Source of the DNA: a virus
Length of the DNA stretch: 64,000 nucleotides
IMG/VR virus record: IMGVR_UViG_3300043425_000861
Reading direction: 5' to 3' (one strand)
Part shown: piece after piece, positions 1 through 64,000 of the stretch
Layout: each line of letters opens with the position of its first letter
Numbering within the stretch: position 1 is the first letter of the stretch
Notes under the pieces: model-generated
Told to the model about the DNA's origin: nothing
Database searches by the model: none
Seen by the model: only the letters and a program-made list of their open reading frames with translations
Position numbers and translations under genes: made by a program

Positions 1-1
1 T

Positions 2-442
2 GGTTCTATTAAACAAGCAAACTATAAAGTTTGGTATTGGTATTATGAAACTACCGATAGAGATACTTGTCTTGAGAAAAATAAAGACGTTATTAAATTA
101 CCGTCTGATGTGGACACTGAACAATTAACTTGGGATTCACTAAATAAACCCGCACAAAACTGGGTTAGAAAGTATCTAATAGGTTACGCTAAAGAAGGTT
201 TAGGTCGTATATGGGGTAAGTTCTCAGGTGACCTACAAGTTCCTGATAGTACTATTAAATTAGATTATAGTTCTTTACTTACTGAAGGTAAAGATGAAAG
301 GTCTAAACTTGTTGAAGAATTAATGCAAAGATTGGAAAGACTTCGCCCTGACAAAATGTTGGAAAGAAAAGCGAACGAAGCCGAAAATCTTAACAAAGCA
401 TTAAAGTTCAGAGCGATGCCTTCACCATTCAACGTGATTTAA
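2..442 (+). CDS. Neck/head-completion protein (T4 gp13-like), 5' partial
   Basis: Frame is open from base 2. C-terminal WVRKYLIGYAKEGLGRIWGKF resembles the conserved C-terminus of myophage neck proteins. Confidence 0.5.
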   Translation, partial: GSIKQANYKVWYWYYETTDRDTCLEKNKDVIKLPSDVDTEQLTWDSLNKPAQNWVRKYLIGYAKEGLGRIWGKFSGDLQVPDSTIKLDYSSLLTEGKDERSKLVEELMQRLERLRPDKMLERKANEAENLNKALKFRAMPSPFNVI

Positions 443-3336
443 CTTTCAACAGCGTGTAAAGCGAAGTCGTTACCATTGGTTTCGATTATTTCATCTTCAT
501 TACTCTTAATACTTTCAGCTTGTAGAGCAACTACTTTTCTATTGTGTTCTACCCAATACGGGTCTGCAAGCTCCAAACTATTTTCTACATACATAAAGAA
601 CGGGTCACGACCAACTCTGTTCCAAAATAACACCTCACTATCAGATAATGTCATAACCTCATCAAACTTATCTTGTCCATCTTCTTTTAATGGGTGACCA
701 TTGATTAATTCACATTGTAGTTTTGTAAAGTATTGTCTTTCCTCTGGATTTTCAATCAAGATATCTTCACGTATTTCGGGCTTGAATACACAAAGTAATG
801 GTTCAATTCGTTTATTGAAGTTGGTTAAATAACGAGCTACATTATATTCTCCTGTTAAGTTAGGATTGTTTACAATTTCTTTTTCAGGAATCATATAACA
901 ATTGATTTCGATATATTCACTCGGCATATCAGAACCAAATTTAGTACGATATTCTTCTTGTTGTTTTTTGGTCGGTTTTGTTATTTTAGTTACGTCACCA
1001 GAAGATTTTTTTACACCATTATTTACATAATAGATGGTATCACCAAGACCAGCGGGATAATCATTTTGAATAATTAATTCCATATGCGCTTGTCGTGACA
1101 TTAAAGAACCTGCTTTAGTTGTTTTCTTAATATGTTTTTTATAATCTTCGATTGATTGTTTTACACGAGCTTTATTTGCAATCTTGGCTAATGGTATTTC
1201 TTTATTATAAATCTTGGTTACATATTCATAATACAACTCAACAAAAGATAACCCATCACCATTCAATAACATCTTTAAACCCTCATCTAAAAATTCAACA
1301 ATATATGTTTGTAATTTTTTTGATTTAATTGTGTTACCTGTTAATTTAATTTTTTCTTTACCCTTCTTCATCAACTTAATGATATAGTTCTTACGAGAAA
1401 CATTGATACAAGCAGGTGCAGTGTAGTCAATATCGAGACCCATTTCATTTCTCATAAAGATATCGTTGAATTCTGCGGTGTCGGCTTCAATACCTTCATA
1501 TTCCTTACCTTCATCCACTAATTCATTCAAACCTTTACCGATATATTTGTGTTCATTAATCGTGTCAGGAGTTTCAAAGTTCACACCATCCGTATCCATT
1601 ACGAGAGGTTTATATCCTTTCTTCATAAAGAACATAATCATCATACGTAAACATTGACGACCTGTACACGTAATAGTTTCACCCATATTCATATCACCCC
1701 AAGGAAATACTTGTGGAGCAGATAAACTACCGAAGTATGCGTTAATAAAAATCTTAATTGGTAATTGTTTACGGTCATACATTTCCGCCTCAATTGGATT
1801 TGAATTTTTCAATTCACCGGCAAGTCTTTTATACTTAATACGAATGTTACGGAAATACTTTAACATTGATTTCTGTACACCCATAATATCACATTCAGGG
1901 AATACATCATATACAAGTTGAATAGATGGATAAAGTGATGCGTAGTCAAACTTAACAATGTTCTTTGAGTATCCTACATTTAATAAACGAGAAAGTCCTC
2001 CTGTAATTGCACGTTTCTCATCTTTAGCGGGAACTGCTAAGTTATTCTCATAAGACCAAGCTAACATTATTATCTTCCATAATGTTGCAGTACCCATTGT
2101 TGCAATTCTTTCATATGTTGTAGGTACCAATTTAGAAAGTAGAAACGTTGATTGTGAAAATGAATCATCTACAATCATTGTTTCGTACAAGTCATCGTCA
2201 AGATATTGTTCTACAATTTTTCTACCTGGCCATATTTCAAATTTGCCGGGATATTTTTCCATTAACCCTTCTGTACCAGGGTCACCTATTTGTTTGTAAT
2301 TTCCTGTCTTAGGATTTACATAATAACTTTCATTATCAAGATATATCTTAGAAATTTTACCACCATCAACGTAAACACGATTAGGTTTTTCTTTCTCCAA
2401 ATATTGTGTAATATATTTCAAACCCCAAGACTTAATCTCTGAGTTAATTGCCTGTGCTCTACGAACAGAATGCGCAATATCTATAATATTAAAACCCCAC
2501 ATCACGTGTTGTGTATACGGCTCAATTTCGTTTGCAAGTTTTAACATCCCTTCTTTCTCTTTCATACCTTGTGATGTAAAGATTTGTGTTAAACCTTCAA
2601 CATCAACACCAAGTATTTGTGCACGTTTTAATATAAACGGCCAGTCAAAGAACGCGGAGTTATAACCACCAATAATAGTCGGTTTTAAATTTCTGATGTG
2701 TTGAAAAAATCTCTCTATACAAGTCTTTTCACCATCTTCACCAAACGCGGGAATTGTTTCATTTAAACCACGGTTATCCTTAACTCCAATCAAAATGATA
2801 TTACAAGTTTCAGGGTCTAAACCTGTGGTTTCAATATCGAATACGAATCGATGAACACCACCATAATCATCAATACCTTTGAATAATCTTTTTCTTTTTT
2901 GAATTAGGTATTGTTCTACGGGAGATAGTATTGTAAAAAATTGTCTACATTTTTCATCCCAAGGATTTAATCCTCCCATTCTAAAGAATGAAATTAAATC
3001 AGTGTAACTTTTAATACTTTTTACTAAGTATTTCATACCGGCTTCAAGACGTTCATTACCACCCGTTTCTAACTTCTCAATTAGAATACCGAACTCACCC
3101 ATTCTTTTCTTTTGAATAGATTTAGAATTACCATAGAAATTTAATCCTGATAAATCACCTACCCACATAAATGGTGTAAACGAATCTTCTCGAATGATTT
3201 TACCCTGAATAGGGTCTTGAATAATTTTGTAGATTTTGTTTGATGGGTAGTCATATTCGACACCCACGATGAATTCTTCAGGGTCACCCCCGTTAAGGAA
3301 GCTTTCGATAACTTCCTGAGATATTACCTCTTTCAT
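439..3336 (-). CDS. Family B DNA polymerase (T4 gp43-like)
   Basis: Exo I FDIETTG, Exo II GYNSAFFDWP, motif A FDYASLYPS, motif B KIFINAYFG, motif C MDTDG. Confidence 0.97.
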   Translation of the reverse strand: MKEVISQEVIESFLNGGDPEEFIVGVEYDYPSNKIYKIIQDPIQGKIIREDSFTPFMWVGDLSGLNFYGNSKSIQKKRMGEFGILIEKLETGGNERLEAGMKYLVKSIKSYTDLISFFRMGGLNPWDEKCRQFFTILSPVEQYLIQKRKRLFKGIDDYGGVHRFVFDIETTGLDPETCNIILIGVKDNRGLNETIPAFGEDGEKTCIERFFQHIRNLKPTIIGGYNSAFFDWPFILKRAQILGVDVEGLTQIFTSQGMKEKEGMLKLANEIEPYTQHVMWGFNIIDIAHSVRRAQAINSEIKSWGLKYITQYLEKEKPNRVYVDGGKISKIYLDNESYYVNPKTGNYKQIGDPGTEGLMEKYPGKFEIWPGRKIVEQYLDDDLYETMIVDDSFSQSTFLLSKLVPTTYERIATMGTATLWKIIMLAWSYENNLAVPAKDEKRAITGGLSRLLNVGYSKNIVKFDYASLYPSIQLVYDVFPECDIMGVQKSMLKYFRNIRIKYKRLAGELKNSNPIEAEMYDRKQLPIKIFINAYFGSLSAPQVFPWGDMNMGETITCTGRQCLRMMIMFFMKKGYKPLVMDTDGVNFETPDTINEHKYIGKGLNELVDEGKEYEGIEADTAEFNDIFMRNEMGLDIDYTAPACINVSRKNYIIKLMKKGKEKIKLTGNTIKSKKLQTYIVEFLDEGLKMLLNGDGLSFVELYYEYVTKIYNKEIPLAKIANKARVKQSIEDYKKHIKKTTKAGSLMSRQAHMELIIQNDYPAGLGDTIYYVNNGVKKSSGDVTKITKPTKKQQEEYRTKFGSDMPSEYIEINCYMIPEKEIVNNPNLTGEYNVARYLTNFNKRIEPLLCVFKPEIREDILIENPEERQYFTKLQCELINGHPLKEDGQDKFDEVMTLSDSEVLFWNRVGRDPFFMYVENSLELADPYWVEHNRKVVALQAESIKSNEDEIIETNGNDFALHAVES

Positions 3337-3432
3337 TTTATATTTTTTTAAAGTGACGTATTAGCTTGTGACCTAAATCACAATTTGCCTTGTTACTTAA
3401 TAAATATAAAAAATTAAAAGGAGAAAAACAAA

Positions 3433-3801
3433 TTACACAATGTTAATGTATAACTTTTCTTTGATTGGTAGAATAAGTTTTGTTGTTGGGTTTGAGTTTG
3501 TGTCTAAAAATTGAACCGTTACAATCCCTTCATATTTTCCTTTAAGTGACGTACCTTCTTCTGAAAAACGATAGGTAATGTAATATTCGTCAGTTGTTTG
3601 GTCATACTTTTTGGTTCTTGTCGTTAATAGACAAGAACCATTTAAAATATGATATTCTTCTGTTTTAACATCAAACATTTCAAATGTGATGTCTGAATTT
3701 TCTAGCATATCATTAAAGGACGACTTGTCGTTTTTACCGTCATCAATCAATCTCATTTTAAGGATTGGGTCAGTTGCCCCTTGTCTGATAAAAAATTCCA
3801 T
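3433..3801 (-). CDS. BppU-like baseplate/tail-associated Ig-fold protein
   Basis: FFIRQGATDP start, G.YEG..TVQF and LILP...KLYINI pattern; lies in the tail gene cluster. Confidence 0.5.
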   Translation of the reverse strand: MEFFIRQGATDPILKMRLIDDGKNDKSSFNDMLENSDITFEMFDVKTEEYHILNGSCLLTTRTKKYDQTTDEYYITYRFSEEGTSLKGKYEGIVTVQFLDTNSNPTTKLILPIKEKLYINIV

Positions 3802-4037
3802 TACTTAATTGTTATGATGTATTCAAAACCACTTTTATTTGGTACCACATCAGTATCGTTCATTTTACCTGTTCCAAAATAGAATTCTTCAGAAATAATT
3901 TCAGATGGTAAACTAATGACGGATTTTATTTGATTTTTTACATCTAATGTGGTTAATCCGTCGGTTATTTTAACCTGCATTTTTTTCTTTGTTAACATCT
4001 TATTAGATGTTTTAATTTTAATATCTATGTTAATCAT
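3801..4037 (-). CDS. Small protein, possible ubiquitin-like beta-grasp fold
   Basis: 78 aa; IKIKT..KK..V.I....T..DVK.QI....LP.E...F...KM.D pattern parallels ubiquitin; no C-terminal GG. Confidence 0.35.
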   Translation of the reverse strand: MINIDIKIKTSNKMLTKKKMQVKITDGLTTLDVKNQIKSVISLPSEIISEEFYFGTGKMNDTDVVPNKSGFEYIITIK

Positions 4038-4062
4038 TTTTTTATTTGTTTTAATTTAAAAA

Positions 4063-6144
4063 TTAATCCCACCAAATGTAGTCGTTAATCATTTCATAAG
4101 AATCTAAATCTGTAATTACTTGAGATAAAACAGATGTTTCATTAATCATCCAAGCGGTGTATGTATCATTATCACTATTGGTTATCACAACGTATCTATT
4201 TTTGGCTACGAATGTGTTATCTCTGAAAGAATGTTCGGTGTCGTGTTCGTTTAATAATGTACCATTAAAATCATAAAGTTTGATTTTAAAAGTATTTGTA
4301 TCTGCGTCAAGGTATGTGTACATTATTTTATCATAACCGACATTGATAGCCAAATCCGTTCCTTCGGGTAGTTGAAATTCAGTTCCAATACTATTGGCGT
4401 TAACCATTCTAGCAAATCCTGTATTTGTATTGAATGCCAATAAATTCGCTTGTTCCAAATATGTACCTGTTTGGTATCCAACAACATAATACACCTCATC
4501 ATAATAATTCATTGATGTAAATCCGGTTGTTGAATTATTAACATAATATGAATCTGAATTATTAGCCCTAACAATTCCAATATTTCTAGTTGTGTTCCAA
4601 TTAAGGTTTGTAAGTCCTGTTAAAGAATCAAGAATTGAACCATTAGGTCCAACTAAATGAATTGAGTATAATGTATAACCACTATAATCTATACTGAAAA
4701 AATATCTGTTTCCAAGACCATCCCAATTGGTACCATTTACATCTGAAGTTAACATACTTGTTTCAGTAATTGTAACACCAGATTCGGGTGTTATAGTTAA
4801 CATTTCAACAAATCCATTACCCATATTACCTGAAGTTACTGTAAAATATCCTACATCAGATATTTGGCCCCAAGGATTTATCGTTTTATCAAAACTACCA
4901 GTATCAATTAGATTGTAAGTGGTAAATCCTGTTTGGCCACTCATCATATACATAATATCACAATAACTAACATCAACACCATATTGTATCCAGTTTTGTG
5001 AATTATAGAAAGTTAAAACTAAATTTTCTGATGTATTGTTATCGGGCCAAAAGAAATTGTTCGAATCTATACTGAATGACGGATAATTTGTTTTATTATG
5101 TGTTGATTCTGTTAATACATCAGTATCTCCATTGTAGTGATAGATTTTATAGTCAACAGATGAATCATCACTGTTATAGAACACTAAAATACATTTATTT
5201 GTACCATAGAAATTAAAATCAAATGAAGTGTATATTGTATCTCCCAAAGTATGTGAATCACCAATAATATCACCATCAATATCTCTGATATCAAACTCAA
5301 CATAAGTTTGATTAACATTATCATATGTTATGTTAACCATAAAATTATATGCCGGCCCGTAATGAAAACTAGAAGTATAACCCGACGTTAATGAGAAAAT
5401 TTGGTCTTGCGTTCCGTCAGTTTTCATTAAATGATAAGTTGAACCGGTTACAGTACTAGTAGAAACATCGCTACTTTCTTTCTCAATAATAAATGAGCCG
5501 TCTGGTGTTGTAGAATCTTCGTCCCACTCAATATCAATATCTTGATACGACGCGTCCCAAGTGTATGTATAAACATTAACACCATTTGAATATTTCATAA
5601 CACCATTTTGGTTGTCAATATATGCAACCCAAGTTCCATCATATGCATCTAAATCAGTATTGTTTGTTGTTCCTGTATACGTATCAATAATTTGATTGGA
5701 TGCGTCGGTAAAAATAACATATTTTGATTCGTAATTACCATTTCTACCTTCAAACTCATACATATATCCACCATTTGTTATTGGGTGGATGTCATCAATG
5801 TCCCATACGCTTGCGTCAATACCAAAATCAATTATTTCAGCGTCAAAATCTGTGAAATTTAGGGTTATTGCACCATAGTTATCCGAACCTACCATTTGAG
5901 AAACCAAAACAAATGTCTCTTGACTTGTTACCGGCTCTTCAATTGTTAAGGTGTATGTGTAGTCATACTCTGGTAGATATATGGAATATACGCCATATGG
6001 ATGAGACGTGATATTATTGAAAGGTATTGTTACCTCACCGATATTAACCGATGTACCTGACGTGGAACCCGTATATGGTACGAATGTAACCGTTGCGGTT
6101 TTACCACTAAGATTTGAACTTGTAATTCTTGCACCTATTGCCAT
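4063..6144 (-). CDS. Large beta-rich virion structural/tail-associated protein
   Basis: 693 aa, rich in T/S/N/Y/G; late-promoter motif upstream; tail cluster context. Confidence 0.5.
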   Translation of the reverse strand: MAIGARITSSNLSGKTATVTFVPYTGSTSGTSVNIGEVTIPFNNITSHPYGVYSIYLPEYDYTYTLTIEEPVTSQETFVLVSQMVGSDNYGAITLNFTDFDAEIIDFGIDASVWDIDDIHPITNGGYMYEFEGRNGNYESKYVIFTDASNQIIDTYTGTTNNTDLDAYDGTWVAYIDNQNGVMKYSNGVNVYTYTWDASYQDIDIEWDEDSTTPDGSFIIEKESSDVSTSTVTGSTYHLMKTDGTQDQIFSLTSGYTSSFHYGPAYNFMVNITYDNVNQTYVEFDIRDIDGDIIGDSHTLGDTIYTSFDFNFYGTNKCILVFYNSDDSSVDYKIYHYNGDTDVLTESTHNKTNYPSFSIDSNNFFWPDNNTSENLVLTFYNSQNWIQYGVDVSYCDIMYMMSGQTGFTTYNLIDTGSFDKTINPWGQISDVGYFTVTSGNMGNGFVEMLTITPESGVTITETSMLTSDVNGTNWDGLGNRYFFSIDYSGYTLYSIHLVGPNGSILDSLTGLTNLNWNTTRNIGIVRANNSDSYYVNNSTTGFTSMNYYDEVYYVVGYQTGTYLEQANLLAFNTNTGFARMVNANSIGTEFQLPEGTDLAINVGYDKIMYTYLDADTNTFKIKLYDFNGTLLNEHDTEHSFRDNTFVAKNRYVVITNSDNDTYTAWMINETSVLSQVITDLDSYEMINDYIWWD

Positions 6145-6205
6145 AGTTTAATGTTTTGTCTATTATAAATACTTTATTTTGTTATATCTTTTATTATTTT
6201 TTATT

Positions 6206-9157
6206 TTATAATCCGTATTTTGATTTATCCACATTGTAGTTACCTAAAACCTCCGCGGCAGTCAATGCTTTACCATATATTCTAACTATACCGATTTTAC
6301 CGTCAAACCACTGTGCATATTCACCATTATTATATGAACCAATGTATAAATTCGTAGAGGTGTTTAATATACTTGATAAACTATGACTCACACTACCTAT
6401 ACTTGTACCATTAACAAATGTCTCAAACGTATTGGCCGATTGATTGGTGAACACATAAACTATTTGATACCACGTATTAAGTGTTGCCGTGTGATTTGTG
6501 CTATTAACAAACAAAGTGGACCCAGAACCGGAACCTGAACCATATTGAGCATAAAATACTGAACCCGTAGTTCTAATACTATAACCCACATTTTGTGTTA
6601 ATCCCCCAGCATTGAATTTACCAAGTACAACGTCATTACCTGCAACCGATTGATTTACCCAAACTTCTACTGTCCAATCACCCTCTTGTGGTTCTAATCC
6701 AATACTATCGGCAACTGAAATTTGAGAAGATGTTCCGTTGAATGTAAAGTATGGTGATGTATATGTTAGATTCGACATCGTTCCATTTCTACCCTGACCA
6801 GTCAAATCGGTAATTGTTGTTCCGGAGCCTGAATATGACGTTGTATTAGATGGGTCATAATGTAAAACTAAACCTAATCCCGCAACACAATTAATTGTTG
6901 CTGATTTCGCAATAATATTTGAAGGGTTTTCGGTTTCTCTTACCGCCACCCAATATGTTCCGCTTGAACCTATGGTTACAACACCGACATTTCCACCAAC
7001 TATAGGACCCCACGAAGATGCATTAAGTGCACTATTTTCGGTAGTATGTGCTCCGGCACTATATTGGTAATTATTAGATGCCGAACCAACAAGATTACTT
7101 ATTCTAATCGAACCGTTATTATTACAAGTACCTGAAATACTAAAATTCAAAGGTTCTAATGTTGGTGTTGGAGTAGGTGTTGGTGTACTCGTTGGTGTAG
7201 GAGTTGGTGTTGGAGTTGGTGTGCTCGTTGGTGTAGGTGTAGGTGCACAATCAACGAATATTGATTTAGCAAAAACATTTGAAGAATTATTTCTATCCCT
7301 TATTGAAACCCAATATGTTGCGGTAACATTAGGTATTGGAACACCGGTCGTTGTAAATGTATTTGAATTTGCCAATTCAGTCCATTGAGGAGCATTTAAC
7401 GCTTCTGACTCGGTATTAAATAATCCAAATCCTATATCATATACACCCGAACCACCAACATAATTTGTTGTATAAACACGTCCACCCAAATAACAATCAG
7501 ATGATATTGTAAAATCTAAAGGAGACTCTGTAGGTGTTGGTGTAGGGGTTGGAGTACTTGTAGATGTTGGGGTTGGAGTTGATGTGCTCGTTGGAGTTGG
7601 TGTAGGAGTTTCTGTAGGTGTTGGTGTGGGTGTTGGAGTTAATTCAGGACAATCCCAATTACTATAAGTTGAATTATAATTTCCCAAAATAGTAGATTCA
7701 CTTAGAGGTCCATCATATACCTCAAACGTACCCATTCTAAAATTACCATAACCACCGTCACCTAAACTTGTCGGACAATTACCTGCAACACTATAGTATA
7801 ATGGAGCTCCTCCCATATAATTGTATGGAGTTTGTCTATCAACACCAAAACTACTACCGGCTAAAGAACCATTAACATATGCTCTTAATGTGAATCCGTC
7901 ATAAGTAAATCCAATATAATACCAATTATTTAATGGGGTTGATATTGTTGAGGTAATTACGCTACTATGTGGCCAAACGGCAAATTTTAATGTACCGTTA
8001 ACCAATTCTATTTGAGAGTCATACCAATTCGTATTTGGTGGAAGAGTTCCTTGTTCTGAAAGAATAACACCATCGTCGATTAAATAAACCCAAGTGAATA
8101 TCGAAATAAGTGTTGAGGTATTTGATGGATTTAAATACGGGTTTAAATTACCTGTAACTAAAAAATTATTTATACCATTAAATTCAACATAGTTACTACA
8201 AGATGTTGAACCTGTTGATGGATTATTCTGTAATGTACCACCAATTCCATTAATTGTATCGGATACCGTGGTTCCATTTATACCACTTAAATCATCAAAA
8301 TTATAATATAAAATTTGATTTACGGGTATTGGTGTTTCTGTTGGTGTAGGAGTTGGAGTTGGGGTCGGTGTTGGTGTAGGAGTTGGAGTTGGGGTCGGTG
8401 TTGGTGTAGGAGTTGGTGTGGTTTGAATTAATGATTCAAACAACACATATACTGTTGTGTTATTTAAAAACATCCCCGCAGATGGTTGTATTAATTCTAT
8501 TGTGTGTTCCTCACTGTCGAAGTAGAAAGCACCAAATTCAGAACCTGATAAACTACTACCGGTATAAACCGCACAATCATTATTTTGACATAATGTAAAT
8601 CTAAACGGAGCATTACCATTTAGGAATTGAGATAAAAATTCTGAATTATCATTTCCTTGAGCGTCGATTGGATTTATCCAAAACGATTCGGTAATACCAT
8701 CATTAGGTCCTAATCCATTCGGATTTAATAACCCAATATTATTTTGAAAATCCGGCATTATTATGTAACCCTCACTTGGAGGTGCATATTCTTCAGGTTG
8801 TGCACCTGTTAATGTATATACAAATCCTTGAGGATTTATAATTTCAGACTGTAAATCGTTGTTTGGTATTAAAGTGTATGTTAAATCTGTATTTGGTATT
8901 AATGTATATGTGATATCGTTATTAGGTATTGATATAAAACTAATATCGTTATCGGGTATAAAAATATATTGAATGTCGTTATTAGGTAATTCGGTGTAAT
9001 TAAAATCGTTTGATGGGATTAATGTATATGTTAAATCATCATTCGGTATTAAGACATATCTAAAATCATTTTGAGGTGGTAATACTATATCATTTACAAT
9101 AACAAGATTACCACCGATAGGTTTAAATTGATTACTAAAACTCGATATTATCGGCAT
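6206..9157 (-). CDS. Tail fibre/adhesin with two LamG (ConA-like) domains and Pro-Thr linkers
   Basis: Two LamG-type segments (NNWYYIGFTYDG..LRAYVNG; NTWYQIVYVF...FVNG...FDGKIGIVRIY), three (PT)n tracts, N-terminal 10-aa repeats. Confidence 0.8.
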   Translation of the reverse strand: MPIISSFSNQFKPIGGNLVIVNDIVLPPQNDFRYVLIPNDDLTYTLIPSNDFNYTELPNNDIQYIFIPDNDISFISIPNNDITYTLIPNTDLTYTLIPNNDLQSEIINPQGFVYTLTGAQPEEYAPPSEGYIIMPDFQNNIGLLNPNGLGPNDGITESFWINPIDAQGNDNSEFLSQFLNGNAPFRFTLCQNNDCAVYTGSSLSGSEFGAFYFDSEEHTIELIQPSAGMFLNNTTVYVLFESLIQTTPTPTPTPTPTPTPTPTPTPTPTPTPTETPIPVNQILYYNFDDLSGINGTTVSDTINGIGGTLQNNPSTGSTSCSNYVEFNGINNFLVTGNLNPYLNPSNTSTLISIFTWVYLIDDGVILSEQGTLPPNTNWYDSQIELVNGTLKFAVWPHSSVITSTISTPLNNWYYIGFTYDGFTLRAYVNGSLAGSSFGVDRQTPYNYMGGAPLYYSVAGNCPTSLGDGGYGNFRMGTFEVYDGPLSESTILGNYNSTYSNWDCPELTPTPTPTPTETPTPTPTSTSTPTPTSTSTPTPTPTPTESPLDFTISSDCYLGGRVYTTNYVGGSGVYDIGFGLFNTESEALNAPQWTELANSNTFTTTGVPIPNVTATYWVSIRDRNNSSNVFAKSIFVDCAPTPTPTSTPTPTPTPTPTSTPTPTPTPTLEPLNFSISGTCNNNGSIRISNLVGSASNNYQYSAGAHTTENSALNASSWGPIVGGNVGVVTIGSSGTYWVAVRETENPSNIIAKSATINCVAGLGLVLHYDPSNTTSYSGSGTTITDLTGQGRNGTMSNLTYTSPYFTFNGTSSQISVADSIGLEPQEGDWTVEVWVNQSVAGNDVVLGKFNAGGLTQNVGYSIRTTGSVFYAQYGSGSGSGSTLFVNSTNHTATLNTWYQIVYVFTNQSANTFETFVNGTSIGSVSHSLSSILNTSTNLYIGSYNNGEYAQWFDGKIGIVRIYGKALTAAEVLGNYNVDKSKYGL
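8325..8421 (-). repeat. (Pro-Thr)n hexamer tract; further tracts at about 7160-7245 and 7530-7640
   Basis: GGTGTT/GGAGTT/GGTGTA hexamer runs on the plus strand encode TPTPTP. Confidence 0.9.
8850..9075 (-). repeat. About 8 tandem 30-nt repeats encoding (P)NNDLTYTLI-like units
   Basis: Translation reads PQNDFRYVLI/PNDDLTYTLI/PSNDFNYTEL/PNNDIQYIFI/PDNDISFISI/PNNDITYTLI/PNTDLTYTLI/PNNDLQSEII. Confidence 0.85.
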
Positions 9158-9160
9158 ATT

Positions 9161-10438
9161 TTAAAAAGTTGTTTTCTGACCTAAAACTCTCCAAGTATTG
9201 TTTACTTTTATTAAACTAAATGCAAATATATCTGTTGAATTTGTTGTACCCGTTGGTTGACTACCTCCATACCAATTTATTGATACAGAACCTTCATCAT
9301 CTGAATTTATTTTTAACCCTGTTATTTTATAAGATGGAGTACCTTGTTCAACTATTACAGTAAGACCAATTGCTTTATTATTTGTTATCGGTGTTTCAAC
9401 AACATCAATTACAAAATCAGATGATGGGTTTGAAACATACGCAATTGAACCACTAAGAAAATTATGTGTAATTCCTGTTGACGGTGCATTATATGATACT
9501 AACTTTTCTGTTACAGAATCAATATTCGTAACTTGAGATATACTAGCACCTACTGAGGTTAAATTAAATGATGTATTAATACCACCATTTGGTATTACTA
9601 AGTTACTTCCTAATATGTTAACGTTTTCACCGTCTGTCAATAAGTTCAAATCCCCTGAACCAACAATTGTTGTTGCCTGAATGTTATTAACAAACTTAGC
9701 ACTACCACTAAATTCATATGTGTATCCTGTTGTTACAGAACCTGTGTTAAATCCTATCTTTCCTTCGCTTATAATACTAATCTGTGGGTTTTGCCAACTA
9801 TTAGAAGAGAATAAATGAACGTGAGTATGATTATAATCAGGACCATCCAAAGAACCAATATATAAATCTCTACCTCTGTTAATTAGGTATGCATCGTTTT
9901 GATAACCCACCGAAAACGGTGTAAGGAAACCACTTGAGTTAATACCCATATTAACATAATGTAAATTTTCAGTTCCATTATCTGCGGTAGCTACAAAGTC
10001 AGTACTTGCTCCCGCTGCAGAACTTTCATTCTTTATATTAAGTTGAAAATAATTGTCGACATTACCTTGAAGATGTGCAATGTTAAAACTTCCACTATTT
10101 TGGACGTGTAACATTTCAGGATTATTGGTGTGCCTACTACCACTCGGACCGATAATAACGGCATCTTTTATGGTTTGACTACCTAAAAATGTGTTAGACC
10201 CGGTAGTTGCGTATGACCCGGTTTTTAACTCAATTGAGTTTAATCTGTTTGTTACACTTGAAGTGTGTGTATTAAATGAAGAGGTTGTTACAAAATCACC
10301 TTCCGCGGCCGTTACATATGCTGTTAATTCACCTAACGCCATTCTGTAGGTGGTAATTCCATCATCATAAACGGTATACCCCGTAAGACTTGGGTTTGTT
10401 ATTCCTGATAGTTCTGATATTAGTTTATTTTCTGCCAT
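9161..10438 (-). CDS. Tail fibre-like protein
   Basis: N-terminal KLISEL, fibre-type YATTGSNTF.GSQTI motif, C-terminal INWYGG..P.GT....DIF.F.....TWRVLGQ domain typical of phage fibres. Confidence 0.65.
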   Translation of the reverse strand: MAENKLISELSGITNPSLTGYTVYDDGITTYRMALGELTAYVTAAEGDFVTTSSFNTHTSSVTNRLNSIELKTGSYATTGSNTFLGSQTIKDAVIIGPSGSRHTNNPEMLHVQNSGSFNIAHLQGNVDNYFQLNIKNESSAAGASTDFVATADNGTENLHYVNMGINSSGFLTPFSVGYQNDAYLINRGRDLYIGSLDGPDYNHTHVHLFSSNSWQNPQISIISEGKIGFNTGSVTTGYTYEFSGSAKFVNNIQATTIVGSGDLNLLTDGENVNILGSNLVIPNGGINTSFNLTSVGASISQVTNIDSVTEKLVSYNAPSTGITHNFLSGSIAYVSNPSSDFVIDVVETPITNNKAIGLTVIVEQGTPSYKITGLKINSDDEGSVSINWYGGSQPTGTTNSTDIFAFSLIKVNNTWRVLGQKTTF

Positions 10439-10456
10439 TTCTATAAATATTAGTTT

Positions 10457-11497
10457 TTATGTTCTATATAGTATGTGTGTGCCGTCACTACCGGTTAAGA
10501 TTTCATCATTTTGATTTATAATGTGACCCCCCTCTATGGTGTAAACATCATCTTCACAATTTTGACCACATATAAAGAAATCGTATTGATTTAATCTCGT
10601 TAAAAAATTATGTCTAACGTGAACGAAGTCTAATGGTTCTTCATAATACTTGATTGTCTTCATATTAAAACAACAAGTTCCATTATGGAAGTTATTCATA
10701 TATCCTGTTCCACCACCCCAAGATTGTATAAATGGTTGAGCTCCTCTTTCTGAAGGTATAATCTCCTCCCAATCCTCTTTTTTATAAATCGGTCTTCCGT
10801 TTAGATATATTTTAAGCGTTCCCAATCTTCTTTCCCTTTCTGATGACCATTTTTTCCGTAATTCTTCTTGGTCAGAAAAAATTGTTGTTTGTGTTGACGT
10901 AATAGAACTACCACTAGGTGGAGTATATGGTATCGTCTTTATACCAGGTATCAAATCATTCCAACCACCGTCATTTTCTAAATTACAATCGGTGTATCTT
11001 TTATATCTATCAAATACTATTGTTACATTAAAATCTTTTGTTGCACCTGTTGTACAAAGTTGCGGAGTTGTATCTTGGTCCAAATAATAAGATTCGGAAT
11101 ATCCATCGGTTGGGTCACAAACACCTGAATATCTGTAAGCCACCCATTTTATTCTTCTATCAGCAGTAAATTGAAACGATAAGTTATTGTCGGCATAATC
11201 TTCAATATCATTATCCCCTCTAACACCAATGTAATAAAATACATTATTTGAATACCAATTGACATTATTTCTATTGAATATAAAATCCAAAGTCCAACCT
11301 TTTTCAGTTCTTCTTTTAACTATTGGGTCACAATTATCCATCCCTAAACCTGAATTTATTTTATATGCCCAAGGTTTGTTAGATAATTTTAATGGTGTTG
11401 GACAACAACTTAAACCACTTAAAATAGATGTACAATCTATAATATTTTTTGTAAAACCTGATAGAATTAAAGACTCCGTTAATTGATTATATCCCAC
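10457..11497 (-). CDS. Structural protein (ConA/LamG-like), possibly the displaced C-terminal half of the 12239-13525 gene
   Basis: GTG start only; GTLKIYLNG and IKYYEEPL LamG-like strands; Cys-rich. Confidence 0.5.
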   Translation of the reverse strand: MGYNQLTESLILSGFTKNIIDCTSILSGLSCCPTPLKLSNKPWAYKINSGLGMDNCDPIVKRRTEKGWTLDFIFNRNNVNWYSNNVFYYIGVRGDNDIEDYADNNLSFQFTADRRIKWVAYRYSGVCDPTDGYSESYYLDQDTTPQLCTTGATKDFNVTIVFDRYKRYTDCNLENDGGWNDLIPGIKTIPYTPPSGSSITSTQTTIFSDQEELRKKWSSERERRLGTLKIYLNGRPIYKKEDWEEIIPSERGAQPFIQSWGGGTGYMNNFHNGTCCFNMKTIKYYEEPLDFVHVRHNFLTRLNQYDFFICGQNCEDDVYTIEGGHIINQNDEILTGSDGTHILYRT

Positions 11498-11511
11498 AAT
11501 TTTATTTTTTT

Positions 11512-12216
11512 TTAAAATTTATTTTCAATCGGTAAACATATTTCTCCATATTCGTTTAATAATCTCTTCATATCTGAAAAAGAAATATATGCTCGACCAT
11601 CTTTACCCCAACCCTTCCCCCAACTATTTTTTATTCTAAACAATTCTTTCTCAACATTCACACCATTTATTACGTATGCGTGTGCTCCTGATTTTTCACC
11701 ACCAATTTGAATTAAACCATTTTCATTAGGATAGAACATATCATAGTACCAAATTGTACCGGCAATTACCGGTCCTGTATTTAATATTGTATAAACTAAT
11801 GTTTGAATATCCTTTATCCACAAATATTTTTTTATCTTTTTTATGTTTTTTAAGTATTTTGCACCTGCTCTAATAGAAGTACCATTATAATTTTCACCGG
11901 GTATTGAGTCCAACTTTTGTGCCTCATTATATATTGTTATAGGGTATAATATTGGTTTTGATTCTGATTGATGTGTTATCGGACCATCTTCAATCCAATG
12001 ACACCAAGCACAACCAACACATATCGGTAATCTATCTTGATTTTCCCACCAATAATCGTCCAACCAATATTTTGTGTTTGAACTTGATACATTACCTATT
12101 AAGTTTTTTTGAAATACGTAATTATCGTCTCTATAATCCCTCACCCAAAATCTACCTAACTTGTATGGAGTTTCTATATCACTTGAAAAAAATTCGATTT
12201 GTTGACTATATGACAT
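11512..12216 (-). CDS. Papain-family (C1) cysteine peptidase
   Basis: Oxyanion Gln and catalytic Cys in NQDRLPICVG, His in GAHAYVING, Asn in IKNSWGKGWG. Confidence 0.85.
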   Translation of the reverse strand: MSYSQQIEFFSSDIETPYKLGRFWVRDYRDDNYVFQKNLIGNVSSSNTKYWLDDYWWENQDRLPICVGCAWCHWIEDGPITHQSESKPILYPITIYNEAQKLDSIPGENYNGTSIRAGAKYLKNIKKIKKYLWIKDIQTLVYTILNTGPVIAGTIWYYDMFYPNENGLIQIGGEKSGAHAYVINGVNVEKELFRIKNSWGKGWGKDGRAYISFSDMKRLLNEYGEICLPIENKF

Positions 12217-12238
12217 TATTATATTGTTAGTTTTATTT

Positions 12239-13525
12239 TTATGGTGTTGGTTCCGTAGGAATTAAATGACTATAATCAAAGTTATAGCAAGATGCATTTT
12301 GGAAAACAGAGAATACATTCTCTTGATTATTATTTAGATTATATAACTTAATTGGTACTCCACGAGAATCCTCAATTAATGTTTGGGTACTATCATCAAA
12401 ATCTAAAACATATCTTAATGCGGAACCATTAACACCGATGGCGGTTGTTCCTGTGAAAACAATTCCAGATATTGGCATTGAACAAACAACCTCACCTATT
12501 TTTTGTGGATTAGTTGTTCCATTATATAAATAAACAACAAAACCACCTGACGGAACATAAAATGGTACAATAGTTTGTCCATTATTTTGATTATAATAAA
12601 TTGCGGTTGCAGTACCACCAAAAGGAATGTCCAACCATTGTGTTAATTCTAAAGTTGTTAAATCACATTGATATATTGTCGACCCTGAAGTATTTTCACT
12701 ATTTGCTGAATTTTGAACAAGTAATGTATTATCATCATACATTGCAATACCATAACCCGCATTTCTTGAATACGTGAAATTATCAAATAATCTAAATGAC
12801 CTTATAAATTCAGCACTTAAACACCCATCAACACTAATAGTATAATCATATTCAAGATAATTTCCTCCAACATCTACAACAAATAATTTAGTGTCATTCA
12901 TAGCAACACCACTATTCACATATCTAGTTCCGCCTGATTCTATGGGTACAATTTGACTACTTGGTATTGTAGTAAGATATTTGAATCCTTGTATATCATT
13001 AGGATTATAATAAAAAATATTTGTAAAATAACCATTACTAAAGAAAATCGGACAATTTTCGGTGATACCTGACGTACATTCAGGATTCGCATCCATACCG
13101 GGTAATACTGTAATATCCGTATTTAAAGGATTATTAAAACCTACAATTTTAAAATAATGGGTTTCACCGGTAATACCTGTATATGTATATATATCATTGT
13201 TTAGAATTGTAAATTCATACGGAGAACCAAAATAACCCACAAAATTATCATAATCTAATGTGAATGATAATCCTGAATAGATATAATCAGGGTCATTTGA
13301 TGAATTATCGTACTCAGACAGAGTAATTGTGTTTCTTGAACAACTTGCATAAGCTAACCCCGTGTCAATCGTTAATCCCGTATATGTTATTGGAACTGTT
13401 AAATCTAAAACGTCCTCATTGTAGTCTTCTTGGACTTTTGATATCTCATAATCGTAAAATTCTGAACTATCTAGCTTAACATCCAACCTCGAACCGTAAA
13501 ATTTTAAAATATTTTGGGTATTCAT
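12239..13525 (-). CDS. Virion structural protein with beta-propeller-like C-terminal half
   Basis: Likely start MNTQ directly after a late motif; repeated GVAM/GIAM/GIVF blade-like strands. Confidence 0.45.
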   Translation of the reverse strand: MNTQNILKFYGSRLDVKLDSSEFYDYEISKVQEDYNEDVLDLTVPITYTGLTIDTGLAYASCSRNTITLSEYDNSSNDPDYIYSGLSFTLDYDNFVGYFGSPYEFTILNNDIYTYTGITGETHYFKIVGFNNPLNTDITVLPGMDANPECTSGITENCPIFFSNGYFTNIFYYNPNDIQGFKYLTTIPSSQIVPIESGGTRYVNSGVAMNDTKLFVVDVGGNYLEYDYTISVDGCLSAEFIRSFRLFDNFTYSRNAGYGIAMYDDNTLLVQNSANSENTSGSTIYQCDLTTLELTQWLDIPFGGTATAIYYNQNNGQTIVPFYVPSGGFVVYLYNGTTNPQKIGEVVCSMPISGIVFTGTTAIGVNGSALRYVLDFDDSTQTLIEDSRGVPIKLYNLNNNQENVFSVFQNASCYNFDYSHLIPTEPTP

Positions 13526-13577
13526 ACTAATATAAATATCTTTCATAACATTTGATATTTATATAAAAACCATATTG

Positions 13578-14369
13578 ATGAATCAATTTATAAAACAAGT
13601 TATTGAAGAGAAGTTTGCATCGAAAAAACAACAAAGATTTTTCTATGCAAAGGCGAACGAAAAGGGTGCGTCAACTAAGGAGAAGAAGAAATGGGGTAAG
13701 TGGGCTAAAGAATTTTCAGATAAAACAGATTTTGAAAAAATACCTGAAAAGGTAGAAAAAGGAACTGAAATGGATGAGATTGTGGATGCCGATGGTAACA
13801 TCGCATCAAGTGACAAACCAACGAATTTGGCAACAAAAGGAGTAACAGTTAAAGATACCACAGACGATTACGTTCAATCATATATGAACACCATAGGTAC
13901 GTTTGGTGCTTTTGGACCTGCAAGTAAAAATATTTCACAATTAAAATATTGGGCTGAAGGTGTAGAGTTAACCAAAAAGGATATGCTCGAAATTGCAATG
14001 AACAAATCACTTGGATATGATGAAACAATGGGTGTGGATGCAGATTATGAAGATGCTGAAGAACATTTTAAAGATGAATTAGGATTACCTGACGACGAGG
14101 CTGATGAAAGATTAGAAAAGATGGGGTATGATGAAAAGTTAAAAGATACTGATAAAGTTCGATTAGTTGAGAACCCTAAAAAATTCGTTGAGGAGTATTT
14201 GGAAAGTATTATGTCCAAAAGAACCAAAGTGAATGATGTTTTAGAAAAAGATGAAGAAACTAAAATGTCACCAATCATCAGAAGACAAATTAAAGTATTA
14301 CTTAATACTTTGAAAGATAATGGAATATCACCAAGTGTTATTTTAAAACACACAGAAGATAATGAATAG
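13578..14369 (+). CDS. Putative internal head protein
   Basis: Acidic; VIEEKFASKKQQRFFYA start with I-x-E protease-type sites; late motif upstream. Confidence 0.45.
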   Translation: MNQFIKQVIEEKFASKKQQRFFYAKANEKGASTKEKKKWGKWAKEFSDKTDFEKIPEKVEKGTEMDEIVDADGNIASSDKPTNLATKGVTVKDTTDDYVQSYMNTIGTFGAFGPASKNISQLKYWAEGVELTKKDMLEIAMNKSLGYDETMGVDADYEDAEEHFKDELGLPDDEADERLEKMGYDEKLKDTDKVRLVENPKKFVEEYLESIMSKRTKVNDVLEKDEETKMSPIIRRQIKVLLNTLKDNGISPSVILKHTEDNE

Positions 14370-14841
14370 TGAATTACAAGGTAGAGAATACGATTTACCA
14401 TTAAACTTAATACAACACTTGAATGTACAATTAGGTGCGAGTTCTGATAATACCGAAGGTGTTAATAGAGCTAAAAATCTAATTCAATCAGGTAAAGTGA
14501 ATTATGGTCAATTGAAAAGAATACTTCACGACCTCAAATCTGTTGATAAAGTAAAAGACCCAAAAACATATAATTTATATGGTGGTGAACCTATGGAATC
14601 ATTTGGTTGGTCAATATTAGGTCAAGATAGAGACCAAATAACAAATAGAAAAGAAGGTAGAAAGAAAGCGGATGAGATGGGTGGAATTACGGGAGAAAGA
14701 AAAAATAGTTTTTTAAAGAAACATAGTAAAAAACCTGACTTCTTACCACAACTTAATATGGTTAAAAATAATTCATTTAAAACACCAATATCTTCATTGG
14801 GATTATTTGAACAAATTGAAAGAATTAAAAATTTAATGTAA
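14362..14841 (+). CDS. Putative internal head protein
   Basis: Ends with LFEQIERIKNLM, a helix shared with other head-region proteins. Confidence 0.45.
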   Translation: MNSELQGREYDLPLNLIQHLNVQLGASSDNTEGVNRAKNLIQSGKVNYGQLKRILHDLKSVDKVKDPKTYNLYGGEPMESFGWSILGQDRDQITNRKEGRKKADEMGGITGERKNSFLKKHSKKPDFLPQLNMVKNNSFKTPISSLGLFEQIERIKNLM

Positions 14842-14842
14842 T

Positions 14843-15502
14843 ATGGCAACACAACTTGAGCTACTTGCTGAAAAATATAGAAAAGAACACATAAGTAAAA
14901 ATTCCTATACTGATAAAGGAATCTATAGCTCAATGCACGAAAATGCGTTATCTACTGGTGATGAAAAAGGTAAAGGTGATAATGAAGGTAAAATCGGTTC
15001 CAAAGTTGACATCAACTCAAGGATTGATAGTTTAGCAAGAAATACATATAATAGTTCTAACGAATATTCTGACGCAAATCGTAACGCATTATCTGATGGT
15101 GACGAAAAGGGTAAAGGAGAAAGTAATGGACAAGTCGGTTCAACAACAGACATTAATACAAGAATTTCACTTTTAGGTAGAAATTTATATAACGATGGTT
15201 TTGGATATGGGGTTACAAACCCAAATGCAATATCTGATGGTGATGAAAGAGGTAAAGGAGAAAATAGTGGTAAAGTGGGTTCATCTACCGATATTAACTT
15301 AAGAACACAAAACCTAAGTAAAAATTTATATGGAAGTAATAACTCATATGGATTAACTCACCCGAATGCAATTTCAGATAATGACGAAAAAGGTAAGGGT
15401 GAAAATAATGGTCAAGTTGGTTCAACAACCGATATTAATACAAGAAATCAAGTAGTTGCAACTAATAAATTTAACAAAAACAAAGGTTATCCTGATTTTT
15501 AA
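14843..15502 (+). CDS. Tandem-repeat protein (4 units of about 47-48 aa)
   Basis: Four copies of NA(L/I)S.(G/N)DE(K/R)GKG...G.(V/I)GS..DIN.R. Confidence 0.8.
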   Translation: MATQLELLAEKYRKEHISKNSYTDKGIYSSMHENALSTGDEKGKGDNEGKIGSKVDINSRIDSLARNTYNSSNEYSDANRNALSDGDEKGKGESNGQVGSTTDINTRISLLGRNLYNDGFGYGVTNPNAISDGDERGKGENSGKVGSSTDINLRTQNLSKNLYGSNNSYGLTHPNAISDNDEKGKGENNGQVGSTTDINTRNQVVATNKFNKNKGYPDF

Positions 15503-16416
15503 TGGGTATTATATCTAACATATTTAAATTATTACTGAACGAACAGGCAGATACTAAAACTCTCTTGATTAGGAATGCTATTAGTGAGAGAAAACCCATC
15601 ACTATTGATTATAGAAGTGATGATGATGAGGTATTGAATGGTTTAAGATATGATATTGAACCTGTCGTTTTAGGAACTAATGCAAAATCAGGTAATAAAG
15701 TATTTTGGGCGTACGTTTTTAAAGGAACTTCTAAAAAAGGATTACCCGGATGGAAAATGTTTAGACTTGACCGAGTTAAGGAAGTAAAAACAAAACCAGG
15801 TTTAAACCCTTTTAAATTAACTGACTTACCCGATTACCAAAAAGGTAAAGCACCAAATGCAATGAAATCTTTAAGTCAGGTTGACGTGTTCTCACCATAT
15901 TGGTTCGAAGACGACCCGAGATTTAAAAAGGACCAACCGACACAACCAGCACCACCACAACCTAAAAAGATTGTTCCAAAAACAACTCCTACAGCAAAAC
16001 CACAACCACAACCTACTCCGACACCACAACCTGAACCTTCGGTTCAACCTGACAAACCTATTGAGAAACCTGAACCAAATGAACCTAAGTATGGTCAGGA
16101 AGTTTACAATACTTTAAAGAGTAAAATAAAAGATGTAAATGGTGAGAAAGTTCTTAGTCGTCAAGATTATGAATCTGCCGTTAAGGATTTATATAACAAA
16201 AAAGAAGGTGAGTGGAAAAATTACCAAAGACAAATTAGTGGTAATGAAAGACCCGGTGAAGGAACAAGACAAAGGTTTGATAAATCATCAAGAGCCGAAT
16301 TAGATACATTAATTTCTCAAGATAATGTAAAATTAAGTGATGAAAATCAACCAAATACAACACCTGAGAATTTATCAGAAACAATTAGAAGATTTAAAAT
16401 CTTGATAAATTCATAA
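15502..16416 (+). CDS. WYL-domain protein with Pro-rich linker
   Basis: IRNAISERKPITIDY...R..IEP..L.......WAY........WKMFRLDRV matches the WYL consensus. Confidence 0.8.
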   Translation: MGIISNIFKLLLNEQADTKTLLIRNAISERKPITIDYRSDDDEVLNGLRYDIEPVVLGTNAKSGNKVFWAYVFKGTSKKGLPGWKMFRLDRVKEVKTKPGLNPFKLTDLPDYQKGKAPNAMKSLSQVDVFSPYWFEDDPRFKKDQPTQPAPPQPKKIVPKTTPTAKPQPQPTPTPQPEPSVQPDKPIEKPEPNEPKYGQEVYNTLKSKIKDVNGEKVLSRQDYESAVKDLYNKKEGEWKNYQRQISGNERPGEGTRQRFDKSSRAELDTLISQDNVKLSDENQPNTTPENLSETIRRFKILINS

Positions 16417-16436
16417 ATTAAAAATATATTTATAAT

Positions 16437-17027
16437 ATGTCAAAATTAAACAACGGTCCAATATCGTCAAACGATTTAATGAGTAAATTGGTACAAGCGA
16501 AAAAATTAATGAATAAGGTCGATACCGGTGATTTCGAAAGAGGTAACATAGATGAGAGTAAATTAATGGCTCCATCAAACGATTCCGATTTTCTTTCTGA
16601 ATCTTACGAACAACCACAAGTAAATACAAGACCTGTAGGTACACCAACAGCAGATAGAATTCAACAATCTAAATTACCTGACGCAATTAAAAGGGCTATG
16701 ATTGAAAATCCTATTCCACAAATTTCTTTAAGTGATAGTTTAGATATGGATTTCGTTAAAGGTGCGAAACGATTAATGGAACAAGAAGGTGTACAACCAA
16801 AACAAACACAAAAGAAACAATCTCCACAACCCACAGGTAATGCTAGTGGTGTGAATATGAACGCGTTAGCAACATTAATTGAAAATACGGTTAGAAAAGT
16901 TATGGACGAAAAGTTAAGTCAAATTTTGACAGCACAACAAACATCTACAATTAATGAGAATCTTGTTTTAAAAGTTGGTGATTCGATATTCAAAGGTAAA
17001 ATTACTGGTGTAAATAAGGCAAAGTAG
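16437..17027 (+). CDS. Hypothetical protein (late)
   Basis: 196-aa ORF preceded by the ATATTTATA motif. Confidence 0.6.
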   Translation: MSKLNNGPISSNDLMSKLVQAKKLMNKVDTGDFERGNIDESKLMAPSNDSDFLSESYEQPQVNTRPVGTPTADRIQQSKLPDAIKRAMIENPIPQISLSDSLDMDFVKGAKRLMEQEGVQPKQTQKKQSPQPTGNASGVNMNALATLIENTVRKVMDEKLSQILTAQQTSTINENLVLKVGDSIFKGKITGVNKAK

Positions 17028-17093
17028 TTTTGTTTTTTCATTTTTTTTCATTATATTTTTGATATAGCCACACTTTAAGTGGTATTACTTATT

Positions 17094-18323
17094 ATGTCAA
17101 AAATTAGAATTTTAGCTATTCCATCAGACCAATATGGCGTTGGTAAATTTAGAATTATGGGTCCCTATACCCACTTACAAGAAAACTATGGGGATGATTT
17201 TCACATCGATATAAAATACAATGTTGAAGACAACGATTCGGAATTTGATAATTACGATGTTGTCGTTTTACATAGCTTTATTCACAATAAAGTACCCTTT
17301 GAAAAAAACATCGAAAGAATTGATTGGTTAAAAAAGAAAGGTGTTACTGTTGTATGTGATATCGACGATTATTGGGAACCTGACCATAGACACCCAATGC
17401 ATCGACAAATTATCAAAAGTGAAACCCACAAAAAGAAAGTTCAATTACTAAGAGCAGCAGATTATGTAACTACCACCACACCAATATTCAGAGATACTAT
17501 AATGAATAGATTAGGTGTTAAGAATGTATTGGTATTTCCAAACGCAATCGACGAAAAAGAAGCACAATTCAAACCTAACCCTGAAAAATCGGATAAAATT
17601 AGATTTGGATGGTTAGGGGGTTCTTCACACTTTCACGATTTAGAATTAATTAAAAGTGGAATCTCGAGTACATTATCTTCATACAAGGATAAGACTCAGT
17701 TTGTACTATGTGGTTTTGATTTAAGAGGTAACGTAAATGAAGTTAACCAACAAACAGGTGAAGTGAAACAAAGACCCATTAAACCTATGGAAACTGTTTG
17801 GTATCAATATGAAAAAATGTTCACAGATGATTATAAGATATTGTCTGAGGAGTATAAGAACTATCTTTTATCTTTCAAAGAAGATGATTACAATGATGTT
17901 AATGAACCATATAGAAGAAGATGGACAAAAGAAATTTCAAAATATGCAACAAACTATAATTTGTTTGATGTATCTTTAGCACCTGTTGTTGAAAGTTTAT
18001 TTAATGGTAACAAATCCCAATTAAAAGTTATCGAAGCAGGGTTTCATAAGAAAGCAATCATTGCGAGTGAATGTGACCCATACACTATTGACTTGATAAG
18101 TGCGGTTGACCAAGGAACATTTAATAATAAAGGAAATGCGTTATTAGTATCCCCAAGAAAGAATCATAAACAATGGGCTCAACATATGAAAAAATTAGTT
18201 GAGAATCCTAATATGATTGAAGACTTAGGAAATAGACTTTATGAAACTGTTAAGGACAAATATTCTTTAAACACAGTTAATAAAAATAGAGCAGAGTTTT
18301 TCAAATCAATAATTAAAAAATAA
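17094..18323 (+). CDS. GT-B glycosyltransferase (GT4-like)
   Basis: VVCDIDDYW, RFGWLGGSSH, FDVSLAP...FN..KSQLKVIEAG motifs. Confidence 0.85.
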   Translation: MSKIRILAIPSDQYGVGKFRIMGPYTHLQENYGDDFHIDIKYNVEDNDSEFDNYDVVVLHSFIHNKVPFEKNIERIDWLKKKGVTVVCDIDDYWEPDHRHPMHRQIIKSETHKKKVQLLRAADYVTTTTPIFRDTIMNRLGVKNVLVFPNAIDEKEAQFKPNPEKSDKIRFGWLGGSSHFHDLELIKSGISSTLSSYKDKTQFVLCGFDLRGNVNEVNQQTGEVKQRPIKPMETVWYQYEKMFTDDYKILSEEYKNYLLSFKEDDYNDVNEPYRRRWTKEISKYATNYNLFDVSLAPVVESLFNGNKSQLKVIEAGFHKKAIIASECDPYTIDLISAVDQGTFNNKGNALLVSPRKNHKQWAQHMKKLVENPNMIEDLGNRLYETVKDKYSLNTVNKNRAEFFKSIIKK

Positions 18324-18336
18324 AAAAAGAACAATT

Positions 18337-18570
18337 ATGTATTACTTAGTAACTATCGGTTATGAAACCGAACAAATGGACAGAGAAGGTAACCCACGTA
18401 TAAAAAAAGTTAAATACGTCCTTCAAGCAGAATCAGTAGAGGAAGCAACAATCGTAGCAGGAAAGTATCGTGCCGGTGACATTCGAGGAAGTGAAAGTTT
18501 AAGCGTTGTTAAAATGCCAATCGAATGTGTTATCGATGAAAAAAATACTCCTGAATATTACAAATCATAA
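18337..18570 (+). CDS. Small protein, DUF4494-like
   Basis: YYLVTIGYE....G..KKVK.YV.QAESVEEA resembles Bacteroidota DUF4494. Confidence 0.45.
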   Translation: MYYLVTIGYETEQMDREGNPRIKKVKYVLQAESVEEATIVAGKYRAGDIRGSESLSVVKMPIECVIDEKNTPEYYKS

Positions 18571-18583
18571 AAAATAAAAAAAA

Positions 18584-18799
18584 ATGGAATTCTATAGTCG
18601 TGAAATACAGATTATGCGTCAATCCCAAAGTAAAATGGCTTTGGAGTATGTACAATCTGTTGGTGTGTCAGTAACTTTAGAGGAATTGGTACGAATTACT
18701 GATTTATTCGTTGAAATTTGTTTGAGACCACAAGACGAAGACCTTAAAAAAAGAATTAAGGCATTAGATAAATGGATTTCAGAAAAACGAAGTAATTAA
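18584..18799 (+). CDS. Hypothetical protein
   Basis: 71-aa ORF within the operon. Confidence 0.6.
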   Translation: MEFYSREIQIMRQSQSKMALEYVQSVGVSVTLEELVRITDLFVEICLRPQDEDLKKRIKALDKWISEKRSN

Positions 18800-18803
18800 T
18801 ATT

Positions 18804-19439
18804 ATGGAAAAGGATAAAGTCCAAGATTACATCAATAAATTGATGGAATTAAATAACGAAATATCGGAAGATTCTGATACTGACAATACAGGTGATTTAG
18901 ATGATAATTTCATTCAAACATTGAACCACGTATTGGTTTCATTGAACAAGGATGTTGAAAATGAAATGATGGAATCTATCACAAATGTTAAACCCGACCA
19001 ACCCGTATTTTACACCAAAGTAAAAGTAAAAAAATTACACCCAAACGCGGTAATTCCTTCCTATTCTAAAGAAGGTGATGCGGGTATGGATTTAACTATA
19101 ACTTCTGAAATTGAAAATACTTCATTTAGTGTAACATATGGTTTTGGTATTGCGTTAGAAATACCTAAAGGATACGTTGGTTTAGTATTCCCGAGGTCAT
19201 CAATTAGAAAATATGATTTGTTATTATCTAACTCAGTTGGTGTAATTGATAGCGGATATAGAGGTGAGATTCAAGCTACCTTTAAAAAAACTAATGGTCT
19301 GGATTCATATAAATACAATACAGGTGAACGAGGGGCACAAATCGTAATTTTACCTTACCCGCAAATAAAAATGGTGGAATCTACCGAACTTTCAGATACT
19401 GAAAGAGGTGAAGGTGGATTTGGTTCTACGGGTAGTTAG
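18804..19439 (+). CDS. dut: Trimeric dUTPase with acidic N-terminal extension
   Basis: AGMDL, PRSS, GVIDSGYRGEI, AQIV, RGEGGFGSTG motifs. Confidence 0.97.
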   Translation: MEKDKVQDYINKLMELNNEISEDSDTDNTGDLDDNFIQTLNHVLVSLNKDVENEMMESITNVKPDQPVFYTKVKVKKLHPNAVIPSYSKEGDAGMDLTITSEIENTSFSVTYGFGIALEIPKGYVGLVFPRSSIRKYDLLLSNSVGVIDSGYRGEIQATFKKTNGLDSYKYNTGERGAQIVILPYPQIKMVESTELSDTERGEGGFGSTGS

Positions 19440-19484
19440 AAGATATTTATAACATAATAAGATACAAATTAAACAGGAGATATT

Positions 19485-20195
19485 TTGTTGAAACAGAAAG
19501 TAAAAAGTGTCCAAGAGGATAAAAAAACATTACCTAAACAGAGAATTAGGGAATTAATTAAAAAACCAAAAGAAAAGTTTTTAACTAAAAATCAAGAAGA
19601 ATACTGGAAAATTTTAGGAGATAATCAAATTACTTTATGTTTTGGACCTGCAGGTGTAGGAAAATCCTACATAGCAATGAAAAGAGCAATCGATTTATTG
19701 TGGGACGATAATAACAAATATGAAAAAATTATAATTGTTAGACCTGCTGTTGAGGCTGAGGAAAAATTGGGTTCTCTACCCGGTGGATTAGAAGAAAAAT
19801 TAGACCCCTACATTTATCCATCATATTATCTTTTAAATAAAATAATTGGTAAGGAGGCAAGAGAGGCGTTAAAAGATGAAGGATTTATTGAAGTTGCTGC
19901 ACTTGCTTATATGAGAGGTTGGAACGTAGATAATACTATTCTTGTGTTTGAAGAAGCACAAAATGCAACTCCTGCACAGATTAAGTTGTTATTAACTCGT
20001 ATTGGATTTAATTCGAAGTTCTTTTTATCGGGAGACTTAGAACAATCTGATAAGTTTAAAGACAAAACCAAGTCAGGATTATATGATGCTAAAAAAAGAT
20101 TAGGAGATGTTAGAGGTATCGGTGTCTTTGAATTTGGTAATGGTGATATCGTAAGAAATCCTATCATATCTGAAATATTAGAAAGATACGAATAA
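19485..20195 (+). CDS. phoH: PhoH-like ATPase
   Basis: GPAGVGKS, RPAVEA, YMRG, EEAQN, GDLEQSD, IVRNP motifs. Confidence 0.95.
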   Translation: MLKQKVKSVQEDKKTLPKQRIRELIKKPKEKFLTKNQEEYWKILGDNQITLCFGPAGVGKSYIAMKRAIDLLWDDNNKYEKIIIVRPAVEAEEKLGSLPGGLEEKLDPYIYPSYYLLNKIIGKEAREALKDEGFIEVAALAYMRGWNVDNTILVFEEAQNATPAQIKLLLTRIGFNSKFFLSGDLEQSDKFKDKTKSGLYDAKKRLGDVRGIGVFEFGNGDIVRNPIISEILERYE

Positions 20196-20215
20196 CAATA
20201 AACCTATTTTTGATT

Positions 20216-20254
20216 AATAAACCCACATCGTTTATCATAATGGTGTGGGTTTAT
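20216..20254 (+). terminator. Intrinsic terminator after phoH
   Basis: AATAAACCCACA...TGTGGGTTTATT inverted repeat. Confidence 0.7.
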
Positions 20255-20291
20255 TGTTTACTTATAATCTCCTTAGTGTTATATTTAAACT

Positions 20292-21008
20292 ATGGAAATT
20301 TTTATAAGTATAGACGGTGTTCTAAGAAACATCATACAGAAATTCGATTATCACTACCAAGATTACTTTATTGATACCGAAGTTGAAGAAGGTGACGAAA
20401 GAGAATCTTTTGAATATGGTAAAGAAGGTAAAATCCAAAATGATAATCTTTTAAATTATTATAAGTTTCAATCAAAAGAAGAATTTGAAAACTTTCTTTT
20501 TATTGATTATCCTATTGAAATATTTGGTCACGCAACCAATAGTTACCAAAACGTGTTTCTTGAGTTTAATAAGTTTGTCTACGAAAATAAAGAACATAAC
20601 ATTACATTAGTTGGTTTGGATGAATTAGGTAAAGCTAAATCAGCCACTTTATTTTACTTATCAAGAAACGGATGTATGTCAAATAATATCAAGTTTATCA
20701 CCACATCGGATATTCCAAATTTGTGGAGTAAATGTGATTTGTGGATTACAGATAATAAGAAGATTATTGACAACTGTCCAAAAAATAAAAAGGCAATTAA
20801 ATTTAACACCACATATAATGAGTACTTTACAAATAACTTAGAAATCAATAAATTAACAGAAATAGATAAATTATGGTTGAAGTCTTCGGAAAACTTTATT
20901 ACATCGACCTTGACTCGATTAGTGAAGTATGTAGAACCGGTAAAACAATTAAAGATGAAGAAGATGATTCAGAAACTCTTGAAATCAACATCTTCAAGTA
21001 CGAAGTAA
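20292..21008 (+). CDS. HAD-like 5'(3')-nucleotidase family protein (degenerate)
   Basis: IFISIDGVL start and CDLWITDN; the first catalytic Asp appears replaced by Ser. Confidence 0.5.
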   Translation: MEIFISIDGVLRNIIQKFDYHYQDYFIDTEVEEGDERESFEYGKEGKIQNDNLLNYYKFQSKEEFENFLFIDYPIEIFGHATNSYQNVFLEFNKFVYENKEHNITLVGLDELGKAKSATLFYLSRNGCMSNNIKFITTSDIPNLWSKCDLWITDNKKIIDNCPKNKKAIKFNTTYNEYFTNNLEINKLTEIDKLWLKSSENFITSTLTRLVKYVEPVKQLKMKKMIQKLLKSTSSSTK

Positions 21009-21157
21009 TAAAAATGTGTATTGAAAGAGTCTTAAACGAATTCGAAGATTCAGATGAAGAAATGGGTTTATTTGCACAAAAAGAAACCACTGTTTCATTT
21101 AGAATCGCATTCAATACTTTACTAAAAAATAACATATTAATAGAAGAAAATGAGTAA
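20873..21157 (+). CDS. Hypothetical protein
   Basis: 94-aa ORF; overlaps the upstream ORF in another frame and is coupled to the next gene. Confidence 0.6.
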   Translation: MVEVFGKLYYIDLDSISEVCRTGKTIKDEEDDSETLEINIFKYEVIKMCIERVLNEFEDSDEEMGLFAQKETTVSFRIAFNTLLKNNILIEENE

Positions 21158-22208
21158 CATTGAAAAGTTAGAATCCTCACTAAGTAGGATTAGTAATAAA
21201 GAAAACGTCATATATTTTTTAACATATGACACCAAGAATAACGCTAGAGCCGCGGTAAAAAATATCTATGATATGGCGTTAGCACTAAAAGAAAGCGGTA
21301 GAGACGTTAAGATTTTAGTTGAGGATAAAACGTACACAGGTGTTGACGGATGGTTAGGTGACAAGTATAATAGTCTCGAAGTTGTTTCAATTAAAGAAGA
21401 TAAAGTTGAAATAAAAGTTGAGGATGTTATTGTGGTACCTGAATATTATTCAAACGTATTACCACAATTGTCTAACATTAAATCGGTAAAGGTTATGTTA
21501 GTACAACAAAAAGATTACATCTTTGAAACCTTACCAATTGGTAGTAGATGGAGTGATTATGGTTTTGATAAATGTATCACAACCAGTGAATCCTCAAAGA
21601 AATATATTTTAGATTATTTCCCTGAAAGTTTGGTTCATTTAATTCCACCATTTATTGGGGACAATTTCCAACCTACGGATAAACCAATTAAACCATATGT
21701 TGCAATTAGTTGTAGAGACAGATTGATTCATAGAAAATTAATTTCTGAATTTTACATCAAGTATCCACAATTAAGATGGATTACATTTAGAGATATGGTA
21801 CAATTATCTTACGATGAGTTTGCGGACAATCTAAAAGAATGTATGGTTTCACTTTGGGTTGATGATGAATCTACATTTGGAACGTTTCCATTAGAATCTA
21901 TGAAATGTGGAGTACCTGTTGTTGGTAAAATTCCTAATACAGAACCCGATTGGTTAAGTGAGAACGGTCTATGGACTTATGATGTAAATAAGTTAGTTGA
22001 AATTTTAGGTACATTTATTTTAGCTTGGTTAGAGGGTGTTGAACTTACAAGCGAAGTAAAAGAAAAGATGAGAGAAACCGTGGCACCATATAATAAAGAA
22101 ACCCACAATAATAATACGTTGTCAATTTTCAATTCTCTAATCAGTATCAGAGAAGACTCAATTAAAAAGGCAATCGAAAAAGTTAAAGCAGAAAACAATG
22201 AAGAGTAA
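21150..22208 (+). CDS. GT-B glycosyltransferase
   Basis: VIVVPE and ESTFGTFPLESMKCGVPVVG (EX7E-type motif). Confidence 0.8.
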   Translation: MSNIEKLESSLSRISNKENVIYFLTYDTKNNARAAVKNIYDMALALKESGRDVKILVEDKTYTGVDGWLGDKYNSLEVVSIKEDKVEIKVEDVIVVPEYYSNVLPQLSNIKSVKVMLVQQKDYIFETLPIGSRWSDYGFDKCITTSESSKKYILDYFPESLVHLIPPFIGDNFQPTDKPIKPYVAISCRDRLIHRKLISEFYIKYPQLRWITFRDMVQLSYDEFADNLKECMVSLWVDDESTFGTFPLESMKCGVPVVGKIPNTEPDWLSENGLWTYDVNKLVEILGTFILAWLEGVELTSEVKEKMRETVAPYNKETHNNNTLSIFNSLISIREDSIKKAIEKVKAENNEE

Positions 22209-22992
22209 AAATATAACCATATTATTACCAATCCATAAAATTGGTGAAGAAGAATCAATAATGTTATCAAATGCGTTGGAGTCTATTGAAGATTTCCACA
22301 ATGACATTAAACTTAAAATTATTTGTCCATTAGATGTAAAAAATAAATTGGATAATTTTGAGTTTGGTCAAAAGTTAGAAGTTGAACTTGTTACAAATAC
22401 AAGTAAAGAAACTGATTTTTGTACTCAGATAAATCTTGGTATTTCATCTTGTGATACTGAGTGGTTTAGTATTTTAGAAATTGACGATGAATTTAAACCT
22501 ATTTGGTTAACATCGGTAAATGAATATATTAAAAACAACCCTACTGTTGATGTATTTTTACCAATTGTAAAAGACATTAATGTTGAGGGTTCGTTTATAT
22601 CATTCACAAATGAATCGGCTTGGGCGTACGGATTTACCGATAACCAAGGGTTCATAGATAATGAGGTTTTATTGGAATTTCAAAATTATCAAACCAGCGG
22701 AGGTTTATTTAAAACAGAAGTGATTAAAGAAAATGGATTATTTAAAGATAATATCAAATTAACTTTTACATATGAATTTTTACTAAGATTAACACATAAT
22801 GGTGTTAAAATTATGGTAATCCCAAGAGTAGGATACCAACACGTTAATTTTAGAGAAGACTCTTTGTTTTGGACATACAAAAATGGTGAGGACGGAAGAC
22901 TAAACGAAAATGAAGTAAAGTTTTGGTTAGAAACCGCAAAAAAAGAATTTTTCTTCAAAAATAAACGTGATATAAATTATGTAGAAGATTAA
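22198..22992 (+). CDS. GT2-like glycosyltransferase
   Basis: ITILLPI, NLGI...DTEWFSILEIDD, YEFLLRL motifs. Confidence 0.75.
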   Translation: MKSKNITILLPIHKIGEEESIMLSNALESIEDFHNDIKLKIICPLDVKNKLDNFEFGQKLEVELVTNTSKETDFCTQINLGISSCDTEWFSILEIDDEFKPIWLTSVNEYIKNNPTVDVFLPIVKDINVEGSFISFTNESAWAYGFTDNQGFIDNEVLLEFQNYQTSGGLFKTEVIKENGLFKDNIKLTFTYEFLLRLTHNGVKIMVIPRVGYQHVNFREDSLFWTYKNGEDGRLNENEVKFWLETAKKEFFFKNKRDINYVED

Positions 22993-23693
22993 TGCCAAGA
23001 AAAAGAACCCAAAAAATATATTTTGGGGAGGAACAAGAGAAGGCGGTAGTTATGTACCTCGAAAGTGCAGACGAAACAGAAAAAAATAAGATATTCAACG
23101 AATATTTACGTGAACCCCTAATTATAATGGTCGAATCAATTATTCGACGTTATAAACTTTACAGAAAAGATATGGAATTTTCTGACTTACATACCGATAC
23201 AATGTCATTTTTGATGACTAAAATCAGTAAGTTTGACCACACAAAAAACCATAAAGCATACTCTTATTTTGGTACAATTTGTAAGAATTATCTTATGGGT
23301 GCAATCCAAAAAGATAGTAAAGACAATAATAGAACAATATCCTATGACGATATATCATCGGATATGGAAAACAATCCTGAGTTCTCATATATATTAGATG
23401 AAACCACCTTAGATTATAAAGATGTCATAATTAAAATGACTATTCAATTGGAGGAGTTTATTGAATCTGAGGATTTAAATGAAAACGAACAAAAACTTGG
23501 TTATGCATTACTTGAAATTTTTAGCAGTTTTGATAAAATCTTCCAAGTTGGGGAAGGTAACAAATTCAACAAAAATCTAATATTATTATCCTTAAGGGAA
23601 ATGACTTCATTAAACACTAAGGAAATTAGGATTGCACTTAAGAAATATAGAAAAATGTATGACGGTGTTATTTTTGGGTTTCTAAATTCATAA
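22992..23693 (+). CDS. Phage late sigma factor (T4 gp55-like)
   Basis: Sigma region-2-like KFD....KAYSYFGTICKNYL. Confidence 0.65.
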   Translation: MPRKRTQKIYFGEEQEKAVVMYLESADETEKNKIFNEYLREPLIIMVESIIRRYKLYRKDMEFSDLHTDTMSFLMTKISKFDHTKNHKAYSYFGTICKNYLMGAIQKDSKDNNRTISYDDISSDMENNPEFSYILDETTLDYKDVIIKMTIQLEEFIESEDLNENEQKLGYALLEIFSSFDKIFQVGEGNKFNKNLILLSLREMTSLNTKEIRIALKKYRKMYDGVIFGFLNS

Positions 23694-23704
23694 AATATCT
23701 ATTT

Positions 23705-24088
23705 ATGTATATGAAAGATAGAAGAAAAAACATATCCTTAGACACTGACTCGGCATTGGCACTAATGCAGGAGATTTACAACGATATTGTTGAAAATAGA
23801 AGTACCGCGTCTCTGATTATGAAAAAAATGTTGTCTTTTATGAAAGATGCGGAAGATATGAGTACCATAGGTCCCGTAATCAAAGAACAACAAAAAATAC
23901 TAAATGATTGTACAGAAAAGAAAATTTCATTAGTTAAATTACAGGGAGCGTTATTGAAACAATCTGGCGGTCCTGCAGGTAAAGAAGGATTTTCTAAAAT
24001 GACATTATCTGATGAGGATAGAGAACTTTTAGAGAAATTAGTTAACGATGACGATAATAATATAAAAAACGCTAACTACGATAACTAA
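23705..24088 (+). CDS. Hypothetical helical protein (possible small terminase)
   Basis: 127-aa helical ORF; function guessed from size and composition only. Confidence 0.4.
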   Translation: MYMKDRRKNISLDTDSALALMQEIYNDIVENRSTASLIMKKMLSFMKDAEDMSTIGPVIKEQQKILNDCTEKKISLVKLQGALLKQSGGPAGKEGFSKMTLSDEDRELLEKLVNDDDNNIKNANYDN

Positions 24089-25980
24089 TGGCAAATCCAC
24101 AAAGAGCACTTATTAGGGCAAAATTAGATGCTATTAAAAAATTAGCAGACGAAAAACCAACATACGTTGATGACGTGTTTGATTTGGTTAAAGACCAAAT
24201 GCCTGACATTGACGGGTCCATTAAAAGAAAGATAGACGATTTTAAGGACAAAAGAAAAGCAAAACAAACCCAAAAAAAAGACATATTTGGTGAATTAATA
24301 AAGACCTTCGAGGGATTTATGGGTTCAAACGATACAAATAGTATTAACCCAAATCAAAAGCCGGTTGTAAAAAATAAATTAAAATACTACGCAAAAGAAT
24401 CCTCAAACATAACCCTTAGAGAATCTAAACAAATTGTTATGGATTCTGTGAAAAAATCATTTTTTAGCGGTGGTGGAATTTGTGGAAGTAATAGTTTGAT
24501 GCCAGCAAACAACGTTGATATATCACCCAAAGAAATTGATTTTTTAAGTATGTTAAAAGTTGCACCTGATAGTAATACTGGTCAAATAATGTACGAAACA
24601 AGTGAAGATACGGGGTTTGTAAAAATGAATAAGGAGTTATATAACAATTTTGATTCATCATCTGCATATTTTTTCAACAACAAAGACTATAAAACCATTT
24701 TCACTATGCAATGGAACGATTCGTCCCAAGTGTATAATCTTTCGGGATTACAAGGTGTAACAGGTGCGACAACTGTTGAAAATTTTTTAACCGATTATTA
24801 TTCTGCGATTGAATATCCTGATATTGGTAATGTGGTAAAACAAGCGATGATGATGACCGTCCAAGGAATGGACGATGCTCCTCAATCATTCACTGTGGGT
24901 ATGAATAATTTAAACAGAATTTGTCAAAAATTATTTGCTATCTGTGGTAAACCACAAAAAAACGCTAGTCCGTTAAATGAAAATGCTGTAGATACAACAA
25001 ACAACGAAGAGGATGATGTTGAAACCTATTTTAATTTTGATGATGTAGAAGGTATCGATATTGATGATGAAAATGCAAGATTAAGAAGAGTTTTAAGATA
25101 CACCGATTGTGGTAATTTTGAGTCTCCTGTTAATAAAAATCATTTGGAGGATTTTGTACACTTTACGAAAAAACCAGGCAAAAATATTGATTCGATAATC
25201 GATAGTACACTTAACAAAGTAGCTTCAGAAAGTTACCAACAATCGGGAGGTTCTGTTGGATTGGATAATTTACAGGCAAACATTACAGGATTATTTATTC
25301 TAAATTTACCAAAGGCGTTAGTTCAATCAATCCTATCTCCAAAAATCTTCTTACCGATAGTAATACTTTATAAATTATTTAAAGGTGCAGTGGCAAGTGC
25401 CGCAGATTTTTTAGTAAGAATGGCTAAATTATTTTTTGACGTTGTCAAAAGAATATTTTGGAAGTTCATACAAGCTTTTTGGAAATTCGTTAAAAAGGAT
25501 TTATTGGATTTTATTAAAAAAGTTGCCAAAACTATCTTATTAAAAAAATTAAAAAGATGGAAAGCAATTTTACTATCATTGATAACACTTTTATTAAAAT
25601 TACTAACAACAAAATTAGATAGTTGTGAGGCAATTTTTAATGCAATATTATCTACAATAAATGGAGCAATAAATGCAAGATTGAAAATACCTATACCGGG
25701 TATTTTATTAGCAATAGCAGATAAGTTACCGGGATTTAGTGCCGATAAGGCTTATATGTCAACAATTGAAAATATGACAAGGAGTGGAATTGTAACAGGT
25801 CCACTTTACGATAGAGAAAATAAATGGAACAAAGCACTTAAAGCAACCATTGACGGTTATAGTAAAACTATGGATGAAGATTCATTCGTTAAAATCGGAC
25901 TTAAACCATCGATAATACCTGCAGGTGTTGCGGGTGCAGTTATTACTCCTATGGTTGTAGGGGCGGGTAAATTATTTTAA
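24088..25980 (+). CDS. Hypothetical structural protein with hydrophobic/amphipathic C-terminal region
   Basis: 630 aa; lies upstream of baseplate genes. Confidence 0.55.
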   Translation: MANPQRALIRAKLDAIKKLADEKPTYVDDVFDLVKDQMPDIDGSIKRKIDDFKDKRKAKQTQKKDIFGELIKTFEGFMGSNDTNSINPNQKPVVKNKLKYYAKESSNITLRESKQIVMDSVKKSFFSGGGICGSNSLMPANNVDISPKEIDFLSMLKVAPDSNTGQIMYETSEDTGFVKMNKELYNNFDSSSAYFFNNKDYKTIFTMQWNDSSQVYNLSGLQGVTGATTVENFLTDYYSAIEYPDIGNVVKQAMMMTVQGMDDAPQSFTVGMNNLNRICQKLFAICGKPQKNASPLNENAVDTTNNEEDDVETYFNFDDVEGIDIDDENARLRRVLRYTDCGNFESPVNKNHLEDFVHFTKKPGKNIDSIIDSTLNKVASESYQQSGGSVGLDNLQANITGLFILNLPKALVQSILSPKIFLPIVILYKLFKGAVASAADFLVRMAKLFFDVVKRIFWKFIQAFWKFVKKDLLDFIKKVAKTILLKKLKRWKAILLSLITLLLKLLTTKLDSCEAIFNAILSTINGAINARLKIPIPGILLAIADKLPGFSADKAYMSTIENMTRSGIVTGPLYDRENKWNKALKATIDGYSKTMDEDSFVKIGLKPSIIPAGVAGAVITPMVVGAGKLF

Positions 25981-25983
25981 AAT

Positions 25984-26181
25984 ATGGATAAGGAAAAAAT
26001 TATTGATATTATTAAAAACGTAAAAGACAAGTCAAATTCCGATTTATTTGGAGCTAGAGATATTTTAATTGATGAACACGAAAAAACAAAAAATCTTATT
26101 ATTGATTTAACTAGACATTTGGATAGTATTGAAGAATATTATGAGACAATAAATAATGAAATTGGTAATAGAGTAATATAA
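25984..26181 (+). CDS. Small coiled-coil hypothetical protein
   Basis: 65-aa ORF within the operon. Confidence 0.55.
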   Translation: MDKEKIIDIIKNVKDKSNSDLFGARDILIDEHEKTKNLIIDLTRHLDSIEEYYETINNEIGNRVI

Positions 26182-26182
26182 T

Positions 26183-27700
26183 ATGAAAATAATTGACGTC
26201 GGGGTTTGTGTTTCAAATATCGACCCAAAGGGGATTGGTAGAATTAGATATAGACCGTATGGTCAGTATTTAAGTGAAGTTGCGGGTGGTATTAAGTACA
26301 CTGAATGGGACGATAAAGACCCATTTATTTCTATCCCATTCCTGCCGGCACATATTAATATTATTCCACAATTTGGACAATCTGTCAAATTAATTCAATA
26401 CGATACTGATAAGGATTCACAAAACGTTGAGTATATCTCAGGACCTTATACGTCACCTCACGATTTTGAAAGCCAAACGTTCACAACACAACATAAAGAC
26501 ACGACTTATGGTGGTGTAATAGTTGAAGGGTTACCCGATTTAAAAGATAAAGCAGGGAACTACATTGATAGAAAATCATTTGGTACAATGGCTACCTTAG
26601 ATGATACCTCAGTAAACGGAAACTATGGTTCTGATATAGTTTTCACAAAAAACGGTATGATGTTAAGAGGTGGTAAACTTATTAACAAAGACGTACCAAA
26701 TCCAAAATTTAGACAACGTTTATCTGAAGTACCATTATTATCTGAAAAGATGTCAAGACTCGGACTAAAGAAATTTCCGAGAACAATGGAAGTTAAAGAC
26801 GAGAAAATAAAGATAACAAAAATACCTGTCGCGAAGATTAATCATCTAATTGAATATTCTATCGATGATTTAACAACACCAACCGAAGTTAAAATTAATG
26901 TGTACAAAATATTGGACACATTTGGTCCTGTTTTTGATTCTAACTATTTTAACGAATCAACCTATGTTGATATAACTGATTCTAAAAAAGTTAAAATTTA
27001 TAACGACGGAACGACAACGGGTTCCACTATCACAATTTCAGTGACATCAATTCAAGACGCATATATTGAATTAAGAGAAACGTTATACACATTATCAAAT
27101 GAAGGATTATCAAAATTCAATACGTCTTATCCTAAAGATGATATACACCCATTTTATTTTAGACCTGCAGGAGAACTAAAAACAAGGGCAACTGCGAACT
27201 TAACAGAAGTTACTAATCGAACTAAATTTGTGAATGGTGTACAAGTTAAGGGTGTTGGGGGACTTGGTACGGGAGGAGGTTTAATTTTTTCAAAACAATT
27301 TACAACCCCACCGACCAAAAATAGTGAAAAGAAAATAAAAGTTCTAAAAGCAAGGGACAATAAAGGTGAGCAGACTTTTGCAAATTTGGTTGCGGATAAG
27401 GTATATTTCGTATCATCAAGTACGAATAAGGGACCAAAAAAGAGTGTGGATTTTACCAAAATTAACAATTACGAGTACACCCAAGAAGATTATCTAATTG
27501 AAATTGAACCATCGACATATTCAACGGTTAGAGGTGAAGTTTTGATTAAGATATTAAATAAAATGTACGAATTTTTAGTTGGTCACGTTCATAATTGGGC
27601 TGAACCTGGTCATATGGATACCGAAAGAATGTCGATTTTGAAGGACTTGATTCAAACTATGGAAAGAGATTTGGTAAATGATTCAATTAGAATAAACTAA
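26183..27700 (+). CDS. Baseplate hub/spike protein (T4 gp5/VgrG-like)
   Basis: N-terminal OB-fold GVCVSNIDPKGIGRIR...IP..GQSV; C-terminal RGE.L...L.....GHVH metal-binding tip motif. Confidence 0.65.
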   Translation: MKIIDVGVCVSNIDPKGIGRIRYRPYGQYLSEVAGGIKYTEWDDKDPFISIPFLPAHINIIPQFGQSVKLIQYDTDKDSQNVEYISGPYTSPHDFESQTFTTQHKDTTYGGVIVEGLPDLKDKAGNYIDRKSFGTMATLDDTSVNGNYGSDIVFTKNGMMLRGGKLINKDVPNPKFRQRLSEVPLLSEKMSRLGLKKFPRTMEVKDEKIKITKIPVAKINHLIEYSIDDLTTPTEVKINVYKILDTFGPVFDSNYFNESTYVDITDSKKVKIYNDGTTTGSTITISVTSIQDAYIELRETLYTLSNEGLSKFNTSYPKDDIHPFYFRPAGELKTRATANLTEVTNRTKFVNGVQVKGVGGLGTGGGLIFSKQFTTPPTKNSEKKIKVLKARDNKGEQTFANLVADKVYFVSSSTNKGPKKSVDFTKINNYEYTQEDYLIEIEPSTYSTVRGEVLIKILNKMYEFLVGHVHNWAEPGHMDTERMSILKDLIQTMERDLVNDSIRIN

Positions 27701-27722
27701 TTGATATTTATTAAATAAAAAG

Positions 27723-29096
27723 ATGTCATATTTTCGTTCATATTTCAATAAAAACAACACACTCATAAAGGATTCACAGATTAACACTGCGAAAAATCCT
27801 AATACCGAGATTTTCTATGGGTCTGGATTCTCTAAATTTATATTTAGGGTAGATTTAACAGATTTGAAATCTAAAATTGACAACGGTGATTTGGTGATTA
27901 CACCAAATACAAAACACTACTTACACTTAACAAATACCATTTTTGGTGACGAAAGTTTATTAGGTCAAAAAAATGGTAAGGGTAGAGAAAGAACAACTTC
28001 ATTTGATTTAATTATTTCCCCAATAGACGAGTTTTGGGATGAAGGTGTTGGTTTCGATTATGAACAGGCATATGATTATACCTCAGGTAATGAAACCTTT
28101 GACCAAAGACCGTCAAACTGGTTCAATAGAACAACATTAGATACTTGGTCACAAGAAGGTGTCTATTCTACTACACCAAGCCAAATAATTGATACAATTC
28201 ATTTTGACAACGGTAATGAAAATTTAAAGGCGGATATTACTTCATATGTTAATAGTATCGTTACAGGTACATCTATTAACTATGGTTTGGTGTTGGCGTT
28301 TTCACCCGAATTTATGGATGTTACCAATGATGTTGACCAATCTGTGGCATTTTACACAATGTATACACAAACATTCTTTGAACCGTTTGTGGAGACCGTT
28401 TTTGATGATACCATAGAAGACAATAGAGAGAATTTTATTGCGGACGTACAAAGAAATTTATATCTATACGTAACCAGAGGTACTAACTTCTACGATTTAG
28501 ACACCTTACCGACTGTTGATATTATGGATAGTAATAGAACGGTTCTTGCGGGTTTGTCAAACCTAACCACAACAAAAATTAGAAAGGGAATTTACAAGGT
28601 AACATTTGGTATAAGTGGAGTTCTTTGTGATGGAAAACGATTCTTCTATGATAAGTGGAAAGGTATTGAAATTGATGGTATAACCCTTGATGATGTTACA
28701 CAAAAATTCATTCCTAAACCACATAGTTCATTGTTTACGATAGGTGCAAATGAAACTGAATTAGAGAGATACATAGTTCAATTTTTTGGAATTAAACTAA
28801 ATGAAAAAATTAAAAGAGGGGAGAATAGAAAAGTAGTTGTAACTCTTAGGTCAATTAATCAAACAAAATCTGTTCTATTTGACGAGGTTTATTACAGAAT
28901 TTACGTTAAGGAAGGTCATACACAAGTAAACGTATTCGATTGGACAAAATTAGACAGAACGAATGAAAATTCATTTGTTTTAGATACTAGTTATTTGATA
29001 CCAAGAGAATATTGGGTTGAGATTAAGGCTAAGACCCATACAGAAGAAATATTTTATAGAGACGAAATAAAATTTGAAATAATATCAGAAAAATAA
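27723..29096 (+). CDS. Virion structural protein (baseplate/tail)
   Basis: Beta-rich; WDEG.G.D and F..G.E...ADIT motifs; late motif upstream. Confidence 0.55.
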   Translation: MSYFRSYFNKNNTLIKDSQINTAKNPNTEIFYGSGFSKFIFRVDLTDLKSKIDNGDLVITPNTKHYLHLTNTIFGDESLLGQKNGKGRERTTSFDLIISPIDEFWDEGVGFDYEQAYDYTSGNETFDQRPSNWFNRTTLDTWSQEGVYSTTPSQIIDTIHFDNGNENLKADITSYVNSIVTGTSINYGLVLAFSPEFMDVTNDVDQSVAFYTMYTQTFFEPFVETVFDDTIEDNRENFIADVQRNLYLYVTRGTNFYDLDTLPTVDIMDSNRTVLAGLSNLTTTKIRKGIYKVTFGISGVLCDGKRFFYDKWKGIEIDGITLDDVTQKFIPKPHSSLFTIGANETELERYIVQFFGIKLNEKIKRGENRKVVVTLRSINQTKSVLFDEVYYRIYVKEGHTQVNVFDWTKLDRTNENSFVLDTSYLIPREYWVEIKAKTHTEEIFYRDEIKFEIISEK

Positions 29097-29104
29097 TAAA
29101 AGTT

Positions 29105-29914
29105 ATGTCAAAGCAAACTGTAATCCTAAAAAAGGATTTTCATAAATTAAAGGAACAAAAACAAGGAAATTATATGTTCTTTGGTAACATAGAACAAATA
29201 AAAAGACAATGTGAAATGTTGATGGAAATTGATGAAAACACCATCAATGAACTATTAAATAATGGTCACGATTGGGCCGACGACCACATTTCAGTCGCTA
29301 AAGAAAACTTAGACCAAGTATTTGACTTTATTATGAATGAAACTAAAAAAGAACCTAATATGGGACAAAATATTAAAGTTGATTTTAATCAAGTTAAATC
29401 ACTAGCACCCGATTTGTTAGATGGAGGTATTCAAATATCAGAAGCATTATCTTACCATATATCAAACAGAAAACCATTGATTAATTCAGTATTCAAATTC
29501 GGAACTCAAAGCTATGAGAACTTAATTGAAGAAGCATATGAATTATGGTCTGAAGGTGTTTTAGATTTATCAGATGACGATTTAAAACTAATGGAAGATT
29601 TAGAATTCGGTCCTACCGAAGAAACTAATTATGTTGCTGATGATTTATTGAATGAAGCAGAATATCAAGGACGTAAAGTTCAATTAGGTAAAATTATGCA
29701 AGGTGATATTAAGAAATTTAAGGTTTTCGTTAAAAACGACAAAGGTAAAGTTGTTAAAGTAAACTTTGGTTTCGGCGGTAAATCAGCAAAAGGAAAAAGA
29801 ATGGTTATTAAGAAAAATAACCCTGAGAGACGTAAATCATTTAGAGCAAGACACAATTGTGACAACCCGGGTCCACGTTGGAAAGCAAGATATTGGGCTT
29901 GTAGAACTTGGTAA
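29105..29914 (+). CDS. Putative internal head protein with basic C-terminal domain
   Basis: LLNEAEYQG site followed by KVNFG...ERRKSFRARHNCD...ARYWAC. Confidence 0.55.
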   Translation: MSKQTVILKKDFHKLKEQKQGNYMFFGNIEQIKRQCEMLMEIDENTINELLNNGHDWADDHISVAKENLDQVFDFIMNETKKEPNMGQNIKVDFNQVKSLAPDLLDGGIQISEALSYHISNRKPLINSVFKFGTQSYENLIEEAYELWSEGVLDLSDDDLKLMEDLEFGPTEETNYVADDLLNEAEYQGRKVQLGKIMQGDIKKFKVFVKNDKGKVVKVNFGFGGKSAKGKRMVIKKNNPERRKSFRARHNCDNPGPRWKARYWACRTW

Positions 29915-30355
29915 TTAATAATATTTTACATCAACCCCACATTCGAGGAGGAGTTGGAGAGATTTCTTTTGAGATTCGTCCCACTTCTCCTTATTTTTTG
30001 TGGTACATACCTCTTTACAGTAAACAGTTTTGATACCACTATTTACGATACCCCTAGCACAGTCCATACACGGTAATCCCGAAGTAAGATAAATGGTTGA
30101 ATTTTTTAATGGGGTCCCGACTCTTGCCGCGTTATAAATTGCATTACGTTCTGCGTGTTCAAACCAGAAGTATTTTTCAGGTCTTTCCTGACGTTCTTTT
30201 AATGAATCATCCAAACCCCTTGGAAACGAATTATAACCCGTAGAAAGTACCTCATTGTCTTCCCCAACGATAACAGCACCTATCTGTGTGGATTGGTCTT
30301 TAGATTTTAGTTTAATTTGTTCCGCGATACCTAAAAAGTATTCTATCCAATTCAT
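29915..30355 (-). CDS. dCMP deaminase
   Basis: S.D...QIGAV, GYN, HAERNAI, PC.DC motifs. Confidence 0.95.
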   Translation of the reverse strand: MNWIEYFLGIAEQIKLKSKDQSTQIGAVIVGEDNEVLSTGYNSFPRGLDDSLKERQERPEKYFWFEHAERNAIYNAARVGTPLKNSTIYLTSGLPCMDCARGIVNSGIKTVYCKEVCTTKNKEKWDESQKKSLQLLLECGVDVKYY

Positions 30356-31515
30356 ATTTTTTGTATTAAATCAAATAAAGAGTTTTCCTTATTAATCTTC
30401 TCAATAAACCTATCGTGACACTTTATTGACCACTTTTTACATAATTCATAGTTATAATCAAATCCCCACATAAACTCTCTTACAAATTCAACAAACATCT
30501 CAGGATTTCCTTTATGTTCCCTAAATTTTTCCATAAACGGATGTTCTTCAATATCCACCATTTTATGAATACAATCTAATGGGTAGGAATGTGTAGAAAT
30601 GAAAGGTATACCTGCAAGAATAAAACCAAGAGTTTTTTCAGTTAGATAGTGGAAAACCACCTCATAGTTTTTTCCTCCGTGACTCTCATCGAGTATGTGC
30701 ATTTTAGATTTGGGTAACCTTTTGAAAAACATATCCAAACCATTGTGTAAATTAACGATGTAATCCACGTTATCAAAATCGGTTTCCCCATTGATTTTAT
30801 TTACCTCTATATTTGGTATTAAATCGTTATTTAATTTATCCGATTGTGTAACTGTAATATCTTTAATTTCACTTAAACCTTCGGCAATAACTTTTCTGTG
30901 TTTCTTGGATGTCATTATGGAATACCCCAACTTATATTCGTGATTAAGTCTTTCAAAAATATATTTGAAATCATAGTACCACTTCAAATCATTATGACCG
31001 TTCCAATTGAAAATTGTATTAGTGAATGTATGATATACATTTGGGTATTTACTTGAAAATGAATCGTTTAGAAGAATATTATCAGTTATAATTTTATTTT
31101 TTGATAATCGATTTATATTCTCCTCGAATGATATCATATGCTCATTTGGTTCCTCATCAAACTTTGAAAATATCTTTTCCGTTTTAAAAATAAGGACCAA
31201 CCAGTTACTTTTATTTTCAATAATATCACATAATCTACCCATCACTGATGTGTCAACAAAACCATCAAACGCTCCACAATCATTAAAATCTGAATAGTTT
31301 TGGAAGTCTTGTCTTATTGAATAATAATCAATAAGATGTAAACCGTCCACATTATCGTTTATTGTTGGGTTGAATATAAGTTCAAATGTAACTCCATTGT
31401 AATTACATTTAACATTTGCAAGTTTACCTGATACATTAATTTCTTTATCAGTCGTATTATGACACAACTTATAGAATAATTGTTTCGAGTAATAATTGTG
31501 GACATATATTTTCAT
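30352..31515 (-). CDS. Hypothetical protein (possible glycan-modifying enzyme)
   Basis: 387 aa; LTEKT...I..G.PFI resembles GT10-like C-terminal motifs. Confidence 0.45.
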   Translation of the reverse strand: MKIYVHNYYSKQLFYKLCHNTTDKEINVSGKLANVKCNYNGVTFELIFNPTINDNVDGLHLIDYYSIRQDFQNYSDFNDCGAFDGFVDTSVMGRLCDIIENKSNWLVLIFKTEKIFSKFDEEPNEHMISFEENINRLSKNKIITDNILLNDSFSSKYPNVYHTFTNTIFNWNGHNDLKWYYDFKYIFERLNHEYKLGYSIMTSKKHRKVIAEGLSEIKDITVTQSDKLNNDLIPNIEVNKINGETDFDNVDYIVNLHNGLDMFFKRLPKSKMHILDESHGGKNYEVVFHYLTEKTLGFILAGIPFISTHSYPLDCIHKMVDIEEHPFMEKFREHKGNPEMFVEFVREFMWGFDYNYELCKKWSIKCHDRFIEKINKENSLFDLIQKI

Positions 31516-31826
31516 ATTAACTTACCCTTTGACCAATACCATACTCGATTATCAGAATATCTATTGAGTGATTTTGCTTCTTTTTTTTCCACGAATTTCC
31601 CGATTTGAATTAAATCCGAATGATTTCTCATATCAATACCCACATTAAATCCACCTTCGGCTTTTTCATAAACTGTGTTATTCATTGGTGGTTCATATTT
31701 CCCCTCATCATCGAGTTTCAATACTTTTACAATCTCATCCTTTTTCATTTTGCATTCGATACCCCTCGAATACACCATCTTTTCAAGGACATCTAATCTT
31801 AATTTACTATAATCAACGTCAGACAT
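31512..31826 (-). CDS. Small protein with SAP/Rho-N-like N-terminus
   Basis: DYSKL.L..L......RGI.....KDEIV..L pattern. Confidence 0.45.
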   Translation of the reverse strand: MSDVDYSKLRLDVLEKMVYSRGIECKMKKDEIVKVLKLDDEGKYEPPMNNTVYEKAEGGFNVGIDMRNHSDLIQIGKFVEKKEAKSLNRYSDNRVWYWSKGKLI

Positions 31827-31865
31827 AGGACAAATGTAAGAAATATTCTGGAATATACCAAAAAT

Positions 31866-31895
31866 AAAAAACCCTCGATTTCTCGAGGGTCTTTT
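31866..31895. terminator. Terminator after the major capsid gene
   Basis: ACCCTCGA-TTTC-TCGAGGGT flanked by A and T tracts. Confidence 0.8.
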
Positions 31896-31912
31896 ACTAT
31901 ATTAAGATACTA

Positions 31913-33634
31913 TTATCTTAAGGTATCCAAGCTAAATGATTGTAATCCTCTAACTGTGATAGTAGCGTAGTAACGGTTGTTAACCATCTTCTTCGCGTAT
32001 CTTGTCATAATACCCTTGATTGGGGTCATATTGAACGGATTATACATTGTTGGAGTTAATTGTAAAGGAACATATGGTGCGTAGATGTAACCAGCGTCTA
32101 ACAATGACTTACCTTTGTGTCCAATCAAAATTTTGTTTGCTGGGAAGTAAGGGTCACGATATACTTGGTAACGACCTGCTAATGTACCTACTTTCTCAAT
32201 ACCCATATTGTATTGGTCTTGCTCAGGATGAGCGTTTGATACGTGGAAATATTCTAAATCGTCGAATACTGCAGATACTTCTGAAGAAACAACAATCCAG
32301 TTAGCACCACCTCTCAAAGTAGACTTATGGATTTGAGCTGATAATTGGTTAATCTTAGTGATTAACGTTTGGTTCCAGTCTTTTTGAGTGTAACCTGCGA
32401 AAGCAACACCACCGTTACCATATCTCCATTCGTTGTAGTCCCACTTAGTTGTCCAAGCGGCACCTTTACGAAGGTCACGTAAGATTTCACGGTCAACTTC
32501 TGCTGCGATTTGCTCAGATAACAATGCTGTTAACTCAGCTTCTGCGTCGATGTTGTGGAATGCACTTACGTCTTGAGCTAATTCAGGAGACCAGCTAGCT
32601 CTTAATTTTCTTTCAGTTACAGAAACAGTTACTGATTCTAAATCGAAAGAAACTTCACCAATTGCATCTTCGAATTCTAAGTCAGAGTAAACTCTAAATT
32701 GTAAAGTTACGTCTGAAGCTTGGAATGTGTTAGATAATTGTGCGTTACCGAAACCTGCTGTGTCAGAGTAAGTTTGTAAATCTACATTGATGTAGATAAC
32801 ACCTTCCTCATCACAGATATCTTGGAATCTACCACCAGGGAATGCTGATGTAGCTCTAGAACCGTATTCAATAATACCTTTACCGTATTTCTGAGTTACA
32901 ATGTTGAAGTTTTTAGAAGCACCACTTACGATAACTTCAGCTCCAGCTAAGAACTCTTCAGTATCCATTACAGAACCGTTAGGTCCGATTAACTTACCTT
33001 GACCATCTTTAGTGAAACCAGAGAATTTCAATACTAAGTTAGATTGAGTAGTACCTGTTAATGCTGCACGAGCAACATCACCTACAGAACCACCTGTGAA
33101 AGCCACAACTGCAGCCGCACTTAAAGTAACAGCAGAGTATGAACCTTTAGAGTAATCGAACAAACCTTCAGAAGGAGAGTTACCATCACCAGCCTCATAG
33201 AAGCTATCGTAAAGGTTTTTAGCATCTGTGTAACCTGCAGTTGCTGCGTCGTTATTACCTGGCATTCCATAAGGTTGACGGTGGTTAACACCATCTCTTC
33301 CTTGAATTTTAGGAATGAAGTAGAATAATTTACCGATTGGTAAGTTCATAGCTTGTACAGACACGATGTCGTTAGCTAATAATTTAGAGAATACACGACG
33401 AATGATAGGGAATACCACAGTCTCGAAAGAACCAGAAGCATCAGATACTGCTGCTTCGTTGATTAAATAAGACGCTTGGTTTTCATATAATTGCGCGATG
33501 TTATCTTTTTGGTGACCTCCAAGACCTTCTAAAAAGCCTAAGTCATCCCATTTTTTGATGGTATCTTCTTTGATAACACGAAGGTGCTTAAGACCGATGT
33601 TACCAACCATACCTGATTCTAATAATGCTCCCAT
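31913..33634 (-). CDS. Major capsid protein (T4 gp23-like)
   Basis: IVSVQAM, RKLRA.WSPELAQD..AFH.IDAEAEL, YAPYVPL, P.KGIMTRYA motifs. Confidence 0.97.
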   Translation of the reverse strand: MGALLESGMVGNIGLKHLRVIKEDTIKKWDDLGFLEGLGGHQKDNIAQLYENQASYLINEAAVSDASGSFETVVFPIIRRVFSKLLANDIVSVQAMNLPIGKLFYFIPKIQGRDGVNHRQPYGMPGNNDAATAGYTDAKNLYDSFYEAGDGNSPSEGLFDYSKGSYSAVTLSAAAVVAFTGGSVGDVARAALTGTTQSNLVLKFSGFTKDGQGKLIGPNGSVMDTEEFLAGAEVIVSGASKNFNIVTQKYGKGIIEYGSRATSAFPGGRFQDICDEEGVIYINVDLQTYSDTAGFGNAQLSNTFQASDVTLQFRVYSDLEFEDAIGEVSFDLESVTVSVTERKLRASWSPELAQDVSAFHNIDAEAELTALLSEQIAAEVDREILRDLRKGAAWTTKWDYNEWRYGNGGVAFAGYTQKDWNQTLITKINQLSAQIHKSTLRGGANWIVVSSEVSAVFDDLEYFHVSNAHPEQDQYNMGIEKVGTLAGRYQVYRDPYFPANKILIGHKGKSLLDAGYIYAPYVPLQLTPTMYNPFNMTPIKGIMTRYAKKMVNNRYYATITVRGLQSFSLDTLR

Positions 33635-33663
33635 TTTAAAATTGTATTTTTTTGTTTTTTTTA

Positions 33664-34842
33664 TTATTTTATTTTACTCATTAAATCTTTCATTCTTCTG
33701 AATTGAGGGTTCTCATATGCTTTTGATTCAGATAATACCTCAGTTGAAGAAGTTTGTGGAGTTAATGAAATTTTCTCAACTACCGACTCAGTCATTGGTT
33801 TTTTAGTGTCTAACTCGGTTTTGATTGATTTGTAAAGATTTTTTGCTTCGTTTATAGAAGAAATCGAATCAAATCTTTTTAAAATATTCAATTTTTCTTG
33901 TTTTGTTGTTGAATGTTCAGTAAACAATCTTGTAGCGTAAGCTAAGTTTGCGTTGAATACTGCGACTTCGTTAAGTTTTTCCTTGAAAAGAACTAAAGCT
34001 TTCTTGTATTCAGAATTTTGTTTTTTCAATGTTTCAACTTCTTCATTTAATTCAGGTCTTCCAGCTTTGAACTTTTTACCTTGACGTGGACCTACGCCTC
34101 TTACGTCATTACCTTGAGTTCTTGCAGCTTCTGTAGCTTCAACTTTTTTAGGTTCTTCAACTCCTTCTTTGTCTAACGCAATTTCGTCTTCATCAAGAGT
34201 GACTTCGTAAACTGTACCGTCTTCGTCATCTTCTTCCCCTAATGCATTTAATTGAGCGTCGTCTTCAGGACTTGAAAAGCTTTCATCATAAGATTCTTCT
34301 TCTGAAAGTCCCATTTCAGTTCCACTATCTTCACCATCTAACTTAATGATATACTCTTGGTCATCAACACTAAGTGATAATTTATCACCTTCTTTTTTAA
34401 CTACAATACCGTCTTCTGGTTTCATAGCTTTGAAAACTTTAAGTACTTCATCATCAGACGCAGATGTCATATCGACAACGTCATCATCAGATTCGTCAGA
34501 CATTTCATCTGTTCCGAATTCATCATCTTCCATTTCACCTTCTTCATCAGCTTCAGGTTCATCGGCGATTTCATCTTCTTCATCAGATGGTTCATCGTTT
34601 ATTGAAGTTTCTTCATCTTCAGGTTCGTCACCTGTTACATCTTCTTCTTCGTCAGGTATTGGTTGCTCAGACATTTCAGCGTCTTTTACTTCCTCTTCCT
34701 CTTCTTCTACTTGTTCTCTAAGCAAATCGTTTAGTTCTTGTTTCATTGTTGAAGCAAGTATACCTTTTGCATTTTGCTTTACTGCCTCTTCAAGTGTTTG
34801 TACTTGAAGTAACGCTTGTTCTAAAATAGATTTTTGACTCAT
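33664..34842 (-). CDS. Prohead core/scaffold protein (gp22-like)
   Basis: Highly acidic with a C-terminal coiled coil; lies between the protease and capsid genes. Confidence 0.75.
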   Translation of the reverse strand: MSQKSILEQALLQVQTLEEAVKQNAKGILASTMKQELNDLLREQVEEEEEEVKDAEMSEQPIPDEEEDVTGDEPEDEETSINDEPSDEEDEIADEPEADEEGEMEDDEFGTDEMSDESDDDVVDMTSASDDEVLKVFKAMKPEDGIVVKKEGDKLSLSVDDQEYIIKLDGEDSGTEMGLSEEESYDESFSSPEDDAQLNALGEEDDEDGTVYEVTLDEDEIALDKEGVEEPKKVEATEAARTQGNDVRGVGPRQGKKFKAGRPELNEEVETLKKQNSEYKKALVLFKEKLNEVAVFNANLAYATRLFTEHSTTKQEKLNILKRFDSISSINEAKNLYKSIKTELDTKKPMTESVVEKISLTPQTSSTEVLSESKAYENPQFRRMKDLMSKIK

Positions 34843-34928
34843 CTTAATTTATTTGTTTTATTATCTTATAAATACTACGTTTTTATGAAAAATTTACTTT
34901 TTCAGTATTGGTAACCCTATAAAATTTA

Positions 34929-35612
34929 TTATTTGGATAAAAAGTTATCTAATTTTCCCATTAATGACTTCATCTTATCAAATCCTTCACCTTTTTCTTC
35001 GATTGATTCTTGATACTTGTCTCTATCCGATAATTCAGGGAAAACATATGCACCTGGTGTAGATGGAGATGATACTAAATCAAAACAAACAAGTTCAAAA
35101 TCCTCTTGTACAATGTTTTGACCTTTAATGTTTTTAAGAGACCCCACTCCACGAGAAGAAATACCCAAAGTGGCTCCGTTCATAATTAACATAGCCGCTT
35201 GGTCTCCTTTAGTGGATACAATACCCATTTTCTTCCAACCTGGTGAAGTGAATAATTTTATCTTACCCATTAACATTTTACCATCCCACCAAGTCTCAAT
35301 AATAGAGTGAGATACTCTATCTAAATCAATAAGTGAAGATGATGGGTGATTTAATTCATTTAAAGCACCACCTTTCTTAATAAGGGTTTGATATTTTTCG
35401 TTCTCTCTTTTAAGTAGAACTTCGGGATAGATTCTCCCGTTTTTGTTAGGTGTGTCGTATTTTTGTAAAACAGCATAAAGGATAAGGTCTTCTGAGAAGT
35501 CCATACCCTTCATTTCTGATATAATTTTTTTGTTGTCGTCAGGTGAAACGTGTCCTGCGTCGTATTCGATTAAGATTCCCTTACCCGTCTCGTTTGGACC
35601 TAATATCTTCAT
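34929..35612 (-). CDS. Prohead core protease (gp21-like)
   Basis: NKNGRIYP, ELNHP, VSH, LGISSRGVGS, FD.V..PSTPGAY motifs. Confidence 0.95.
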   Translation of the reverse strand: MKILGPNETGKGILIEYDAGHVSPDDNKKIISEMKGMDFSEDLILYAVLQKYDTPNKNGRIYPEVLLKRENEKYQTLIKKGGALNELNHPSSSLIDLDRVSHSIIETWWDGKMLMGKIKLFTSPGWKKMGIVSTKGDQAAMLIMNGATLGISSRGVGSLKNIKGQNIVQEDFELVCFDLVSSPSTPGAYVFPELSDRDKYQESIEEKGEGFDKMKSLMGKLDNFLSK

Positions 35613-35650
35613 TTACAGTTTTTATACTATAAATACATCGATATCCCAAC

Positions 35651-36076
35651 TTATTTCTTGTTCTTATAGAAATTAAACAGATTTTTGTCTTTTAAATTCC
35701 CATTAATAATGTTTTCCGATATAGATTTAATAGTTTTTTTAACTTCTTTATCTCTGATATCAAATTGATTTTTAACGAATAATGTAATTTCTAAATTCAT
35801 AAAGGACTTTTTTTCTAATTTGATTCCTTTAGTCCTGACATCTAAATCGACAATATTTTCTTTTTTGAAAAATTCATTTTCCAAATAATACAAGTACGTT
35901 TTTATTTCACGTCTCGTTCTTGATAGTATCAACTCGAAATTATCGGTGTCATTCTCAGGTAATAACCAAGAATTTAGTTTTATGTATACGGTTTTTAAAT
36001 TTTTAAAGTCCACAGTTCCGTAACCAATCTTTACATTTTCATAGTATCCGAGGGGTATAAATTTCCCAGTTTTCAT
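35651..36076 (-). CDS. Hypothetical protein in head module
   Basis: 141-aa ORF. Confidence 0.6.
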   Translation of the reverse strand: MKTGKFIPLGYYENVKIGYGTVDFKNLKTVYIKLNSWLLPENDTDNFELILSRTRREIKTYLYYLENEFFKKENIVDLDVRTKGIKLEKKSFMNLEITLFVKNQFDIRDKEVKKTIKSISENIINGNLKDKNLFNFYKNKK

Positions 36077-36175
36077 TAATTTTGTTCATATTATTTTAAT
36101 TTATGGTGTTAATTAAAATATAAAGAAAAATTCTTGTATTTCCAAAATATATTTATATAATACTAAAACCAAATT

Positions 36176-36367
36176 ATGTTAATAATAGAAATTAAAAATG
36201 AAAAGAGTCTTGAATCTGCTCTTAGGACCTACAAACAAAAGGTTCAAAAAACAAAACAGATACAAAAACTCAGAGAAAGAGAAGAGTTCGTAAAACCTTC
36301 AGTTAAGAAAAGAACTCAAAAGTTAAAGGCGATTTACATAGAGTCAAAAAAAAATGGTCTTAATTAA
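36176..36367 (+). CDS. rpsU: Phage-encoded ribosomal protein bS21
   Basis: I.IK..SLESALR.YK.KV......LRER..F.KPSVKKR is the bS21 signature; antisense to the head genes, with its own late motif. Confidence 0.9.
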   Translation: MLIIEIKNEKSLESALRTYKQKVQKTKQIQKLREREEFVKPSVKKRTQKLKAIYIESKKNGLN

Positions 36368-36378
36368 GACCATTTTTT
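36349..36378. terminator. Perfect 30-bp palindrome spanning two convergent stop codons (probable bidirectional terminator)
   Basis: AAAAAATGGTCTTAATTAAGACCATTTTTT. Confidence 0.7.
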
Positions 36379-37097
36379 AATTCTTTAAGTTTATAAAGAT
36401 TAAACTTATTAAAATTCATTTCGTTTACCTCTTTTTGGACTTGAGTTAATTTTGTTGTTAATTCATCATCTTTATTTTCAGATAATATAGTTCCCACTTG
36501 GGTTAAAACAGATTCTTTTAATTCGGTGATGTTTTTCTCTAAGTCTTCTTGTGACATTGAAAGAATTGTTTTCAATTCCTCCTGTTGTTCTTCATTTAAA
36601 CTATTTGTATATAAAACGTTGAAATTGTTTGCCAATACGGCGTGTAATAAACTTTCGTTAGGTACAATACCTTCCACCTTAGATTCGTTTACTTCTTTTT
36701 TGGTTGTTAAATGATTTACTAATTTTTTCTTCGCAATAACCTTCTTATCGATATTGTTTAAACTATCCTCTTCCAATAATTGGTCAAGAGTAGAATAAAT
36801 CTCATTCTCATTGATTTCTAATTCACCTAATTTTTGATTTAATGAACTACAAAATTCAACAAGACTTTTAGACTTACTTCTCAAAATTGTATTAAGTTCT
36901 TCAACATACAATTTAGCAACCTCTTTATCTTCAAAATATTTGTTTTCTATTTCTTCATAAAAAATATATAATTCTTTAAAGTCTTTATTCTCTTTTATAG
37001 TTTTTAAAATATCCTTCATTTCAGATTTATTCTGACTTGAGTAAGATTCTGTAAGTTTTTTTAAGATTTTGGTTTTTAATACCCCTATTTTGTTCAT
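36360..37097 (-). CDS. Hypothetical helical head-module protein
   Basis: 245-aa ORF directly downstream of the portal gene. Confidence 0.6.
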   Translation of the reverse strand: MNKIGVLKTKILKKLTESYSSQNKSEMKDILKTIKENKDFKELYIFYEEIENKYFEDKEVAKLYVEELNTILRSKSKSLVEFCSSLNQKLGELEINENEIYSTLDQLLEEDSLNNIDKKVIAKKKLVNHLTTKKEVNESKVEGIVPNESLLHAVLANNFNVLYTNSLNEEQQEELKTILSMSQEDLEKNITELKESVLTQVGTILSENKDDELTTKLTQVQKEVNEMNFNKFNLYKLKELKNGLN

Positions 37098-37099
37098 TT

Positions 37100-38932
37100 T
37101 TAGTCGTTTAATATATCCTTCAATTTATTCTCTATCTCATAAATATTCTGTTGTGCTTTATTAATATCAAATAAATCGTCTAATTTTTCTGAATCGTCAC
37201 CTAACATAGATAAAATCTTGTCTTTTCTCGATTCACTTAATGGTGCAGCACCTCCCGCAGGTGCTTCTGCAGGTGCACCCATATCAGTAGGTGCTCCACC
37301 CATATCCATTCCACCACCCGCAGCTGCCGCATCACCCGTCGCACCACCGGCAGCTTCTAATTTTTCTCTTTCTTCTTCAGGTATACCATATTTTGCGTCG
37401 ACGTCATCGAACACACCTGAACGTTTAATAATTTGTGCAGTTGCAGCTAACTCACCACCAATAGCTCTTTCAAGTCTTTGTTGTTGTAAATCAAGTATAA
37501 CCTCATTATCACTAAATCCAAGAATATTCTTTTTAGCCCAAGTATGTGAAACAGGTAATATACCAAGTTGTGAGTTGTCAGATGTTGCGTCTTTATATAA
37601 CGTAACCTTTTCTTTCCATTGTTCAATCTTAAGTAAATCTGATTGAGATGATGGATTTGTTAATGATAAACTAAAGTTGTGTAATTCATCTTCTAAACCT
37701 AAAAGATATAAATGAATTAATGCAATTTTATTTAATTCTTGTATTAAAGATTTTTGAATTCTATTAATTGTTCTCGCAAAACGAATATCCATCAATGCAA
37801 GGTTCTTACCATCACCAACCACTTCTTCAAATCCTAAAAATGCTTTAGGTATACGAAGAGCCGCTAACATTTTCTTTTGGATGTATTCAATATCGGCAAT
37901 CTCACCTAAATTAGCAGCACCCGGTAATGTCTCAATCGGGTTAGTTTGTGCCGGGTCACGTACAGGTATGAAATAATCTTGGTCAACAGCCATTTGATTA
38001 TATCTCATATCAACGTTACCATTCTTTTGGTCAACAACTGTATCTCTTTTGAATTTGTTTGCAACACGTTGTACATATGGTTCAATATCTTTGTCGTCCA
38101 TATTACCAACGAATACTTTGAATACACGTCTTTCAGGTGCTCTTGATGTTCTATAAATCAACATAGCATCTTCTGCAAGTAAAAGTTGTTTCCAAATTCT
38201 TCTAATCTTATCTAACATAGATGTACCATATGGTAACTTTCTATCATCACCTAAAATTCTAAAGTGAGCAATTTCCCAAGCTTGGAATTCAATGTCTTTA
38301 TTCTTCCAATTAAATCTTAATTCTCTTGTTGGTATTTTTGAATCTTTAGGTGCTGCCGCTAAGTTCTTAAGTGCTGCTCCCTCAACTCTTTCAATTTCAA
38401 TGTTTGGTAATTGTTGACAACCGATGATTCCTTTTTCAGGGTCTACTTTAAGGAATACAAAATCATCTCCGTATTTACACATACCTCTAGCCCACATTTG
38501 TAGGTTAGTATTGATGTCTAATTTTTCTTTAAATAAATCCTCAAGAATACCTTTGATTCTTTTTGATTCAGAATATATTGTTAGAATTTCACCTTTCTCA
38601 GACATTGTTGTTGATTCCTCAGCATATATGTCTAACGCTGCAGATATTTCAGGAGTAAACTCCATAGACTCATAATCATAATACGCTGACAATCTATTTG
38701 GTTCATAATAAACCGATTGATTATATAAGGACTGGTCTAATTTAGTCCATTTGTCTGCAATGTATTGTGACTGTTGTGCTTGTAATAACGCTTTTTCAAA
38801 GTCTTCTTTACTATCAGTTTTTAATATTTCTTCTCTATCTAAATTGAAAGATGGTGATACCTCTTTCCCTTTTCCTTGAAAACCGAAAACCTTAGTAAGT
38901 TTCTGAAATACCGTTAAATTATTTTCTGCCAT
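37100..38932 (-). CDS. Portal protein (T4 gp20-like)
   Basis: EDAMLIYR..RAPERRVF.V.VGNM, DYFIP.R, IETLPG..NLGEI.DIEY motifs. Confidence 0.96.
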   Translation of the reverse strand: MAENNLTVFQKLTKVFGFQGKGKEVSPSFNLDREEILKTDSKEDFEKALLQAQQSQYIADKWTKLDQSLYNQSVYYEPNRLSAYYDYESMEFTPEISAALDIYAEESTTMSEKGEILTIYSESKRIKGILEDLFKEKLDINTNLQMWARGMCKYGDDFVFLKVDPEKGIIGCQQLPNIEIERVEGAALKNLAAAPKDSKIPTRELRFNWKNKDIEFQAWEIAHFRILGDDRKLPYGTSMLDKIRRIWKQLLLAEDAMLIYRTSRAPERRVFKVFVGNMDDKDIEPYVQRVANKFKRDTVVDQKNGNVDMRYNQMAVDQDYFIPVRDPAQTNPIETLPGAANLGEIADIEYIQKKMLAALRIPKAFLGFEEVVGDGKNLALMDIRFARTINRIQKSLIQELNKIALIHLYLLGLEDELHNFSLSLTNPSSQSDLLKIEQWKEKVTLYKDATSDNSQLGILPVSHTWAKKNILGFSDNEVILDLQQQRLERAIGGELAATAQIIKRSGVFDDVDAKYGIPEEEREKLEAAGGATGDAAAAGGGMDMGGAPTDMGAPAEAPAGGAAPLSESRKDKILSMLGDDSEKLDDLFDINKAQQNIYEIENKLKDILND

Positions 38933-38987
38933 AACTATAAATACTATTTGTTAAAAATCTATCCTATTTTATTCAAAAAATAAAGGT

Positions 38988-40745
38988 TTATTTGGGTTTA
39001 CCAAATAACCAAGAGTATTCACCATAGGATTGTTTTGATGGTGTTTGAGGTTGATTATTACCATCCATCGACATTAAACCTATTGGGTCGAATGTGGTTC
39101 CATAGGAATAAAAAGACTTATTTGCTTCGTATGTTCTTTCCGATAATACCCAAGAATCTAACATTGCTTTGTTTTGTGCATCAGTTCTTTGTAGTTGGTT
39201 AAAACATATGTCGCCAGCATATAACGCCATTGACATACTCATAATAGCATCATCGTGAGCACCCTTCATATGGTCAGGTCTACCGTTCATATAAACAAAC
39301 GTATTAAGTTCATTCAATAATCTTGATGACCTCACGATAAATCCTTTTCTAAGTTGTTCTTCAAATGCTGCAACAATTTGGGTTCTTTTATTATTAAAAT
39401 TTAAACCCGGTATTTTATCCATTGCTTTTCTATTATATTCCCAAATATTTTGAGTATTAATACCATCAATGTATAAATTTTTATAATTTAATTCTTGTAA
39501 TTTTCGTGATGTGGCAACACCCATACCTCCTGTTATGTCAACAACAATGAATGCGTTGTAAAGTACACCCCATTTGTATGCGATTGCCGCTAAATCATCG
39601 GGTGGTATCTTACCAATATATTCCGCAACCTGTTCTCTATCATCAAAATCAATAATATTGATTGAAGAAAAGTCTTCACTATCACCTCTACTAACATCCA
39701 CACCCATAATGTAACGATGGTCTTGTATTGGTTCCTTCCAATGCCAAAAAGTTCCTTGCATATATTTTTCAAAAGGAACTCTAATCATATTTTTGGCTAT
39801 ATTTTCTTGAATATCACCAGGAATTACACCATCACCCGAACCTAAAAAGTCACACTCCAATTCCTGTGCGATTTTACGTCTATCGTACTTGAATTTTTTA
39901 GACATAGATTCAAACCAAGACGAAAAAGGTTTGTAACCATCCTCTTCTAATTTTTTGTAATTAGACATATCGAATTCACGAAGAACTACTTCATCATCAT
40001 TATATTGTTCTCTATTCAACATATAATGACATATGTCTTGACATTTAACCCAAACTAAGTCTTTAGTATAACGAGGGTCCTTAAACCATCTTAAATCCGT
40101 TATATGAAAATCGTTCATACCACGTAGTGATTGGTCATAAACCCCATAGTAAATTGGGTCGTAACCATTCGGTGTAGATATAAGAATAATTTTACCTCCC
40201 GTAGATAGTGATGCCATTGAAGCGGCCCAAAAGTCCTCACCTGCTTCGATATATGCAGCTTCGTCAAATACAAGTACTGTTGGTGTATAACCACGTAACG
40301 CATCTGCAGATGTTGCAACCGCTTTTACTTCGCAACCATTGTTTAATCTAAATCTACTTTCGGAGTTTTTATCGGGAGAGAACCCAACATTTAACCAATC
40401 AGGCCATTGTTCTAAAAAATTACGAACCTTGTTTGCCATTTCAATGGCGGTATCTCTCTTATTTGCAATAATAAGAACTCTTTCGGGGTTCTCGGGTTTT
40501 GCTAATTGTAGTTTTTTAGATAACCAAGCAGCGGTTACTGTTGTAACACCCGCTTGACGATATTTTTTAGTGATATTTTCATTGTAGTCTTCGTAGTCCT
40601 GAATCAATTGTAATTGGTCAGGGAACAAATCCATAGGAACATATTTCTTTTGTGTATTATCATACGTTTGTAGATATGTTCTTAAAGCATATGGTGTATC
40701 TTTAATGATTCTAGCATATTCTTTTAATTGCTCAATTTTACTCAT
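38988..40745 (-). CDS. Terminase large subunit (T4 gp17-like)
   Basis: RQAGVTT Walker A, VLVFDEAA Walker B, ISTPNG, QELECDF, GVDVSRG, HDD motifs. Confidence 0.96.
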   Translation of the reverse strand: MSKIEQLKEYARIIKDTPYALRTYLQTYDNTQKKYVPMDLFPDQLQLIQDYEDYNENITKKYRQAGVTTVTAAWLSKKLQLAKPENPERVLIIANKRDTAIEMANKVRNFLEQWPDWLNVGFSPDKNSESRFRLNNGCEVKAVATSADALRGYTPTVLVFDEAAYIEAGEDFWAASMASLSTGGKIILISTPNGYDPIYYGVYDQSLRGMNDFHITDLRWFKDPRYTKDLVWVKCQDICHYMLNREQYNDDEVVLREFDMSNYKKLEEDGYKPFSSWFESMSKKFKYDRRKIAQELECDFLGSGDGVIPGDIQENIAKNMIRVPFEKYMQGTFWHWKEPIQDHRYIMGVDVSRGDSEDFSSINIIDFDDREQVAEYIGKIPPDDLAAIAYKWGVLYNAFIVVDITGGMGVATSRKLQELNYKNLYIDGINTQNIWEYNRKAMDKIPGLNFNNKRTQIVAAFEEQLRKGFIVRSSRLLNELNTFVYMNGRPDHMKGAHDDAIMSMSMALYAGDICFNQLQRTDAQNKAMLDSWVLSERTYEANKSFYSYGTTFDPIGLMSMDGNNQPQTPSKQSYGEYSWLFGKPK

Positions 40746-40787
40746 ATATATAAATACAAAAAAAGACGGTTAAAAACCGTCTTTGTA

Positions 40788-42029
40788 TTATTGTCCTGAT
40801 AATGAGATTCCTAAACCCGATAACATATCTTGTAAACTTTCACCCGATACTTTAGGTGCGAGCTCCTCAATTAATTTTCTGAACTCGGATGTTGATTGTG
40901 TAACTTCTTCACTATCTACCTTTCTTGTTAAATCATAGTACATAGCACCAATCAACTTTTTACCCATTTCTGTGTTACCAATAACTTCCTTCATTAAAAC
41001 TAAAAATTCTTTTACAGGTAAATTGGCAACATTTGAATAAATGAAATATTGTAATTTTTTCTTGTCTTCTTCATTTTTAATTGATTCAGGATATAGAGCA
41101 TATAATCTTCTCCAAATAGCAGGACCTAATCTAATGTCCCAAATTTCGTGAAGTACGGTATCTTCTAAATCCATAGCTTTTTGAACTCTTTCAGGGTCTT
41201 CAGGATTTCTTTGTTTTGATAAGAACTCCATTACACCTTTAATCGTTTCGTGAATTAAGAAAGGAAATATAACTGCTCTTGCAATAACTGTTGGAGGATT
41301 TGTTGTTGAATCAAGTCTTGTTTTACCTGCACCTTGAGCTTCAGCGATTGTTGATTCCATCATTTCTTCAGGAAACTGCCAATAACCTAACATCATAGTT
41401 GAAACGAAAATTGCATATTTGTCTGTTAAATTCTGAACTCCCGTAATTCTTTGAATTTCAGGAATAACATCTTCAAACATCCAAGTACCATCAACTGCGT
41501 GACCTTGGGTCATTGCATTTAATAGTCTTCTTTTTGCTCTTTCTAAATTTAAAACCTCATCAACTAATTCTTCTTCTTGTTCTTGAACTTCCTCTTCTTC
41601 AGCATCTTGATTTACTTGAATGCTTTCAGATTGTAATTTAATATCGAATTGTAATCTATTTTCAGGAATCTTAAAATGTTCTCTGATTAATCTCTCACAT
41701 AGTTCTTCTAATTCGGCTTCGTGATTTCTTTCAGCATTTTGTATTTCAGATAATATTCTACTAGCTTGAATTGATAATTGATAATATCTACCTTGTATAC
41801 CGGTACCAATATTACTAACACCCGTATAACGTGATAATCTACCTAATGCGGTCGAATATTCATCACTGGCTAATAATTCTTCGTAGTTGTTATATCCTTC
41901 TTCGTTTGGTTCAGGAAAATCAACTTTTTTAAATGGGGTTTCTCTATCGACTAATTTATTAGTTACACCTGAATCAGGTCTACTATTATCATCAAATCTC
42001 ATATCCTCATTAAATTCTTTATTTGCCAT
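40788..42029 (-). CDS. Hypothetical (probable virion) protein
   Basis: 413 aa; PFLIHETIKG contains a partial HE motif. Confidence 0.6.
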   Translation of the reverse strand: MANKEFNEDMRFDDNSRPDSGVTNKLVDRETPFKKVDFPEPNEEGYNNYEELLASDEYSTALGRLSRYTGVSNIGTGIQGRYYQLSIQASRILSEIQNAERNHEAELEELCERLIREHFKIPENRLQFDIKLQSESIQVNQDAEEEEVQEQEEELVDEVLNLERAKRRLLNAMTQGHAVDGTWMFEDVIPEIQRITGVQNLTDKYAIFVSTMMLGYWQFPEEMMESTIAEAQGAGKTRLDSTTNPPTVIARAVIFPFLIHETIKGVMEFLSKQRNPEDPERVQKAMDLEDTVLHEIWDIRLGPAIWRRLYALYPESIKNEEDKKKLQYFIYSNVANLPVKEFLVLMKEVIGNTEMGKKLIGAMYYDLTRKVDSEEVTQSTSEFRKLIEELAPKVSGESLQDMLSGLGISLSGQ

Positions 42030-42813
42030 TTTTTAAAACGTTTCTGATTTTTTTCATAATTGACTCTGAAATAGAATCAGCACCTTTTGGTTGATTCATT
42101 GACCTCAAAATATTTTTAAATTCCATAAAAGCCGGCATACTTCCACCATTTCCTTTTTCGAACTTAGGTCTTGGGTCAGGTCCTTCACCAGGATTTTGCC
42201 AAGGGTCAATGAAAGGGTCTTTATCAGGTGATGGTGGTGCATCAATATCAGGGTCAATATCAATATCAGGTTCTACATCGATATCTGGTTCCATTACATC
42301 TGGCTGTTCGTGTAGTTTCATTTTGATAAGTTCCATAATTTCATCTTTAGTTGTTAATGAATGATAATCATTTTCTACCAAAGAATCAACCCACTCTTTA
42401 ATTTCTTTTTTATCAATATCCTCTAATTTCTTTTTATCCAACTTCTTCTTGTCACCACATTTACAACCAACTACTCCACATTTTGGACAACACTCTTCTT
42501 TAACTTCTTTCTTCTGACCTTTTAATATTTTGAAATCTTGACCATCAATCTTACCATTGTGGTTTTTATCTAATTTCTTTTGTTTACCAACTAATTTTTC
42601 AGTTAACTCAACGTCAATCCCACCATCAGTAACTTGTTTAATTTTATCAGGAGGTGTATTTGCAGGCATTTTAACCTTACCTTTACCACTCACGGCTTGT
42701 TCACCAAGTATTCTTTCAGATAACATTTCCAATTGTTTATCTGACATAACAACTAAAGTTGATTGTGAAAATCCTTCTTTAACTAATAAACCAACAATTT
42801 GATTGCGTTTCAT
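42019..42813 (-). CDS. Putative internal head protein
   Basis: EF-hand-like LDKNHNGKIDGQDF, Cys cluster, PDID repeats, C-terminal ISESIMKKIRNVL. Confidence 0.5.
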   Translation of the reverse strand: MKRNQIVGLLVKEGFSQSTLVVMSDKQLEMLSERILGEQAVSGKGKVKMPANTPPDKIKQVTDGGIDVELTEKLVGKQKKLDKNHNGKIDGQDFKILKGQKKEVKEECCPKCGVVGCKCGDKKKLDKKKLEDIDKKEIKEWVDSLVENDYHSLTTKDEIMELIKMKLHEQPDVMEPDIDVEPDIDIDPDIDAPPSPDKDPFIDPWQNPGEGPDPRPKFEKGNGGSMPAFMEFKNILRSMNQPKGADSISESIMKKIRNVLKNGK

Positions 42814-42814
42814 T

Positions 42815-43213
42815 TTAAAATTTGTATTTAATTTCTTCATTTATTAATCTTAAACCCTTCGACTCCAACTTCTCAGTGATACTATCAATGTCCTCACCGA
42901 AATGAAAAGAAACTCTTTCAGGTCTTTCTTCTGAATGTATATCAAAAGGTTCCCATCCTAAAGCAACAATTCCATCTACGGCATCTATCATTCCAAAGTA
43001 ATCTGAATTTTGAACCAAATCTAATTCTAATTCTGAGTTTTTTAATAAACCCACTAAATTAATTTGTTCTAATTCAGGTGGAATTGCTCTACCCGAAGAT
43101 GGAATTATAAACCATTCATCCATTAATACATCAATATCGTTACCGAATATAAATTCGTATTGTCGTTGACCTTTATAGTCTCGTCCTAACTCATTGATGT
43201 ATAAAAGAAACAT
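42815..43213 (-). CDS. Hypothetical protein
   Basis: 132-aa coupled ORF. Confidence 0.6.
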   Translation of the reverse strand: MFLLYINELGRDYKGQRQYEFIFGNDIDVLMDEWFIIPSSGRAIPPELEQINLVGLLKNSELELDLVQNSDYFGMIDAVDGIVALGWEPFDIHSEERPERVSFHFGEDIDSITEKLESKGLRLINEEIKYKF

Positions 43214-44598
43214 TATTGTTCAAAGTGTTTTCTTAATGTTTCTTTAACACTATTATTAATCATATCGGTTAACTCATTGATATCGACTTCTTTAGTTACT
43301 ACTTCATCCATATCTCCATATTGTTGTCTATCAAAGTGAGCCAAATGTGCGTCATTATCAAAACCGCCCTCTGGTTCATTTTCCATTGATTTAGCCATTT
43401 CCAATTCTTTGTTGAATAAGTTTTCCAACTCTGACTCATCTCCCATTGGGTCTTCTTCTTTTAAATCAAAATTGAACATATCACCATATTCGTCATCACC
43501 AAAGATATCAGCATCACTATCGTAATTATCTGAATCCATTGAAGCTTGTCTAAAATACAAATCTTCTTCACTATCAGGTTCAACAAAATGTTTTGTTTTC
43601 TTTCTTACCTTTTCTTTTTCTAAATCAATATTTGAATCCAACGCATCGTGACGACCAACAGGACCCTCATCTTCAAACTCATCCTCATCATCAAATCCCA
43701 TTTCTTCAGGTTGTATTTGAGTGTCGAAATCATCGAAACCTTCGTCAAAACTCATATTAACTAAATTTTCTAACGCATCAATTCCATCCATTTCACCCAA
43801 TTCAGATTCATAACCTGCTTCAGGTGTCGGCATTTCAGAAGGTAATTCTTCACCACCTAATCCATCTTCACCTTCGAAATCTTCCTCATCTTCAAATTTA
43901 CTTAGAATTTCTTCTTTATCGTCCATTTCTAATTTATCTAAATTAACAGCAGATAAAACAGAATTGATAATGTACTTAATGTCATCACTTTCCAAATCAT
44001 CTTGGATATCTCTAATTTTTTGACCTAATTTACCTGTTAGCTTTTGAACGACTTTTAATTTATCGTCACCACCTTCTTCATCACCCATTTCAGGTTCTGC
44101 ACCCATTTCAGGTTCTGTACCCATTTCAGGTTCTGTACCCATTTCAGGAGCTGCACCCATATCAGGAGATGCTGGTGGTAATGCAGGAGGCATTTCGGCA
44201 GCAACCTCAGCAGGTGCTGGTGGTGCAACCTCAGCAGGTGCAGATTTACCAGTTTTTAAAACATATTTTGTTTCTTCTTGTAAATTATCTTGTCCTTTTA
44301 AAAGTTCTAATCTTTTAAGAGCTTCAGCGTATGAGGAGAATCTATTCTTATTCTTCATAAACATACCACCGATATAGTCTAACGAATTTTCGTTCAAACC
44401 TCTTTTTACGTAGTACCCATCTTTTTCTTTGACTACACCATATAAACCTGACTTTGTTGATTCAGATAGATATTCTGCAGATTTAGATGTTGCAACATTC
44501 TTATTATTGTTGTTGTTATAGTAGGTAAGCTCGAGAATTCTCTTTAATTTCTCATCTCCGCTTAATTTTTCACTACCGAGTGGTTTTATATCTCCCAT
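43213..44598 (-). CDS. Acidic internal head/core protein
   Basis: Very acidic, PEMG repeats, L-x-E sites, late motif upstream. Confidence 0.55.
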   Translation of the reverse strand: MGDIKPLGSEKLSGDEKLKRILELTYYNNNNNKNVATSKSAEYLSESTKSGLYGVVKEKDGYYVKRGLNENSLDYIGGMFMKNKNRFSSYAEALKRLELLKGQDNLQEETKYVLKTGKSAPAEVAPPAPAEVAAEMPPALPPASPDMGAAPEMGTEPEMGTEPEMGAEPEMGDEEGGDDKLKVVQKLTGKLGQKIRDIQDDLESDDIKYIINSVLSAVNLDKLEMDDKEEILSKFEDEEDFEGEDGLGGEELPSEMPTPEAGYESELGEMDGIDALENLVNMSFDEGFDDFDTQIQPEEMGFDDEDEFEDEGPVGRHDALDSNIDLEKEKVRKKTKHFVEPDSEEDLYFRQASMDSDNYDSDADIFGDDEYGDMFNFDLKEEDPMGDESELENLFNKELEMAKSMENEPEGGFDNDAHLAHFDRQQYGDMDEVVTKEVDINELTDMINNSVKETLRKHFEQ

Positions 44599-44668
44599 TT
44601 TTAATATTATTAAATGAAATTATTCTTATCATATAAATACATAGATATATGAAAAAAAATATGGTTTA

Positions 44669-45460
44669 TTATTGTGCTACGGATAATTTCTTATTTTGAA
44701 TCCCCTTTTTGATACCCATTAATTTCTCAATGTATCCATTTCTCCTAAGTAATTTGAAGGTTAAATTTTCATAAGAATACTCCCCGCCCTTCTCGAGACC
44801 TGATTGTCTAAATTGTTTTAATTTGGTTTTTACATCATCAACGTCCTTTGAAACGTCTTTTCCTGATTCTGAGGATTTAACCAATGAATCTATTAATTCG
44901 GCATATTCTTGACCCTTTTCCATAATGGTGCGGTCATCAATGAACTCCTTACCCTTTTTAGGCTCAATTATCCATTTGTTATTTAATATTGAATAGACTC
45001 CCGTCGAGAGGTGTTTTTCATTTGAATCTTGAACATAAAGTTCAACATCATATCCTTTTATTTTTATATCGTGTTCCGAGTTCCAATTGTTTTTCTTTGA
45101 ATCAAAGAATTGTTTAATTATTTTCTTCATTGACGTCGAATCTTTTTTATTCGAGTCATTAAAATCATTGAAATCTACTAATACGTGTAAATCAACATCC
45201 GAATATTCAGACCAATTAAAATTTGATAATGAGCCTGTTAAATGAATATCATCAATAAAAAAATCAATACCGATGAATTCCACAAACTTATCCGCAATTT
45301 CTAATAATTTAGTTCTAATGTTATCCTTCATAATAAAAGAACCATTATCCTCCTCAAATATATCAGGGGATAACGATTCTTTAGAATAAAAAGACTTAAC
45401 TATCTTTTGGTCTAATTCACTATCTTCAAAAAGTTCATCAACCAAAGACTTATTTGTCAT
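44669..45460 (-). CDS. Pol-beta-superfamily nucleotidyltransferase
   Basis: LTGS..NFNW..YSDVDLH (GS...DxD) plus VELY. Confidence 0.75.
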   Translation of the reverse strand: MTNKSLVDELFEDSELDQKIVKSFYSKESLSPDIFEEDNGSFIMKDNIRTKLLEIADKFVEFIGIDFFIDDIHLTGSLSNFNWSEYSDVDLHVLVDFNDFNDSNKKDSTSMKKIIKQFFDSKKNNWNSEHDIKIKGYDVELYVQDSNEKHLSTGVYSILNNKWIIEPKKGKEFIDDRTIMEKGQEYAELIDSLVKSSESGKDVSKDVDDVKTKLKQFRQSGLEKGGEYSYENLTFKLLRRNGYIEKLMGIKKGIQNKKLSVAQ

Positions 45461-45702
45461 ACTAACCTCTTAAATTTATATTTGCCGTTTATGTTACTAT
45501 TCAAAAATTTACCTTGAGATTCAGACATTCTAAACTTAGTGAACTTGTCCCAAGGGAATTCATAGTATTCATAAATAGAACCATTATTAAATGTAATCGT
45601 TAAAGTTTCGGTTTCTGTATTAAAACCCGCACTTTTAAGATTACTTGAGTTGATTTCAACTAAGATGGTTTTACCATCAATTTTTTCACTTATAATACCC
45701 AT
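45457..45702 (-). CDS. KTSC domain protein
   Basis: SSNL...G......L.I.F.NG..YEY..........S.GKF.N.NI pattern. Confidence 0.9.
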   Translation of the reverse strand: MGIISEKIDGKTILVEINSSNLKSAGFNTETETLTITFNNGSIYEYYEFPWDKFTKFRMSESQGKFLNSNINGKYKFKRLV

Positions 45703-45778
45703 ATCTTATATTTTTTAGTATTATTAATATACGAAATTTTTAGTTAATAATCAAATACTATAATATAAATATCAAATA

Positions 45779-45803
45779 AAAAACCCCGATTACTCGGGGT
45801 TTC
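45779..45803. terminator. Terminator after the hsp20 gene
   Basis: AAACCCCGA-TTAC-TCGGGGTTT. Confidence 0.75.
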
Positions 45804-45806
45804 ATT

Positions 45807-46175
45807 TTAATTGAGGGAGATTAGACGTTCTATCGATTTTTTCTTATCTATCGGTAGGTTTAATTCGAGAATACCATTCTCAACTTTACCCACAATATCC
45901 TTCTCTTTTACATCGTCAGGGATATTATATGATTTGACGAAACTACTAGTGAAGTAGACACTATCGTCACTCTCCTCTTTCTCGAAGGAAATTTTAAGTA
46001 TTCCTTCCTTTGTAGAAATTTTTAAATCTTCCTTTGTTAAGCCAGGAACACTCATTAAAACTACGTATTCGGTTTCAGTTTTTCGAACGCGAGTTTCAGG
46101 ACTTTTTAGGTACTTTGATGTTTCGAATACACTTTCGAAACCTTGGAAAAACGGGTCTTTAAATAATGTTATCAT
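45807..46175 (-). CDS. Small heat-shock protein (Hsp20)
   Basis: VPGL.KEDL.I, F.KSY.IP.DV, ENGIL.L.LP motifs. Confidence 0.93.
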   Translation of the reverse strand: MITLFKDPFFQGFESVFETSKYLKSPETRVRKTETEYVVLMSVPGLTKEDLKISTKEGILKISFEKEESDDSVYFTSSFVKSYNIPDDVKEKDIVGKVENGILELNLPIDKKKSIERLISLN

Positions 46176-46218
46176 AGTATATTAAATTTTATTATACTAT
46201 AATCAATTTTTTTGCCAA

Positions 46219-46272
46219 ATGTCTAAAACTGACATTTAGACATTAGTTAGACATTTTTTTAGACATTTTGTC
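46219..46272. promoter_or_regulatory. Repeated GACAT operator-like boxes between the divergent hsp20 and clp genes
   Basis: ATGTC(TAA) at 46219 and GACAT at 46231, 46239, 46250, 46262. Confidence 0.55.
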
Positions 46273-46277
46273 CGCGA

Positions 46278-46309
46278 TTTGTTTTTTTGAATGAAAAATG
46301 TTAAGTTTG
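46278..46309 (+). promoter_or_regulatory. Bacteroidota sigma-A-type promoter for clp
   Basis: TTTG (46278-81), 20 nt, TAAGTTTG (46302-09). Confidence 0.65.
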
Positions 46310-46332
46310 TATAAATACTAAATCATACACAT

Positions 46333-48354
46333 ATGTCGGTAGACTTTTTAGAAGACGGAGGTGCTAAACCTAATCAAAAAAATAGAAGAGGAACTTCTAC
46401 AACACCAATACTTGATAATTTTTCAAGAGACTTAATTAAACTCGCCGAAGAAGGAAAGATTGACCCTGTTGTAGGAAGAGATAACGAAGTAAAAAGAATT
46501 TCACAAATTCTTTCTCGTAAAAAAAAGAATAACGTAGTAATTGTGGGTGATGCGGGTGTTGGTAAATCTGCACTCGTTGAAAAACTTGCAATACAAATTC
46601 ACAAAGGTAATTGTCCTAGTAATTTGTTAGATAAAAGATTAGTCTCTTTAGATTTAACTTCACTCGTTGCCGGTACAAAATACAGAGGTCAATTTGAAGA
46701 AAGAATTAAAGCAATTTTGAATGAACTTCAAGAAAACCCTAACGTAATTGTATTCATTGATGAATTACATACAATGGTAGGTGCGGGTAACGCTAGCGGT
46801 GCTATGGATGCCGCCAATATCTTAAAACCGGCATTGGCTCGAGGTGAAATGCAATGTATCGGTGCAACAACATTTGATGAATTTAAAAAACATATTGAAA
46901 AAGATTCTGCGTTGGTTAGAAGATTTCAAAAAATTATCTTGAAAGAACCAACACAATCTGAAACGATTGAAATATTGAAGAACTTAAAGTCTTCATATGA
47001 AGAATTTCATAAAGTTGAATATCAAGATAATGTTGTTGAAACAATAACAACTTTAGCATTAAGATATATTACTGATAGACAATTTCCTGATAAGGCGATT
47101 GATATTTTAGATGAGTTAGGTTCAGACAAAAAAATCTCAGGTAAAATTCCTGAAATAATTGAAACCCTTAAGAAAGACGCCGAAGAGATAAAAGAAAAAA
47201 AGGTTCAAGTAGTTAAAAATCAAAATTACGAGCAAGCTGCTAAATTGAGAGATGAGGAAAGAAAGATATTAAAGAAGCTTGACGACGAAAAAGAAAAATG
47301 GACCTTAAAACAAAAAGAAAATAAAACTCCCGTAACCGTTGAGGATGTTTATGAAATTGTATCTAATATGACGGGAGTACCAATTAGTAAATTGGATTCC
47401 AAAGAAACTGAAAAGTTATTAAAATTAGAAAATATATTATCATCTAAAGTTATTGGTCAAGATGATGCTATTAGAACAATCTCAAAAGCAATAAGAAGAA
47501 ACCGTGTTGGTATTAAAGATACTAATAAACCGATTGGTTCATTTATTTTCTTAGGTTCTACAGGTGTTGGTAAAACATTTTTAGCAAAGTCATTGGCTGA
47601 AACATTATTCGGTGACCCTAATAAAATAATTAGGGTTGATATGAGTGAATTTATGGAGAAACACAATGTTTCAAGATTAATTGGTTCTCCTCCGGGTTAT
47701 GTTGGTTATGATGAAGGAGGTCAACTAACAGAAAAAGTAAAAAACAATCCGTTCTCTGTAATATTATTTGATGAGATTGAGAAAGCACATAAAGATGTAT
47801 TCAATATCTTATTACAAATACTTGACGAAGGTCACTTGACAGATTCCTTCGGAAGAAAGGTAAACTTCACCAATACGTTGATTATTATGACATCAAACGT
47901 AGGTGCTAAAAAGGTTATGGATTTTGGTGATGGTATGGGTTTTGCAACTAACAGTAAAGAAATTCAAAAGGAGGAGGTTAAAAAATCAATAATCCAAAAA
48001 GCATTAAAACAACAATTCAATCCTGAGTTTTTAAATCGTATTGATGATGTCATCACATTCAATCCACTAAATGATGATACACTGAAGAAAATCATTGATA
48101 TCGAATTGACAAGATTAAATGACCGATTGAAGGAGAAGAACTTTAAGATTACTTTTGATAAATCAGTAATTGCAAAAATTCACGAATTAAATTCTGAAGA
48201 AGAATATGGTGCAAGACCAATTAAAAGAATAATTCAAAATCTATGTGAAGATTTTTTAAGTGAGGAGATATTAAAAGGTAATATTGTTGAAAATATTGCT
48301 GTTACACTTAAATTTAAAGACGAAAAATTAACATTTACAAAAAAAATATTGTAA
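46333..48354 (+). CDS. ClpC/ClpB-family AAA+ ATPase lacking the N-domain
   Basis: Two AAA modules (GDAGVGKS/FIDELH; GSTGVGKT/LFDEIEKAH), UVR-like NYEQAAKLRD, YGARP. Confidence 0.95.
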   Translation: MSVDFLEDGGAKPNQKNRRGTSTTPILDNFSRDLIKLAEEGKIDPVVGRDNEVKRISQILSRKKKNNVVIVGDAGVGKSALVEKLAIQIHKGNCPSNLLDKRLVSLDLTSLVAGTKYRGQFEERIKAILNELQENPNVIVFIDELHTMVGAGNASGAMDAANILKPALARGEMQCIGATTFDEFKKHIEKDSALVRRFQKIILKEPTQSETIEILKNLKSSYEEFHKVEYQDNVVETITTLALRYITDRQFPDKAIDILDELGSDKKISGKIPEIIETLKKDAEEIKEKKVQVVKNQNYEQAAKLRDEERKILKKLDDEKEKWTLKQKENKTPVTVEDVYEIVSNMTGVPISKLDSKETEKLLKLENILSSKVIGQDDAIRTISKAIRRNRVGIKDTNKPIGSFIFLGSTGVGKTFLAKSLAETLFGDPNKIIRVDMSEFMEKHNVSRLIGSPPGYVGYDEGGQLTEKVKNNPFSVILFDEIEKAHKDVFNILLQILDEGHLTDSFGRKVNFTNTLIIMTSNVGAKKVMDFGDGMGFATNSKEIQKEEVKKSIIQKALKQQFNPEFLNRIDDVITFNPLNDDTLKKIIDIELTRLNDRLKEKNFKITFDKSVIAKIHELNSEEEYGARPIKRIIQNLCEDFLSEEILKGNIVENIAVTLKFKDEKLTFTKKIL

Positions 48355-48468
48355 ATAGTTGACTTTTTATGAGAATCATATATATTTATATTCTCAAAGG
48401 TTCTCTTTGTCGATTACCTTTTCGTTTTTTTTCATAAGTAAGTGGGGTTGAACCCACCGAAAGACCTT

Positions 48469-48498
48469 AAAACCCCGACAGACTGTTGGGGTTTTTTA
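48469..48498 (+). terminator. Intrinsic terminator
   Basis: AAAACCCCGACAG-A-CTGTTGGGGTTTTTT. Confidence 0.8.
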
Positions 48499-48547
48499 TT
48501 TCCAAATATTTTGTTTTATTGATTAAATTATGTATATTTACAATAGT

Positions 48548-48733
48548 ATGAAAAAATATATATTAATCTTCGGTATTTTTGCCTCTTTGGCATTAACTGC
48601 CTGTGGTAGCGGGTCAACCACAAATGAAACAACTGACTCAACTGCGACTCAAGTTGATACAACTGCAGTAACTGCAACTGACTCAACAACAAGTCAGATT
48701 CCAACTGACAGCACTTCAACTGAAGTAAAATAA
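48548..48733 (+). CDS. Small Bacteroidota-type lipoprotein
   Basis: MKKY...LALTAC lipobox followed by DST/DTT repeats. Confidence 0.8.
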   Translation: MKKYILIFGIFASLALTACGSGSTTNETTDSTATQVDTTAVTATDSTTSQIPTDSTSTEVK

Positions 48734-48791
48734 GTTTGGAGAGGAGGGGATTCCCTCCTCCCTTCTTTTTAATCGTAACCTAATTTATTTT

Positions 48792-48944
48792 ATGAATCAG
48801 AAACGAAACAACACAATACTATTTGTAATAAATTTATTGATGCTTATTTCTCTTTTTTTCGTTGTAGAACATTATAGAAAAGAGGTTTATTCTTTAAAAC
48901 AACAAATAGATTATTTGGAGAAAATAGTTATTAACAAAAGATAA
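48792..48944 (+). CDS. Small single-TM protein (50 aa, not in ORF track)
   Basis: MNQKRNNTILFVINLLMLISLFFVVEHYRKEVYSLKQQIDYLEKIVINKR*. Confidence 0.5.
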   Translation: MNQKRNNTILFVINLLMLISLFFVVEHYRKEVYSLKQQIDYLEKIVINKR

Positions 48945-49005
48945 AAATATTTTTTTTTGTTAAAGGTTTTTACTTATTTTGTACTTCTAACCAAACACTA
49001 TTTAA

Positions 49006-49353
49006 ATGTCAAACTACACACCTAAACCTCCGAGAAAAAGAAGTTCCCAACCCGATATTGTATTAAACATAGAGGGTAGTTTTAACGATTTTACCGATTT
49101 TTACGACGGTAATAAAGAAGTCATTTACAAAAACATTTTAGATTTATTTGAGGCGTTAAAAACCACCAAAAAGAAAAAACTAACTTTATCCGTGGTTGCT
49201 AAAATTAGGGGATTAGAGTGGGATACAGATTTCACCTTTTCCAAAGATGATAAAGAAACCCTACTTAGAGATGTGATGCCGTATTTTGAACAGGTTGAGG
49301 ATTATGAAGTCTGTTCAAAAATAATAAAGTTACACAAGGACTTGACTATTTGA
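49006..49353 (+). CDS. Hypothetical protein
   Basis: 115 aa; UVR-like C-terminus YFEQVEDYEVCSKI. Confidence 0.6.
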   Translation: MSNYTPKPPRKRSSQPDIVLNIEGSFNDFTDFYDGNKEVIYKNILDLFEALKTTKKKKLTLSVVAKIRGLEWDTDFTFSKDDKETLLRDVMPYFEQVEDYEVCSKIIKLHKDLTI

Positions 49354-49377
49354 AAATAATGGTTTAAATTTTATTAG

Positions 49378-49445
49378 TATCGTTAAGAGATACGTTTAGT
49401 TTTTTTGTCAATGAACCCCTGATGTTTCTACATTGGGGGTTTTTT
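49378..49445 (+). ncRNA. Candidate antisense small RNA (hairpin, 19-nt seed, terminator)
   Basis: GTATC/GATAC hairpin, seed identical to plus-strand 53894-53912, then an AACCCCTGATG/CATTGGGGGTT terminator. Confidence 0.55.
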
Positions 49446-49560
49446 ATTTTTAAAAAATTTAATTGTATTTTATAAAGAACTTCTTGTTATAATCCTATTA
49501 TTCTCGGTATTCTAATATTTTTGTTGTATTTTTCTCATACTTATATTAAAAAAATACAAT

Positions 49561-49701
49561 ATGTTAAACTTAATTATCGGAATCTTTGTCTTATGTTCCT
49601 CTTTTGGAATCACTCTATCAAAAATAACATCGGATTATGGTGTCAAAAAAAATAGACAACATATAAAACCTTTAACTATAGACAAAGAAATAGTGTTATA
49701 A
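49561..49701 (+). CDS. Small membrane peptide (46 aa, not in ORF track)
   Basis: MLNLIIGIFVLCSSFGITLSKITSDYGVKKNRQHIKPLTIDKEIVL*. Confidence 0.4.
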   Translation: MLNLIIGIFVLCSSFGITLSKITSDYGVKKNRQHIKPLTIDKEIVL

Positions 49702-51105
49702 TATCATTCTACTACCAATCAAGAAATTACTCAAAAATGGTGAGCCCGGTGCAGTGTTACCACTTAATTTATAATTCACACTAAGGCCAAATCTTTTACT
49801 TATTTTATAATCAAAAGAAGAACCTAATAGGAATCCCATATGTCTATTTACAGTTGTTGTTTGAGCATCACTATTATATGATATAGGTGCAAACATAGTG
49901 AATATCTGTGGTGATATTGATAATTTTCTACTATATTGAAATGGTTTAGTCCAAAACGCAACAACTGATGTTGACATATTATGGTTAAACCTGTTATTTT
50001 CCTCACCCTTCAATAATAAATTAATAAGACCTAAATTGTAACCAAATACTCCTTTCTTTTGTGTTGGTTTAATCCACGTATATCCTAATAAGTTCATATA
50101 GTTACCATTCAAATACGCAAATGCACTTGAGTAAGAATGTATCGCATTTAATTTACCATTTGAAAAATCCATCTTAGTATATCCACCACTAACTATAAAT
50201 GTTTTTAAATCACTCATAATCACCGTATTTGCTGAATAACTTTTATCACCCATTAACGAAGATTTGGACACACCTATCGTCATAGATTGTAACCATCTAC
50301 CATCAGGTGATTCTATCGTTGATAAATCTGAAGAAAGTAACATTGGATTAGATACTGCAGCTTTTTCTTTTTTCTTTTCTTCCTTCTTCTCCTCTTTCTT
50401 TTCTTCTTTTTTCTCTTCCGATTTACTTTCTTCTTTTTTCTCTTCTTTCGATTCTGATTTAGTTTCTTCTTTCTTTTCTTCACTCTTACTTTCGGATTTT
50501 GATTCACTCTTTGTTTCGGATTTAGTTTCGGTTTTTGTTTCCGTCTTACTTTCAGATGAACTACTCGAACTTTGTGATGAAGATGATGAAGAACTACCCC
50601 CACTTTGTGATGAACTACCACTAGCAGGTGGTGGAGTTGAACTACTTTGTGTTGGTGGAGGTGTTGTTGGTGGAGGTGTCGATGCCGCAGAACTTGCAGC
50701 GGCAGAACTCGCGGAACTACTTGCTGCTGAACTTGCAGATGACGATGCTGCAGAACTTGCCGCTGATGAAGCCGCGGACGATGCCGCTGCGGTTGCGGTG
50801 GCGGCTGCAGCATTTGTAACAGCCTGTTGTACTACAGGATTATTTATAACAGGACAAGTTAATGATTCATATGTGGTTTTTGTTGATAACAACCAACTCT
50901 GTACAACCCCCGTTTGAACTTCTAAAGGTGTAAACGTTCTTACTTGACTATAGAAAGATACAGTTGCATACCCATTAATCATAGTTGTGGTTGCTATCTT
51001 TTTTTCGCCAGTACATTTATCAACAAAACTCTGAGTATAGGTTTGACCAAAGAGTTTAATTGATGTTAGTGTCACAAATAAAATTAATAGGGTTATCTTT
51101 TTCAA
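49696..51105 (-). CDS. Exported protein with low-complexity stalk and probable C-terminal outer-membrane beta-barrel
   Basis: Signal peptide; Ala/Ser, Pro and Glu/Lys tracts; about 210 aa of alternating amphipathic strands. Confidence 0.6.
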   Translation of the reverse strand: MKKITLLILFVTLTSIKLFGQTYTQSFVDKCTGEKKIATTTMINGYATVSFYSQVRTFTPLEVQTGVVQSWLLSTKTTYESLTCPVINNPVVQQAVTNAAAATATAAASSAASSAASSAASSSASSAASSSASSAAASSAASTPPPTTPPPTQSSSTPPPASGSSSQSGGSSSSSSSQSSSSSSESKTETKTETKSETKSESKSESKSEEKKEETKSESKEEKKEESKSEEKKEEKKEEKKEEKKKEKAAVSNPMLLSSDLSTIESPDGRWLQSMTIGVSKSSLMGDKSYSANTVIMSDLKTFIVSGGYTKMDFSNGKLNAIHSYSSAFAYLNGNYMNLLGYTWIKPTQKKGVFGYNLGLINLLLKGEENNRFNHNMSTSVVAFWTKPFQYSRKLSISPQIFTMFAPISYNSDAQTTTVNRHMGFLLGSSFDYKISKRFGLSVNYKLSGNTAPGSPFLSNFLIGSRMIL

Positions 51106-51111
51106 CTATTT

Positions 51112-51864
51112 CTATTCTTGTTGTAATCGATTATTATAGTCATCAATACTAAATGGTGTGTACAATGAATATCTAACATTATCAGAATTATTTTTAGTTA
51201 CTTCGTGATAATAATTGTATTTCATATGGTCTAATAAAATAATTTTATTAAAATCAGGAACAAACTCTATAGTTTCATTTTCCTTATGCACTTTTAATAT
51301 TGAACCATCTTCATATGTTCTACCTTTATTTAAAAAAAATAAAATTGTAAAATATCTATTATTTGCCGTAGGACCATCGGTATGGTTCACAATAAATGAA
51401 TCTTTAGGATACACATTAAAATGACCAAATAAAACATCTTTGAATGTCACTTCTTTTTTAAATAAATCAGTTAATATAAATCTAAATGCTTTATCATATA
51501 ATTTAATAATTCTACTATTCATTAATTCATCATCTCTATGTGTTAATAAGAAATTAAAATAATCATAGTCAGTATGAAATAGATTTTTATCATTTACATT
51601 TAAACCAACCTCATCATTTATCTTTGCCAATAATTTAAAATCCTCATAATTTAAAGAATTACTTGTAACCATTTTCTCAAATTCTTCGGGATGTTTATTT
51701 TTCATAGCATCTTGTATTTTTTTAGACCATTGTAAAAATCCCAAAGATGAATTTATTTTACTCAAATCAATTTTAAAATCGGCAACCAATTCTGACAATT
51801 CATTGTATTCGTCAATTGTTAGAACGTCCTTCATTTCATATATTTTCAAATCAAAATCTAACAT
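51112..51864 (-). CDS. 2OG-Fe(II) oxygenase
   Basis: HTD...R..T..FFLN...G...HEV......RYS motifs. Confidence 0.85.
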   Translation of the reverse strand: MLDFDLKIYEMKDVLTIDEYNELSELVADFKIDLSKINSSLGFLQWSKKIQDAMKNKHPEEFEKMVTSNSLNYEDFKLLAKINDEVGLNVNDKNLFHTDYDYFNFLLTHRDDELMNSRIIKLYDKAFRFILTDLFKKEVTFKDVLFGHFNVYPKDSFIVNHTDGPTANNRYFTILFFLNKGRTYEDGSILKVHKENETIEFVPDFNKIILLDHMKYNYYHEVTKNNSDNVRYSLYTPFSIDDYNNRLQQE

Positions 51865-51877
51865 AAAGTGTTTTTAT

Positions 51878-52699
51878 TTACTTGTTATTTAAACCAATTG
51901 ATATTTGATTAAAATTTCTTATCGGGTCCCTATCAACTCTCAACGTAAAAAATTTAAAATCTCTTATAATTCCAAATTTAAATGTTGTGAAATTTGAATT
52001 GGACTTAGGAAACGATATACCACCAAGAGCATCTCTTCCTTGATATCTAATCACTTCATTACCAAATCCAATCATTCCGTGAACACCCATTTTACGAAAC
52101 CTTTTACCTCCACCTAAATAAAATGTACCCTGTTTAATAAAATCATTATTACTTAGTGGAAAATCTACTTCATTAATTCTACCGTATGGGTAATATTGGT
52201 TTTGGTCAATATCATATGACATTGTATAATCTAATATCAAATAACCTTTCTTTTTTCCTGCAATACCCCAAAATGACACTTGTTTATTATTTGTATAACC
52301 AACACCAAATGAAGTATAAACCGATTCACGTCTAATAGTATCTCTTTTACCATTTTCATATACGTGAATTACACTTCTTTGTCTCCACCCAAAGTCATCG
52401 TACCAAATGTAAGGAAATGGTTGATACCAACCCCAATTTCCCCAATAGTACCCAAATTGGTTAGGTCTTCCCCAATTTTGAATTCTAACTCTACCACGAG
52501 GGTCTGGTTGTGATGGTCGCGGTGATTCATTTCTCCATCTACTAACATCATTTCTTTGAGGAACTGATGGTTGTACTCTTGGTGTCTCAACTCTTTGTTG
52601 AGGGGGATTATTTCTCCAAGAACTAACTTGTGAAAATGATAATGTTGTTACAGATAATAATAGGATTACTAAACCTGTGATTAATGAATTTTTTCTCAT
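51878..52699 (-). CDS. Exported protein, probable small outer-membrane beta-barrel
   Basis: Signal peptide, Pro/Arg-rich then Trp/Tyr/Gly-rich segment, C-terminal amphipathic strands. Confidence 0.55.
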   Translation of the reverse strand: MRKNSLITGLVILLLSVTTLSFSQVSSWRNNPPQQRVETPRVQPSVPQRNDVSRWRNESPRPSQPDPRGRVRIQNWGRPNQFGYYWGNWGWYQPFPYIWYDDFGWRQRSVIHVYENGKRDTIRRESVYTSFGVGYTNNKQVSFWGIAGKKKGYLILDYTMSYDIDQNQYYPYGRINEVDFPLSNNDFIKQGTFYLGGGKRFRKMGVHGMIGFGNEVIRYQGRDALGGISFPKSNSNFTTFKFGIIRDFKFFTLRVDRDPIRNFNQISIGLNNK

Positions 52700-52875
52700 A
52701 TACTTTTAGTTAAAATTGTGGTTAATAAATAACCTGTTATTATTGGTGCTGGAGTGAAAATTAAAAAGAAGAATAAAAGTCTCCAAATTAACGGGTCAAT
52801 GTTAGTATGATGACCTAATCCCTCACAAACTCCAAAAAACACTTTATTGTCTCTAACTCTATAAAACTTTTTCAT
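52696..52875 (-). CDS. pspC: PspC-domain membrane protein (59 aa, not in ORF track)
   Basis: MKKFYRVRDNKVFFGVCEGLGHHTNIDPLIWRLLF...GYLL matches the PspC consensus; ATGA overlap with the next gene. Confidence 0.85.
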   Translation of the reverse strand: MKKFYRVRDNKVFFGVCEGLGHHTNIDPLIWRLLFFFLIFTPAPIITGYLLTTILTKSI

Positions 52876-52939
52876 ATCTTATAAATATAAAAAAAGGGGT
52901 CTTTAAACCCCTTCATTTTAAAATATGTCTTTTTTTGTG

Positions 52940-53662
52940 TTATTTTTGAAAAATACCCTTTTTAACCATTCTATCTAAAATTCTAGCACAAGCAATATCT
53001 AATGCTTTTTTAGTTGCTATGGATATTGTGGATTGATTGAATTTTACAGGGTCAACAGTAGCGTCCGATAGAAGAGTTAATTCTCTTGTTGTTTTAGCCT
53101 CACCTAATCCTGAAGCTCCGAAAACTACACCGGTTTCTGCGTTTGTAAAACGAACTTGTAGACCGATACGAGTAACCATTAAGTTTTTTACCCCATCTTT
53201 TAAATTAACAGTTTCATCTTCTGATACTGAATAATCGTAACATTCAACGGTCACAAAATATTCTGCCAAATTAATTTTACCCCTACCATCCAATTTGTTT
53301 TCAGAAATGCCAGCTTGAGATGCTTGGAATTGTTTTACCATTCTGTTTTTTATCTCCGTCTTGTCTTCAGTAAATTTGAAACGATTAAGATTTTCCAAAT
53401 ATTCCATAGTGATATTTGCAACACCTAATCCCACTCTTTTCTCCTTTAACTCAGGATACATTTCATACATCTCGTCTGATATACCCGCCTTTAGAATTTG
53501 AATAGGAATTTGTTTTCCGTCATAATCCAAGAATTGTGAGATGTCAATTGCAGTCTCAAAAGATGCTTTATATTGCTCCGTTTGGGTTTTACCAACTGTT
53601 TGTCCAAATGAGGTTATACTAACAAGTATAATACCTAAAAGTAAAAATATTTTTTTCATCAT
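52940..53662 (-). CDS. CsgG/HfaB-family envelope protein
   Basis: Signal peptide; L...NRF...E...........Q.G........G....AEY.V.....Y...QVR..NAETG.V pattern. Confidence 0.75.
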   Translation of the reverse strand: MMKKIFLLLGIILVSITSFGQTVGKTQTEQYKASFETAIDISQFLDYDGKQIPIQILKAGISDEMYEMYPELKEKRVGLGVANITMEYLENLNRFKFTEDKTEIKNRMVKQFQASQAGISENKLDGRGKINLAEYFVTVECYDYSVSEDETVNLKDGVKNLMVTRIGLQVRFTNAETGVVFGASGLGEAKTTRELTLLSDATVDPVKFNQSTISIATKKALDIACARILDRMVKKGIFQK

Positions 53663-53665
53663 TTT

Positions 53666-53890
53666 TTATTTTGGTCCTTCATACCATATGTTATCGGGGT
53701 CGTTTTTAAAATTACCATCAATTTTCCAACTTACTTTTCTTGATATTTCACCCGCTCTTTCTTCTTGACCAGAAAATTGTAAGTAAACAAAGAATACTTG
53801 TACTGTTAATGCTAATGTAACCCAAATGAGGCCAAGTGCTAAGAAACCTTGCACCATTTTTTCCTCAATTTTTTTTAAAATTGTTGTCAT
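53666..53890 (-). CDS. Small single-TM protein
   Basis: One hydrophobic helix; directly upstream of the CsgG-like gene. Confidence 0.6.
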   Translation of the reverse strand: MTTILKKIEEKMVQGFLALGLIWVTLALTVQVFFVYLQFSGQEERAGEISRKVSWKIDGNFKNDPDNIWYEGPK

Positions 53891-53917
53891 AAATTTAGTT
53901 TTTTTGTCAATGCCCTA

Positions 53918-54193
53918 TTATCCTTCAGATTCTGTTTCAGAATCTAATTTATTTTTGTCGTGTTCAGCTTTTCTATTGATATATTTGTCAACCGATGCAA
54001 TACCAAATGAACCTAAAGTAATCACTAAAAATCCGTTGAAAATATATTCATTGATTAATAATTCCTTACCCATCCAACCTGTTACCAAGTCTACGAATAA
54101 TGCAATTACCATCATTGTGAATGATAAGAATCCAACCACCGATTTTTCGTTAATATCGTTATTGTCTTTAAAAAGTTCTTTAAGAAATCCCAT
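53918..54193 (-). CDS. Two-TM membrane protein (holin-like)
   Basis: Two hydrophobic helices and a charged tail. Confidence 0.55.
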   Translation of the reverse strand: MGFLKELFKDNNDINEKSVVGFLSFTMMVIALFVDLVTGWMGKELLINEYIFNGFLVITLGSFGIASVDKYINRKAEHDKNKLDSETESEG

Positions 54194-54223
54194 AGTTTTG
54201 TTTTTTTGTTGTTTTATTTATTA

Positions 54224-54853
54224 TTAACCTTCCATTTCTTCAGGTTCAGGGTCCTTAATTTTTCCACACTTAAGACATTCCTCATCTCCATCCCCGTCCA
54301 AATCACCCCAAACGTGCTCACATTGTCTATGTGCGAAGTATTCGTCAATCTTACCATCACCATCAAAATCTAAACCATCCATAACACCGTCACCGTCCTC
54401 ATCAACTTCAACACCAACTTTGGTTTCAGGTTTGAAAGGACTTTCGATATGTTGTGGATTATTTGGTTCTGACTGTACATCTACTTGTGATGTTGACTCA
54501 GATAATACCAATGGAGTGGTTGACATAGGTACAATTGGGTTGTTTGGCATATCTGCAGTATTTGATAGTGAAGTACCATCTTCTTCGTCCATTTTTTGAA
54601 CTAACATCTTATCCTTATCAGTATCACTGAACCAATAGTCAATGATTTTACCATAAGAACCAATGAAAGCACCCAACAATAAAAGAAGAAGTTCCTTCCA
54701 CTCACCCTCAATTGCGGATTTATTTAGAATTGCTCCAAATATCCCCATTATGATTATCATAAATCCTCCTAATACGATGGCTGTGATGAACCATCTACGT
54801 TTCATCATATTAGCTAATAATTCTTTAAATCCACCTGATTGTTCTTCTTTCAT
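54224..54853 (-). CDS. Two-TM protein with DxDGDG Ca-binding repeats and a Zn-ribbon-like tail
   Basis: DEDGDG, DFDGDG, DLDGDG; CEHVW...CLKCG. Confidence 0.6.
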   Translation of the reverse strand: MKEEQSGGFKELLANMMKRRWFITAIVLGGFMIIIMGIFGAILNKSAIEGEWKELLLLLLGAFIGSYGKIIDYWFSDTDKDKMLVQKMDEEDGTSLSNTADMPNNPIVPMSTTPLVLSESTSQVDVQSEPNNPQHIESPFKPETKVGVEVDEDGDGVMDGLDFDGDGKIDEYFAHRQCEHVWGDLDGDGDEECLKCGKIKDPEPEEMEG

Positions 54854-54859
54854 ATTAAA

Positions 54860-55180
54860 TTACCATTTTGGGGCTTCCTCTTTAAATTCATCACCTTCTT
54901 TTTTCTTAACCGGTTTTGCAGGTTCTTTAACGGTTTCTTTTTCTTTAATAATAACAGTTTTACCTCCACCACCTGAAGCCTGTTGAGCTTGTTGGTTTGA
55001 GTTTGTAATGTTAATTACAGGTGCTGCTTGTTGTACAGGTGCAGGCTCGTCCCCACCTCCTGTTATTTGAGTTACACCCCAAGTTCCTAAACCCATAACT
55101 GCGGTTGTTGCAACACCGATAATAGTCTTTTTTAAACCCGACCAAGTACCATCATTGTTTTGTTCTAATTCTTCTGACAT
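54860..55180 (-). CDS. Small single-TM protein
   Basis: One TM helix and a low-complexity tail. Confidence 0.55.
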   Translation of the reverse strand: MSEELEQNNDGTWSGLKKTIIGVATTAVMGLGTWGVTQITGGGDEPAPVQQAAPVINITNSNQQAQQASGGGGKTVIIKEKETVKEPAKPVKKKEGDEFKEEAPKW

Positions 55181-55198
55181 TGTATTATATTTAATTTT

Positions 55199-55573
55199 TT
55201 AGTTTATTTTATTAAAATCTGTTATACCCATTTCCTTACCATTCATATCATAAAACCCAATTCTATAGGCTGATGATGGTAAAGCTGATGTATATACTTT
55301 AAGTACGTTATCTCCCACTTTTAAAGTGACATTTTCTTTCGAAACCACTTTATTTGAAATATCAAATATTTTGATTGTTACTGAACCCCCAACCTCACTT
55401 TTAACGTTCATTGCAACTTCAGAAGTTACAAACGCTGATTGTAATTTAATACCTACTGAACTAGCAATTTTTAATTCAGGAGTAACTTCTTGTGCGTTAA
55501 TTGGTAAAATGTCATCTTTATAACACCCCGTAAGGGTAAATAGTACAAATACCGTTAAGATTAGTTTTTTCAT
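55199..55573 (-). CDS. Lipoprotein consisting of a T9SS type-A CTD-like domain
   Basis: LTGC lipobox; VTIKIFDISNKVV......GDN......SALPSSAY.I pattern. Confidence 0.65.
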   Translation of the reverse strand: MKKLILTVFVLFTLTGCYKDDILPINAQEVTPELKIASSVGIKLQSAFVTSEVAMNVKSEVGGSVTIKIFDISNKVVSKENVTLKVGDNVLKVYTSALPSSAYRIGFYDMNGKEMGITDFNKIN

Positions 55574-55574
55574 T

Positions 55575-55919
55575 TTAGTTTAGTGTTAGTTTTGTCTTAC
55601 TTATTTGGGTTTTGTCTTCCGAAGCAAGTATCAAATATAAATACTTCGACATTATGGATTTGGTATATATTTTCTTCACATTTTCGCCGGATTGGCCCCT
55701 AAATTTTTCCCGACTAATAACTTGTCCTGTCTGAACGTCAACAAACGTTAGGGTATAAATTCCCGAGGACGGTAGGTCAAAATATATGGACTGACCGTTA
55801 ATAACAGTACTCTCACCCACAGTAAATATTTTCTCAACAGGAGGTGGGGTAGGTTCTATCTCCATTTTTGTACAGCCCCATAGTAAAATCACAAATATTA
55901 ATATTATTAGTTTTTTCAT
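55575..55919 (-). CDS. Lipoprotein, paralogous CTD-like Ig domain
   Basis: LWGC lipobox; YTLTFVDVQTGQVI......GEN...IYT..I pattern. Confidence 0.55.
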   Translation of the reverse strand: MKKLIILIFVILLWGCTKMEIEPTPPPVEKIFTVGESTVINGQSIYFDLPSSGIYTLTFVDVQTGQVISREKFRGQSGENVKKIYTKSIMSKYLYLILASEDKTQISKTKLTLN

Positions 55920-58210
55920 TATTGTATATTAATTTTTAATGTGGTTCCATTCTTATTTACTGCGTCAGTTGTTGATATTGATGTTAGACCCAAAATACCA
56001 TTAATTCCAATTAATGGAACGAATGTAATTTTATATTCGGTTGTTTTATCCAACGTAGTTGAACCGTCTGTTATCAATGAACCTAATGTTACATATGAAC
56101 CCCTGTCAGTCCCAAAATTGGTCGGATTTCCTTTTGTTAGAAATTCTACTTTTTCAAATCCTAACGCGGTTTTATCATAATTTAATTGAAATTGAGTTCC
56201 AACCACTTCTTGTTGTAATGGGTCCAATGATATTGTTACAACCACCTTACCACCTATATTTTCACTCATTAGATAAGCGTTTATTTGATTAGAAACTGAT
56301 GAACTCATAGTTGATAAACTCATAGTTCTAATTGAATTGATTGCAACACCACTTGTTGTTTGTCGTGCTGAGTGAGATAAGTTTACATCACCTACCCAAG
56401 TCACATTTACGTTGTAAGTGTTATTCAACGTACCACTATTCAAATTAAATGGGTACAAACTTCTTGTTGAGTTAAATTGATTACTCCAATTGGATTTAGT
56501 TATTGCATCATATTCAGTTTTACCATATAATTTCAACAAATAAGTCAAAGTAGAATATTGTGTTAGCGGTGCAACCCCTGTTAAATGTTGTAATAATTTG
56601 TAAGTATCTGCTTCATTAAAAATACCATTACCATCTACATCTGCGTTCATAAATTGAATACCCGATGTAAATTCTAATCCGCTTTGGTCTCCAAATATCC
56701 CACCATTTGATAATTCCTTAAATGCTATAAACACATCCGATACAGTTACAATACTATTATATAAAGTGTTTAATTCGGTTTGATTGGTATATGATAAATC
56801 AATCCCGTGTTGTTTAAATACCATATTTGGTGTGAATGTAAATTCCGCACTTAATCCCCAAAAAAATCCTGCTCGTCTTATGTTTGACGTAAATGATGAA
56901 CCCGCGAAATTAAGTTCTGTTGGTGTATAAATCCAATATGCCGCCCAAGTCCCATCATCCCATTGATATGTTACAGGTCCATTCCATAAATCAAATAATT
57001 GTAAATTTGTGACACCACTTGCTGAAGTACCTTGTGGAAACTCTCTTTTATCAATTAAAATTTGATATCTTTGATTTTGAGATTCGTAATCATATACGAC
57101 ACACCATTCTACTTGCCCACCTGTTGTTGTTGCTTTAACACCACCACCATTTATTTTTGTGGTATCTAAATCGTTTGTTAAATCAACTTTACCTAATCCA
57201 CTTATCGCTCTTGATGTATTAGTTGTTGTTCCCCACACATTGTTTACAAAAGTATTTGCCTTTGCTGTAAATTTTGTTTCATCCACATTACCACCAAAGT
57301 CAAAATTAAATCGTGCAGTTAAAACTTCTCCGTTTGAATGTGTTACTGAATTTGTATAGAATTCTGTAAATGTTGCGTTATCAGGATTAGTCCAAGTTCC
57401 AAATTCAACCACATATGGATTTACAAAATTTGGTGGTAAGTCATTCCATTGAGAACCATTCCATTTGGTTACCGCATAATCTTCATTTCCACTATTATTT
57501 GGTTCACCCCCTGCCCAGTTGTTGTATTGTCCAACTATGTTTCCAGCGGTTTGGCCGTTTGATGTTTTTATTAGCGTACCGTTTTCAGGGCCAGCATCGA
57601 TTCTCCATTGTCCTTCAACTACTTCATCAGTTAAAGCAAACCATATTTGATTTTGTGGAACGTTGTTGTAAATAAACGCGTCTTCATCAGCAGATGTGAT
57701 TGTCACCAAATATCCAGTCTGTCCTTTAAATGTTTGTTGTGATGAAAGTGTTTTAGCATTAGGGTACGTTGCGCCGGTAGATACTGGCCTATAAAAGTGT
57801 CCGTTTACACCATTATAGAAATATCCTGTTGGGTTTACGGTTGTCGCCACCGATAATGTAACATTACCCTTTACTGACCCGGTATTTACTTTTAAAGATG
57901 CTAATGCTGTATTGATATTAGCCATAGTCCCCGTTACAACTAAACGAGTTTTATTACCTGACAATGTGAATCCACTAGCTGCGGTTAAAGCTGTTGTTGT
58001 GTTTAATACGAATGTCGTACCTGACGGCGGATTTACTAAACTGATAGATGCTAATAGTGTTGCAGTGGAACTAAATCCGTTTAGAACAAATCCACTGGCG
58101 TCTTGTCCTGCTGTGGATTGTAAAAAAGATTTAGAGTCCGGAGCAGATACACTCTGTCCGAACCCTAAAAATGAAATTAGTAAAAAACATATTACTAATA
58201 GTTTCTTCAT
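55919..58210 (-). CDS. Exported C-type-lectin/dockerin-like/cohesin-like protein
   Basis: Signal peptide; GYLVTITSADE..F, WFAL.D...EGQW, YNNWAGGEPNN..NED....W...QWND (CTLD); ADVDGNGIFNEAD (dockerin-like); VGTQFQLNYD...L.F (cohesin-like). Confidence 0.7.
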   Translation of the reverse strand: MKKLLVICFLLISFLGFGQSVSAPDSKSFLQSTAGQDASGFVLNGFSSTATLLASISLVNPPSGTTFVLNTTTALTAASGFTLSGNKTRLVVTGTMANINTALASLKVNTGSVKGNVTLSVATTVNPTGYFYNGVNGHFYRPVSTGATYPNAKTLSSQQTFKGQTGYLVTITSADEDAFIYNNVPQNQIWFALTDEVVEGQWRIDAGPENGTLIKTSNGQTAGNIVGQYNNWAGGEPNNSGNEDYAVTKWNGSQWNDLPPNFVNPYVVEFGTWTNPDNATFTEFYTNSVTHSNGEVLTARFNFDFGGNVDETKFTAKANTFVNNVWGTTTNTSRAISGLGKVDLTNDLDTTKINGGGVKATTTGGQVEWCVVYDYESQNQRYQILIDKREFPQGTSASGVTNLQLFDLWNGPVTYQWDDGTWAAYWIYTPTELNFAGSSFTSNIRRAGFFWGLSAEFTFTPNMVFKQHGIDLSYTNQTELNTLYNSIVTVSDVFIAFKELSNGGIFGDQSGLEFTSGIQFMNADVDGNGIFNEADTYKLLQHLTGVAPLTQYSTLTYLLKLYGKTEYDAITKSNWSNQFNSTRSLYPFNLNSGTLNNTYNVNVTWVGDVNLSHSARQTTSGVAINSIRTMSLSTMSSSVSNQINAYLMSENIGGKVVVTISLDPLQQEVVGTQFQLNYDKTALGFEKVEFLTKGNPTNFGTDRGSYVTLGSLITDGSTTLDKTTEYKITFVPLIGINGILGLTSISTTDAVNKNGTTLKINIQ

Positions 58211-58211
58211 A

Positions 58212-59861
58212 TTACTCGACGATTAAATCAACTTTATTTCCTTTCGCATCAACAGCATCAGATAAAACAAAGTAGAATAAACCGGCGGTATTTGTTAAAG
58301 TTGTTTTTGGTGTGAATACCAACTTATACGGAGTTCCTGTTTTAATTCTCGCAGTTTTCAATTGGTCAATAGAACCGAAAGTTAATCTACCGTCTTTATG
58401 TGTTGAAAAGTTTGTTATTGTTGAACCCGCGTCAAATATCACATTATCCAATGTTAATTTTGATTCGTCATAACTCATAATAACTTCCAATCCTGCCAAT
58501 CCTTCTTTTGTTAAATTTGTGGTTAATACAACTTTGCCATTTTCCAAAGTAGATGTTACACTCAACTTAGCAGTTTCTACCGCTTCAGTTTTATATGACA
58601 TTGATTGTGTTGATATAGTCGACATAGTACCAATTGAATTTACTGAGTTTGTGTATTGTCCGGCACTTATTCTACTAGCAATTACTGCTGGGTCTGATGA
58701 ATGTGACCAGTTTAAGTCACCACCCCACGCGTACACCGCATACACTTCTTTAACAGGAGTATCAATTGTAACTTTATTTTTAATGTTACCATCTAACCAA
58801 TCTTGATTTAATAAACCACTATGCCATCTCCAAGAAGTTGATGTTTGTGTTGGTATAAATGCATTTGTGGAAACATCTTGACCCATAACATATGCGAATG
58901 AATAATATGAATCCGATTCATTAAATACGTTATCGTTTTTAGTGATATTACCAACCTTCTTCTCTAAATTTGGATAAGTGAAGAAGTTCGCAGTTCCTGA
59001 TATATCTGTTTGTGAATGTCCTAAAAACGCTTTGTATGCGTCTGAAACAGTAATGACATTATTCATCCAAGCTTTTTGTGAGGCTGGACTAACAAACACA
59101 CCCAAACTATCACCAACCTTTACTTGTGTTGTAAATAACGCTTCACCTGTTGCATCTAAAGGTAATTGAGCAATCGGTTGTTGTGACCAATCAATAGTAC
59201 CACTACCATCCGTTTTTAATCTCATTAATTGAACATTATGGTCGGTAATTGTATATCCTTGTGGGAATAGAACCTTTACTTTAAATTGTGACGTATTACC
59301 AAGAACACCACTTAATGATATATTTGTTGAACTTCTTGTTATTGGTGATATATTAACAGACGAATCGTTAATTGCATATGACAAATCCAATTTATGAATA
59401 TCATTATATGTGTTTTGGTCTTTTAATATAAATTTTTGAGTTGCAATATCACCATTAATTGATGCGTCAGTTCTTTGAACAGTTAATTGCCCGACATTCC
59501 AATCATTATTTACTGAATATCCCCAAGGAGTTGTGGTGTATTGTGCATATAATTGTGTTTCAGCAACATTTGGTGCCGGTGTAAACTTATAGTTATTCCA
59601 ACCTGTATAGAATGTTTGTGTTGAACTACCTTGAGTGAATACAGTACTGTTCGGTACCATAGACAACGCCTTATTATTAAAAGAATATCTCAACCAAAAA
59701 TATCTTGGTGTTGTTGTTCCTCTAGTTACAGTGTACTTAACTGTTAATGTATCACCAACCTTTAATCCCGTTGTTGGGGTGATAGTTTGATTAACCGTTA
59801 ATTGTGCAAATGATGAAATGGTGGATAATAAAAATACACCGATAATTAATAATTTTTTCAT
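58212..59861 (-). CDS. Exported cohesin-like/dockerin-like/cohesin-like protein
   Basis: Signal peptide; KVGDTLTV...RYSFNNKAL; ITVSDAY...FNESD...GDLNWSHS; LAGLEVIMSYDESKLTL. The C-terminal region is paralogous to 55919-58210. Confidence 0.6.
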   Translation of the reverse strand: MKKLLIIGVFLLSTISSFAQLTVNQTITPTTGLKVGDTLTVKYTVTRGTTTPRYFWLRYSFNNKALSMVPNSTVFTQGSSTQTFYTGWNNYKFTPAPNVAETQLYAQYTTTPWGYSVNNDWNVGQLTVQRTDASINGDIATQKFILKDQNTYNDIHKLDLSYAINDSSVNISPITRSSTNISLSGVLGNTSQFKVKVLFPQGYTITDHNVQLMRLKTDGSGTIDWSQQPIAQLPLDATGEALFTTQVKVGDSLGVFVSPASQKAWMNNVITVSDAYKAFLGHSQTDISGTANFFTYPNLEKKVGNITKNDNVFNESDSYYSFAYVMGQDVSTNAFIPTQTSTSWRWHSGLLNQDWLDGNIKNKVTIDTPVKEVYAVYAWGGDLNWSHSSDPAVIASRISAGQYTNSVNSIGTMSTISTQSMSYKTEAVETAKLSVTSTLENGKVVLTTNLTKEGLAGLEVIMSYDESKLTLDNVIFDAGSTITNFSTHKDGRLTFGSIDQLKTARIKTGTPYKLVFTPKTTLTNTAGLFYFVLSDAVDAKGNKVDLIVE

Positions 59862-59863
59862 TT

Positions 59864-60397
59864 TTACTTTTTAATTGAAAACACTTTATTTATTAAAGAT
59901 TCACACGTCTTTTTAATCGCGGATGAAAGAGCTTGTTGATTTATTTTATCACTACCTTCATCGGTTATTAATGTTGATGTCGAGATTTCTGAGCTTGATT
60001 CTTCAGCAACAGCCTCTTTGATTTTCTTACCTTCTTTAGTTGTTAATTTACCTCTCATTACCACCAAAGTTTCTTCTTTGTCTGAATGAAATACTGAGAT
60101 ATTAGTCTTGGTTTTATTAACATCAAAAAATAAGATTTCAGCACTAAAAATCAAATCAGCCTTAGTGATGTCTTCGACAATTAGATAATCCTTATCTTGT
60201 AATATTTCTTGGAAAATGTTTTTAGCACCAAAAGCTAAATTTCGATTATTAGCCATTTTACCAACAATCACTTTGTTCTCTACTTTATCCACGTAGACGG
60301 ATTTTGGGTCCTCAATCGGTTGAAAAATCCTTACCAATAAGCCCACGAATAGGATGTACAGTATCGGTAAGAGCGATACGTTTAGTCTGTTTGTCAT
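59864..60397 (-). CDS. Membrane-anchored CsgG/LptE-like alpha/beta protein
   Basis: N-terminal TM; VYVD.VEN...L.FG.KN..QEIL...ADL....EI..F; C-terminal INQQALSSAIKK parallels FNQSTISIATKK of the CsgG-like gene. Confidence 0.55.
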   Translation of the reverse strand: MTNRLNVSLLPILYILFVGLLVRIFQPIEDPKSVYVDKVENKVIVGKMANNRNLAFGAKNIFQEILQDKDYLIVEDITKADLIFSAEILFFDVNKTKTNISVFHSDKEETLVVMRGKLTTKEGKKIKEAVAEESSSEISTSTLITDEGSDKINQQALSSAIKKTCESLINKVFSIKK

Positions 60398-60501
60398 ACT
60401 AATAAATATGACAATTGTCACTATTAGTATAAACTTTATATTATTTTAATTTGGCAATATTGCCGTGTTTTTAGATGTTAAAAAAATATTTTTAAACTTT
60501 T

Positions 60502-60533
60502 ATTGATTATATACATATTTATTAGTATCTTTG
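60502..60533 (+). promoter_or_regulatory. Bacteroidota-type promoter of tRNA cluster 1 leader
   Basis: ATTG (60502-05), 20 nt, TATCTTTG (60526-33). Confidence 0.6.
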
Positions 60534-60562
60534 TAAAAAGAAAAAACATTAAATAAAATTCA

Positions 60563-60661
60563 ATGAGACAATTTACACATATTATGTCGTTTACAATCTG
60601 TTCAAAATGGGCGGATGAGCGTTCTATGTCTATATGTCTCGATGATACTGATGTTGGTTAA
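60563..60661 (+). CDS. Leader peptide 1 (32 aa), putative attenuator of tRNA cluster 1
   Basis: MRQFTHIMSFTICSKWADERSMSICLDDTDVG*; A-rich initiation context; codons match the downstream tRNAs. Confidence 0.75.
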   Translation: MRQFTHIMSFTICSKWADERSMSICLDDTDVG

Positions 60662-60684
60662 ATTAGTTTAACTTAAAATATTAG

Positions 60685-60718
60685 AAAACCTCGGGACTTT
60701 AAAATCTCGAGGTTTTTT
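60685..60718 (+). terminator. Attenuator terminator 1
   Basis: AAAACCTCGGGA/TCTCGAGGTTTT plus U tract, ending 6 nt before tRNA-Ala. Confidence 0.85.
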
Positions 60719-60724
60719 GTTTAT

Positions 60725-60797
60725 GGGCCGGATGTCAATGGCAGACCACCTGATTTGCAATCAGAGTGAAAGGGTTCGATTCCCTACGTGTCCACCA
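60725..60797 (+). tRNA. tRNA-Ala(TGC)
   Basis: Loop TTTGCAA, G3:U70, encoded CCA; imperfect acceptor stem. Confidence 0.75.
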
Positions 60798-60859
60798 CCC
60801 CCGAGTTTTGGAGCTGGTACCTCCTTTTACCCGAATTGAAATTAAAAACTACCACAAAT

Positions 60860-60932
60860 TCTTAGGTAACTCAATGGTGAGAGTACCTCGCTGATACCGA
60901 GGAGGTTGGTAGTTCGAATCTACCCCTAAGAA
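60860..60932 (+). tRNA. tRNA-Ile(GAT)
   Basis: CCTCG-CTGATAC-CGAGG; TTCGAAT T-loop. Confidence 0.9.
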
Positions 60933-60937
60933 CATAA

Positions 60938-61010
60938 GGAGATGAAGCTAACTTAGTAGAAGCATCGGACTGAAAATCCGAAGGAGTTGGAGCGTAACCA
61001 ACTATCTCCA
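60938..61010 (+). tRNA. tRNA-Phe(GAA), atypical T-loop
   Basis: TCGGA-CTGAAAA-TCCGA; T-loop AGCGTAA. Confidence 0.8.
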
Positions 61011-61072
61011 CAATAAAGTAAAAAATGCTTAATAAAGTGAACAACTTTATTATACAAAAACAACTTTATTAT

Positions 61073-61146
61073 GACCTCTTAGCTCAGTTGGTTAGAGCAC
61101 CTCACTTTTAATGAGGGAGTCCCGCGTTCGAGTCGCGGAGGGGTCA
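61073..61146 (+). tRNA. tRNA-Lys(TTT)
   Basis: CCTCA-CTTTTAA-TGAGG; canonical cloverleaf. Confidence 0.95.
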
Positions 61147-61224
61147 CAATACGAATCAACCGGGTGGCTGAAACCTAACTAGTAGTGGAGAATACCCACA
61201 ACCCGGTCAATGTTCGTATTAACT

Positions 61225-61295
61225 ACGGGTGTAGTTCAATGGTAGAATTATGGTCTCCAAAACCATCGATGGGAGTTCGAATCTCTCCACCCGTG
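61225..61295 (+). tRNA. tRNA-Trp(CCA)
   Basis: ATGGT-CTCCAAA-ACCAT. Confidence 0.93.
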
Positions 61296-61363
61296 CAAAT
61301 TATATCTAAAAACATATAAAAATGAAAAAACAATTTGACAAGCATTAGTTAAACTAATGCAAA

Positions 61364-61561
61364 ATGAAAAACAAAGAAGAACGAGTAAAACAAATGAATT
61401 CAATTTACAATTATTGTTTCATTTGTAATAAAAGAAATGGTAGTTGGTATTATGATTGTCACCCATCAAGTTGGTATGTAAAACGACACGGAAATGGAAA
61501 AATCGTAAGACAAAGAGAGTGTAGAAGTTGGAAACACAACAGAAAAACCCAATGGAAATAA
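61364..61561 (+). CDS. Small basic Cys/His protein inside the tRNA array
   Basis: 65 aa; CFIC...CH; ends RSWKHNRKTQWK. Confidence 0.6.
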   Translation: MKNKEERVKQMNSIYNYCFICNKRNGSWYYDCHPSSWYVKRHGNGKIVRQRECRSWKHNRKTQWK

Positions 61562-61564
61562 TTT

Positions 61565-61636
61565 GGTCTCTTGGTGTAACGGATAGCACGGAACACTACG
61601 AATGTTTTAGTAAAGGTTCGAGTCCTTTAGAGACCT
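61565..61636 (+). tRNA. tRNA-Arg(ACG)
   Basis: GAACA-CTACGAA-TGTTT. Confidence 0.92.
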
Positions 61637-61695
61637 CTGTTCACAAAATATCGTTGTTCACGGTTCGTGAACAGAGAACAAACGTGAACAAATAA

Positions 61696-61768
61696 GTCAG
61701 GTTGGCCGAGTTGGTTTAGGTGACGGTCTGCAAAACCGTTTACATTGGTTCGAATCCAATACTTGACT
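61696..61768 (+). tRNA. tRNA-Cys(GCA)
   Basis: ACGGT-CTGCAAA-ACCGT; U73. Confidence 0.92.
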
Positions 61769-61770
61769 CT

Positions 61771-61846
61771 GTGATAGATGTTCGTATGGTAGGACCTAAG
61801 ATTGTGGCTCTTAGATTAGCGGGTTCGAATCCCGTCTATCACCCCA
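61771..61846 (+). tRNA. tRNA-His(GTG)
   Basis: TAAGA-TTGTGGC-TCTTA; C73 plus CCA; no encoded G-1. Confidence 0.88.
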
Positions 61847-61849
61847 TAT

Positions 61850-61919
61850 TGCGGGAAGGTTAGGTAACCCGCCAGGTCTCATAAGCCTGTGCATCCGAGT
61901 TCGATTCTCGGTCCCGCAA
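61850..61919 (+). tRNA. tRNA-Met(CAT), elongator-like with short D-arm
   Basis: CAGGT-CTCATAA-GCCTG; paired 1:72. Confidence 0.8.
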
Positions 61920-61938
61920 CAAAAAAGATTAAAAATAT

Positions 61939-61969
61939 TTTGTGATTTCACAATTTATTATTATCTTTG
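61939..61969 (+). promoter_or_regulatory. Internal Bacteroidota-type promoter before tRNA-fMet
   Basis: TTTG (61939-42), 19 nt, TATCTTTG (61962-69). Confidence 0.65.
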
Positions 61970-61979
61970 TAAAACAAAT

Positions 61980-62051
61980 CGCGAGATAGAGCAGCGGTAG
62001 CTCGGAAGGCTCATAACCTTTAGGTCGGGGGTTCGATTCCCTCTCTCGCAA
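61980..62051 (+). tRNA. tRNA-fMet(CAT)
   Basis: C1:A72 mismatch; GAAGG-CTCATAA-CCTTT. Confidence 0.85.
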
Positions 62052-62053
62052 CA

Positions 62054-62318
62054 ATAGGTGAAGACTGTGGTGGAAGCCCACGGTATATGAATCCCTAAAA
62101 GCTGTCTTGATTCGCGGTATCAAAGCGGTGCGGGTAGAGTTACATATAAGTCGGGAGTAATTAACCAATTGACGAAAATGTATCCACAGATATGGAGATA
62201 TATCTGTTATGATGTTCAAATGCGAACGAAAAACCTATAACTTATTGAGACTAACTCAACGAGGACTTTGTCAACCAGAGCAATGACTTGGATGGTGCAA
62301 CTTAAGGTGAGTTAGAAT
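62054..62318 (+). ncRNA. Unidentified structured RNA (about 265 nt)
   Basis: GC-elevated; nested helices ATAGGT/ACCTAT, ACTGTGG/CCACGGT, ACAGATAT/ATATCTGT, CTAACTCA/TGAGTTAG. Confidence 0.6.
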
Positions 62319-62325
62319 CAAAATT

Positions 62326-62399
62326 GGAGCGGTAGTTCAGTTGGTTAGAATGCCTGCCTGTCACGCAGGAGGTCGCGGGTTCGAGTCCCGTCCGTTCCG
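62326..62399 (+). tRNA. tRNA-Asp(GTC)
   Basis: CCTGC-CTGTCAC-GCAGG. Confidence 0.97.
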
Positions 62400-62406
62400 C
62401 AAATTT

Positions 62407-62492
62407 GGAGAGATGGCAGAGTTGGTCTATCGCGTCGGTCTTGAAAACCGAAGTTCTGAAAGGGACCGTGGGTTCGAATCCTACTCTCTCCG
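62407..62492 (+). tRNA. tRNA-Ser(TGA)
   Basis: TCGGT-CTTGAAA-ACCGA; long variable arm. Confidence 0.95.
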
Positions 62493-62497
62493 CACTT

Positions 62498-62569
62498 GCT
62501 CGGTTCGACTAGTGGTTAGGTCGCATCCCTTTCACGGATGTAGCACGGGTTCGAATCCCGTACCGAGTA
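62498..62569 (+). tRNA. tRNA-Glu(TTC)
   Basis: CATCC-CTTTCAC-GGATG. Confidence 0.95.
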
Positions 62570-62626
62570 CAAAATAATTTTTAACTATTTACACTTTTTT
62601 ATAATTTGTGTATACTTATTAAAACG

Positions 62627-62734
62627 ATGAAGAATATAAATAACATATTGACGAGTACAAGACCACTTACAAATGGTAATGGGTATGGTGTGCAACCGTT
62701 ATGTTACTTATGTTCGGATATCAATAAAGGATAA
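62627..62734 (+). CDS. Leader peptide 2 (35 aa), putative attenuator of tRNA cluster 2
   Basis: MKNINNILTSTRPLTNGNGYGVQPLCYLCSDINKG*; codons match the downstream tRNAs. Confidence 0.75.
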   Translation: MKNINNILTSTRPLTNGNGYGVQPLCYLCSDINKG

Positions 62735-62761
62735 TAGAAAATTATTAAAACTTATATCGAG

Positions 62762-62791
62762 ACCCGAACACAAAAAATGTTCGGGTTTTTT
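62762..62791 (+). terminator. Attenuator terminator 2
   Basis: ACCCGAACA/TGTTCGGGT plus U tract. Confidence 0.85.
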
Positions 62792-62811
62792 GTTTTGTAA
62801 TTTTTTATCTC

Positions 62812-62837
62812 TATATTTGAAATAGGTTCTTTGACAT
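62812..62837 (+). promoter_or_regulatory. Possible promoter -7 element and boxA-like antitermination site
   Basis: TATATTTG (62812-19) followed by GTTCTTTGACAT, resembling rrn boxA. Confidence 0.5.
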
Positions 62838-62852
62838 ATTGGAATAACGAAT

Positions 62853-62936
62853 GCCGGAGTGTTGGAATGGTAGACAAGACAGACTTAAAATCTGTTGAGC
62901 TGAAAGCTCGTGTGGGTTCGAGTCCCATCTCCGGTA
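62853..62936 (+). tRNA. tRNA-Leu(TAA)
   Basis: ACAGA-CTTAAAA-TCTGT; long variable arm. Confidence 0.95.
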
Positions 62937-62976
62937 CAAACACTATCGTTCTTTGAAGATAAAGGAGAAACATAAT

Positions 62977-63225
62977 ATGGATATATTATCATTTATTTTA
63001 GGAATGTCTATAGTTGTGGTTATTGCGGTTGCAGTAGTTGCGGTTATAGCCTTTGTTAAGGTGAACAGACTAAACAAAGAGATTGAATCGATTCACACAA
63101 TTTATTCGGGTGAATTTGAAAGGGTTAATAGAGATAGAACAGATTCGGAAAGACAGATTTATTCTGTGTTAGATTCTCGACTTGATAAACTTGAAAGTAA
63201 AATAACAAATAGCCGTAAGGCATAA
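62977..63225 (+). CDS. Single-TM coiled-coil protein inside the tRNA array
   Basis: Likely start MDILSF; TM helix, then DSRLDKLE. Confidence 0.65.
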   Translation: MDILSFILGMSIVVVIAVAVVAVIAFVKVNRLNKEIESIHTIYSGEFERVNRDRTDSERQIYSVLDSRLDKLESKITNSRKA

Positions 63226-63263
63226 AAATTAAATAAAACTTTCAAAGACGATAGTGTTAATTT

Positions 63264-63335
63264 GGGCCCATAGTTAAAGGGATATAACTTCTCACTTCTA
63301 ATGAGATGTTCGTGGTTCGAGTCCACGTGGGCCTA
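63264..63335 (+). tRNA. tRNA-Arg(TCT)
   Basis: TCTCA-CTTCTAA-TGAGA. Confidence 0.93.
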
Positions 63336-63336
63336 C

Positions 63337-63476
63337 AAAGATAATGGTCTGATGTTATAATTGTTGTCGACTAACATTATAACTACTTAAACAGACAGCA
63401 CCCTCTGCCGATGCATCGTAAAACTATTACTAAGCAGTTAAGATTGGAACGAAACGGGTATTCCAACATTATCTTT
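63337..63476 (+). ncRNA. Unidentified structured RNA (140 nt)
   Basis: Closed by perfect AAAGATAATG/CATTATCTTT; internal GTCTG/CAGAC, GTTATAA/TTATAAC, CTGC/GCAG and TTGGAA/TTCCAA helices. Confidence 0.6.
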
Positions 63477-63480
63477 ATTT

Positions 63481-63554
63481 TGGGAATTAGCGTAGTCCGG
63501 TATCGCGCTTGGTTTGGGACCAAGAGGTCGTCAGTTCGAATCTGGCATTCCCAA
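63481..63554 (+). tRNA. tRNA-Pro(TGG)
   Basis: CTTGG-TTTGGGA-CCAAG. Confidence 0.92.
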
Positions 63555-63561
63555 CAAAAAT

Positions 63562-63633
63562 GCTGATGTAGCTCAACGGCAGAGCAATTGACTGTTAATC
63601 AATAGGTTGAGATATCGTAATTCTCCATCAGCG
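63562..63633 (+). tRNA. tRNA-Asn(GTT), atypical T-loop
   Basis: ATTGA-CTGTTAA-TCAAT; T-loop ATCGTAA. Confidence 0.85.
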
Positions 63634-63638
63634 CAAAT

Positions 63639-63720
63639 GGCCAAGTGGTGGAACGGTATACACGTATGTTTTAGAAACATATGTCAGAACGGCGTGAGAG
63701 TTCGAATCTCTCCTTGGTCA
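63639..63720 (+). tRNA. tRNA-Leu(TAG)
   Basis: TATGT-TTTAGAA-ACATA; long variable arm. Confidence 0.92.
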
Positions 63721-63766
63721 CGGAAAACGGTTTGTATGTATACGTTAGGTTAGGAATGTACAGAAT

Positions 63767-63847
63767 GGGAGTATCGCATAGCGGCAATTGCAGAAGACTG
63801 TAAATCTTCCCTCATCGAGTTCAGTGGTTCGAGTCCACTTACTCCCA
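63767..63847 (+). tRNA. tRNA-Tyr(GTA)
   Basis: GAAGA-CTGTAAA-TCTTC. Confidence 0.95.
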
Positions 63848-63858
63848 CAAAATAAAAT

Positions 63859-64000
63859 ATGATGAGAACACTAAAAGAACTTATAAAGGAGATTAAATCT
63901 CCCGAATACAAACAAAAACAAATTGAAGAACATCAAAAGTATCTTGATGAGATATCGATGGATTATCAACTAGGTTACTACGTTGGTGAATATATTGTTA
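63859..64000 (+). CDS. Hypothetical protein, 3' partial
   Basis: MMRTLKELIKEIKSPEYKQ... open to the window end. Confidence 0.5.
   Translation, partial: MMRTLKELIKEIKSPEYKQKQIEEHQKYLDEISMDYQLGYYVGEYIV

Follow-up and report, generated by a model that had tools for sequence, protein, structure and literature searches.

The junction between two converging gene blocks of this phage genome probably encodes a trans-acting antisense small RNA, here called S, with its own promoter and a terminator that it holds in common with the upstream gene. The best overall explanation of the comparative data, and one that we consider fairly likely, is that S is a small RNA gene of environmental T4-like jumbo phages and is antisense to the start of an operon for envelope proteins. 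The locus lies in a 64,000-nt stretch of the IMG/VR record IMGVR_UViG_3300043425_000861 (the window), which is AT-rich (32% GC) and carries an array of 18 tRNA genes; its protein-coding genes include those for a ClpB-like ATPase and for a large terminase of the T4 type. The nearest isolates by terminase are Flavobacterium and Microcystis phages, at 27–29% identity, and a megablast search with 17 kb gave no useful match among known phages. Related contigs in IMG/VR number more than 500, and some exceed 300 kb. In the window, the plus-strand genes end at 49353, and a minus-strand block of exported and membrane proteins, running from 60397 down to 49696, converges on them.

S is a conserved non-coding unit of about 70 nt, present in more than 20 related contigs or lineages of freshwater T4-like jumbo phages (Table 1). 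It is preceded in 24 of 24 distinct S-bearing lineages by TTGAC(A/T), a spacer of exactly 17 nt and TAnnnT, while the sequence of the spacer is free to vary. The final codons of gene 49006-49353 overlap with the -35 box, and the form of the promoter is invariant although the 115-aa protein encoded upstream drops to 32% identity between lineages. The near-consensus early promoter of T4-like phages has the same form (PMC4122927). The promoter of S is a prediction drawn from this conservation.

Table 1. Features of the S locus, its predicted targets in the window and the analogous unit S2
Feature	Position	Strand	Details and basis
Predicted S RNA, about 70 nt	49375..49447	+	Start inferred; covariance model, fold
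Promoter-like site of S, sigma-70-type	49342..49370	+	-35 TTGACT 49342-49347, 17-nt spacer, -10 TAAATT 49365-49370
Hairpin 1	49377..49393	+	5 bp in the window (49377-49381 with 49389-49393); up to 9-11 bp in relatives
Single-stranded linker/seed, 19 nt (copy 1), U-rich	49395..49413	+	Repeat search, fold
Intrinsic terminator	49413..49448	+	13-bp stem (49413-49442) and U run; common to gene 49006-49353 and S
Copy 2, candidate secondary target, lineage-specific	53894..53912	minus	-22 to -4 of the 74-aa gene
Gene for 74-aa small membrane protein	53666..53890	minus	Directly upstream of CsgG-like candidate 52940-53662
Primary predicted target	60360..60397	minus	ATG and initial ~12 codons of the first operon gene; complementarity, co-variation
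First operon gene, 177 aa	59864..60397	minus	Signal-anchor N-terminus; LptE/lipoprotein-like lead
Convergent operon of exported and membrane proteins	49696..60397	minus	5' end matches S
Promoter-like 15-mer with ATATTTAT	60396..60410	minus	Ends at ATG of gene 59864-60397
S2	L032:20500-20660	minus strand of locus	Also in L038, L033, L043, L062, L130, L131, L124

Every homologue of S folds as a hairpin, a U-rich linker and a strong terminator, and the fold in the window has a z-score of -4.5 against shuffled sequences. Hairpin 1 shows changes on both sides at four pairs, and several of its U-G pairs are valid on the plus strand only. The terminator, the only one found after the stop codon of gene 49006-49353, has compensatory changes at nine of its 13 pairs. 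A covariance model built on the unit detects one copy per locus on a constant strand; its sole match in the window, at 49371-49445, scores 75.5 bits. In the model alignment, 82% of cells are paired (69.5% in shuffles), changes on both sides occur at 13 of 24 pairs, and the covariation score is 0.346, compared with 0.141, and with at most 0.113 for slid partners; because the alignment was fitted to the covariance model, these values somewhat favour the structure. RNAalifold on a plain MAFFT alignment, in which the hairpin arms were misaligned, recovered three terminator pairs only, and the covariance-model alignment was used in its place. A search of Rfam at S returned no family with an E-value up to 1. 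As expected of an sRNA, the unit holds no conserved ORF. A mini-ORF on the reverse strand was considered and rejected, as its start codon is lost in several lineages and its frame is broken by indels.

The segment that would serve as the seed of S was recognised through a repeat. A reading of the sequence alone had pointed to an identical 19-mer on the plus strand at 49395-49413 and 53894-53912, with the first copy unpaired between a small hairpin and a plus-strand terminator. Both observations hold: the 19-mer occurs exactly twice in the window, and copy 1 is unpaired at that place in the minimum-free-energy fold. If a coding tandem repeat is set aside, the window has no other dispersed exact direct repeat of at least 17 nt. 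Some 19-mer repeat nevertheless arises in about 8% of windows simulated with an order-3 Markov model, and so the 19-mer by itself is merely suggestive. The repeat search also revealed, at 60360-60396, an overlooked third copy, which is imperfect and about 37 nt long. On the minus strand this copy consists of the ATG and the first ~12 codons of the 177-aa gene 59864-60397, and, given one indel, it resembles copy 1 over some 37 nt, including the small hairpin. The third copy, together with the relatives, rules out chance as a full explanation; chance is excluded for the S family, although not fully for the target of the 19-mer.

S lies 11 kb from the first gene of the envelope operon and is antisense to the opening ~38 nt of that gene, AUG included. 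Nearly all of S outside the terminator, that is, hairpin 1 and the U-rich linker, is complementary to 60360-60397, and the duplex of the window's S with the operon 5' region has a computed energy of -40.6 kcal/mol. Every relative that has both sites shows, at its operon start, a match to the reverse complement of its own S (types A, B, C1-C3, E, G and F), and the two sites carry common lineage-specific differences in at least seven sequence types. Permutation tests covered all lineage pairs, setting S against the operon 5' region. The trace of own-genome alignment scores was 397, a value reached by 0 of 200,000 permutations; in the opposite-orientation control the scores had a mean of 16.5 and a maximum of 26. 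Duplex energies gave the same outcome (0 of 200,000), with a mean of -32.6 kcal/mol within a genome, -20.3 kcal/mol for heterologous pairs and -12 kcal/mol for the sense control. Since the lineages are related, the p-values of these tests overstate independence. It is a clade-specific signal all the same, and even close relatives (L019 vs L026) show co-changes of single bases. In types E and F, the contiguous match between S and its target is just 11–12 nt, with indels. Tolerance of G-U pairs at mismatches is neutral, with four transitions tolerated and five not.

The operon start also shows on which level the conservation acts. The matched segment codes for the N-terminal end of the 177-aa orthologue in some lineages, while in others a gene resembling the 74-aa gene has been inserted and the segment forms an untranslated leader 65–100 nt upstream of it. 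The conservation is therefore at the nucleotide rather than the peptide level. In several lineages (L019, L026, L065, L071, L078 and others), a paralogue of the 74-aa gene lies directly before the 177-aa orthologue, which itself lacks the first ~30 residues. It seems that a module made up of a small membrane protein and a CsgG/LptE-like lipoprotein was duplicated, and that the small gene at the operon start was lost in the window. The language-model neighbours of the 177-aa protein point to an LptE/lipoprotein-like fold for it, which serves as a lead only; the target proteins had no match in Pfam or PHROGs, and BLASTP found no paralogy between the 177-aa and 240-aa proteins. In another lineage, five operon genes (L067:1061, 7887, 9543, 10781 and 11915) start with the same 11–15 nt (ATG ACA AAA AT...), and this common gene start also matches the S variant of that lineage.

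A further motif helps to predict the 5' end of the operon transcript. At least seven genes in the window have ATATTTAT 3–11 nt ahead of their ATG, with motif starts at 10450, 13539, 13555, 16426, 27704, 52888, 60409 and 60515; the one at 52888 is directly 3' of a terminator. This suggests that ATATTTAT marks a second, phage-specific class of promoter, which would give rise to leaderless mRNAs or mRNAs with a very short leader. Annotation with PHROGs, sought for the temporal class of the genes behind the motif, returned none. At the envelope operon, the complementarity to S begins 1–6 nt past the conserved motif, from which we infer that it starts at the predicted 5' end of the operon transcript.

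A sister clade that lacks S contains an unrelated unit, S2, which is encoded 14–28 kb away from the start of the operon and on the other strand. S2 consists of a TTGAC(A/T)-17-TAT(T/A)(A/C)T promoter, a long hairpin and a U run, in this order. In its apical part, S2 is antisense to the 177-aa orthologue from the transcript start through +9, and this antisense segment co-varies with its target. The sequence of the outer stem has been wholly replaced between sublineages, with pairing kept. Directly after S2 comes an 84-aa gene, which the window lacks.

In the proposed mechanism, S would be transcribed from its own sigma-70-type, T4-early-like promoter, predicted from conservation, and transcription would end at the intrinsic terminator common with gene 49006-49353. 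The operon mRNA is predicted to start at the AUG or a few bases before it, and would thus be leaderless or have a very short leader. S would pair with the extreme 5' end of this mRNA, including the AUG; the start codon would be hidden and initiation blocked, and the duplex of S and mRNA could mark the 5' end for double-strand-specific cleavage. The outcome would be a lowered or delayed synthesis of envelope proteins. In the lineage of the window, the linker could also pair with positions -22 to -4 of the 74-aa gene over 19 perfect nucleotides. Occlusion of the start codon, with or without cleavage of the duplex, is the most likely outcome of pairing, but S may also act in the opposite direction, as an activator that protects the 5' end.

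It is tempting to speculate that pairing with the extreme 5' end of one leaderless or short-leader mRNA, that of the operon for exported CsgG/LptE-like and lipoprotein genes, has evolved in two structurally unrelated early sRNAs, S and S2. The start of the operon would then be a conserved post-transcriptional checkpoint, and no co-evolving system of sRNA and target would have been described before in T4-like jumbo phages, the hosts of which are possibly Bacteroidota. We hold this broader view tentatively and put its chances slightly below even. To our knowledge, Bacteroidota lack Hfq. The phage base-pairing RNAs known to us that act in trans on the phage's own genes come mainly from temperate coliphages, and we know of almost nothing of the kind in large lytic T4-like phages or uncultured freshwater phages. 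In the present case, comparative genomics alone has defined an RNA of ~70 nt, an mRNA target of ~38 nt, natural 'compensatory mutants' and an independent analogue in a sister clade. S is thus a directly testable case of co-evolution between an sRNA and its target and of silencing at a leaderless or short-leader 5' end, and it suggests that an operon with which the phage probably remodels the envelope of its host is under tight control.

Among phage RNAs, the closest functional likeness is to the c4 RNA of P1 and P7, a short structured RNA whose exposed segments pair with repeated sites covering a ribosome-binding region (Citron and Schuster 1990, as reviewed in PMC12197685). Like c4, S would be a phage-encoded structured RNA acting at a distance on the phage's own mRNA. 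However, c4 is processed from the very transcript that it regulates and controls immunity (icd/ant) in a temperate phage (PMC12197685), whereas S has a promoter and a terminator of its own, is encoded on the opposite strand at 11 kb from its target, and belongs to a jumbo phage that is T4-like and probably lytic. S and c4 are not similar in sequence. OOP of lambda and sar of P22 are short, terminator-ended cis-antisense RNAs that block a translation start or destabilise an mRNA (PMC12197685). These RNAs overlap their targets, while S is encoded 4.5 and 11 kb away from its candidate targets, and its complementarity to the main one is imperfect; with such distances and no overlap, S was rejected as a cis-encoded antisense RNA.

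The T4-like phages also have the PeSL cassette, which consists of a stem-loop, an early promoter, a Shine-Dalgarno site and a gene start (PMC2839356, PMC4122927). The S locus shares with it a near-consensus early promoter with a 17-nt spacer, adjoining stem-loops, small variable genes and repeated copies able to recombine. S differs in consisting of a promoter, non-coding hairpins and a terminator, in being present as a single copy, and in its complementarity to a distant gene start. Assignment of S to the PeSL cassettes was rejected, since coding sequence lies upstream of the promoter, and hairpins and a terminator, with no gene start, lie downstream.

In architecture, S is closest to a class of bacterial small RNAs. 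Enterobacterial 3'-UTR sRNAs of type I, among them DapZ and MicL, have their own promoter inside the upstream gene and a terminator common with the mRNA; sRNAs of the DapZ/MicL type are Hfq-dependent and act on host regulons. S has the same arrangement, with its -35 box (49342-49347) inside the upstream coding sequence 49006-49353, a position in the 3' UTR, the terminator of the mRNA and a single-stranded seed just before that terminator. Unlike DapZ and MicL, its predicted target is the start of a phage operon rather than host regulons. S also has the features of a trans-encoded base-pairing sRNA: a predicted promoter, a terminator and structure, no ORF, a seed against an initiation region, and co-variation, in this case with the operon start. 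By these comparisons, S resembles c4 and other phage antisense RNAs in function and a type I 3'-UTR sRNA in architecture, and its comparative signal is unusually clear.

The three copies could instead be direct repeats at the DNA level that involve no RNA pairing, either relics of a duplicated gene start or leader kept alike by conversion, or PeSL-like recombination sites on either side of the operon module. All copies are indeed direct and on one strand, two of them bracket the operon, and S in reverse complement reads like the start of the first operon gene, cut short (TTG/ATG ACA AAA ...). Several gene starts and a promoter-plus-start segment are duplicated in one lineage (L067), the mismatches between S and its target show no G-U bias, and PeSL-mediated shuffling is documented in T4-like phages (PMC2839356, PMC4122927). 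However, the conserved promoter, the covarying hairpin and the terminator are all on the strand opposite to the 'gene start' reading, and the locus does not have the PeSL architecture. The homology is short (25–45 nt) and spans 11 kb, yet it follows lineage changes across deep divergence, while synteny (tRNA array, operon, S and upstream gene) is constant, with no presence or absence of the module. In both S and S2, the boundaries of the homology coincide with the predicted start of the target transcript and with the transcribed part. Because S and S2 are unrelated, have the same complementarity and are both bounded by a predicted transcript start, DNA duplication alone is hard to accept, and we regard this explanation as unlikely. 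An even less probable alternative, to which we give very little weight, is that S and the operon 5' end are two sites for one DNA- or RNA-binding protein, similar to the nut sites of lambda. Both sites carry a small hairpin in the window, and lambdoid phages offer a precedent of paired sites that co-vary with a regulator. Such a shared site is improbable because, on their own transcripts, the two sites are complementary and not identical. In addition, the likeness extends base by base over 25–40 nt with many lineage-specific variants, the hairpin on the target side is not conserved (type B), and S2 has the same complementarity with a different structure.

Pairing of S with the operon start, the reading that we prefer, leaves room for the possibility that, with S itself a genuine small RNA or terminator module, the 19-nt match before the 74-aa gene is non-functional, a recent local copy or a product of chance. 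This gene was the target put forward by the sequence-only reading, which proposed a plus-strand antisense RNA acting in trans on a translation start of the operon and thereby, as a conjecture, timing expression of the pore genes. The kind of element finds good comparative support, but the conserved, co-varying target is gene 59864-60397 and not 53666-53890. The geometry is as described: copy 2 covers -22 to -4 of the minus-strand ORF 53666-53890 (ATG 53890-53888), and a plus-strand transcript from 4.5 kb away would be complementary to it over 19 of 19 nt. The ORF is also adjacent to 52940-53662, as claimed, while the 'CsgG-like' label of the latter is a lead only, drawn from language-model neighbours of the 240-aa protein in CsgG/HfaB/LpoB clusters at 0.93–0.94; Pfam and PHROGs gave nothing for it. 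When the seed of S was set against 72 gene starts in the window, the 74-aa gene formed the best duplex (-25.0 kcal/mol), followed by the operon start (-20.7 kcal/mol) and, in third place, a start at -13.1 kcal/mol, compared with a mean of -8.2 and a standard deviation of 3.3 kcal/mol. This places the 74-aa site about 5 standard deviations from the mean, on the strand compatible with antisense pairing and at exactly -22 to -4, all of which argues against a non-functional match. The site is, however, limited to the lineage of the window (L001, L092) and, in degraded form, L083. Initiation regions are A-rich and the seed is U-rich, and the frequency of 19-mer repeats in simulated windows points in the same direction. 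Co-variation of seed and target, which had been suggested as a check, is seen at the operon start but not here: in L083 the target site alone has changed, keeping 14 + 5 nt, with S unchanged and no compensating change. The first 14 nt are kept in a 201-nt region that is 78% identical between the window and L083, a pattern that is weak evidence of constraint on the site.

The best internal matches of S differ between lineages, types A, D and G matching at the start of a 91-aa gene and type G at a lipoprotein gene; in type B, the start of the 74-aa gene matches S over 12 nt through another segment. The first of these observations favours a non-functional site, while the type B match speaks against it. 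The 91-aa gene start was dismissed as a general target, as it matches in those three types only. These other internal matches may be real secondary targets, or may merely reflect common A-rich starts and signal-peptide codons. On balance, a non-functional 74-aa site is quite possible, although we lean somewhat away from it, and in the lineage of the window the sequence upstream of 53666-53890 is a plausible secondary target at roughly even odds.

Several further elements were observed around the S locus and the operon. Just past the ClpB-like gene, 48359-48500 (+) may be another small RNA: a sigma-70-like promoter (TTGACT-16-TATATT) and a strong terminator (48469-48495) enclose some 100 nt that contain no ORF. 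Duplex scanning brought up no convincing target for it, only unnatural long-loop structures. Downstream of S, a 46-aa membrane ORF with its own conserved upstream region occupies 49455-49701 (+). It is present in L083, L022, L002 and L075 and absent in L001, L067 and L074, and the cassette has apparently been inserted between S and the end of the operon. At the other end, the 15-mer with ATATTTAT before the 177-aa gene has a second exact copy at 60514-60528 (+), and the two copies face outward in the divergent region 60396-60528. This region separates the envelope operon from the tRNA array, and the copy at 60514-60528 precedes the leader of the array. Further along, at 60725-60794 (+), the Rfam tRNA model scores 29.7 bits against a threshold of 29, at a place where ARAGORN calls no tRNA.

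Follow-up and report, generated by a model that had tools for sequence, protein, structure and literature searches.

The leader-peptide attenuators of amino-acid operons include trpL, hisL, leuL and pheL of Escherichia coli, the multivalent thrL and ilvL (the latter of ilvGMEDA), and pheM of pheST. The mechanism of such attenuation is summarized in PMC4833913. We analyzed a 64,000-nucleotide stretch of viral DNA (the window) in which two blocks of tRNA genes are each preceded by a cassette that shares with these attenuators a short leader ORF, an antiterminator strand in its 3' part and an intrinsic terminator, as well as control codons that reach to within roughly a ribosome footprint of the antiterminator strand. 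The cassettes differ in that (i) the genes under their putative control are tRNA genes, whereas the operon attenuators control enzymes or synthetases; (ii) each leader carries twelve codon classes, mostly once or twice, compared to codon runs for one to three amino acids; (iii) the match reaches the level of isoacceptors; and (iv) two phage-borne units share the whole code. T-box riboswitches likewise let the state of a tRNA set terminator read-through, yet they bind one tRNA directly and without a ribosome; a search of the window against Rfam, with E values up to 1, found neither a T-box, with its stem I, specifier loop and T-box antiterminator motif, nor any other riboswitch.

Two other lines of work bear on the likely purpose of the blocks. 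The trn L-array of Anabaena PCC 7120 is a spare tRNA set induced upon impaired translation (PMC8421152), but it is a single bacterial array under a global response, with no mention of a leader, attenuation or a codon match to the block. Phage tRNAs also counter tRNA-destroying defenses, with T5 tRNA-Tyr acting against retron-Eco7 and tRNA-Lys against PrrC (PMC11555353), and some have nuclease-insensitive anticodon loops (PMC10264068). The replacement of depleted host tRNAs, which these studies describe, is likely the purpose of both blocks here as well. These studies differ in that they concern the tRNAs themselves, as far as the available part of PMC11555353 goes, and PMC10264068 mentions no leader, terminator or attenuation. 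The window belongs to a large lake phage of the bS21 type from Bacteroidota, with bS21 encoded on the opposite strand among the genes for TerL, portal, prohead protease and capsid. The same arrangement is found in freshwater Bacteroidetes phages with genomes of 293-331 kb and 5-25 tRNAs, whose tRNA genes are counted, with their control unmentioned, in the available part of PMC9723584. Apart from single tRNAs, a sequence search found nothing similar to the region in cultured phages. A literature search, which covered few subscription papers, found no account of such control of tRNA genes, and as far as it could find, ribosome-coupled attenuation of tRNA genes would be described here for the first time.

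The initial annotation had proposed that the same cassette stands before both tRNA clusters, and we found the ORFs, both terminators and 19 tRNA genes at the positions it gave, in the common order of leader ORF, antiterminator strand, intrinsic terminator and tRNA block (Table 1). The first gene, tRNA-Ala (60725-60794), is detected by ARAGORN only at a lowered threshold and scores 29.7 bits with Rfam.

Table 1. Features of the two cassettes and their tRNA blocks (window coordinates)
Feature	Position	Strand	Remarks
Promoter-like region 1	60515..60533	+	Phage-type ATAYTTAT, then Bacteroidota -7 element TAnnTTTG; pattern match only
Leader ORF 1	60563..60661	+	32 codons, 32 aa; sensing stretch codons 2-22, with all 12 block-1 codon classes
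Antiterminator strand 1	60636..60642	+	Codons 25-27; pairs with 60691-60697
Intrinsic terminator 1	60685..60722	+	tRNA-Ala begins 13 nt past the stem
tRNA block 1	60725..62570	+	Ala-TGC (atypical), Ile-GAT, Phe, Lys, Trp, Arg-ACG, Cys, His, Met, fMet, Asp, Ser-TGA, Glu; Met and fMet assigned by sequence pattern
Internal Bacteroidota-type promoter	61939..61969	+	Ahead of fMet, Asp, Ser-TGA, Glu; full consensus match
Promoter-like region 2	62588..62620	+	Phage-type ATAYTTAT at 62612
Leader ORF 2	62627..62734	+	35 codons, 35 aa; codons 2-26 carry all 12 block-2 codon classes
Antiterminator strand 2	62711..62717	+	Codons 29-31; pairs with 62764-62770
Intrinsic terminator 2	62759..62795	+	U-tract doubles as -33 element of next promoter
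Internal Bacteroidota-type promoter	62789..62819	+	3' of terminator 2; full consensus match
boxA-type motif copy (host rRNA spacer)	62824..62841	+	17-mer match
tRNA block 2, visible part	62853..63848	+	Leu-TAA, Arg-TCT, Pro, Asn, Leu-TAG, Tyr

Each leader is a short, frame-conserved ORF between promoter-like region and terminator. Both motifs of promoter-like region 1 are retained in most relatives, and the host -7 element of region 2 is degenerate in the window and intact in many relatives. The start codon is conserved among relatives, and the frame of leader 1 is kept in 35 of them, with all 100 alignment gaps within the ORF being multiples of 3 (44/45 for leader 2, 21 relatives). Pooled over both leaders, this holds for 144 of 145 gaps within the ORF compared to 51 of 192 past the stop, which shows that the reading frame is under selection; we infer that the leaders are translated.

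The codons of each leader match the tRNAs of its own block. On recheck, the codons listed for both leaders, the residues they lack and the splits between isoacceptors stood as initially reported. In leader 1, 17 of the 21 codons from 2 to 22 are in the block, and together they cover 12/12 block-1 classes, a coverage equaled by none of 15,989 phage coding windows. Against the six visible tRNAs alone, the match of leader 2 is weak (P about 0.004 when coverage and share are taken together). The end of the window was not found among viral contigs; a metagenome contig located via the leader-2 pattern, L173, is 99.9% identical to window positions 63235-64000 and continues the block with Ile2, Val, Thr, Gly-TCC, Gln and Ser-GCT, all six of the tRNAs that had been forecast. 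With block 2 completed in this way, from a near-identical contig rather than the window's own genome, leader 2 covers 12/12 classes with 23 of 25 codons in the block, which none of 15,821 windows achieve on both counts, and the two blocks together hold all 24 codon classes with no overlap.

The match extends across 19 leader families, where the Matthews correlation coefficient (MCC) is 0.55 compared to 0.04 ± 0.06 for shuffled leader-block pairs, a value unreached in 40,000 shuffles; Gly-GCC and Gly-TCC are merged in these codon classes, and Ile2 and Met are told apart by sequence pattern, wrongly in a few rows. Frames +1 and +2 and the leader tails match at null level. Isoacceptor codons track the block for Ser (39:2 vs 3:19), Arg (18:1 vs 2:18) and Ile (52:1 vs 4:26), with no split for Leu (8:7). 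The share of in-block codons is 0.85-0.95 at distances of 12 down to 4 codons upstream of the antiterminator strand, drops to 0.62 at 3 codons and is at background from 2 on, so that the match ends 3-4 codons before this strand, which is the reach of a stalled ribosome. Four cassettes (L062, L104, L032 and L078), for which no antiterminator strand was located or the one located lay beyond the ORF, are included in the 19-family test and left out of the positional and nascent-RNA analyses.

The predicted co-variation of leader codons with tRNA content in relatives was found both against shuffled pairs and in 12 rearranged blocks, in which the codon is present for 100/103 tRNA classes kept, 14/41 lost, 17/20 gained and 14/124 never present. 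A quick tree scatters the arrangements of these hand-picked blocks, which therefore do not count as independent events, so the P values from the Fisher and sign tests are underestimates. Where homologous leaders face a changed block, their middle is rewritten and their ends are unchanged, and leader families unrelated to one another all match the block that they precede. Leader and block move together as one module among relatives, and 63 of 68 evaluable viral matches to the terminators have both a leader and a tRNA, compared to 0 of 61 bacterial contigs. The leaders are dispensable, since a close relative (L001) lacks both, and leaderless relatives retain terminator 2 and the tRNAs behind the internal promoters. 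Long ORFs before terminator 2 in three leaderless relatives (L022, L026 and L027) proved to be the tail ends of ordinary genes, which a codon-blind rule (>60 in-frame codons upstream) removed from the set.

In both cassettes the terminator lies ahead of the tRNA genes, and, as had been claimed, each leader bears a strand complementary to the 5' arm of its own terminator. In 29 of 34 relatives, antiterminator strand 1 pairs preferentially with the terminator variant of the same cassette; its pairing in the window spans only 7 bp, and the family average does not clearly exceed shuffles (p about 0.26). Six bases of strand 2 are invariant across 21 otherwise divergent leaders. In our folding model, the antiterminator and terminator are mutually exclusive, and the antiterminator strand would be covered by a ribosome past the control codons; with a ribosome footprint, the predicted switch point lies at codons 22-23 of leader 1 and 26-27 of leader 2. 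Nascent-RNA folding of 16 families predicts that the terminator arm is captured upstream with the ribosome inside the matched stretch (mean 0.84) and free (0.04) once it is at the stop, the same polarity as in the original proposal that stalling permits read-through. In the predicted fold without a ribosome, antiterminator strand 1 pairs instead with the 5' end of the leader. Such a 1:2 helix, which in leader-peptide attenuators provides the pause site and leads to termination on an untranslated leader, is predicted for leader 1, partially for leader 2, and not generally across families (arm capture without a ribosome of 0.25, 0.58 and, as family mean, 0.67). In equilibrium folding, the terminator is favored over the antiterminator in both cassettes and all states; the switch would therefore need a kinetic trap.

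Taken together, we consider it highly probable that the cassettes act as ribosome-coupled transcription attenuators, which gauge the supply of usable tRNA and turn on the phage's own copies. Transcription would begin 5' of the leader, with a ribosome trailing the RNA polymerase; if all codons are read promptly, the ribosome would mask the antiterminator strand, and the terminator would form and end transcription ahead of the tRNAs. A shortage of any tRNA of the block would hold the ribosome at the matching codon, leaving the antiterminator strand to take the 5' arm of the terminator, and the block would be transcribed until the stall is relieved by the new tRNAs, which would complete a negative feedback loop. 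The codons correspond to the tRNAs encoded downstream, and just one or two codons test most of these tRNAs, so that the switch would be expected to respond when any one species is severely depleted; single codons rather than runs may be too weak as a sensor, and runs are present in two relatives with small blocks (L111 and L168).

The claim that attenuators gate both clusters holds strictly only for the nine leading tRNAs of block 1, where the gap past terminator 1 leaves no room for a promoter. It does not hold as strictly for fMet, Asp, Ser-TGA, Glu and the whole of block 2, which also lie behind conserved host-type promoters, so that the attenuator there would probably add to a basal level, and these promoters may bypass the control. 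Possible promoters had been noted at 61962 and 62812, and both are full matches to the Bacteroidota consensus. The former shares a 22-nt repeat with promoter-like region 1, and a -7 element precedes 8 of 16 distinct fMet genes; 3' of terminator 2, it is found in 15 of 23 Leu-TAA-first cassettes counted as leader-bearing. Two Bacteroidota genomes carry 3 and 2 copies of the 17-mer of the boxA-type motif, and the three that were examined are located in 16S-23S spacers.

These promoters and the boxA-type motif, together with the leaderless relatives, speak for the view that a phage antitermination protein passes the terminators or the promoters bypass them, with the leaders translated and having little regulatory part today. 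We regard this as very unlikely: it leaves the codon match, its co-variation and its end at the ribosome footprint unexplained, and in most relatives the first tRNA begins 12-25 nt past the terminator 1 stem without any promoter. Somewhat less remote, though still improbable, is that the same attenuator answers to amino-acid starvation or general ribosome slowing rather than to the loss of particular tRNAs. Classical attenuators respond to uncharged tRNA, and a stalled ribosome cannot distinguish an uncharged from a missing tRNA, so starvation should trip the switch too. However, what the codons match are isoacceptors rather than amino acids, and the match tracks single tRNA genes between blocks; extra tRNA is no cure for lack of an amino acid, and general slowing would require no codon match.

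We give hardly any credence to the ORFs being small functional peptides or chance ORFs that match through phage codon usage or linkage. Linkage fits the joint travel of leader and block, but the blocks split the code and each leader avoids the other block (4 of 21 and 2 of 25 codons outside its own), and the match of unrelated leaders and the rewriting of only the middle of homologous ones argue against it, so that this view is already largely refuted. Equally improbable is the opposite polarity, in which stalling promotes termination and shuts the blocks off; the equilibrium folds are the only support we found for it, and the nascent-RNA arm capture contradicts it. Within the attenuator reading, a link to anti-phage anticodon nucleases would be plausible, and we propose only tentatively, at a little under even chances, that the two leaders, between them checking every codon class, form a counter-defense sensor that would detect cutting or loss of any host tRNA by such a nuclease and switch on the replacement block.

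Whether large phage tRNA sets serve codon compensation or the replacement of destroyed host tRNAs is a long-standing question. A switch that answers to tRNA shortage itself would, if true, argue for replacement on demand and would constitute a feedback loop in which a tRNA controls its own transcription via decoding speed. The leaders predict phage tRNA content from about 25 codons, and they could serve as compact biosensors of tRNA-cutting defenses.

Judging from sequence, the two leader-terminator cassettes are very probably ribosome-coupled attenuators: shortage of any tRNA of the downstream block would be sensed, and the response would close a feedback loop. The window (G+C of ∼32%) carries 19 tRNA genes, all on the + strand, from 60725 to 63848, and both leader ORFs end 24 to 25 nt before their hairpins. 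bS21 is encoded on the strand opposite to the terminase, portal, prohead protease, and capsid genes, a layout shared with the freshwater Bacteroidetes phages in PMC9723584.

Coordinates of features in and around the tRNA locus (positions in the window)
Feature	Coordinates	Strand	Remark
bS21 gene	36176-36367
Leader ORF 1	60563-60661	+	short ORF, then strong hairpin with U-tract
Leader ORF 2	62627-62734	+	short ORF, then strong hairpin with U-tract
Internal Bacteroidota promoter	61939-61969		full match; conserved in relatives
Internal Bacteroidota promoter	62789-62819		full match; conserved in relatives
22-nt repeat	60517-60538, 61953-61974		shared by the promoter region before leader 1 and the internal promoter at 61939-61969
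tRNA-Ala	60725-60797	+	two acceptor-stem mismatches, G3:U70 retained
Non-coding element	62053-62245		within block 1
Hairpin element	62245-62322		conserved; compensating changes in outer stem
boxA-type motif	62824-62841, 62948-62956		before block 2; as in host rRNA spacers
Inverted arms	62939-62958, 63239-63258		enclose the 83-aa ORF
83-aa ORF	62974-63225		conserved; between Leu-TAA and Arg-TCT

The codon lists given for both leaders in the initial annotation are correct. Codons 2 to 22 of leader 1 represent every one of the 12 block-1 codon classes; full coverage was not seen in any of 15,989 windows taken from genes of this phage. Of the 21 leader codons, 17 belong to the block, the exceptions being two Thr codons together with codons 2 and 3. 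For leader 2, the match to the six visible tRNAs, taken alone, is modest evidence only. The forecast that Thr, Gly, Val, Gln, Ser-GCT, and Ile2 tRNAs follow beyond 64000 was borne out in full by the metagenome contig L173. This contig matches window 63235-64000 at 99.9% identity and then carries a 181-aa ORF, a CAT tRNA (Ile2 pattern), Val-TAC, Thr-TGT, Gly-TCC, Gln-TTG, and, at the contig end, Ser-GCT; other relatives have the same continuation set. Against block 2 as completed from L173, leader 2 (codons 2 to 26) covers 12 of 12 classes, with 23 of 25 codons in the block. The blocks comprise 12 classes apiece, without overlap and together making up all 24, and codons belonging to the other block are avoided in each leader (4/21 codons in leader 1 and 2/25 in leader 2).

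The same correspondence extends to relatives. Flanking-gene and terminator searches yielded 169 viral loci, in which a rule blind to codon content delimited 67 complete leader-terminator-block units, which fall into 23 leader families. As had been predicted, leader codons covary with tRNA content: for the 19 families whose blocks hold at most 16 classes (one unit per family, codons 2 to 22 against the block), the Matthews correlation was 0.55, compared to 0.04 ± 0.06 for shuffled pairs (shuffle maximum, 0.30), with null-level values for the leader tails and for the other two frames (+1 and +2). If just one of two isoacceptors is present in a block, leader codons follow it for Ser (39:2 and 3:19), Arg (18:1 and 2:18), and Ile (52:1 and 4:26); Leu shows no split (8:7 and 0:5). 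Leaders also track rearrangements. With Asp and Ser-TGA now in block 2 (L014, L088, and L097), both codons are gone from leader 1 and gained by leader 2; with Val and Thr now in block 1 (L080 and L091), leader 1 has gained Val and leader 2 has lost all Thr; and in L148, where Gln and Ser-GCT are exchanged with Asp and Glu, both leaders reflect the exchange. The Pro-first group has the same leader 1, its ends retained and its middle rewritten. Across 12 rearranged blocks—hand-picked and non-independent, since the module is shuffled among phages—codon counts went with the tRNA moves in 52 cases, were unchanged in 8, and went against them in 1, and the leader had the codon for 100 of 103 classes kept in the block, 14 of 41 lost from it, 17 of 20 gained by it, and 14 of 124 that were never in it. 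Separately, the distant phages L168, L105, L111, and L073 carry at least three small leader-gated blocks per locus, some leaders having control-codon runs.

Inside the leader ORFs, 144 of 145 alignment gaps are divisible by three, compared to 51 of 192 past the stop. When nascent RNA was folded with a ribosome footprint, 60636-60642 captured the 5' arm of terminator 1 with the A site at or before codon 22, and 62711-62717 captured that of terminator 2 up to codon 25 to 26; later, the arm is free. Ribosome-free leader 1 is self-folded, leaving the terminator arm mostly free. In full-length RNA the terminator beats the antiterminator, so that, in this model, switching must depend on kinetics. 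Terminator 1 comes in two sequence variants; in 29 of 34 relatives, pairing of the leader strand is better with the variant of the same cassette than with the other. The in-block codon share (16 families) is 0.85 to 0.95 at 12 to 4 codons before the antiterminator strand—a boundary defined by RNA pairing without using codons—then 0.62 at 3 codons and background from 2 on. Because the ribosome covers up to ∼12 nt downstream (PMC4833913), the match ends where stalling would no longer matter. The same terminator sequence is accompanied by both leader and tRNA at 63 of 68 evaluable viral hits and by the two together in none of 61 bacterial contigs.

Only 13 nt separate the terminator 1 stem from the first tRNA, so the first nine block-1 genes would rely on read-through. 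L001, the window's sister on flanking proteins, has no counterpart of 60486-61917 or 62572-62777 and so is missing the first nine tRNAs as well as both leaders; fMet, Asp, Ser-TGA, Glu, Leu-TAA, Arg-TCT, and Ile2 are still present. Together with the conserved internal promoters, these retained tRNAs suggest that internal promoters supply a basal set, to which the attenuators add an inducible layer; because leaders still track Asp, Ser, and Glu, read-through appears relevant to these as well. The larger stretch absent from L001 spans roughly the interval between the 22-nt repeats. Behind terminator 2, leaderless relatives (L001, L026, L027, L128, and L136) have only Leu-TAA, Arg-TCT, and Ile2, which read the A/T-rich codons TTA, AGA, and ATA; these three tRNAs could be a constitutive codon-compensation set. 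ATAYTTAT, a probable phage-specific promoter, occurs at 17 window sites (e.g., 13555, 16426, 27704, 36149, 60515, and 62612), most of which lie on the coding strand immediately 5' of a gene start. The 16S-23S spacers are where boxA antitermination signals lie, and the first boxA-type motif, identical to one in host spacers, may help polymerase cross the untranslated block; in relatives such motifs often follow Leu-first and Phe-first terminators but never Ala-first or Pro-first ones.

The locus has further features. Nearly all tRNA genes of 60860-63848 lack an encoded CCA end, so CCA addition would be needed. The odd tRNA-Ala is near-invariant across 12 relatives and thus looks maintained rather than decaying. 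The non-coding element, 72 to 99% conserved across ∼50 loci including leaderless phages, is a possible unknown RNA, with no Rfam match and a weak folding signal; the adjacent hairpin element, also without an Rfam match, is present even in the distant phage L047. The inverted arms may form a processing stem excising the mRNA of the enclosed ORF from the tRNA transcript. ARAGORN at a lowered threshold returned tRNA-like genes with stop-codon anticodons (TTA in L051, L053, and L054; CTA in L010, L073, L076, and L116), which may be suppressors or decayed genes.

The phage cassettes would work like trpL and ilvL, yet stand outside the amino-acid operon group. No published account of such attenuator control of tRNA genes turned up in the literature searched; the closest counterpart in function is the inducible Anabaena tRNA array (PMC8421152), whose description mentions no leader. 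In mechanism the cassettes correspond to classical attenuators; they differ from these in having tRNA genes as the target, in their twelve-way logic, and in belonging to a phage. Because matching is at the isoacceptor level, the sequences point to selection on tRNA supply, not amino-acid supply. The shortage may come from host anticodon nucleases (PMC10264068 and PMC11555353), RNA decay in infection, or the demand of late protein synthesis.

Follow-up and report, generated by a model that had tools for sequence, protein, structure and literature searches.

The tRNA genes of the phage contig described here form an array on the + strand, spanning positions 60725 to 63848 of a 64,000-nucleotide stretch of DNA (IMG/VR record IMGVR_UViG_3300043425_000861; the whole stretch is referred to below as the window) and comprising 18 tRNAs by the ARAGORN count. 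Genes for a large terminase, a portal protein and a DNA polymerase are present on the window, marking it as a phage contig. Its large terminase was less than 30% identical to that of all cultured phages in a protein comparison, and a blastn search of positions 58000-64000 against GenBank phages matched solely the tRNA genes of unrelated phages, revealing no close cultured relative. Similarly, no PHROGs match was found for the three genes adjoining the leader described below. The host is probably a member of the Bacteroidota; the sole basis for this assignment is the promoter-like motif preceding the array (TTG-N20-TATCTTTG), which we take to be of the Bacteroidota sigma-A type.

The array and the promoter-like sites associated with it are arranged as follows:

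60503..60533, + strand: promoter-like site of the Bacteroidota type (TTG, 20 nt, TATCTTTG), from a motif scan
60725..60794, + strand: atypical tRNA-Ala(UGC)-like gene (Rfam tRNA 29.7 bits; gathering score 29)
60860..61920, + strand: tRNAs Ile, Phe, Lys, Trp, Arg(ACG), Cys, His and Met (ARAGORN, Rfam)
61364-61561, + strand: 65-codon ORF amid the tRNAs, inside the 60860..61920 stretch
61940-69, + strand: internal promoter-like site, from a motif scan
61980-62052, + strand: initiator tRNA, with a C1xA72 mismatch
within 61940..62570, + strand: tRNAs Asp, Ser(UGA) and Glu, after the initiator tRNA (ARAGORN)
62627..62789, + strand: putative second attenuator of like design, with a leader ORF, a switch strand (GTTCGG) and a terminator

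Between the first promoter-like site and the array we found a short leader ORF and an intrinsic terminator (see below). The Ala-like gene, whose position is occupied by a canonical tRNA-Ala(tgc) in relatives (ARAGORN), begins 3 nt past the last T of the T-tract of this terminator, a gap that leaves no space for a promoter, so that the gene can be transcribed by read-through only. The motif scan detected no promoter motif between 60533 and 61940, and the first nine tRNAs (the Ala-like gene and the eight that follow it) appear from this arrangement to need read-through of the terminator. The internal promoter-like site at 61940 provides a separate start for the initiator, Asp, Ser and Glu tRNAs. 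The first leader (leader 1) is thus not the only control point for the last three, and all four can also be reached by read-through from it. Further downstream, leader 2 (35 codons, 62627-62734) and its terminator (62759-89) are followed by tRNAs Leu(UAA), Arg(UCU), Pro, Asn, Leu(UAG) and Tyr, and in relatives this second cluster goes on with CAU, Val, Thr, Gly, Gly, Gln and Ser(GCU). A promoter-like site at 62790, past terminator 2, makes the case for the second attenuator weaker.

For comparison, we gathered 80 related IMG/VR loci through a neighbouring 549-aa gene, and further loci from three DNA-pattern scans of IMG/VR phage contigs. The matches listed by the 16-mer pattern scan were mostly chance ones, and true leaders were picked by the presence of the ORF and the terminator. 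In total, more than 40 distinct leaders were collected from related phage contigs, 25 of which, distinct and homologous, make up the alignment used below. The terminator is retained throughout this collection, as is a stretch able to pair with its 5' arm.

The leader ORF

The leader region contains the following elements, all on the same strand as the tRNA genes:

60560..60570, + strand: R1, 5' strand of a putative anti-antiterminator; overlaps the start codon and pairs with 60635-60645 (MFE fold)
60563..60661, + strand: leader ORF of 32 codons plus TAA, stop codon at 60659-61 (ORF listing)
60572..60622, + strand: putative sensor codons 4-20, from the codon-to-tRNA match; codon 20 is CGT, 60620-60622
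60588..60621, + strand: inner hairpin in the sensor region of type A leaders (MFE fold only)
60636..60642, + strand: R2, switch strand GTCTCGA; pairs with R1 or with the terminator 5' arm at 60691-97
60648..60684, + strand: stop-codon hairpin, between R2 and R3 (MFE fold)
60685..60722, + strand: intrinsic terminator, with 5' arm R3 (60685-96), 3' arm R4 (60705-16) and T-tract (60713-22)

The ORF begins 30 nt 3' of the conserved promoter-like site, both boxes of which are kept in 13 homologous loci, and the transcript is predicted to start near 60540. The leader 5' of the ORF is A-rich and carries no Shine-Dalgarno sequence, and an in-frame TAA at 60554-56 precludes an earlier start. Despite indels, the reading frame is unbroken in every distinct homologue found (more than 40 leaders), with lengths ranging from 28 to 59 codons. 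Among type A leaders, the type to which leader 1 belongs, codons 12-19 show synonymous changes only, and the last 11 codons carry non-synonymous changes, at first and second positions, as would be expected if the tail of the ORF encodes RNA structure rather than peptide. Together with the frame-specific match to tRNAs described next, the intact frame and the synonymous-only stretch make the ORF look translated.

The codons of the leader match the tRNA genes that follow it

Codons 4-20 of the leader encode Phe Thr His Ile Met Ser Phe Thr Ile Cys Ser Lys Trp Ala Asp Glu Arg. All of the elongator specificities found downstream (12/12) are represented in this stretch by one or two codons each, and the only sensor codons lacking a matching tRNA in the downstream unit are the two Thr codons. 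The set of 12 includes the weak tRNA-Ala(UGC)-like gene (60725-60794) and excludes the initiator tRNA; counted in this way, codon 20 completes the set, as the first-pass annotation of this DNA had proposed. The probability that 17 random codons cover all 12 specificities, given the window's own amino-acid frequencies, is 1.7e-6. Full coverage of the 12 occurred in only one of the 272 small ORFs of the window, which is the leader ORF itself, with the runner-up covering 10.

Leader 2 served as an internal control for codon matching: its codons spell the amino acids of the second cluster, not those of the first. For amino acids unique to one cluster, the comparison of leader 1 with leader 2 gave 13/2 versus 3/18 (Fisher p = 2e-5). 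The match extends to isoacceptors, because the Ser codons TCG/TCA and the Arg codon CGT of leader 1 fit Ser(UGA) and Arg(ACG), and the Ser codon AGT and Arg codon AGA of leader 2 fit Ser(GCU) and Arg(UCU). It also depends on the reading frame, with a mean coverage of tRNAs by leader codons of 0.94 in frame as compared with 0.54 and 0.42 in the shifted frames. Each sensor codon is present once or twice, without runs, and a partial shortage of one tRNA may therefore cause perhaps only a brief pause.

Leaders and tRNA genes change together among relatives

When tRNA clusters were permuted among 20 leaders, the tracking of downstream tRNAs by leader codons was significant (p <= 5e-5), and this was also the case within type B leaders alone (n = 8; p = 1e-4). 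The type B leader is rich in Leu, Thr, Asn, Ser, Gln, Trp and Pro codons, and the tRNAs that come after it are Pro, Asn, Trp, Leu(UAG), Gln and Thr. Sub-variants of this leader have gained His, Arg(CGT), Tyr, Asp or Met codons, or lost Leu codons, and these gains and losses mostly accompany changes in the matching tRNA genes. In eight remote lineages (L205, L206, L207, L202, L211, L199, L233 and L234), the leader covers 86-100% of the downstream specificities, with probabilities between 1e-5 and 1e-2 per lineage.

A reciprocal case is found in two of these remote lineages, L207 and L202, in which the order of the clusters is reversed and the tRNA genes for Asp and Glu belong to the other cluster rather than to the unit behind the A-type leader. 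Codons for these two amino acids are missing from the A-type leader, and both are present in the other cluster's leader. This swap indicates that a leader tracks its own downstream unit rather than the whole tRNA repertoire of the phage. Leaders and their tRNA blocks are also gained and lost jointly among relatives. All of the related arrays with at least 10 tRNAs have the leader, and in L223 a leader of 59 codons stands ahead of 19 tRNAs. In the closest relative of the window (L001), leader 1 and the nine tRNAs that follow it are both absent, and the array starts exactly at the internal promoter before the initiator tRNA.

Alternative RNA structures in the leader

The leader RNA is strongly structured (z = -5.85 as compared with shuffled sequences). 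The terminator has 12 pairs, one of them G:U, followed by T6-G-T3, and its hairpin has a predicted stability of -15.2 kcal/mol (R3:R4, -16.6 kcal/mol). R2 and TCGGGAC (60691-60697) form seven antiparallel pairs including one G:U (R2:R3, -10.4 kcal/mol), exactly where the first-pass annotation had placed them. R2 targets the half of the terminator 5' arm (60685-60696) that lies next to the loop; in the terminator, this arm pairs with 60705-60716. A GTTAAA (60657-62)/TTTAAC (60667-72) hairpin previously noted over the stop codon was recovered as the inner part of a longer one, at 60648-60684; the antiterminator together with this stop-codon hairpin has a predicted energy of -17.7 kcal/mol.

R2 has another potential partner, R1: in the MFE fold 60564-70 pairs with 60635-41, and the R1:R2 duplex, of -11.7 kcal/mol, partly buries the start codon in the full-length fold. 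Run unguided on the alignment of 25 leaders, RNAalifold returned three helices: the long-range R1:R2 helix, the stop-codon hairpin and the terminator. The R1:R2 helix was found as a core of five pairs, 60565-69 (GAGAC) with 60636-40 (GTCTC), which is conserved and varies too little among the aligned leaders for a covariation test, and the inner stem of the stop-codon hairpin entered the consensus with compensatory changes. These folds suggest a four-segment attenuator in which R2 could pair with either R1 or R3. The R1:R2 helix and the role of the stop-codon hairpin at a junction are additions to the 2:3 and 3:4 helices of the first-pass annotation. The inner hairpin at 60588..60621 may be a pause hairpin, or may aid in holding R1 and R2 together.

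Conservation of the antiterminator pairing

A complement of 7 bp or longer to the terminator arm occurred in 230 of 5000 dinucleotide shuffles of the leader (4.6%), and the chance rate overall is about 5-7%. The 7-bp complement of the window is thus weak evidence by itself, and the case rests on comparison among leaders. Across the 25 leaders, 98.3% of cells showed the antiterminator paired, and at two pairs both partners had changed; the observed values were reached by none of 500 shuffles, and slid controls gave 4-57%. At 60642:60691, 15 leaders have an A-U pair and 7 have G-C, and the pair 60641:60692 is G-C, G-U or A-U, so that the covariation with the terminator arm, whose absence had been named in advance as grounds for rejecting the pairing, is present. 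The terminator itself was paired in 99.7% of cells, again with two pairs changed on both sides. The covarying sites represent two haplotypes of one 3' module that recombines as a block, and because they are linked in this way the number of independent compensatory events is small.

Divergent leaders use other registers for the same type of pairing, with complements of 11 bp in L057, 10 bp in L205 and 11 bp in L223, each occurring in 0-1 of 1000 shuffles, and an 8-bp complement to the terminator 5' arm in L199 and L202. Taken over these divergent lineages, registers of 8-11 bp were found in 0-21 of 1000 shuffles. Just 5-6 contiguous antiterminator pairs are seen in L206, L211, L103, L234 and L233. 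In nearly all lineages tested, the complement starts at codons 23-28 of ORFs of 28-36 codons (codon 51 of 59 in L223) and lies 4-25 nt 5' of the stop codon. The covariation in 25 leaders and the divergent registers support the view, already put forward for the window, that the antiterminator and the terminator would be mutually exclusive.

Ribosome position and the choice of fold

The distance between codon 20 (CGT, 60620-60622) and the start of R2 at 60636 is 13 nt, exactly as first described, and had been likened to the reach of a stalled ribosome. We modelled this geometry by partition-function folding of a transcript ending at 60700, before the 3' arm, with a 30-nt ribosome mask. With A-site codons 2-20, the antiterminator probability was about 0.99, except at codon 14 (0.45); with the A site at codon 21 it was lower (0.71), by codon 22 it had dropped to 0.03, and across codons 24-30 it was 0, in agreement with the geometry proposed. 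The folding switch thus falls between codons 21 and 22, exactly where the codons matched to tRNAs run out. In the MFE structure of the stalled state, the 7-bp antiterminator closes a junction around the stop-codon hairpin, which would bring R2 and R3 close to each other. With the ribosome at the stop codon, R1:R2 re-formed (0.79), and with no ribosome on the truncated transcript R1:R2 had a probability of 0.63 and the antiterminator 0.34.

The folding states can be distinguished only on the truncated transcript that precedes the 3' arm. For the full-length RNA, equilibrium folding yields the terminator whichever ribosome state is imposed, and the model consequently requires a kinetic trap. A ribosome at the stop codon leaves R2 uncovered, unlike in trp, and in the model termination in this state would depend on R1:R2 re-forming or on steric separation.

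A model for control of the tRNA operon

We consider it likely, with a rough probability of 0.75, that the element is a ribosome-mediated (leader-peptide) transcription attenuator preceding a phage tRNA operon. The sequence elements, their conservation, the covariation of the pairings, the tracking of tRNA genes by codons and the thermodynamic compatibility of the folds are direct observations; that the ORF is translated, that ribosomes stall on it, that the folds compete kinetically and that regulation runs in the direction given below are steps that we infer. According to this model, transcription would begin near 60540, and a ribosome would load on the leader despite its lack of a Shine-Dalgarno sequence and translate 60563-60661. 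When a cognate aminoacyl-tRNA is scarce, the ribosome would lag or stall within codons 2-21, where it would separate R1 from R2 and leave R2 (60636-42) exposed. The free R2 could then capture 60691-97, the loop-proximal half of the 5' arm, around the stop-codon hairpin, which would stop nucleation of the terminator and allow RNA polymerase to continue into the tRNA genes.

When decoding is fast, the ribosome would instead mask R2 (A-site codons 22-31) and then, at the stop codon, melt the stop-codon hairpin. It would be positioned between R2 and R3 as the 3' arm leaves the polymerase, and the terminator would form and transcription would stop at about 60720. If the leader were not translated at all, R1:R2 and the terminator would both form and the operon would be off. 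The net effect would be a demand-driven negative feedback on the tRNA supply of the phage, acting as an OR gate over about 12 tRNA pools.

A related reading accepts that the attenuator is real and holds that it senses the general status of translation or coupling (how far ribosomes are available, whether the cell is starved for amino acids, or when the host is shut off) rather than the supply of particular tRNAs, the codon match merely ensuring that the leader can be decoded by the phage's own tRNAs. The single codon copies imply weak sensitivity to any one tRNA, and the predicted termination without translation means that the element also senses whether translation occurs, both of which suit this reading. 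Yet the codons for His, Arg, Tyr, Leu, Gln and Asp/Glu follow the gain or loss of single tRNA genes, and such fine-scale tracking of specificities points to selection on the match of each codon to its own tRNA, making a purely general sensor unlikely. Greater difficulties face a switch that works independently of translation, by direct, T-box-like tRNA sensing or as a processing or pause element, with the ORF as a by-product. The strong structure of the leader and the partial burial of its start codon in R1:R2 are compatible with such a switch, but no T-box or other Rfam family besides tRNA was found at E <= 1 (the T-box model, RF00230, was absent from 59800-64000); 17 "specifier" codons laid out along an intact, indel-tolerant frame fit decoding by a ribosome, not a single specifier loop, and the matched codons stop exactly where the ribosome footprint starts to mask R2. 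We therefore regard a translation-independent switch as very improbable.

The least probable of the explanations considered is that the ORF is an ordinary small gene with a constitutive terminator or insulator, that the resemblance of its peptide to the tRNA set has no regulatory meaning, and that the tRNAs are supplied from other promoters or by leaky read-through. That the 7-bp complement by itself is near the chance level, that promoter-like motifs occur inside the array at 61940 and 62790, and that in some relatives a terminator of the same type just ends a normal gene before tRNA-Leu(UAA) would all be in line with an ordinary gene. This explanation, however, leaves the frame-specific codon-to-tRNA tracking and the reciprocal Asp/Glu swap unaccounted for, and it is at odds with the missing promoter space between the T-tract and the first tRNA, with a peptide tail that evolves like RNA structure rather than protein, and with the joint gain and loss of the leader and its tRNA block. 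The ribosome-mediated attenuator is the reading that we adopt in what follows.

Discussion

Phage tRNA genes are usually viewed as constitutive helpers in codon usage, or as spares against tRNA-cleaving defences, and to our knowledge their regulation is essentially unknown. If the attenuator operates as modelled, the codon-by-codon list of tRNAs in the leader would constitute a direct feedback sensor of decoding capacity, and ribosome-mediated attenuation would extend from amino-acid operons to tRNA genes. It would also provide a compact model for multi-input sensing, in which 17 codons take up about 12 inputs. The co-evolution of leader codons and tRNA genes would represent a rare regulatory "address list" that is readable from sequence and that could predict transcription units in phage tRNA arrays.

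A more speculative extension, on present evidence doubtful, is that these attenuators are a counter-defence switch that keeps replacement tRNA sets silent as long as the host tRNAs are intact. If this were true, the tRNA sets would be induced set by set upon destruction or exhaustion of the host tRNAs, with triggers such as anticodon nucleases, other tRNA-targeting immunity or the phage's own host shut-off. The leader would then be a multi-input sensor whose length and codon content evolve with the tRNA genes that it guards.

Leader-peptide attenuation is a classic mode of control of amino-acid operons. Similar to trpL, hisL, leuL, pheL, thrL and ilvL/ivbL of Proteobacteria, the element described here has a short leader ORF with regulatory codons, four segments (predicted to pair as 1:2, 2:3 and 3:4) in which the position of the ribosome would select the fold, and an intrinsic terminator before the first regulated gene, and super-attenuation is likewise predicted in the absence of translation. 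Five of the six sequence-level features of the class of leader-peptide attenuators are present: the leader ORF, the regulatory codons, the terminator, the exclusive antiterminator and the ribosome-position geometry, the last of these by model. The sixth feature, the 1:2 helix, appears in the MFE fold and in the RNAalifold core, and is conserved with low variation in the aligned leaders. Among amino-acid-operon attenuators, the multivalent ilv leaders are the nearest. The differences are that the regulated genes here are tRNA genes rather than enzyme genes; that at least 12 amino acids are represented by one or two codons each, in contrast to the runs of one to three kinds of codon in leaders such as hisL and trpL; and that the stop codon lies 16 nt 3' of R2 in a separate hairpin, so that a terminating ribosome leaves R2 uncovered. 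As the phage is probably one of Bacteroidota, sequence similarity to the proteobacterial leaders is not expected, and no Rfam leader match was found.

Two other systems share part of this logic. In E. coli, the pheST operon, with its pheM leader, is a case of leader-peptide attenuation of a gene of the translation apparatus, which senses the aminoacyl-tRNA that its product helps to make. The element in the window likewise targets the translation apparatus; the pheST attenuator controls a synthetase, responds to one amino acid (Phe) and is cellular, not viral. T-box elements resemble the leader in that tRNA status decides between terminator and antiterminator and in that the codon-anticodon specificity is written in the leader, but a T-box binds uncharged tRNA directly, without a ribosome, by means of one specifier codon and a conserved motif, whereas the codons here lie in an ORF. 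We found no report in the literature of leader-peptide control of tRNA genes. Set against these systems, what is new here is the use of tRNA genes as targets, the presence of one codon per tRNA for at least 12 tRNAs, and a stop-codon hairpin that serves as the junction.

Rearrangement of leader-plus-cluster cassettes in related phages

In two related phage loci from IMG/VR, L207 and L202, the two tRNA clusters occur in inverted order as compared with the window; the unit of array rearrangement is therefore a cassette composed of a leader and its cluster. In L001, the closest relative as judged by a neighbouring gene (95% identity), leader 1 is missing together with nine tRNAs, from Ala to Met, and the array starts at the promoter-like site upstream of the initiator tRNA.

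L001, reverse strand, reverse-complement positions roughly 8200-8450: region in which the array starts, at the promoter-like site 5' of the initiator tRNA
Window 61940-62052: second promoter-like site (motif TTG-N19-TATCTTTG) and, directly 3' of it, a CAU tRNA

Sequence is shared between the promoter-like site of leader 1 and that of the initiator tRNA, which suggests that the L001 state arose by deletion, through recombination between these two sites. The CAU tRNA was read as an initiator because it carries a C1xA72 mismatch, the mark of initiator tRNAs. It is the sole cluster member that lies beyond sensing by elongation codons, and has its own promoter-like site with no leader.

Additional elements within the tRNA clusters

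Window 60725-60794: tRNA-Ala(UGC)-like gene, after terminator 1
Window 61364-61561: 65-codon ORF rich in Cys, Trp and Lys, between tRNA-Trp and tRNA-Arg of cluster 1
Window 62053-62325: spacer of 270 nt that separates the initiator tRNA from tRNA-Asp
Window 62790-62819: promoter-like motif, directly 3' of terminator 2 and 5' of tRNA-Leu(UAA)
Window 62977-63225: small ORF for which a single hydrophobic helix is predicted, between tRNA-Leu(UAA) and tRNA-Arg(UCU) of cluster 2

The tRNA-Ala(UGC)-like gene (Rfam, 29.7 bits; not called by ARAGORN) contains a G3:U70 pair, but its acceptor stem has two mismatches and the junction between acceptor and D arm is 2 nt short of the usual length. This odd form is kept in the nearest relatives, and a canonical tRNA-Ala occupies the same position in more distant ones. 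The 65-codon ORF would be expected to share a transcript with the cluster 1 tRNAs. No tRNA, Rfam match or convincing ORF was detected in the 270-nt spacer.

Attenuator 2 may only supplement a constitutive tRNA supply, given the promoter-like motif that follows its terminator and the finding that in several relatives the same terminator merely closes an ordinary gene ahead of tRNA-Leu(UAA).

Leader length and the size of the controlled array

L223:5390-5650, + strand: region of a 59-codon leader, found likewise in the related locus L218

In L223, a GC-richer relative, this leader contains all 20 amino acids; its antiterminator is 11 bp long, the terminator is the same, and 19 tRNAs follow. Leader length seems to scale with how many tRNA species are under control.

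Follow-up and report, generated by a model that had tools for sequence, protein, structure and literature searches.

A putative leader-peptide attenuator ahead of a tRNA array in a large phage

Alternative pairings upstream of the second tRNA array

Why large phages carry arrays of tRNA genes, and how such arrays are regulated, are open questions. The locus described here raises them in a specific form: what is the role of a short open reading frame (ORF), followed by a terminator hairpin, placed in the middle of a tRNA array? The window, by which we mean the whole 64,000-nucleotide stretch analyzed (IMG/VR record IMGVR_UViG_3300043425_000861), belongs to a large phage genome and has a G+C content of about 32%. 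Among the proteins encoded are a T4-type major head protein and a large terminase, and promoter motifs of the Bacteroidota type (TAnnTTTG) are present. The tRNA array spans position 60725 to the window end, with 18 ARAGORN calls and one weaker Rfam call. Two candidate attenuator cassettes are considered here, and the second, our main subject, lies between tRNA-Glu (ending at 62570) and tRNA-Leu-TAA (starting at 62853). The visible part of array 2 (62853..63848; plus strand, as are all features of this cassette and array given below) comprises Leu-TAA, Arg-TCT, Pro-TGG, Asn-GTT, Leu-TAG, and Tyr-GTA. The content of the array past tRNA-Tyr is outside the window and was inferred from relatives, including two whose leader is identical to that of the window (L109 and L117). 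No close relatives were found among GenBank phages, with similarity at the tRNA level only. The relatives were drawn from IMG/VR and metagenome contigs, and the comparison set consists of 48 unique cassettes, of which 40 are distinct over the transcript.

Other elements of the locus were also recorded. An 82-amino-acid ORF with a hydrophobic N-terminal segment (62978-63225) is located inside array 2, and a terminator-like match at 63008-63049, which sits within its coding sequence, is probably spurious. The spacer separating tRNA-fMet from tRNA-Asp (62054-62325, about 270 nt) has no Rfam match. In relatives, a tmRNA gene is found a few kilobases past array 2 (L060, 2568-2964; L053, 1074-1483; L075, 892-1289; L048, 1721-2116; L015, 2842-3232), with tag peptides such as ...AGILATSNVAVA; none is present inside the window.

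The leader ORF of the second cassette has 35 codons (MKNINNILTSTRPLTNGNGYGVQPLCYLCSDINKG; 62627..62734) and closes with a TAA stop at 62732-34 (codon 36). The terminator that follows (62759-62796) is composed of a 12-pair stem, a 7-nt loop, and a U tract, with a predicted energy of -15.6 kcal/mol. Its 5' arm (GAGACCCGAACA; 62759..62770) constitutes strand 3 of the layout described below, and its 3' arm (UGUUCGGG...) together with the U tract (UUUUUUGUUUU) constitutes strand 4 (62778..62796). The sequence-only reading of this locus had pointed out that TGTTCGG (62711-17) is the exact complement of CCGAACA (62764-70) in the 5' arm, 46 nt away, and that it begins 12 nt past codon 24. We confirm both the coordinates and the spacing, with codon 24 (CCG) ending at 62698. 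The strand falls inside the ORF, at codons 29-31, a position that matters for the mechanism, and a second copy of TGTTCGG (62778-62784) forms the 3' arm of the terminator. An extension of this helix by GATAT/ATATC had also been proposed; it is not conserved, and we dropped it on account of its pairing of only 81% and the lack of convincing covariation. Absent from that reading was strand 1 (GAAUAUA; 62632..62638, codons 2-4), which completes a four-strand layout with helices 1:2, 2:3, and 3:4. Strand 2 (62709..62717, codons 28-31) pairs with strand 1 through UAUGUUC (62709-15) and with strand 3 through UGUUCGG (62711-17).

A complementarity of 7 nt might simply be a product of chance, or a functionless leftover of terminator duplication. 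The 7-mer is in fact not rare, with 6 copies against 4.9 expected (128 kb, both strands), and one match by itself is therefore no more than mildly surprising; the 100 nt preceding a given terminator would contain a copy with a probability of approximately 0.004. We take conservation across relatives, and not rarity, as what decides on a putative function. On this point the pairing is kept in 40/40 distinct relatives amid varying neighbor codons, and it includes a compensated change, which leaves a chance match very hard to sustain. The 7 pairs of helix 2:3 are 99.3% paired in the 40 distinct sequences, versus at most 48% with a slid partner, and at columns 101:160 the U-A pair is replaced by A-U in four distinct sequences and by U.G in three. 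Helix 2:3 has only these 7 pairs and a single varying position, at which L105 and L131 are mismatched. The GTTCGG portion of strand 2 is invariant, including its rare synonymous TCG (6% of the Ser codons of the phage), the only Ser codon used at this place across relatives.

The long-range helix 1:2 and the terminator were recovered by RNAalifold on the 48 sequences. Together they are 98% paired, with five pairs changed on both sides and a covariation score reached by none of 500 shuffles; within helix 1:2, three of the seven pairs show changes in both partners, and U.G intermediates occur. The two folds meet at the strand-2 column corresponding to 62711, which finds its partner either on strand 1 or, in the alternative fold, on strand 3. 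Most sequences carry A, U, A, and U, in this order, at columns 23, 101, 160, and 174; L099, L102, L147, L005, and L119 have U, A, U, and A there. As far as aligned sequences can tell, this joint change in four strands is the signature expected of alternative structures. It may represent a single evolutionary event, since the tree is poorly resolved, too poorly for any number of independent covariation events to be given.

Structure prediction yields the same alternatives. All 40 distinct full-length RNAs fold as 1:2 plus 3:4. When the 3' arm is absent and the first 11 codons are blocked, helix 2:3 forms in 40/40 RNAs, and the truncated RNA without blocking is bistable. The energies calculated for the window are -23.1 kcal/mol for the 1:2 hairpin, -12.4 for 2:3, and -15.6 for 3:4. 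A second inner stem present in the window fold (UAACAUA/UAUGUUA) is not claimed here, because it is broken without compensation in several relatives.

The sequence-only reading had further stated that the two cassettes share their architecture with no obvious sequence similarity, and had argued from this for function over chance. With respect to architecture the statement is correct. Attenuator 1 has an equal four-strand layout, in which GAGAC (60565-69) pairs with GUCUC (60636-40) and GUCUCGA with UCGGGAC, followed by the terminator; GTCTCGA (60636-42) and TCGGGAC (60691-97) are indeed 48 nt apart. Among relatives of attenuator 1, position 6 of strand 2 is A in about half of the sequences with partner U and in one sequence only (L072) with partner C. 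The lack of similarity was overstated. The leader C-terminal tails (window 62717-62734 in leader 2 and 60643-60661 in leader 1; tail-variant relatives L004/L125, L110, L130, L062, and L072) include the variants DINKG, DTHI, and DIILG in both families, and the cassettes are not fully unrelated, because these tail modules are common to both. The tails look homologous, and an argument from convergence finds no support. This suggests, from the peptide variants, that the cassette families exchange or inherit 3' halves, and part of their likeness is apparently explained by shared descent or exchange.

A tRNA-like gene with anticodon UGC (Ala; 60725-60794) begins about 5 nt past the U tract of attenuator 1, and this spacing leaves no room for a promoter there. 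The gene was missed by ARAGORN and scores 29.7 bits with Rfam. It has acceptor-stem mismatches and an encoded CCA end, and is 100% identical in L001.

Coding signature and codon content of the leader

The leader is preceded by a promoter region (62588..62616) with TTTACA-17-TATACT (a 10/12 match) and ATAATTTG. The latter (62601-08) aligns with the TAnnTTTG of relatives, to which the window is a near match only; an exact TAnnTTTG is located 17-20 nt upstream of the ATG in 28/48 relatives. The ORF itself is open in 48/48 unique cassettes, with a length of 34-36 codons. Indels within it are all multiples of three, those beyond the stop codon are of any length, and in the 48 relatives the T tract ends 53-61 nt past the stop codon. 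Synonymous changes are seen at Thr, Ser, Pro, Asn, and Gly codons, and the peptide core is kept at the amino-acid level. Given the open frame, the in-frame indels, and the synonymous changes, the leader looks translated; this is a coding signature only, from which translation itself is inferred.

In an alternative scenario, the region would specify a non-coding structured small RNA within the tRNA array, with an incidental ORF. Small stable RNAs are present in the tRNA region of T4, and the stable fold (z = -3.6), the covarying helices, and the many leader synonymous sites that are invariant in the aligned relatives would all fit such an RNA. However, a frame open in every cassette, with in-frame indels inside it and any length past the stop, and with synonymous changes at five kinds of codons, argues otherwise, and a non-coding RNA is not expected to match the codons of the array (see below). 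We consider this scenario improbable. No Rfam family was found for the leader region in a scan with E up to 1, which returned tRNAs and chance matches, a trpB-motif match with E = 0.94 being counted among the latter. T-box riboswitches, which bind tRNA directly and need no translation, resemble the cassette in that tRNA status is sensed and a terminator/antiterminator switch is used. This candidate was rejected, as the same scan (E up to 1) gave no T-box match.

The codons of the leader provide a link to the genes behind it. In the run of codons 3-25 (62633..62701), which we regard as the putative sensor, 23/23 codons fall in array-2 boxes and 13/13 tRNAs are covered. Codon 25 (TTA) is also part of the matched run, and codons 26-35 are mixed. 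The 13 tRNAs are those of array 2 in the 97%-complete relative G001, in the order Leu-TAA, Arg-TCT, Pro-TGG, Asn-GTT, Leu-TAG, Tyr-GTA, CAT, Val-TAC, Gly-GCC, Thr-TGT, Gly-TCC, Gln-TTG, and Ser-GCT. The two relatives with the identical leader, L109 and L117, have the same array order, with Gly-GCC not called. The best matches of the CAT tRNA are genes annotated as tRNA-Ile, and by this similarity it probably reads ATA. Among random 23-codon stretches of the phage's own genes, 23/23 matches were obtained in 121/200,000 and 13/13 coverage in 41/200,000.

The comparison between cassettes points in the same direction. The composition of the two leaders differs in parallel with the arrays behind each (Fisher p = 6e-5 for leader 1 versus leader 2 scored on array 1 versus array 2), and the matched codon fraction averages 0.76 for the own array versus 0.18 for the other-class array, the former being lowered because arrays are cut off at locus ends. 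Coverage of the detected downstream tRNAs by the sensor part is complete in nearly all cassettes; among those listed, three of type 1 and one of type 2 fall short by one tRNA each. Across relatives, leaders track array content, differing where tRNAs have moved between arrays. For example, a variant leader 1 (LTNITSTSNQLNWNEQP) precedes an array of Pro, Asn, Trp, Leu, Gln, Thr, and Ser, and a first array of Pro, Asn, Trp, Leu-TAG, Gln, Thr, Asp, Ser, and Glu is associated with leader 1 MRQLTNITSTSNQLNWNEQP... and not with ...FTHIMSFTICSKWADER. In L072, Ser-TGA resides in array 2, and leader 2 contains TCG and TCA codons, which the sensor part of its leader 1 lacks. We lean, if only slightly, toward the notion that tRNA supply in phages of this group follows demand: each array would be gated by a codon "pangram" of exactly its tRNAs, so that a shortage of any one would lead to resupply of the whole array.

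As regards codon choice, rare G-ending codons (GGG, GTG, CCG, ACG, TTG) are favored in the leader (62627-62701); their usage in the phage genes is 6-15% (ACG not tabulated). Both GGT and GGG are used, and the leader would by this means test the two Gly tRNAs separately.

The putative downstream promoter and leaderless relatives

Sixteen nucleotides past the U tract we found a promoter-like element, TATATTTG (62812..62819), with a -7 motif of the Bacteroidota type. The exact motif is present in 30/48 relatives and is also kept in relatives that have no leader. Adjoining it is a conserved box of unknown role, GTTCTTTGACAT (62826..62837), whose core TCTTTGA occurs in 46/48 relatives; the box is better conserved than the promoter motif itself.

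The module composed of the terminator and the TATATTTG motif occurs without a leader in L015, L016, L048, L052/53, and L060. It directly follows tRNA-Glu in L015. In the remaining loci (L016, L048, L052/L053, L060) a gene of 137-161 amino acids, apparently with a signal peptide, replaces leader 2 between tRNA-Glu and the same array-2 terminator. Array 2 of the leaderless L016, L048, L052, and L060, the arrays that were read, has only 3-5 tRNAs. The occurrence of the module without a leader indicates that the hairpin can act as a plain terminator. Judging from the position of TATATTTG past the U tract and from the leaderless modules, array 2 may not need read-through: it probably has its own promoter, and read-through would then add to a basal level.

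These observations bear on the scenario that the sequence-only reading had itself named as refuting: a constitutive terminator would end the transcripts of array 1 and the leader, and array 2 would be transcribed from the TATATTTG promoter at 62812 alone. The ORF would then function as a small gene, or else be translated as a sensor whose output lies elsewhere, for instance in RNA stability or in precursor processing, and the long 5'-3' helix would serve that purpose. A module that persists without a leader, a promoter motif exact in more than half of the relatives, and a peptide core conserved at the amino-acid level are all in line with it, and it cannot be excluded. Nevertheless, it leaves unexplained the complementarity of strand 2 to strand 1 as well as to the terminator arm, the coordinated four-column change, the invariance of the rare TCG codon, and the restriction of the leader to large arrays; the match between codons and tRNAs in turn indicates a link with the downstream genes. 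We view a constitutive terminator as rather unlikely, without dismissing it.

A proposed mechanism and its precedents

We favor the interpretation of the cassette as a ribosome-mediated transcription attenuator that gates read-through into array 2, which we consider likely on sequence evidence alone. This was the interpretation put forward from the sequence alone, and it survived every sequence-based check run, namely those of the ORF, helix 2:3, strand 1, the coupled column, and the codon match. At the level of sequence, five features expected of an attenuator are present: a leader ORF, a terminator, a mutually exclusive antiterminator, a sequestering strand 1, and cognate codons. A dependence of array 2 on read-through is put in doubt by TATATTTG and by the leaderless modules.

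In the mechanism that we propose, transcripts would begin at the leader's own promoter or come through from array 1. If the leader is not translated, strands 1 and 2 would pair, the 3:4 terminator would form, and transcription would stop at about 62796. Once a ribosome occupies the beginning of the ORF, strand 2 would be free. A delay anywhere in codons 3-25, each of which requires one of the 13 downstream tRNAs, would then let strand 2 pair with strand 3, and if this helix forms before strand 4 is made, no terminator would arise and the polymerase would enter the tRNA genes. With fast decoding, the ribosome would cover strand 2 (codons 28-31) in time and termination would follow. Three variable codons (26-28) separate the sensor run from strand 2, and this spacer fits the geometry noted earlier, in which a ribosome at codon 24 would leave the strand just clear. 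The 1:2 hairpin might also act as a pause site that synchronizes polymerase and ribosome, a speculation by analogy with trp. The phage would thus probably make more array-2 tRNAs when the leader codons are read slowly, a response that is inferred, as are the stalling logic, the kinetic race, and the cover of strand 1 by trailing ribosomes. This last point touches a difficulty of the model: with a ribosome stalled at codons 9-25, strand 1 is open to renewed pairing with strand 2, except where it is covered by trailing ribosomes. Loss of tRNAs, for instance through host anticodon nucleases or host shut-off, would stall ribosomes on the leader and result in resupply of the array.

The closest known arrangement is that of the leader-peptide attenuators of amino-acid operons, such as trpL, hisL, leuL, and thrL, and the multivalent leader of ilvGMEDA. 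The phage cassette shares with them a short leader ORF, exclusive 1:2, 2:3, and 3:4 helices, an intrinsic terminator, and regulatory codons matched to the supply that the operon provides. In contrast, it precedes tRNA genes and not enzymes, samples 13 tRNAs in 23 codons where those leaders have a run of one or a few codons, has its stop codon after strand 2 and not between strands 1 and 2, has a promoter-like element after the terminator, and is phage-borne. The pheST attenuator of Escherichia coli, with its leader pheM, is similar in that leader-peptide attenuation controls a component of the decoding machinery according to the supply of charged tRNA. However, it is a cellular system that controls a synthetase and senses a single tRNA species, whereas the phage cassette would sense 13 and control tRNA genes. 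Among phages, the promoter-early stem-loop (PeSL) cassettes of T4-type phages are reportedly modules of recombination or shuffling; they likewise combine a stem-loop terminator and a promoter recurring beside small exchangeable ORFs, but are not described as translation-sensing switches. A search of the full-text literature gave no publication in which tRNA genes are controlled by a leader peptide.

If our interpretation is correct, the cassette would represent a multi-input sensor of the tRNA pool, of a kind that is not known to have been reported for tRNA genes in any organism. With it, trp-style attenuation would reach beyond the enzymes of amino-acid synthesis to tRNA genes, and a compact translational sensor with many inputs would become available. 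Should the leader test every tRNA of its array, tRNA supply would be sensed and corrected on demand, which fits the idea that phage tRNAs counter host defenses that deplete tRNAs.
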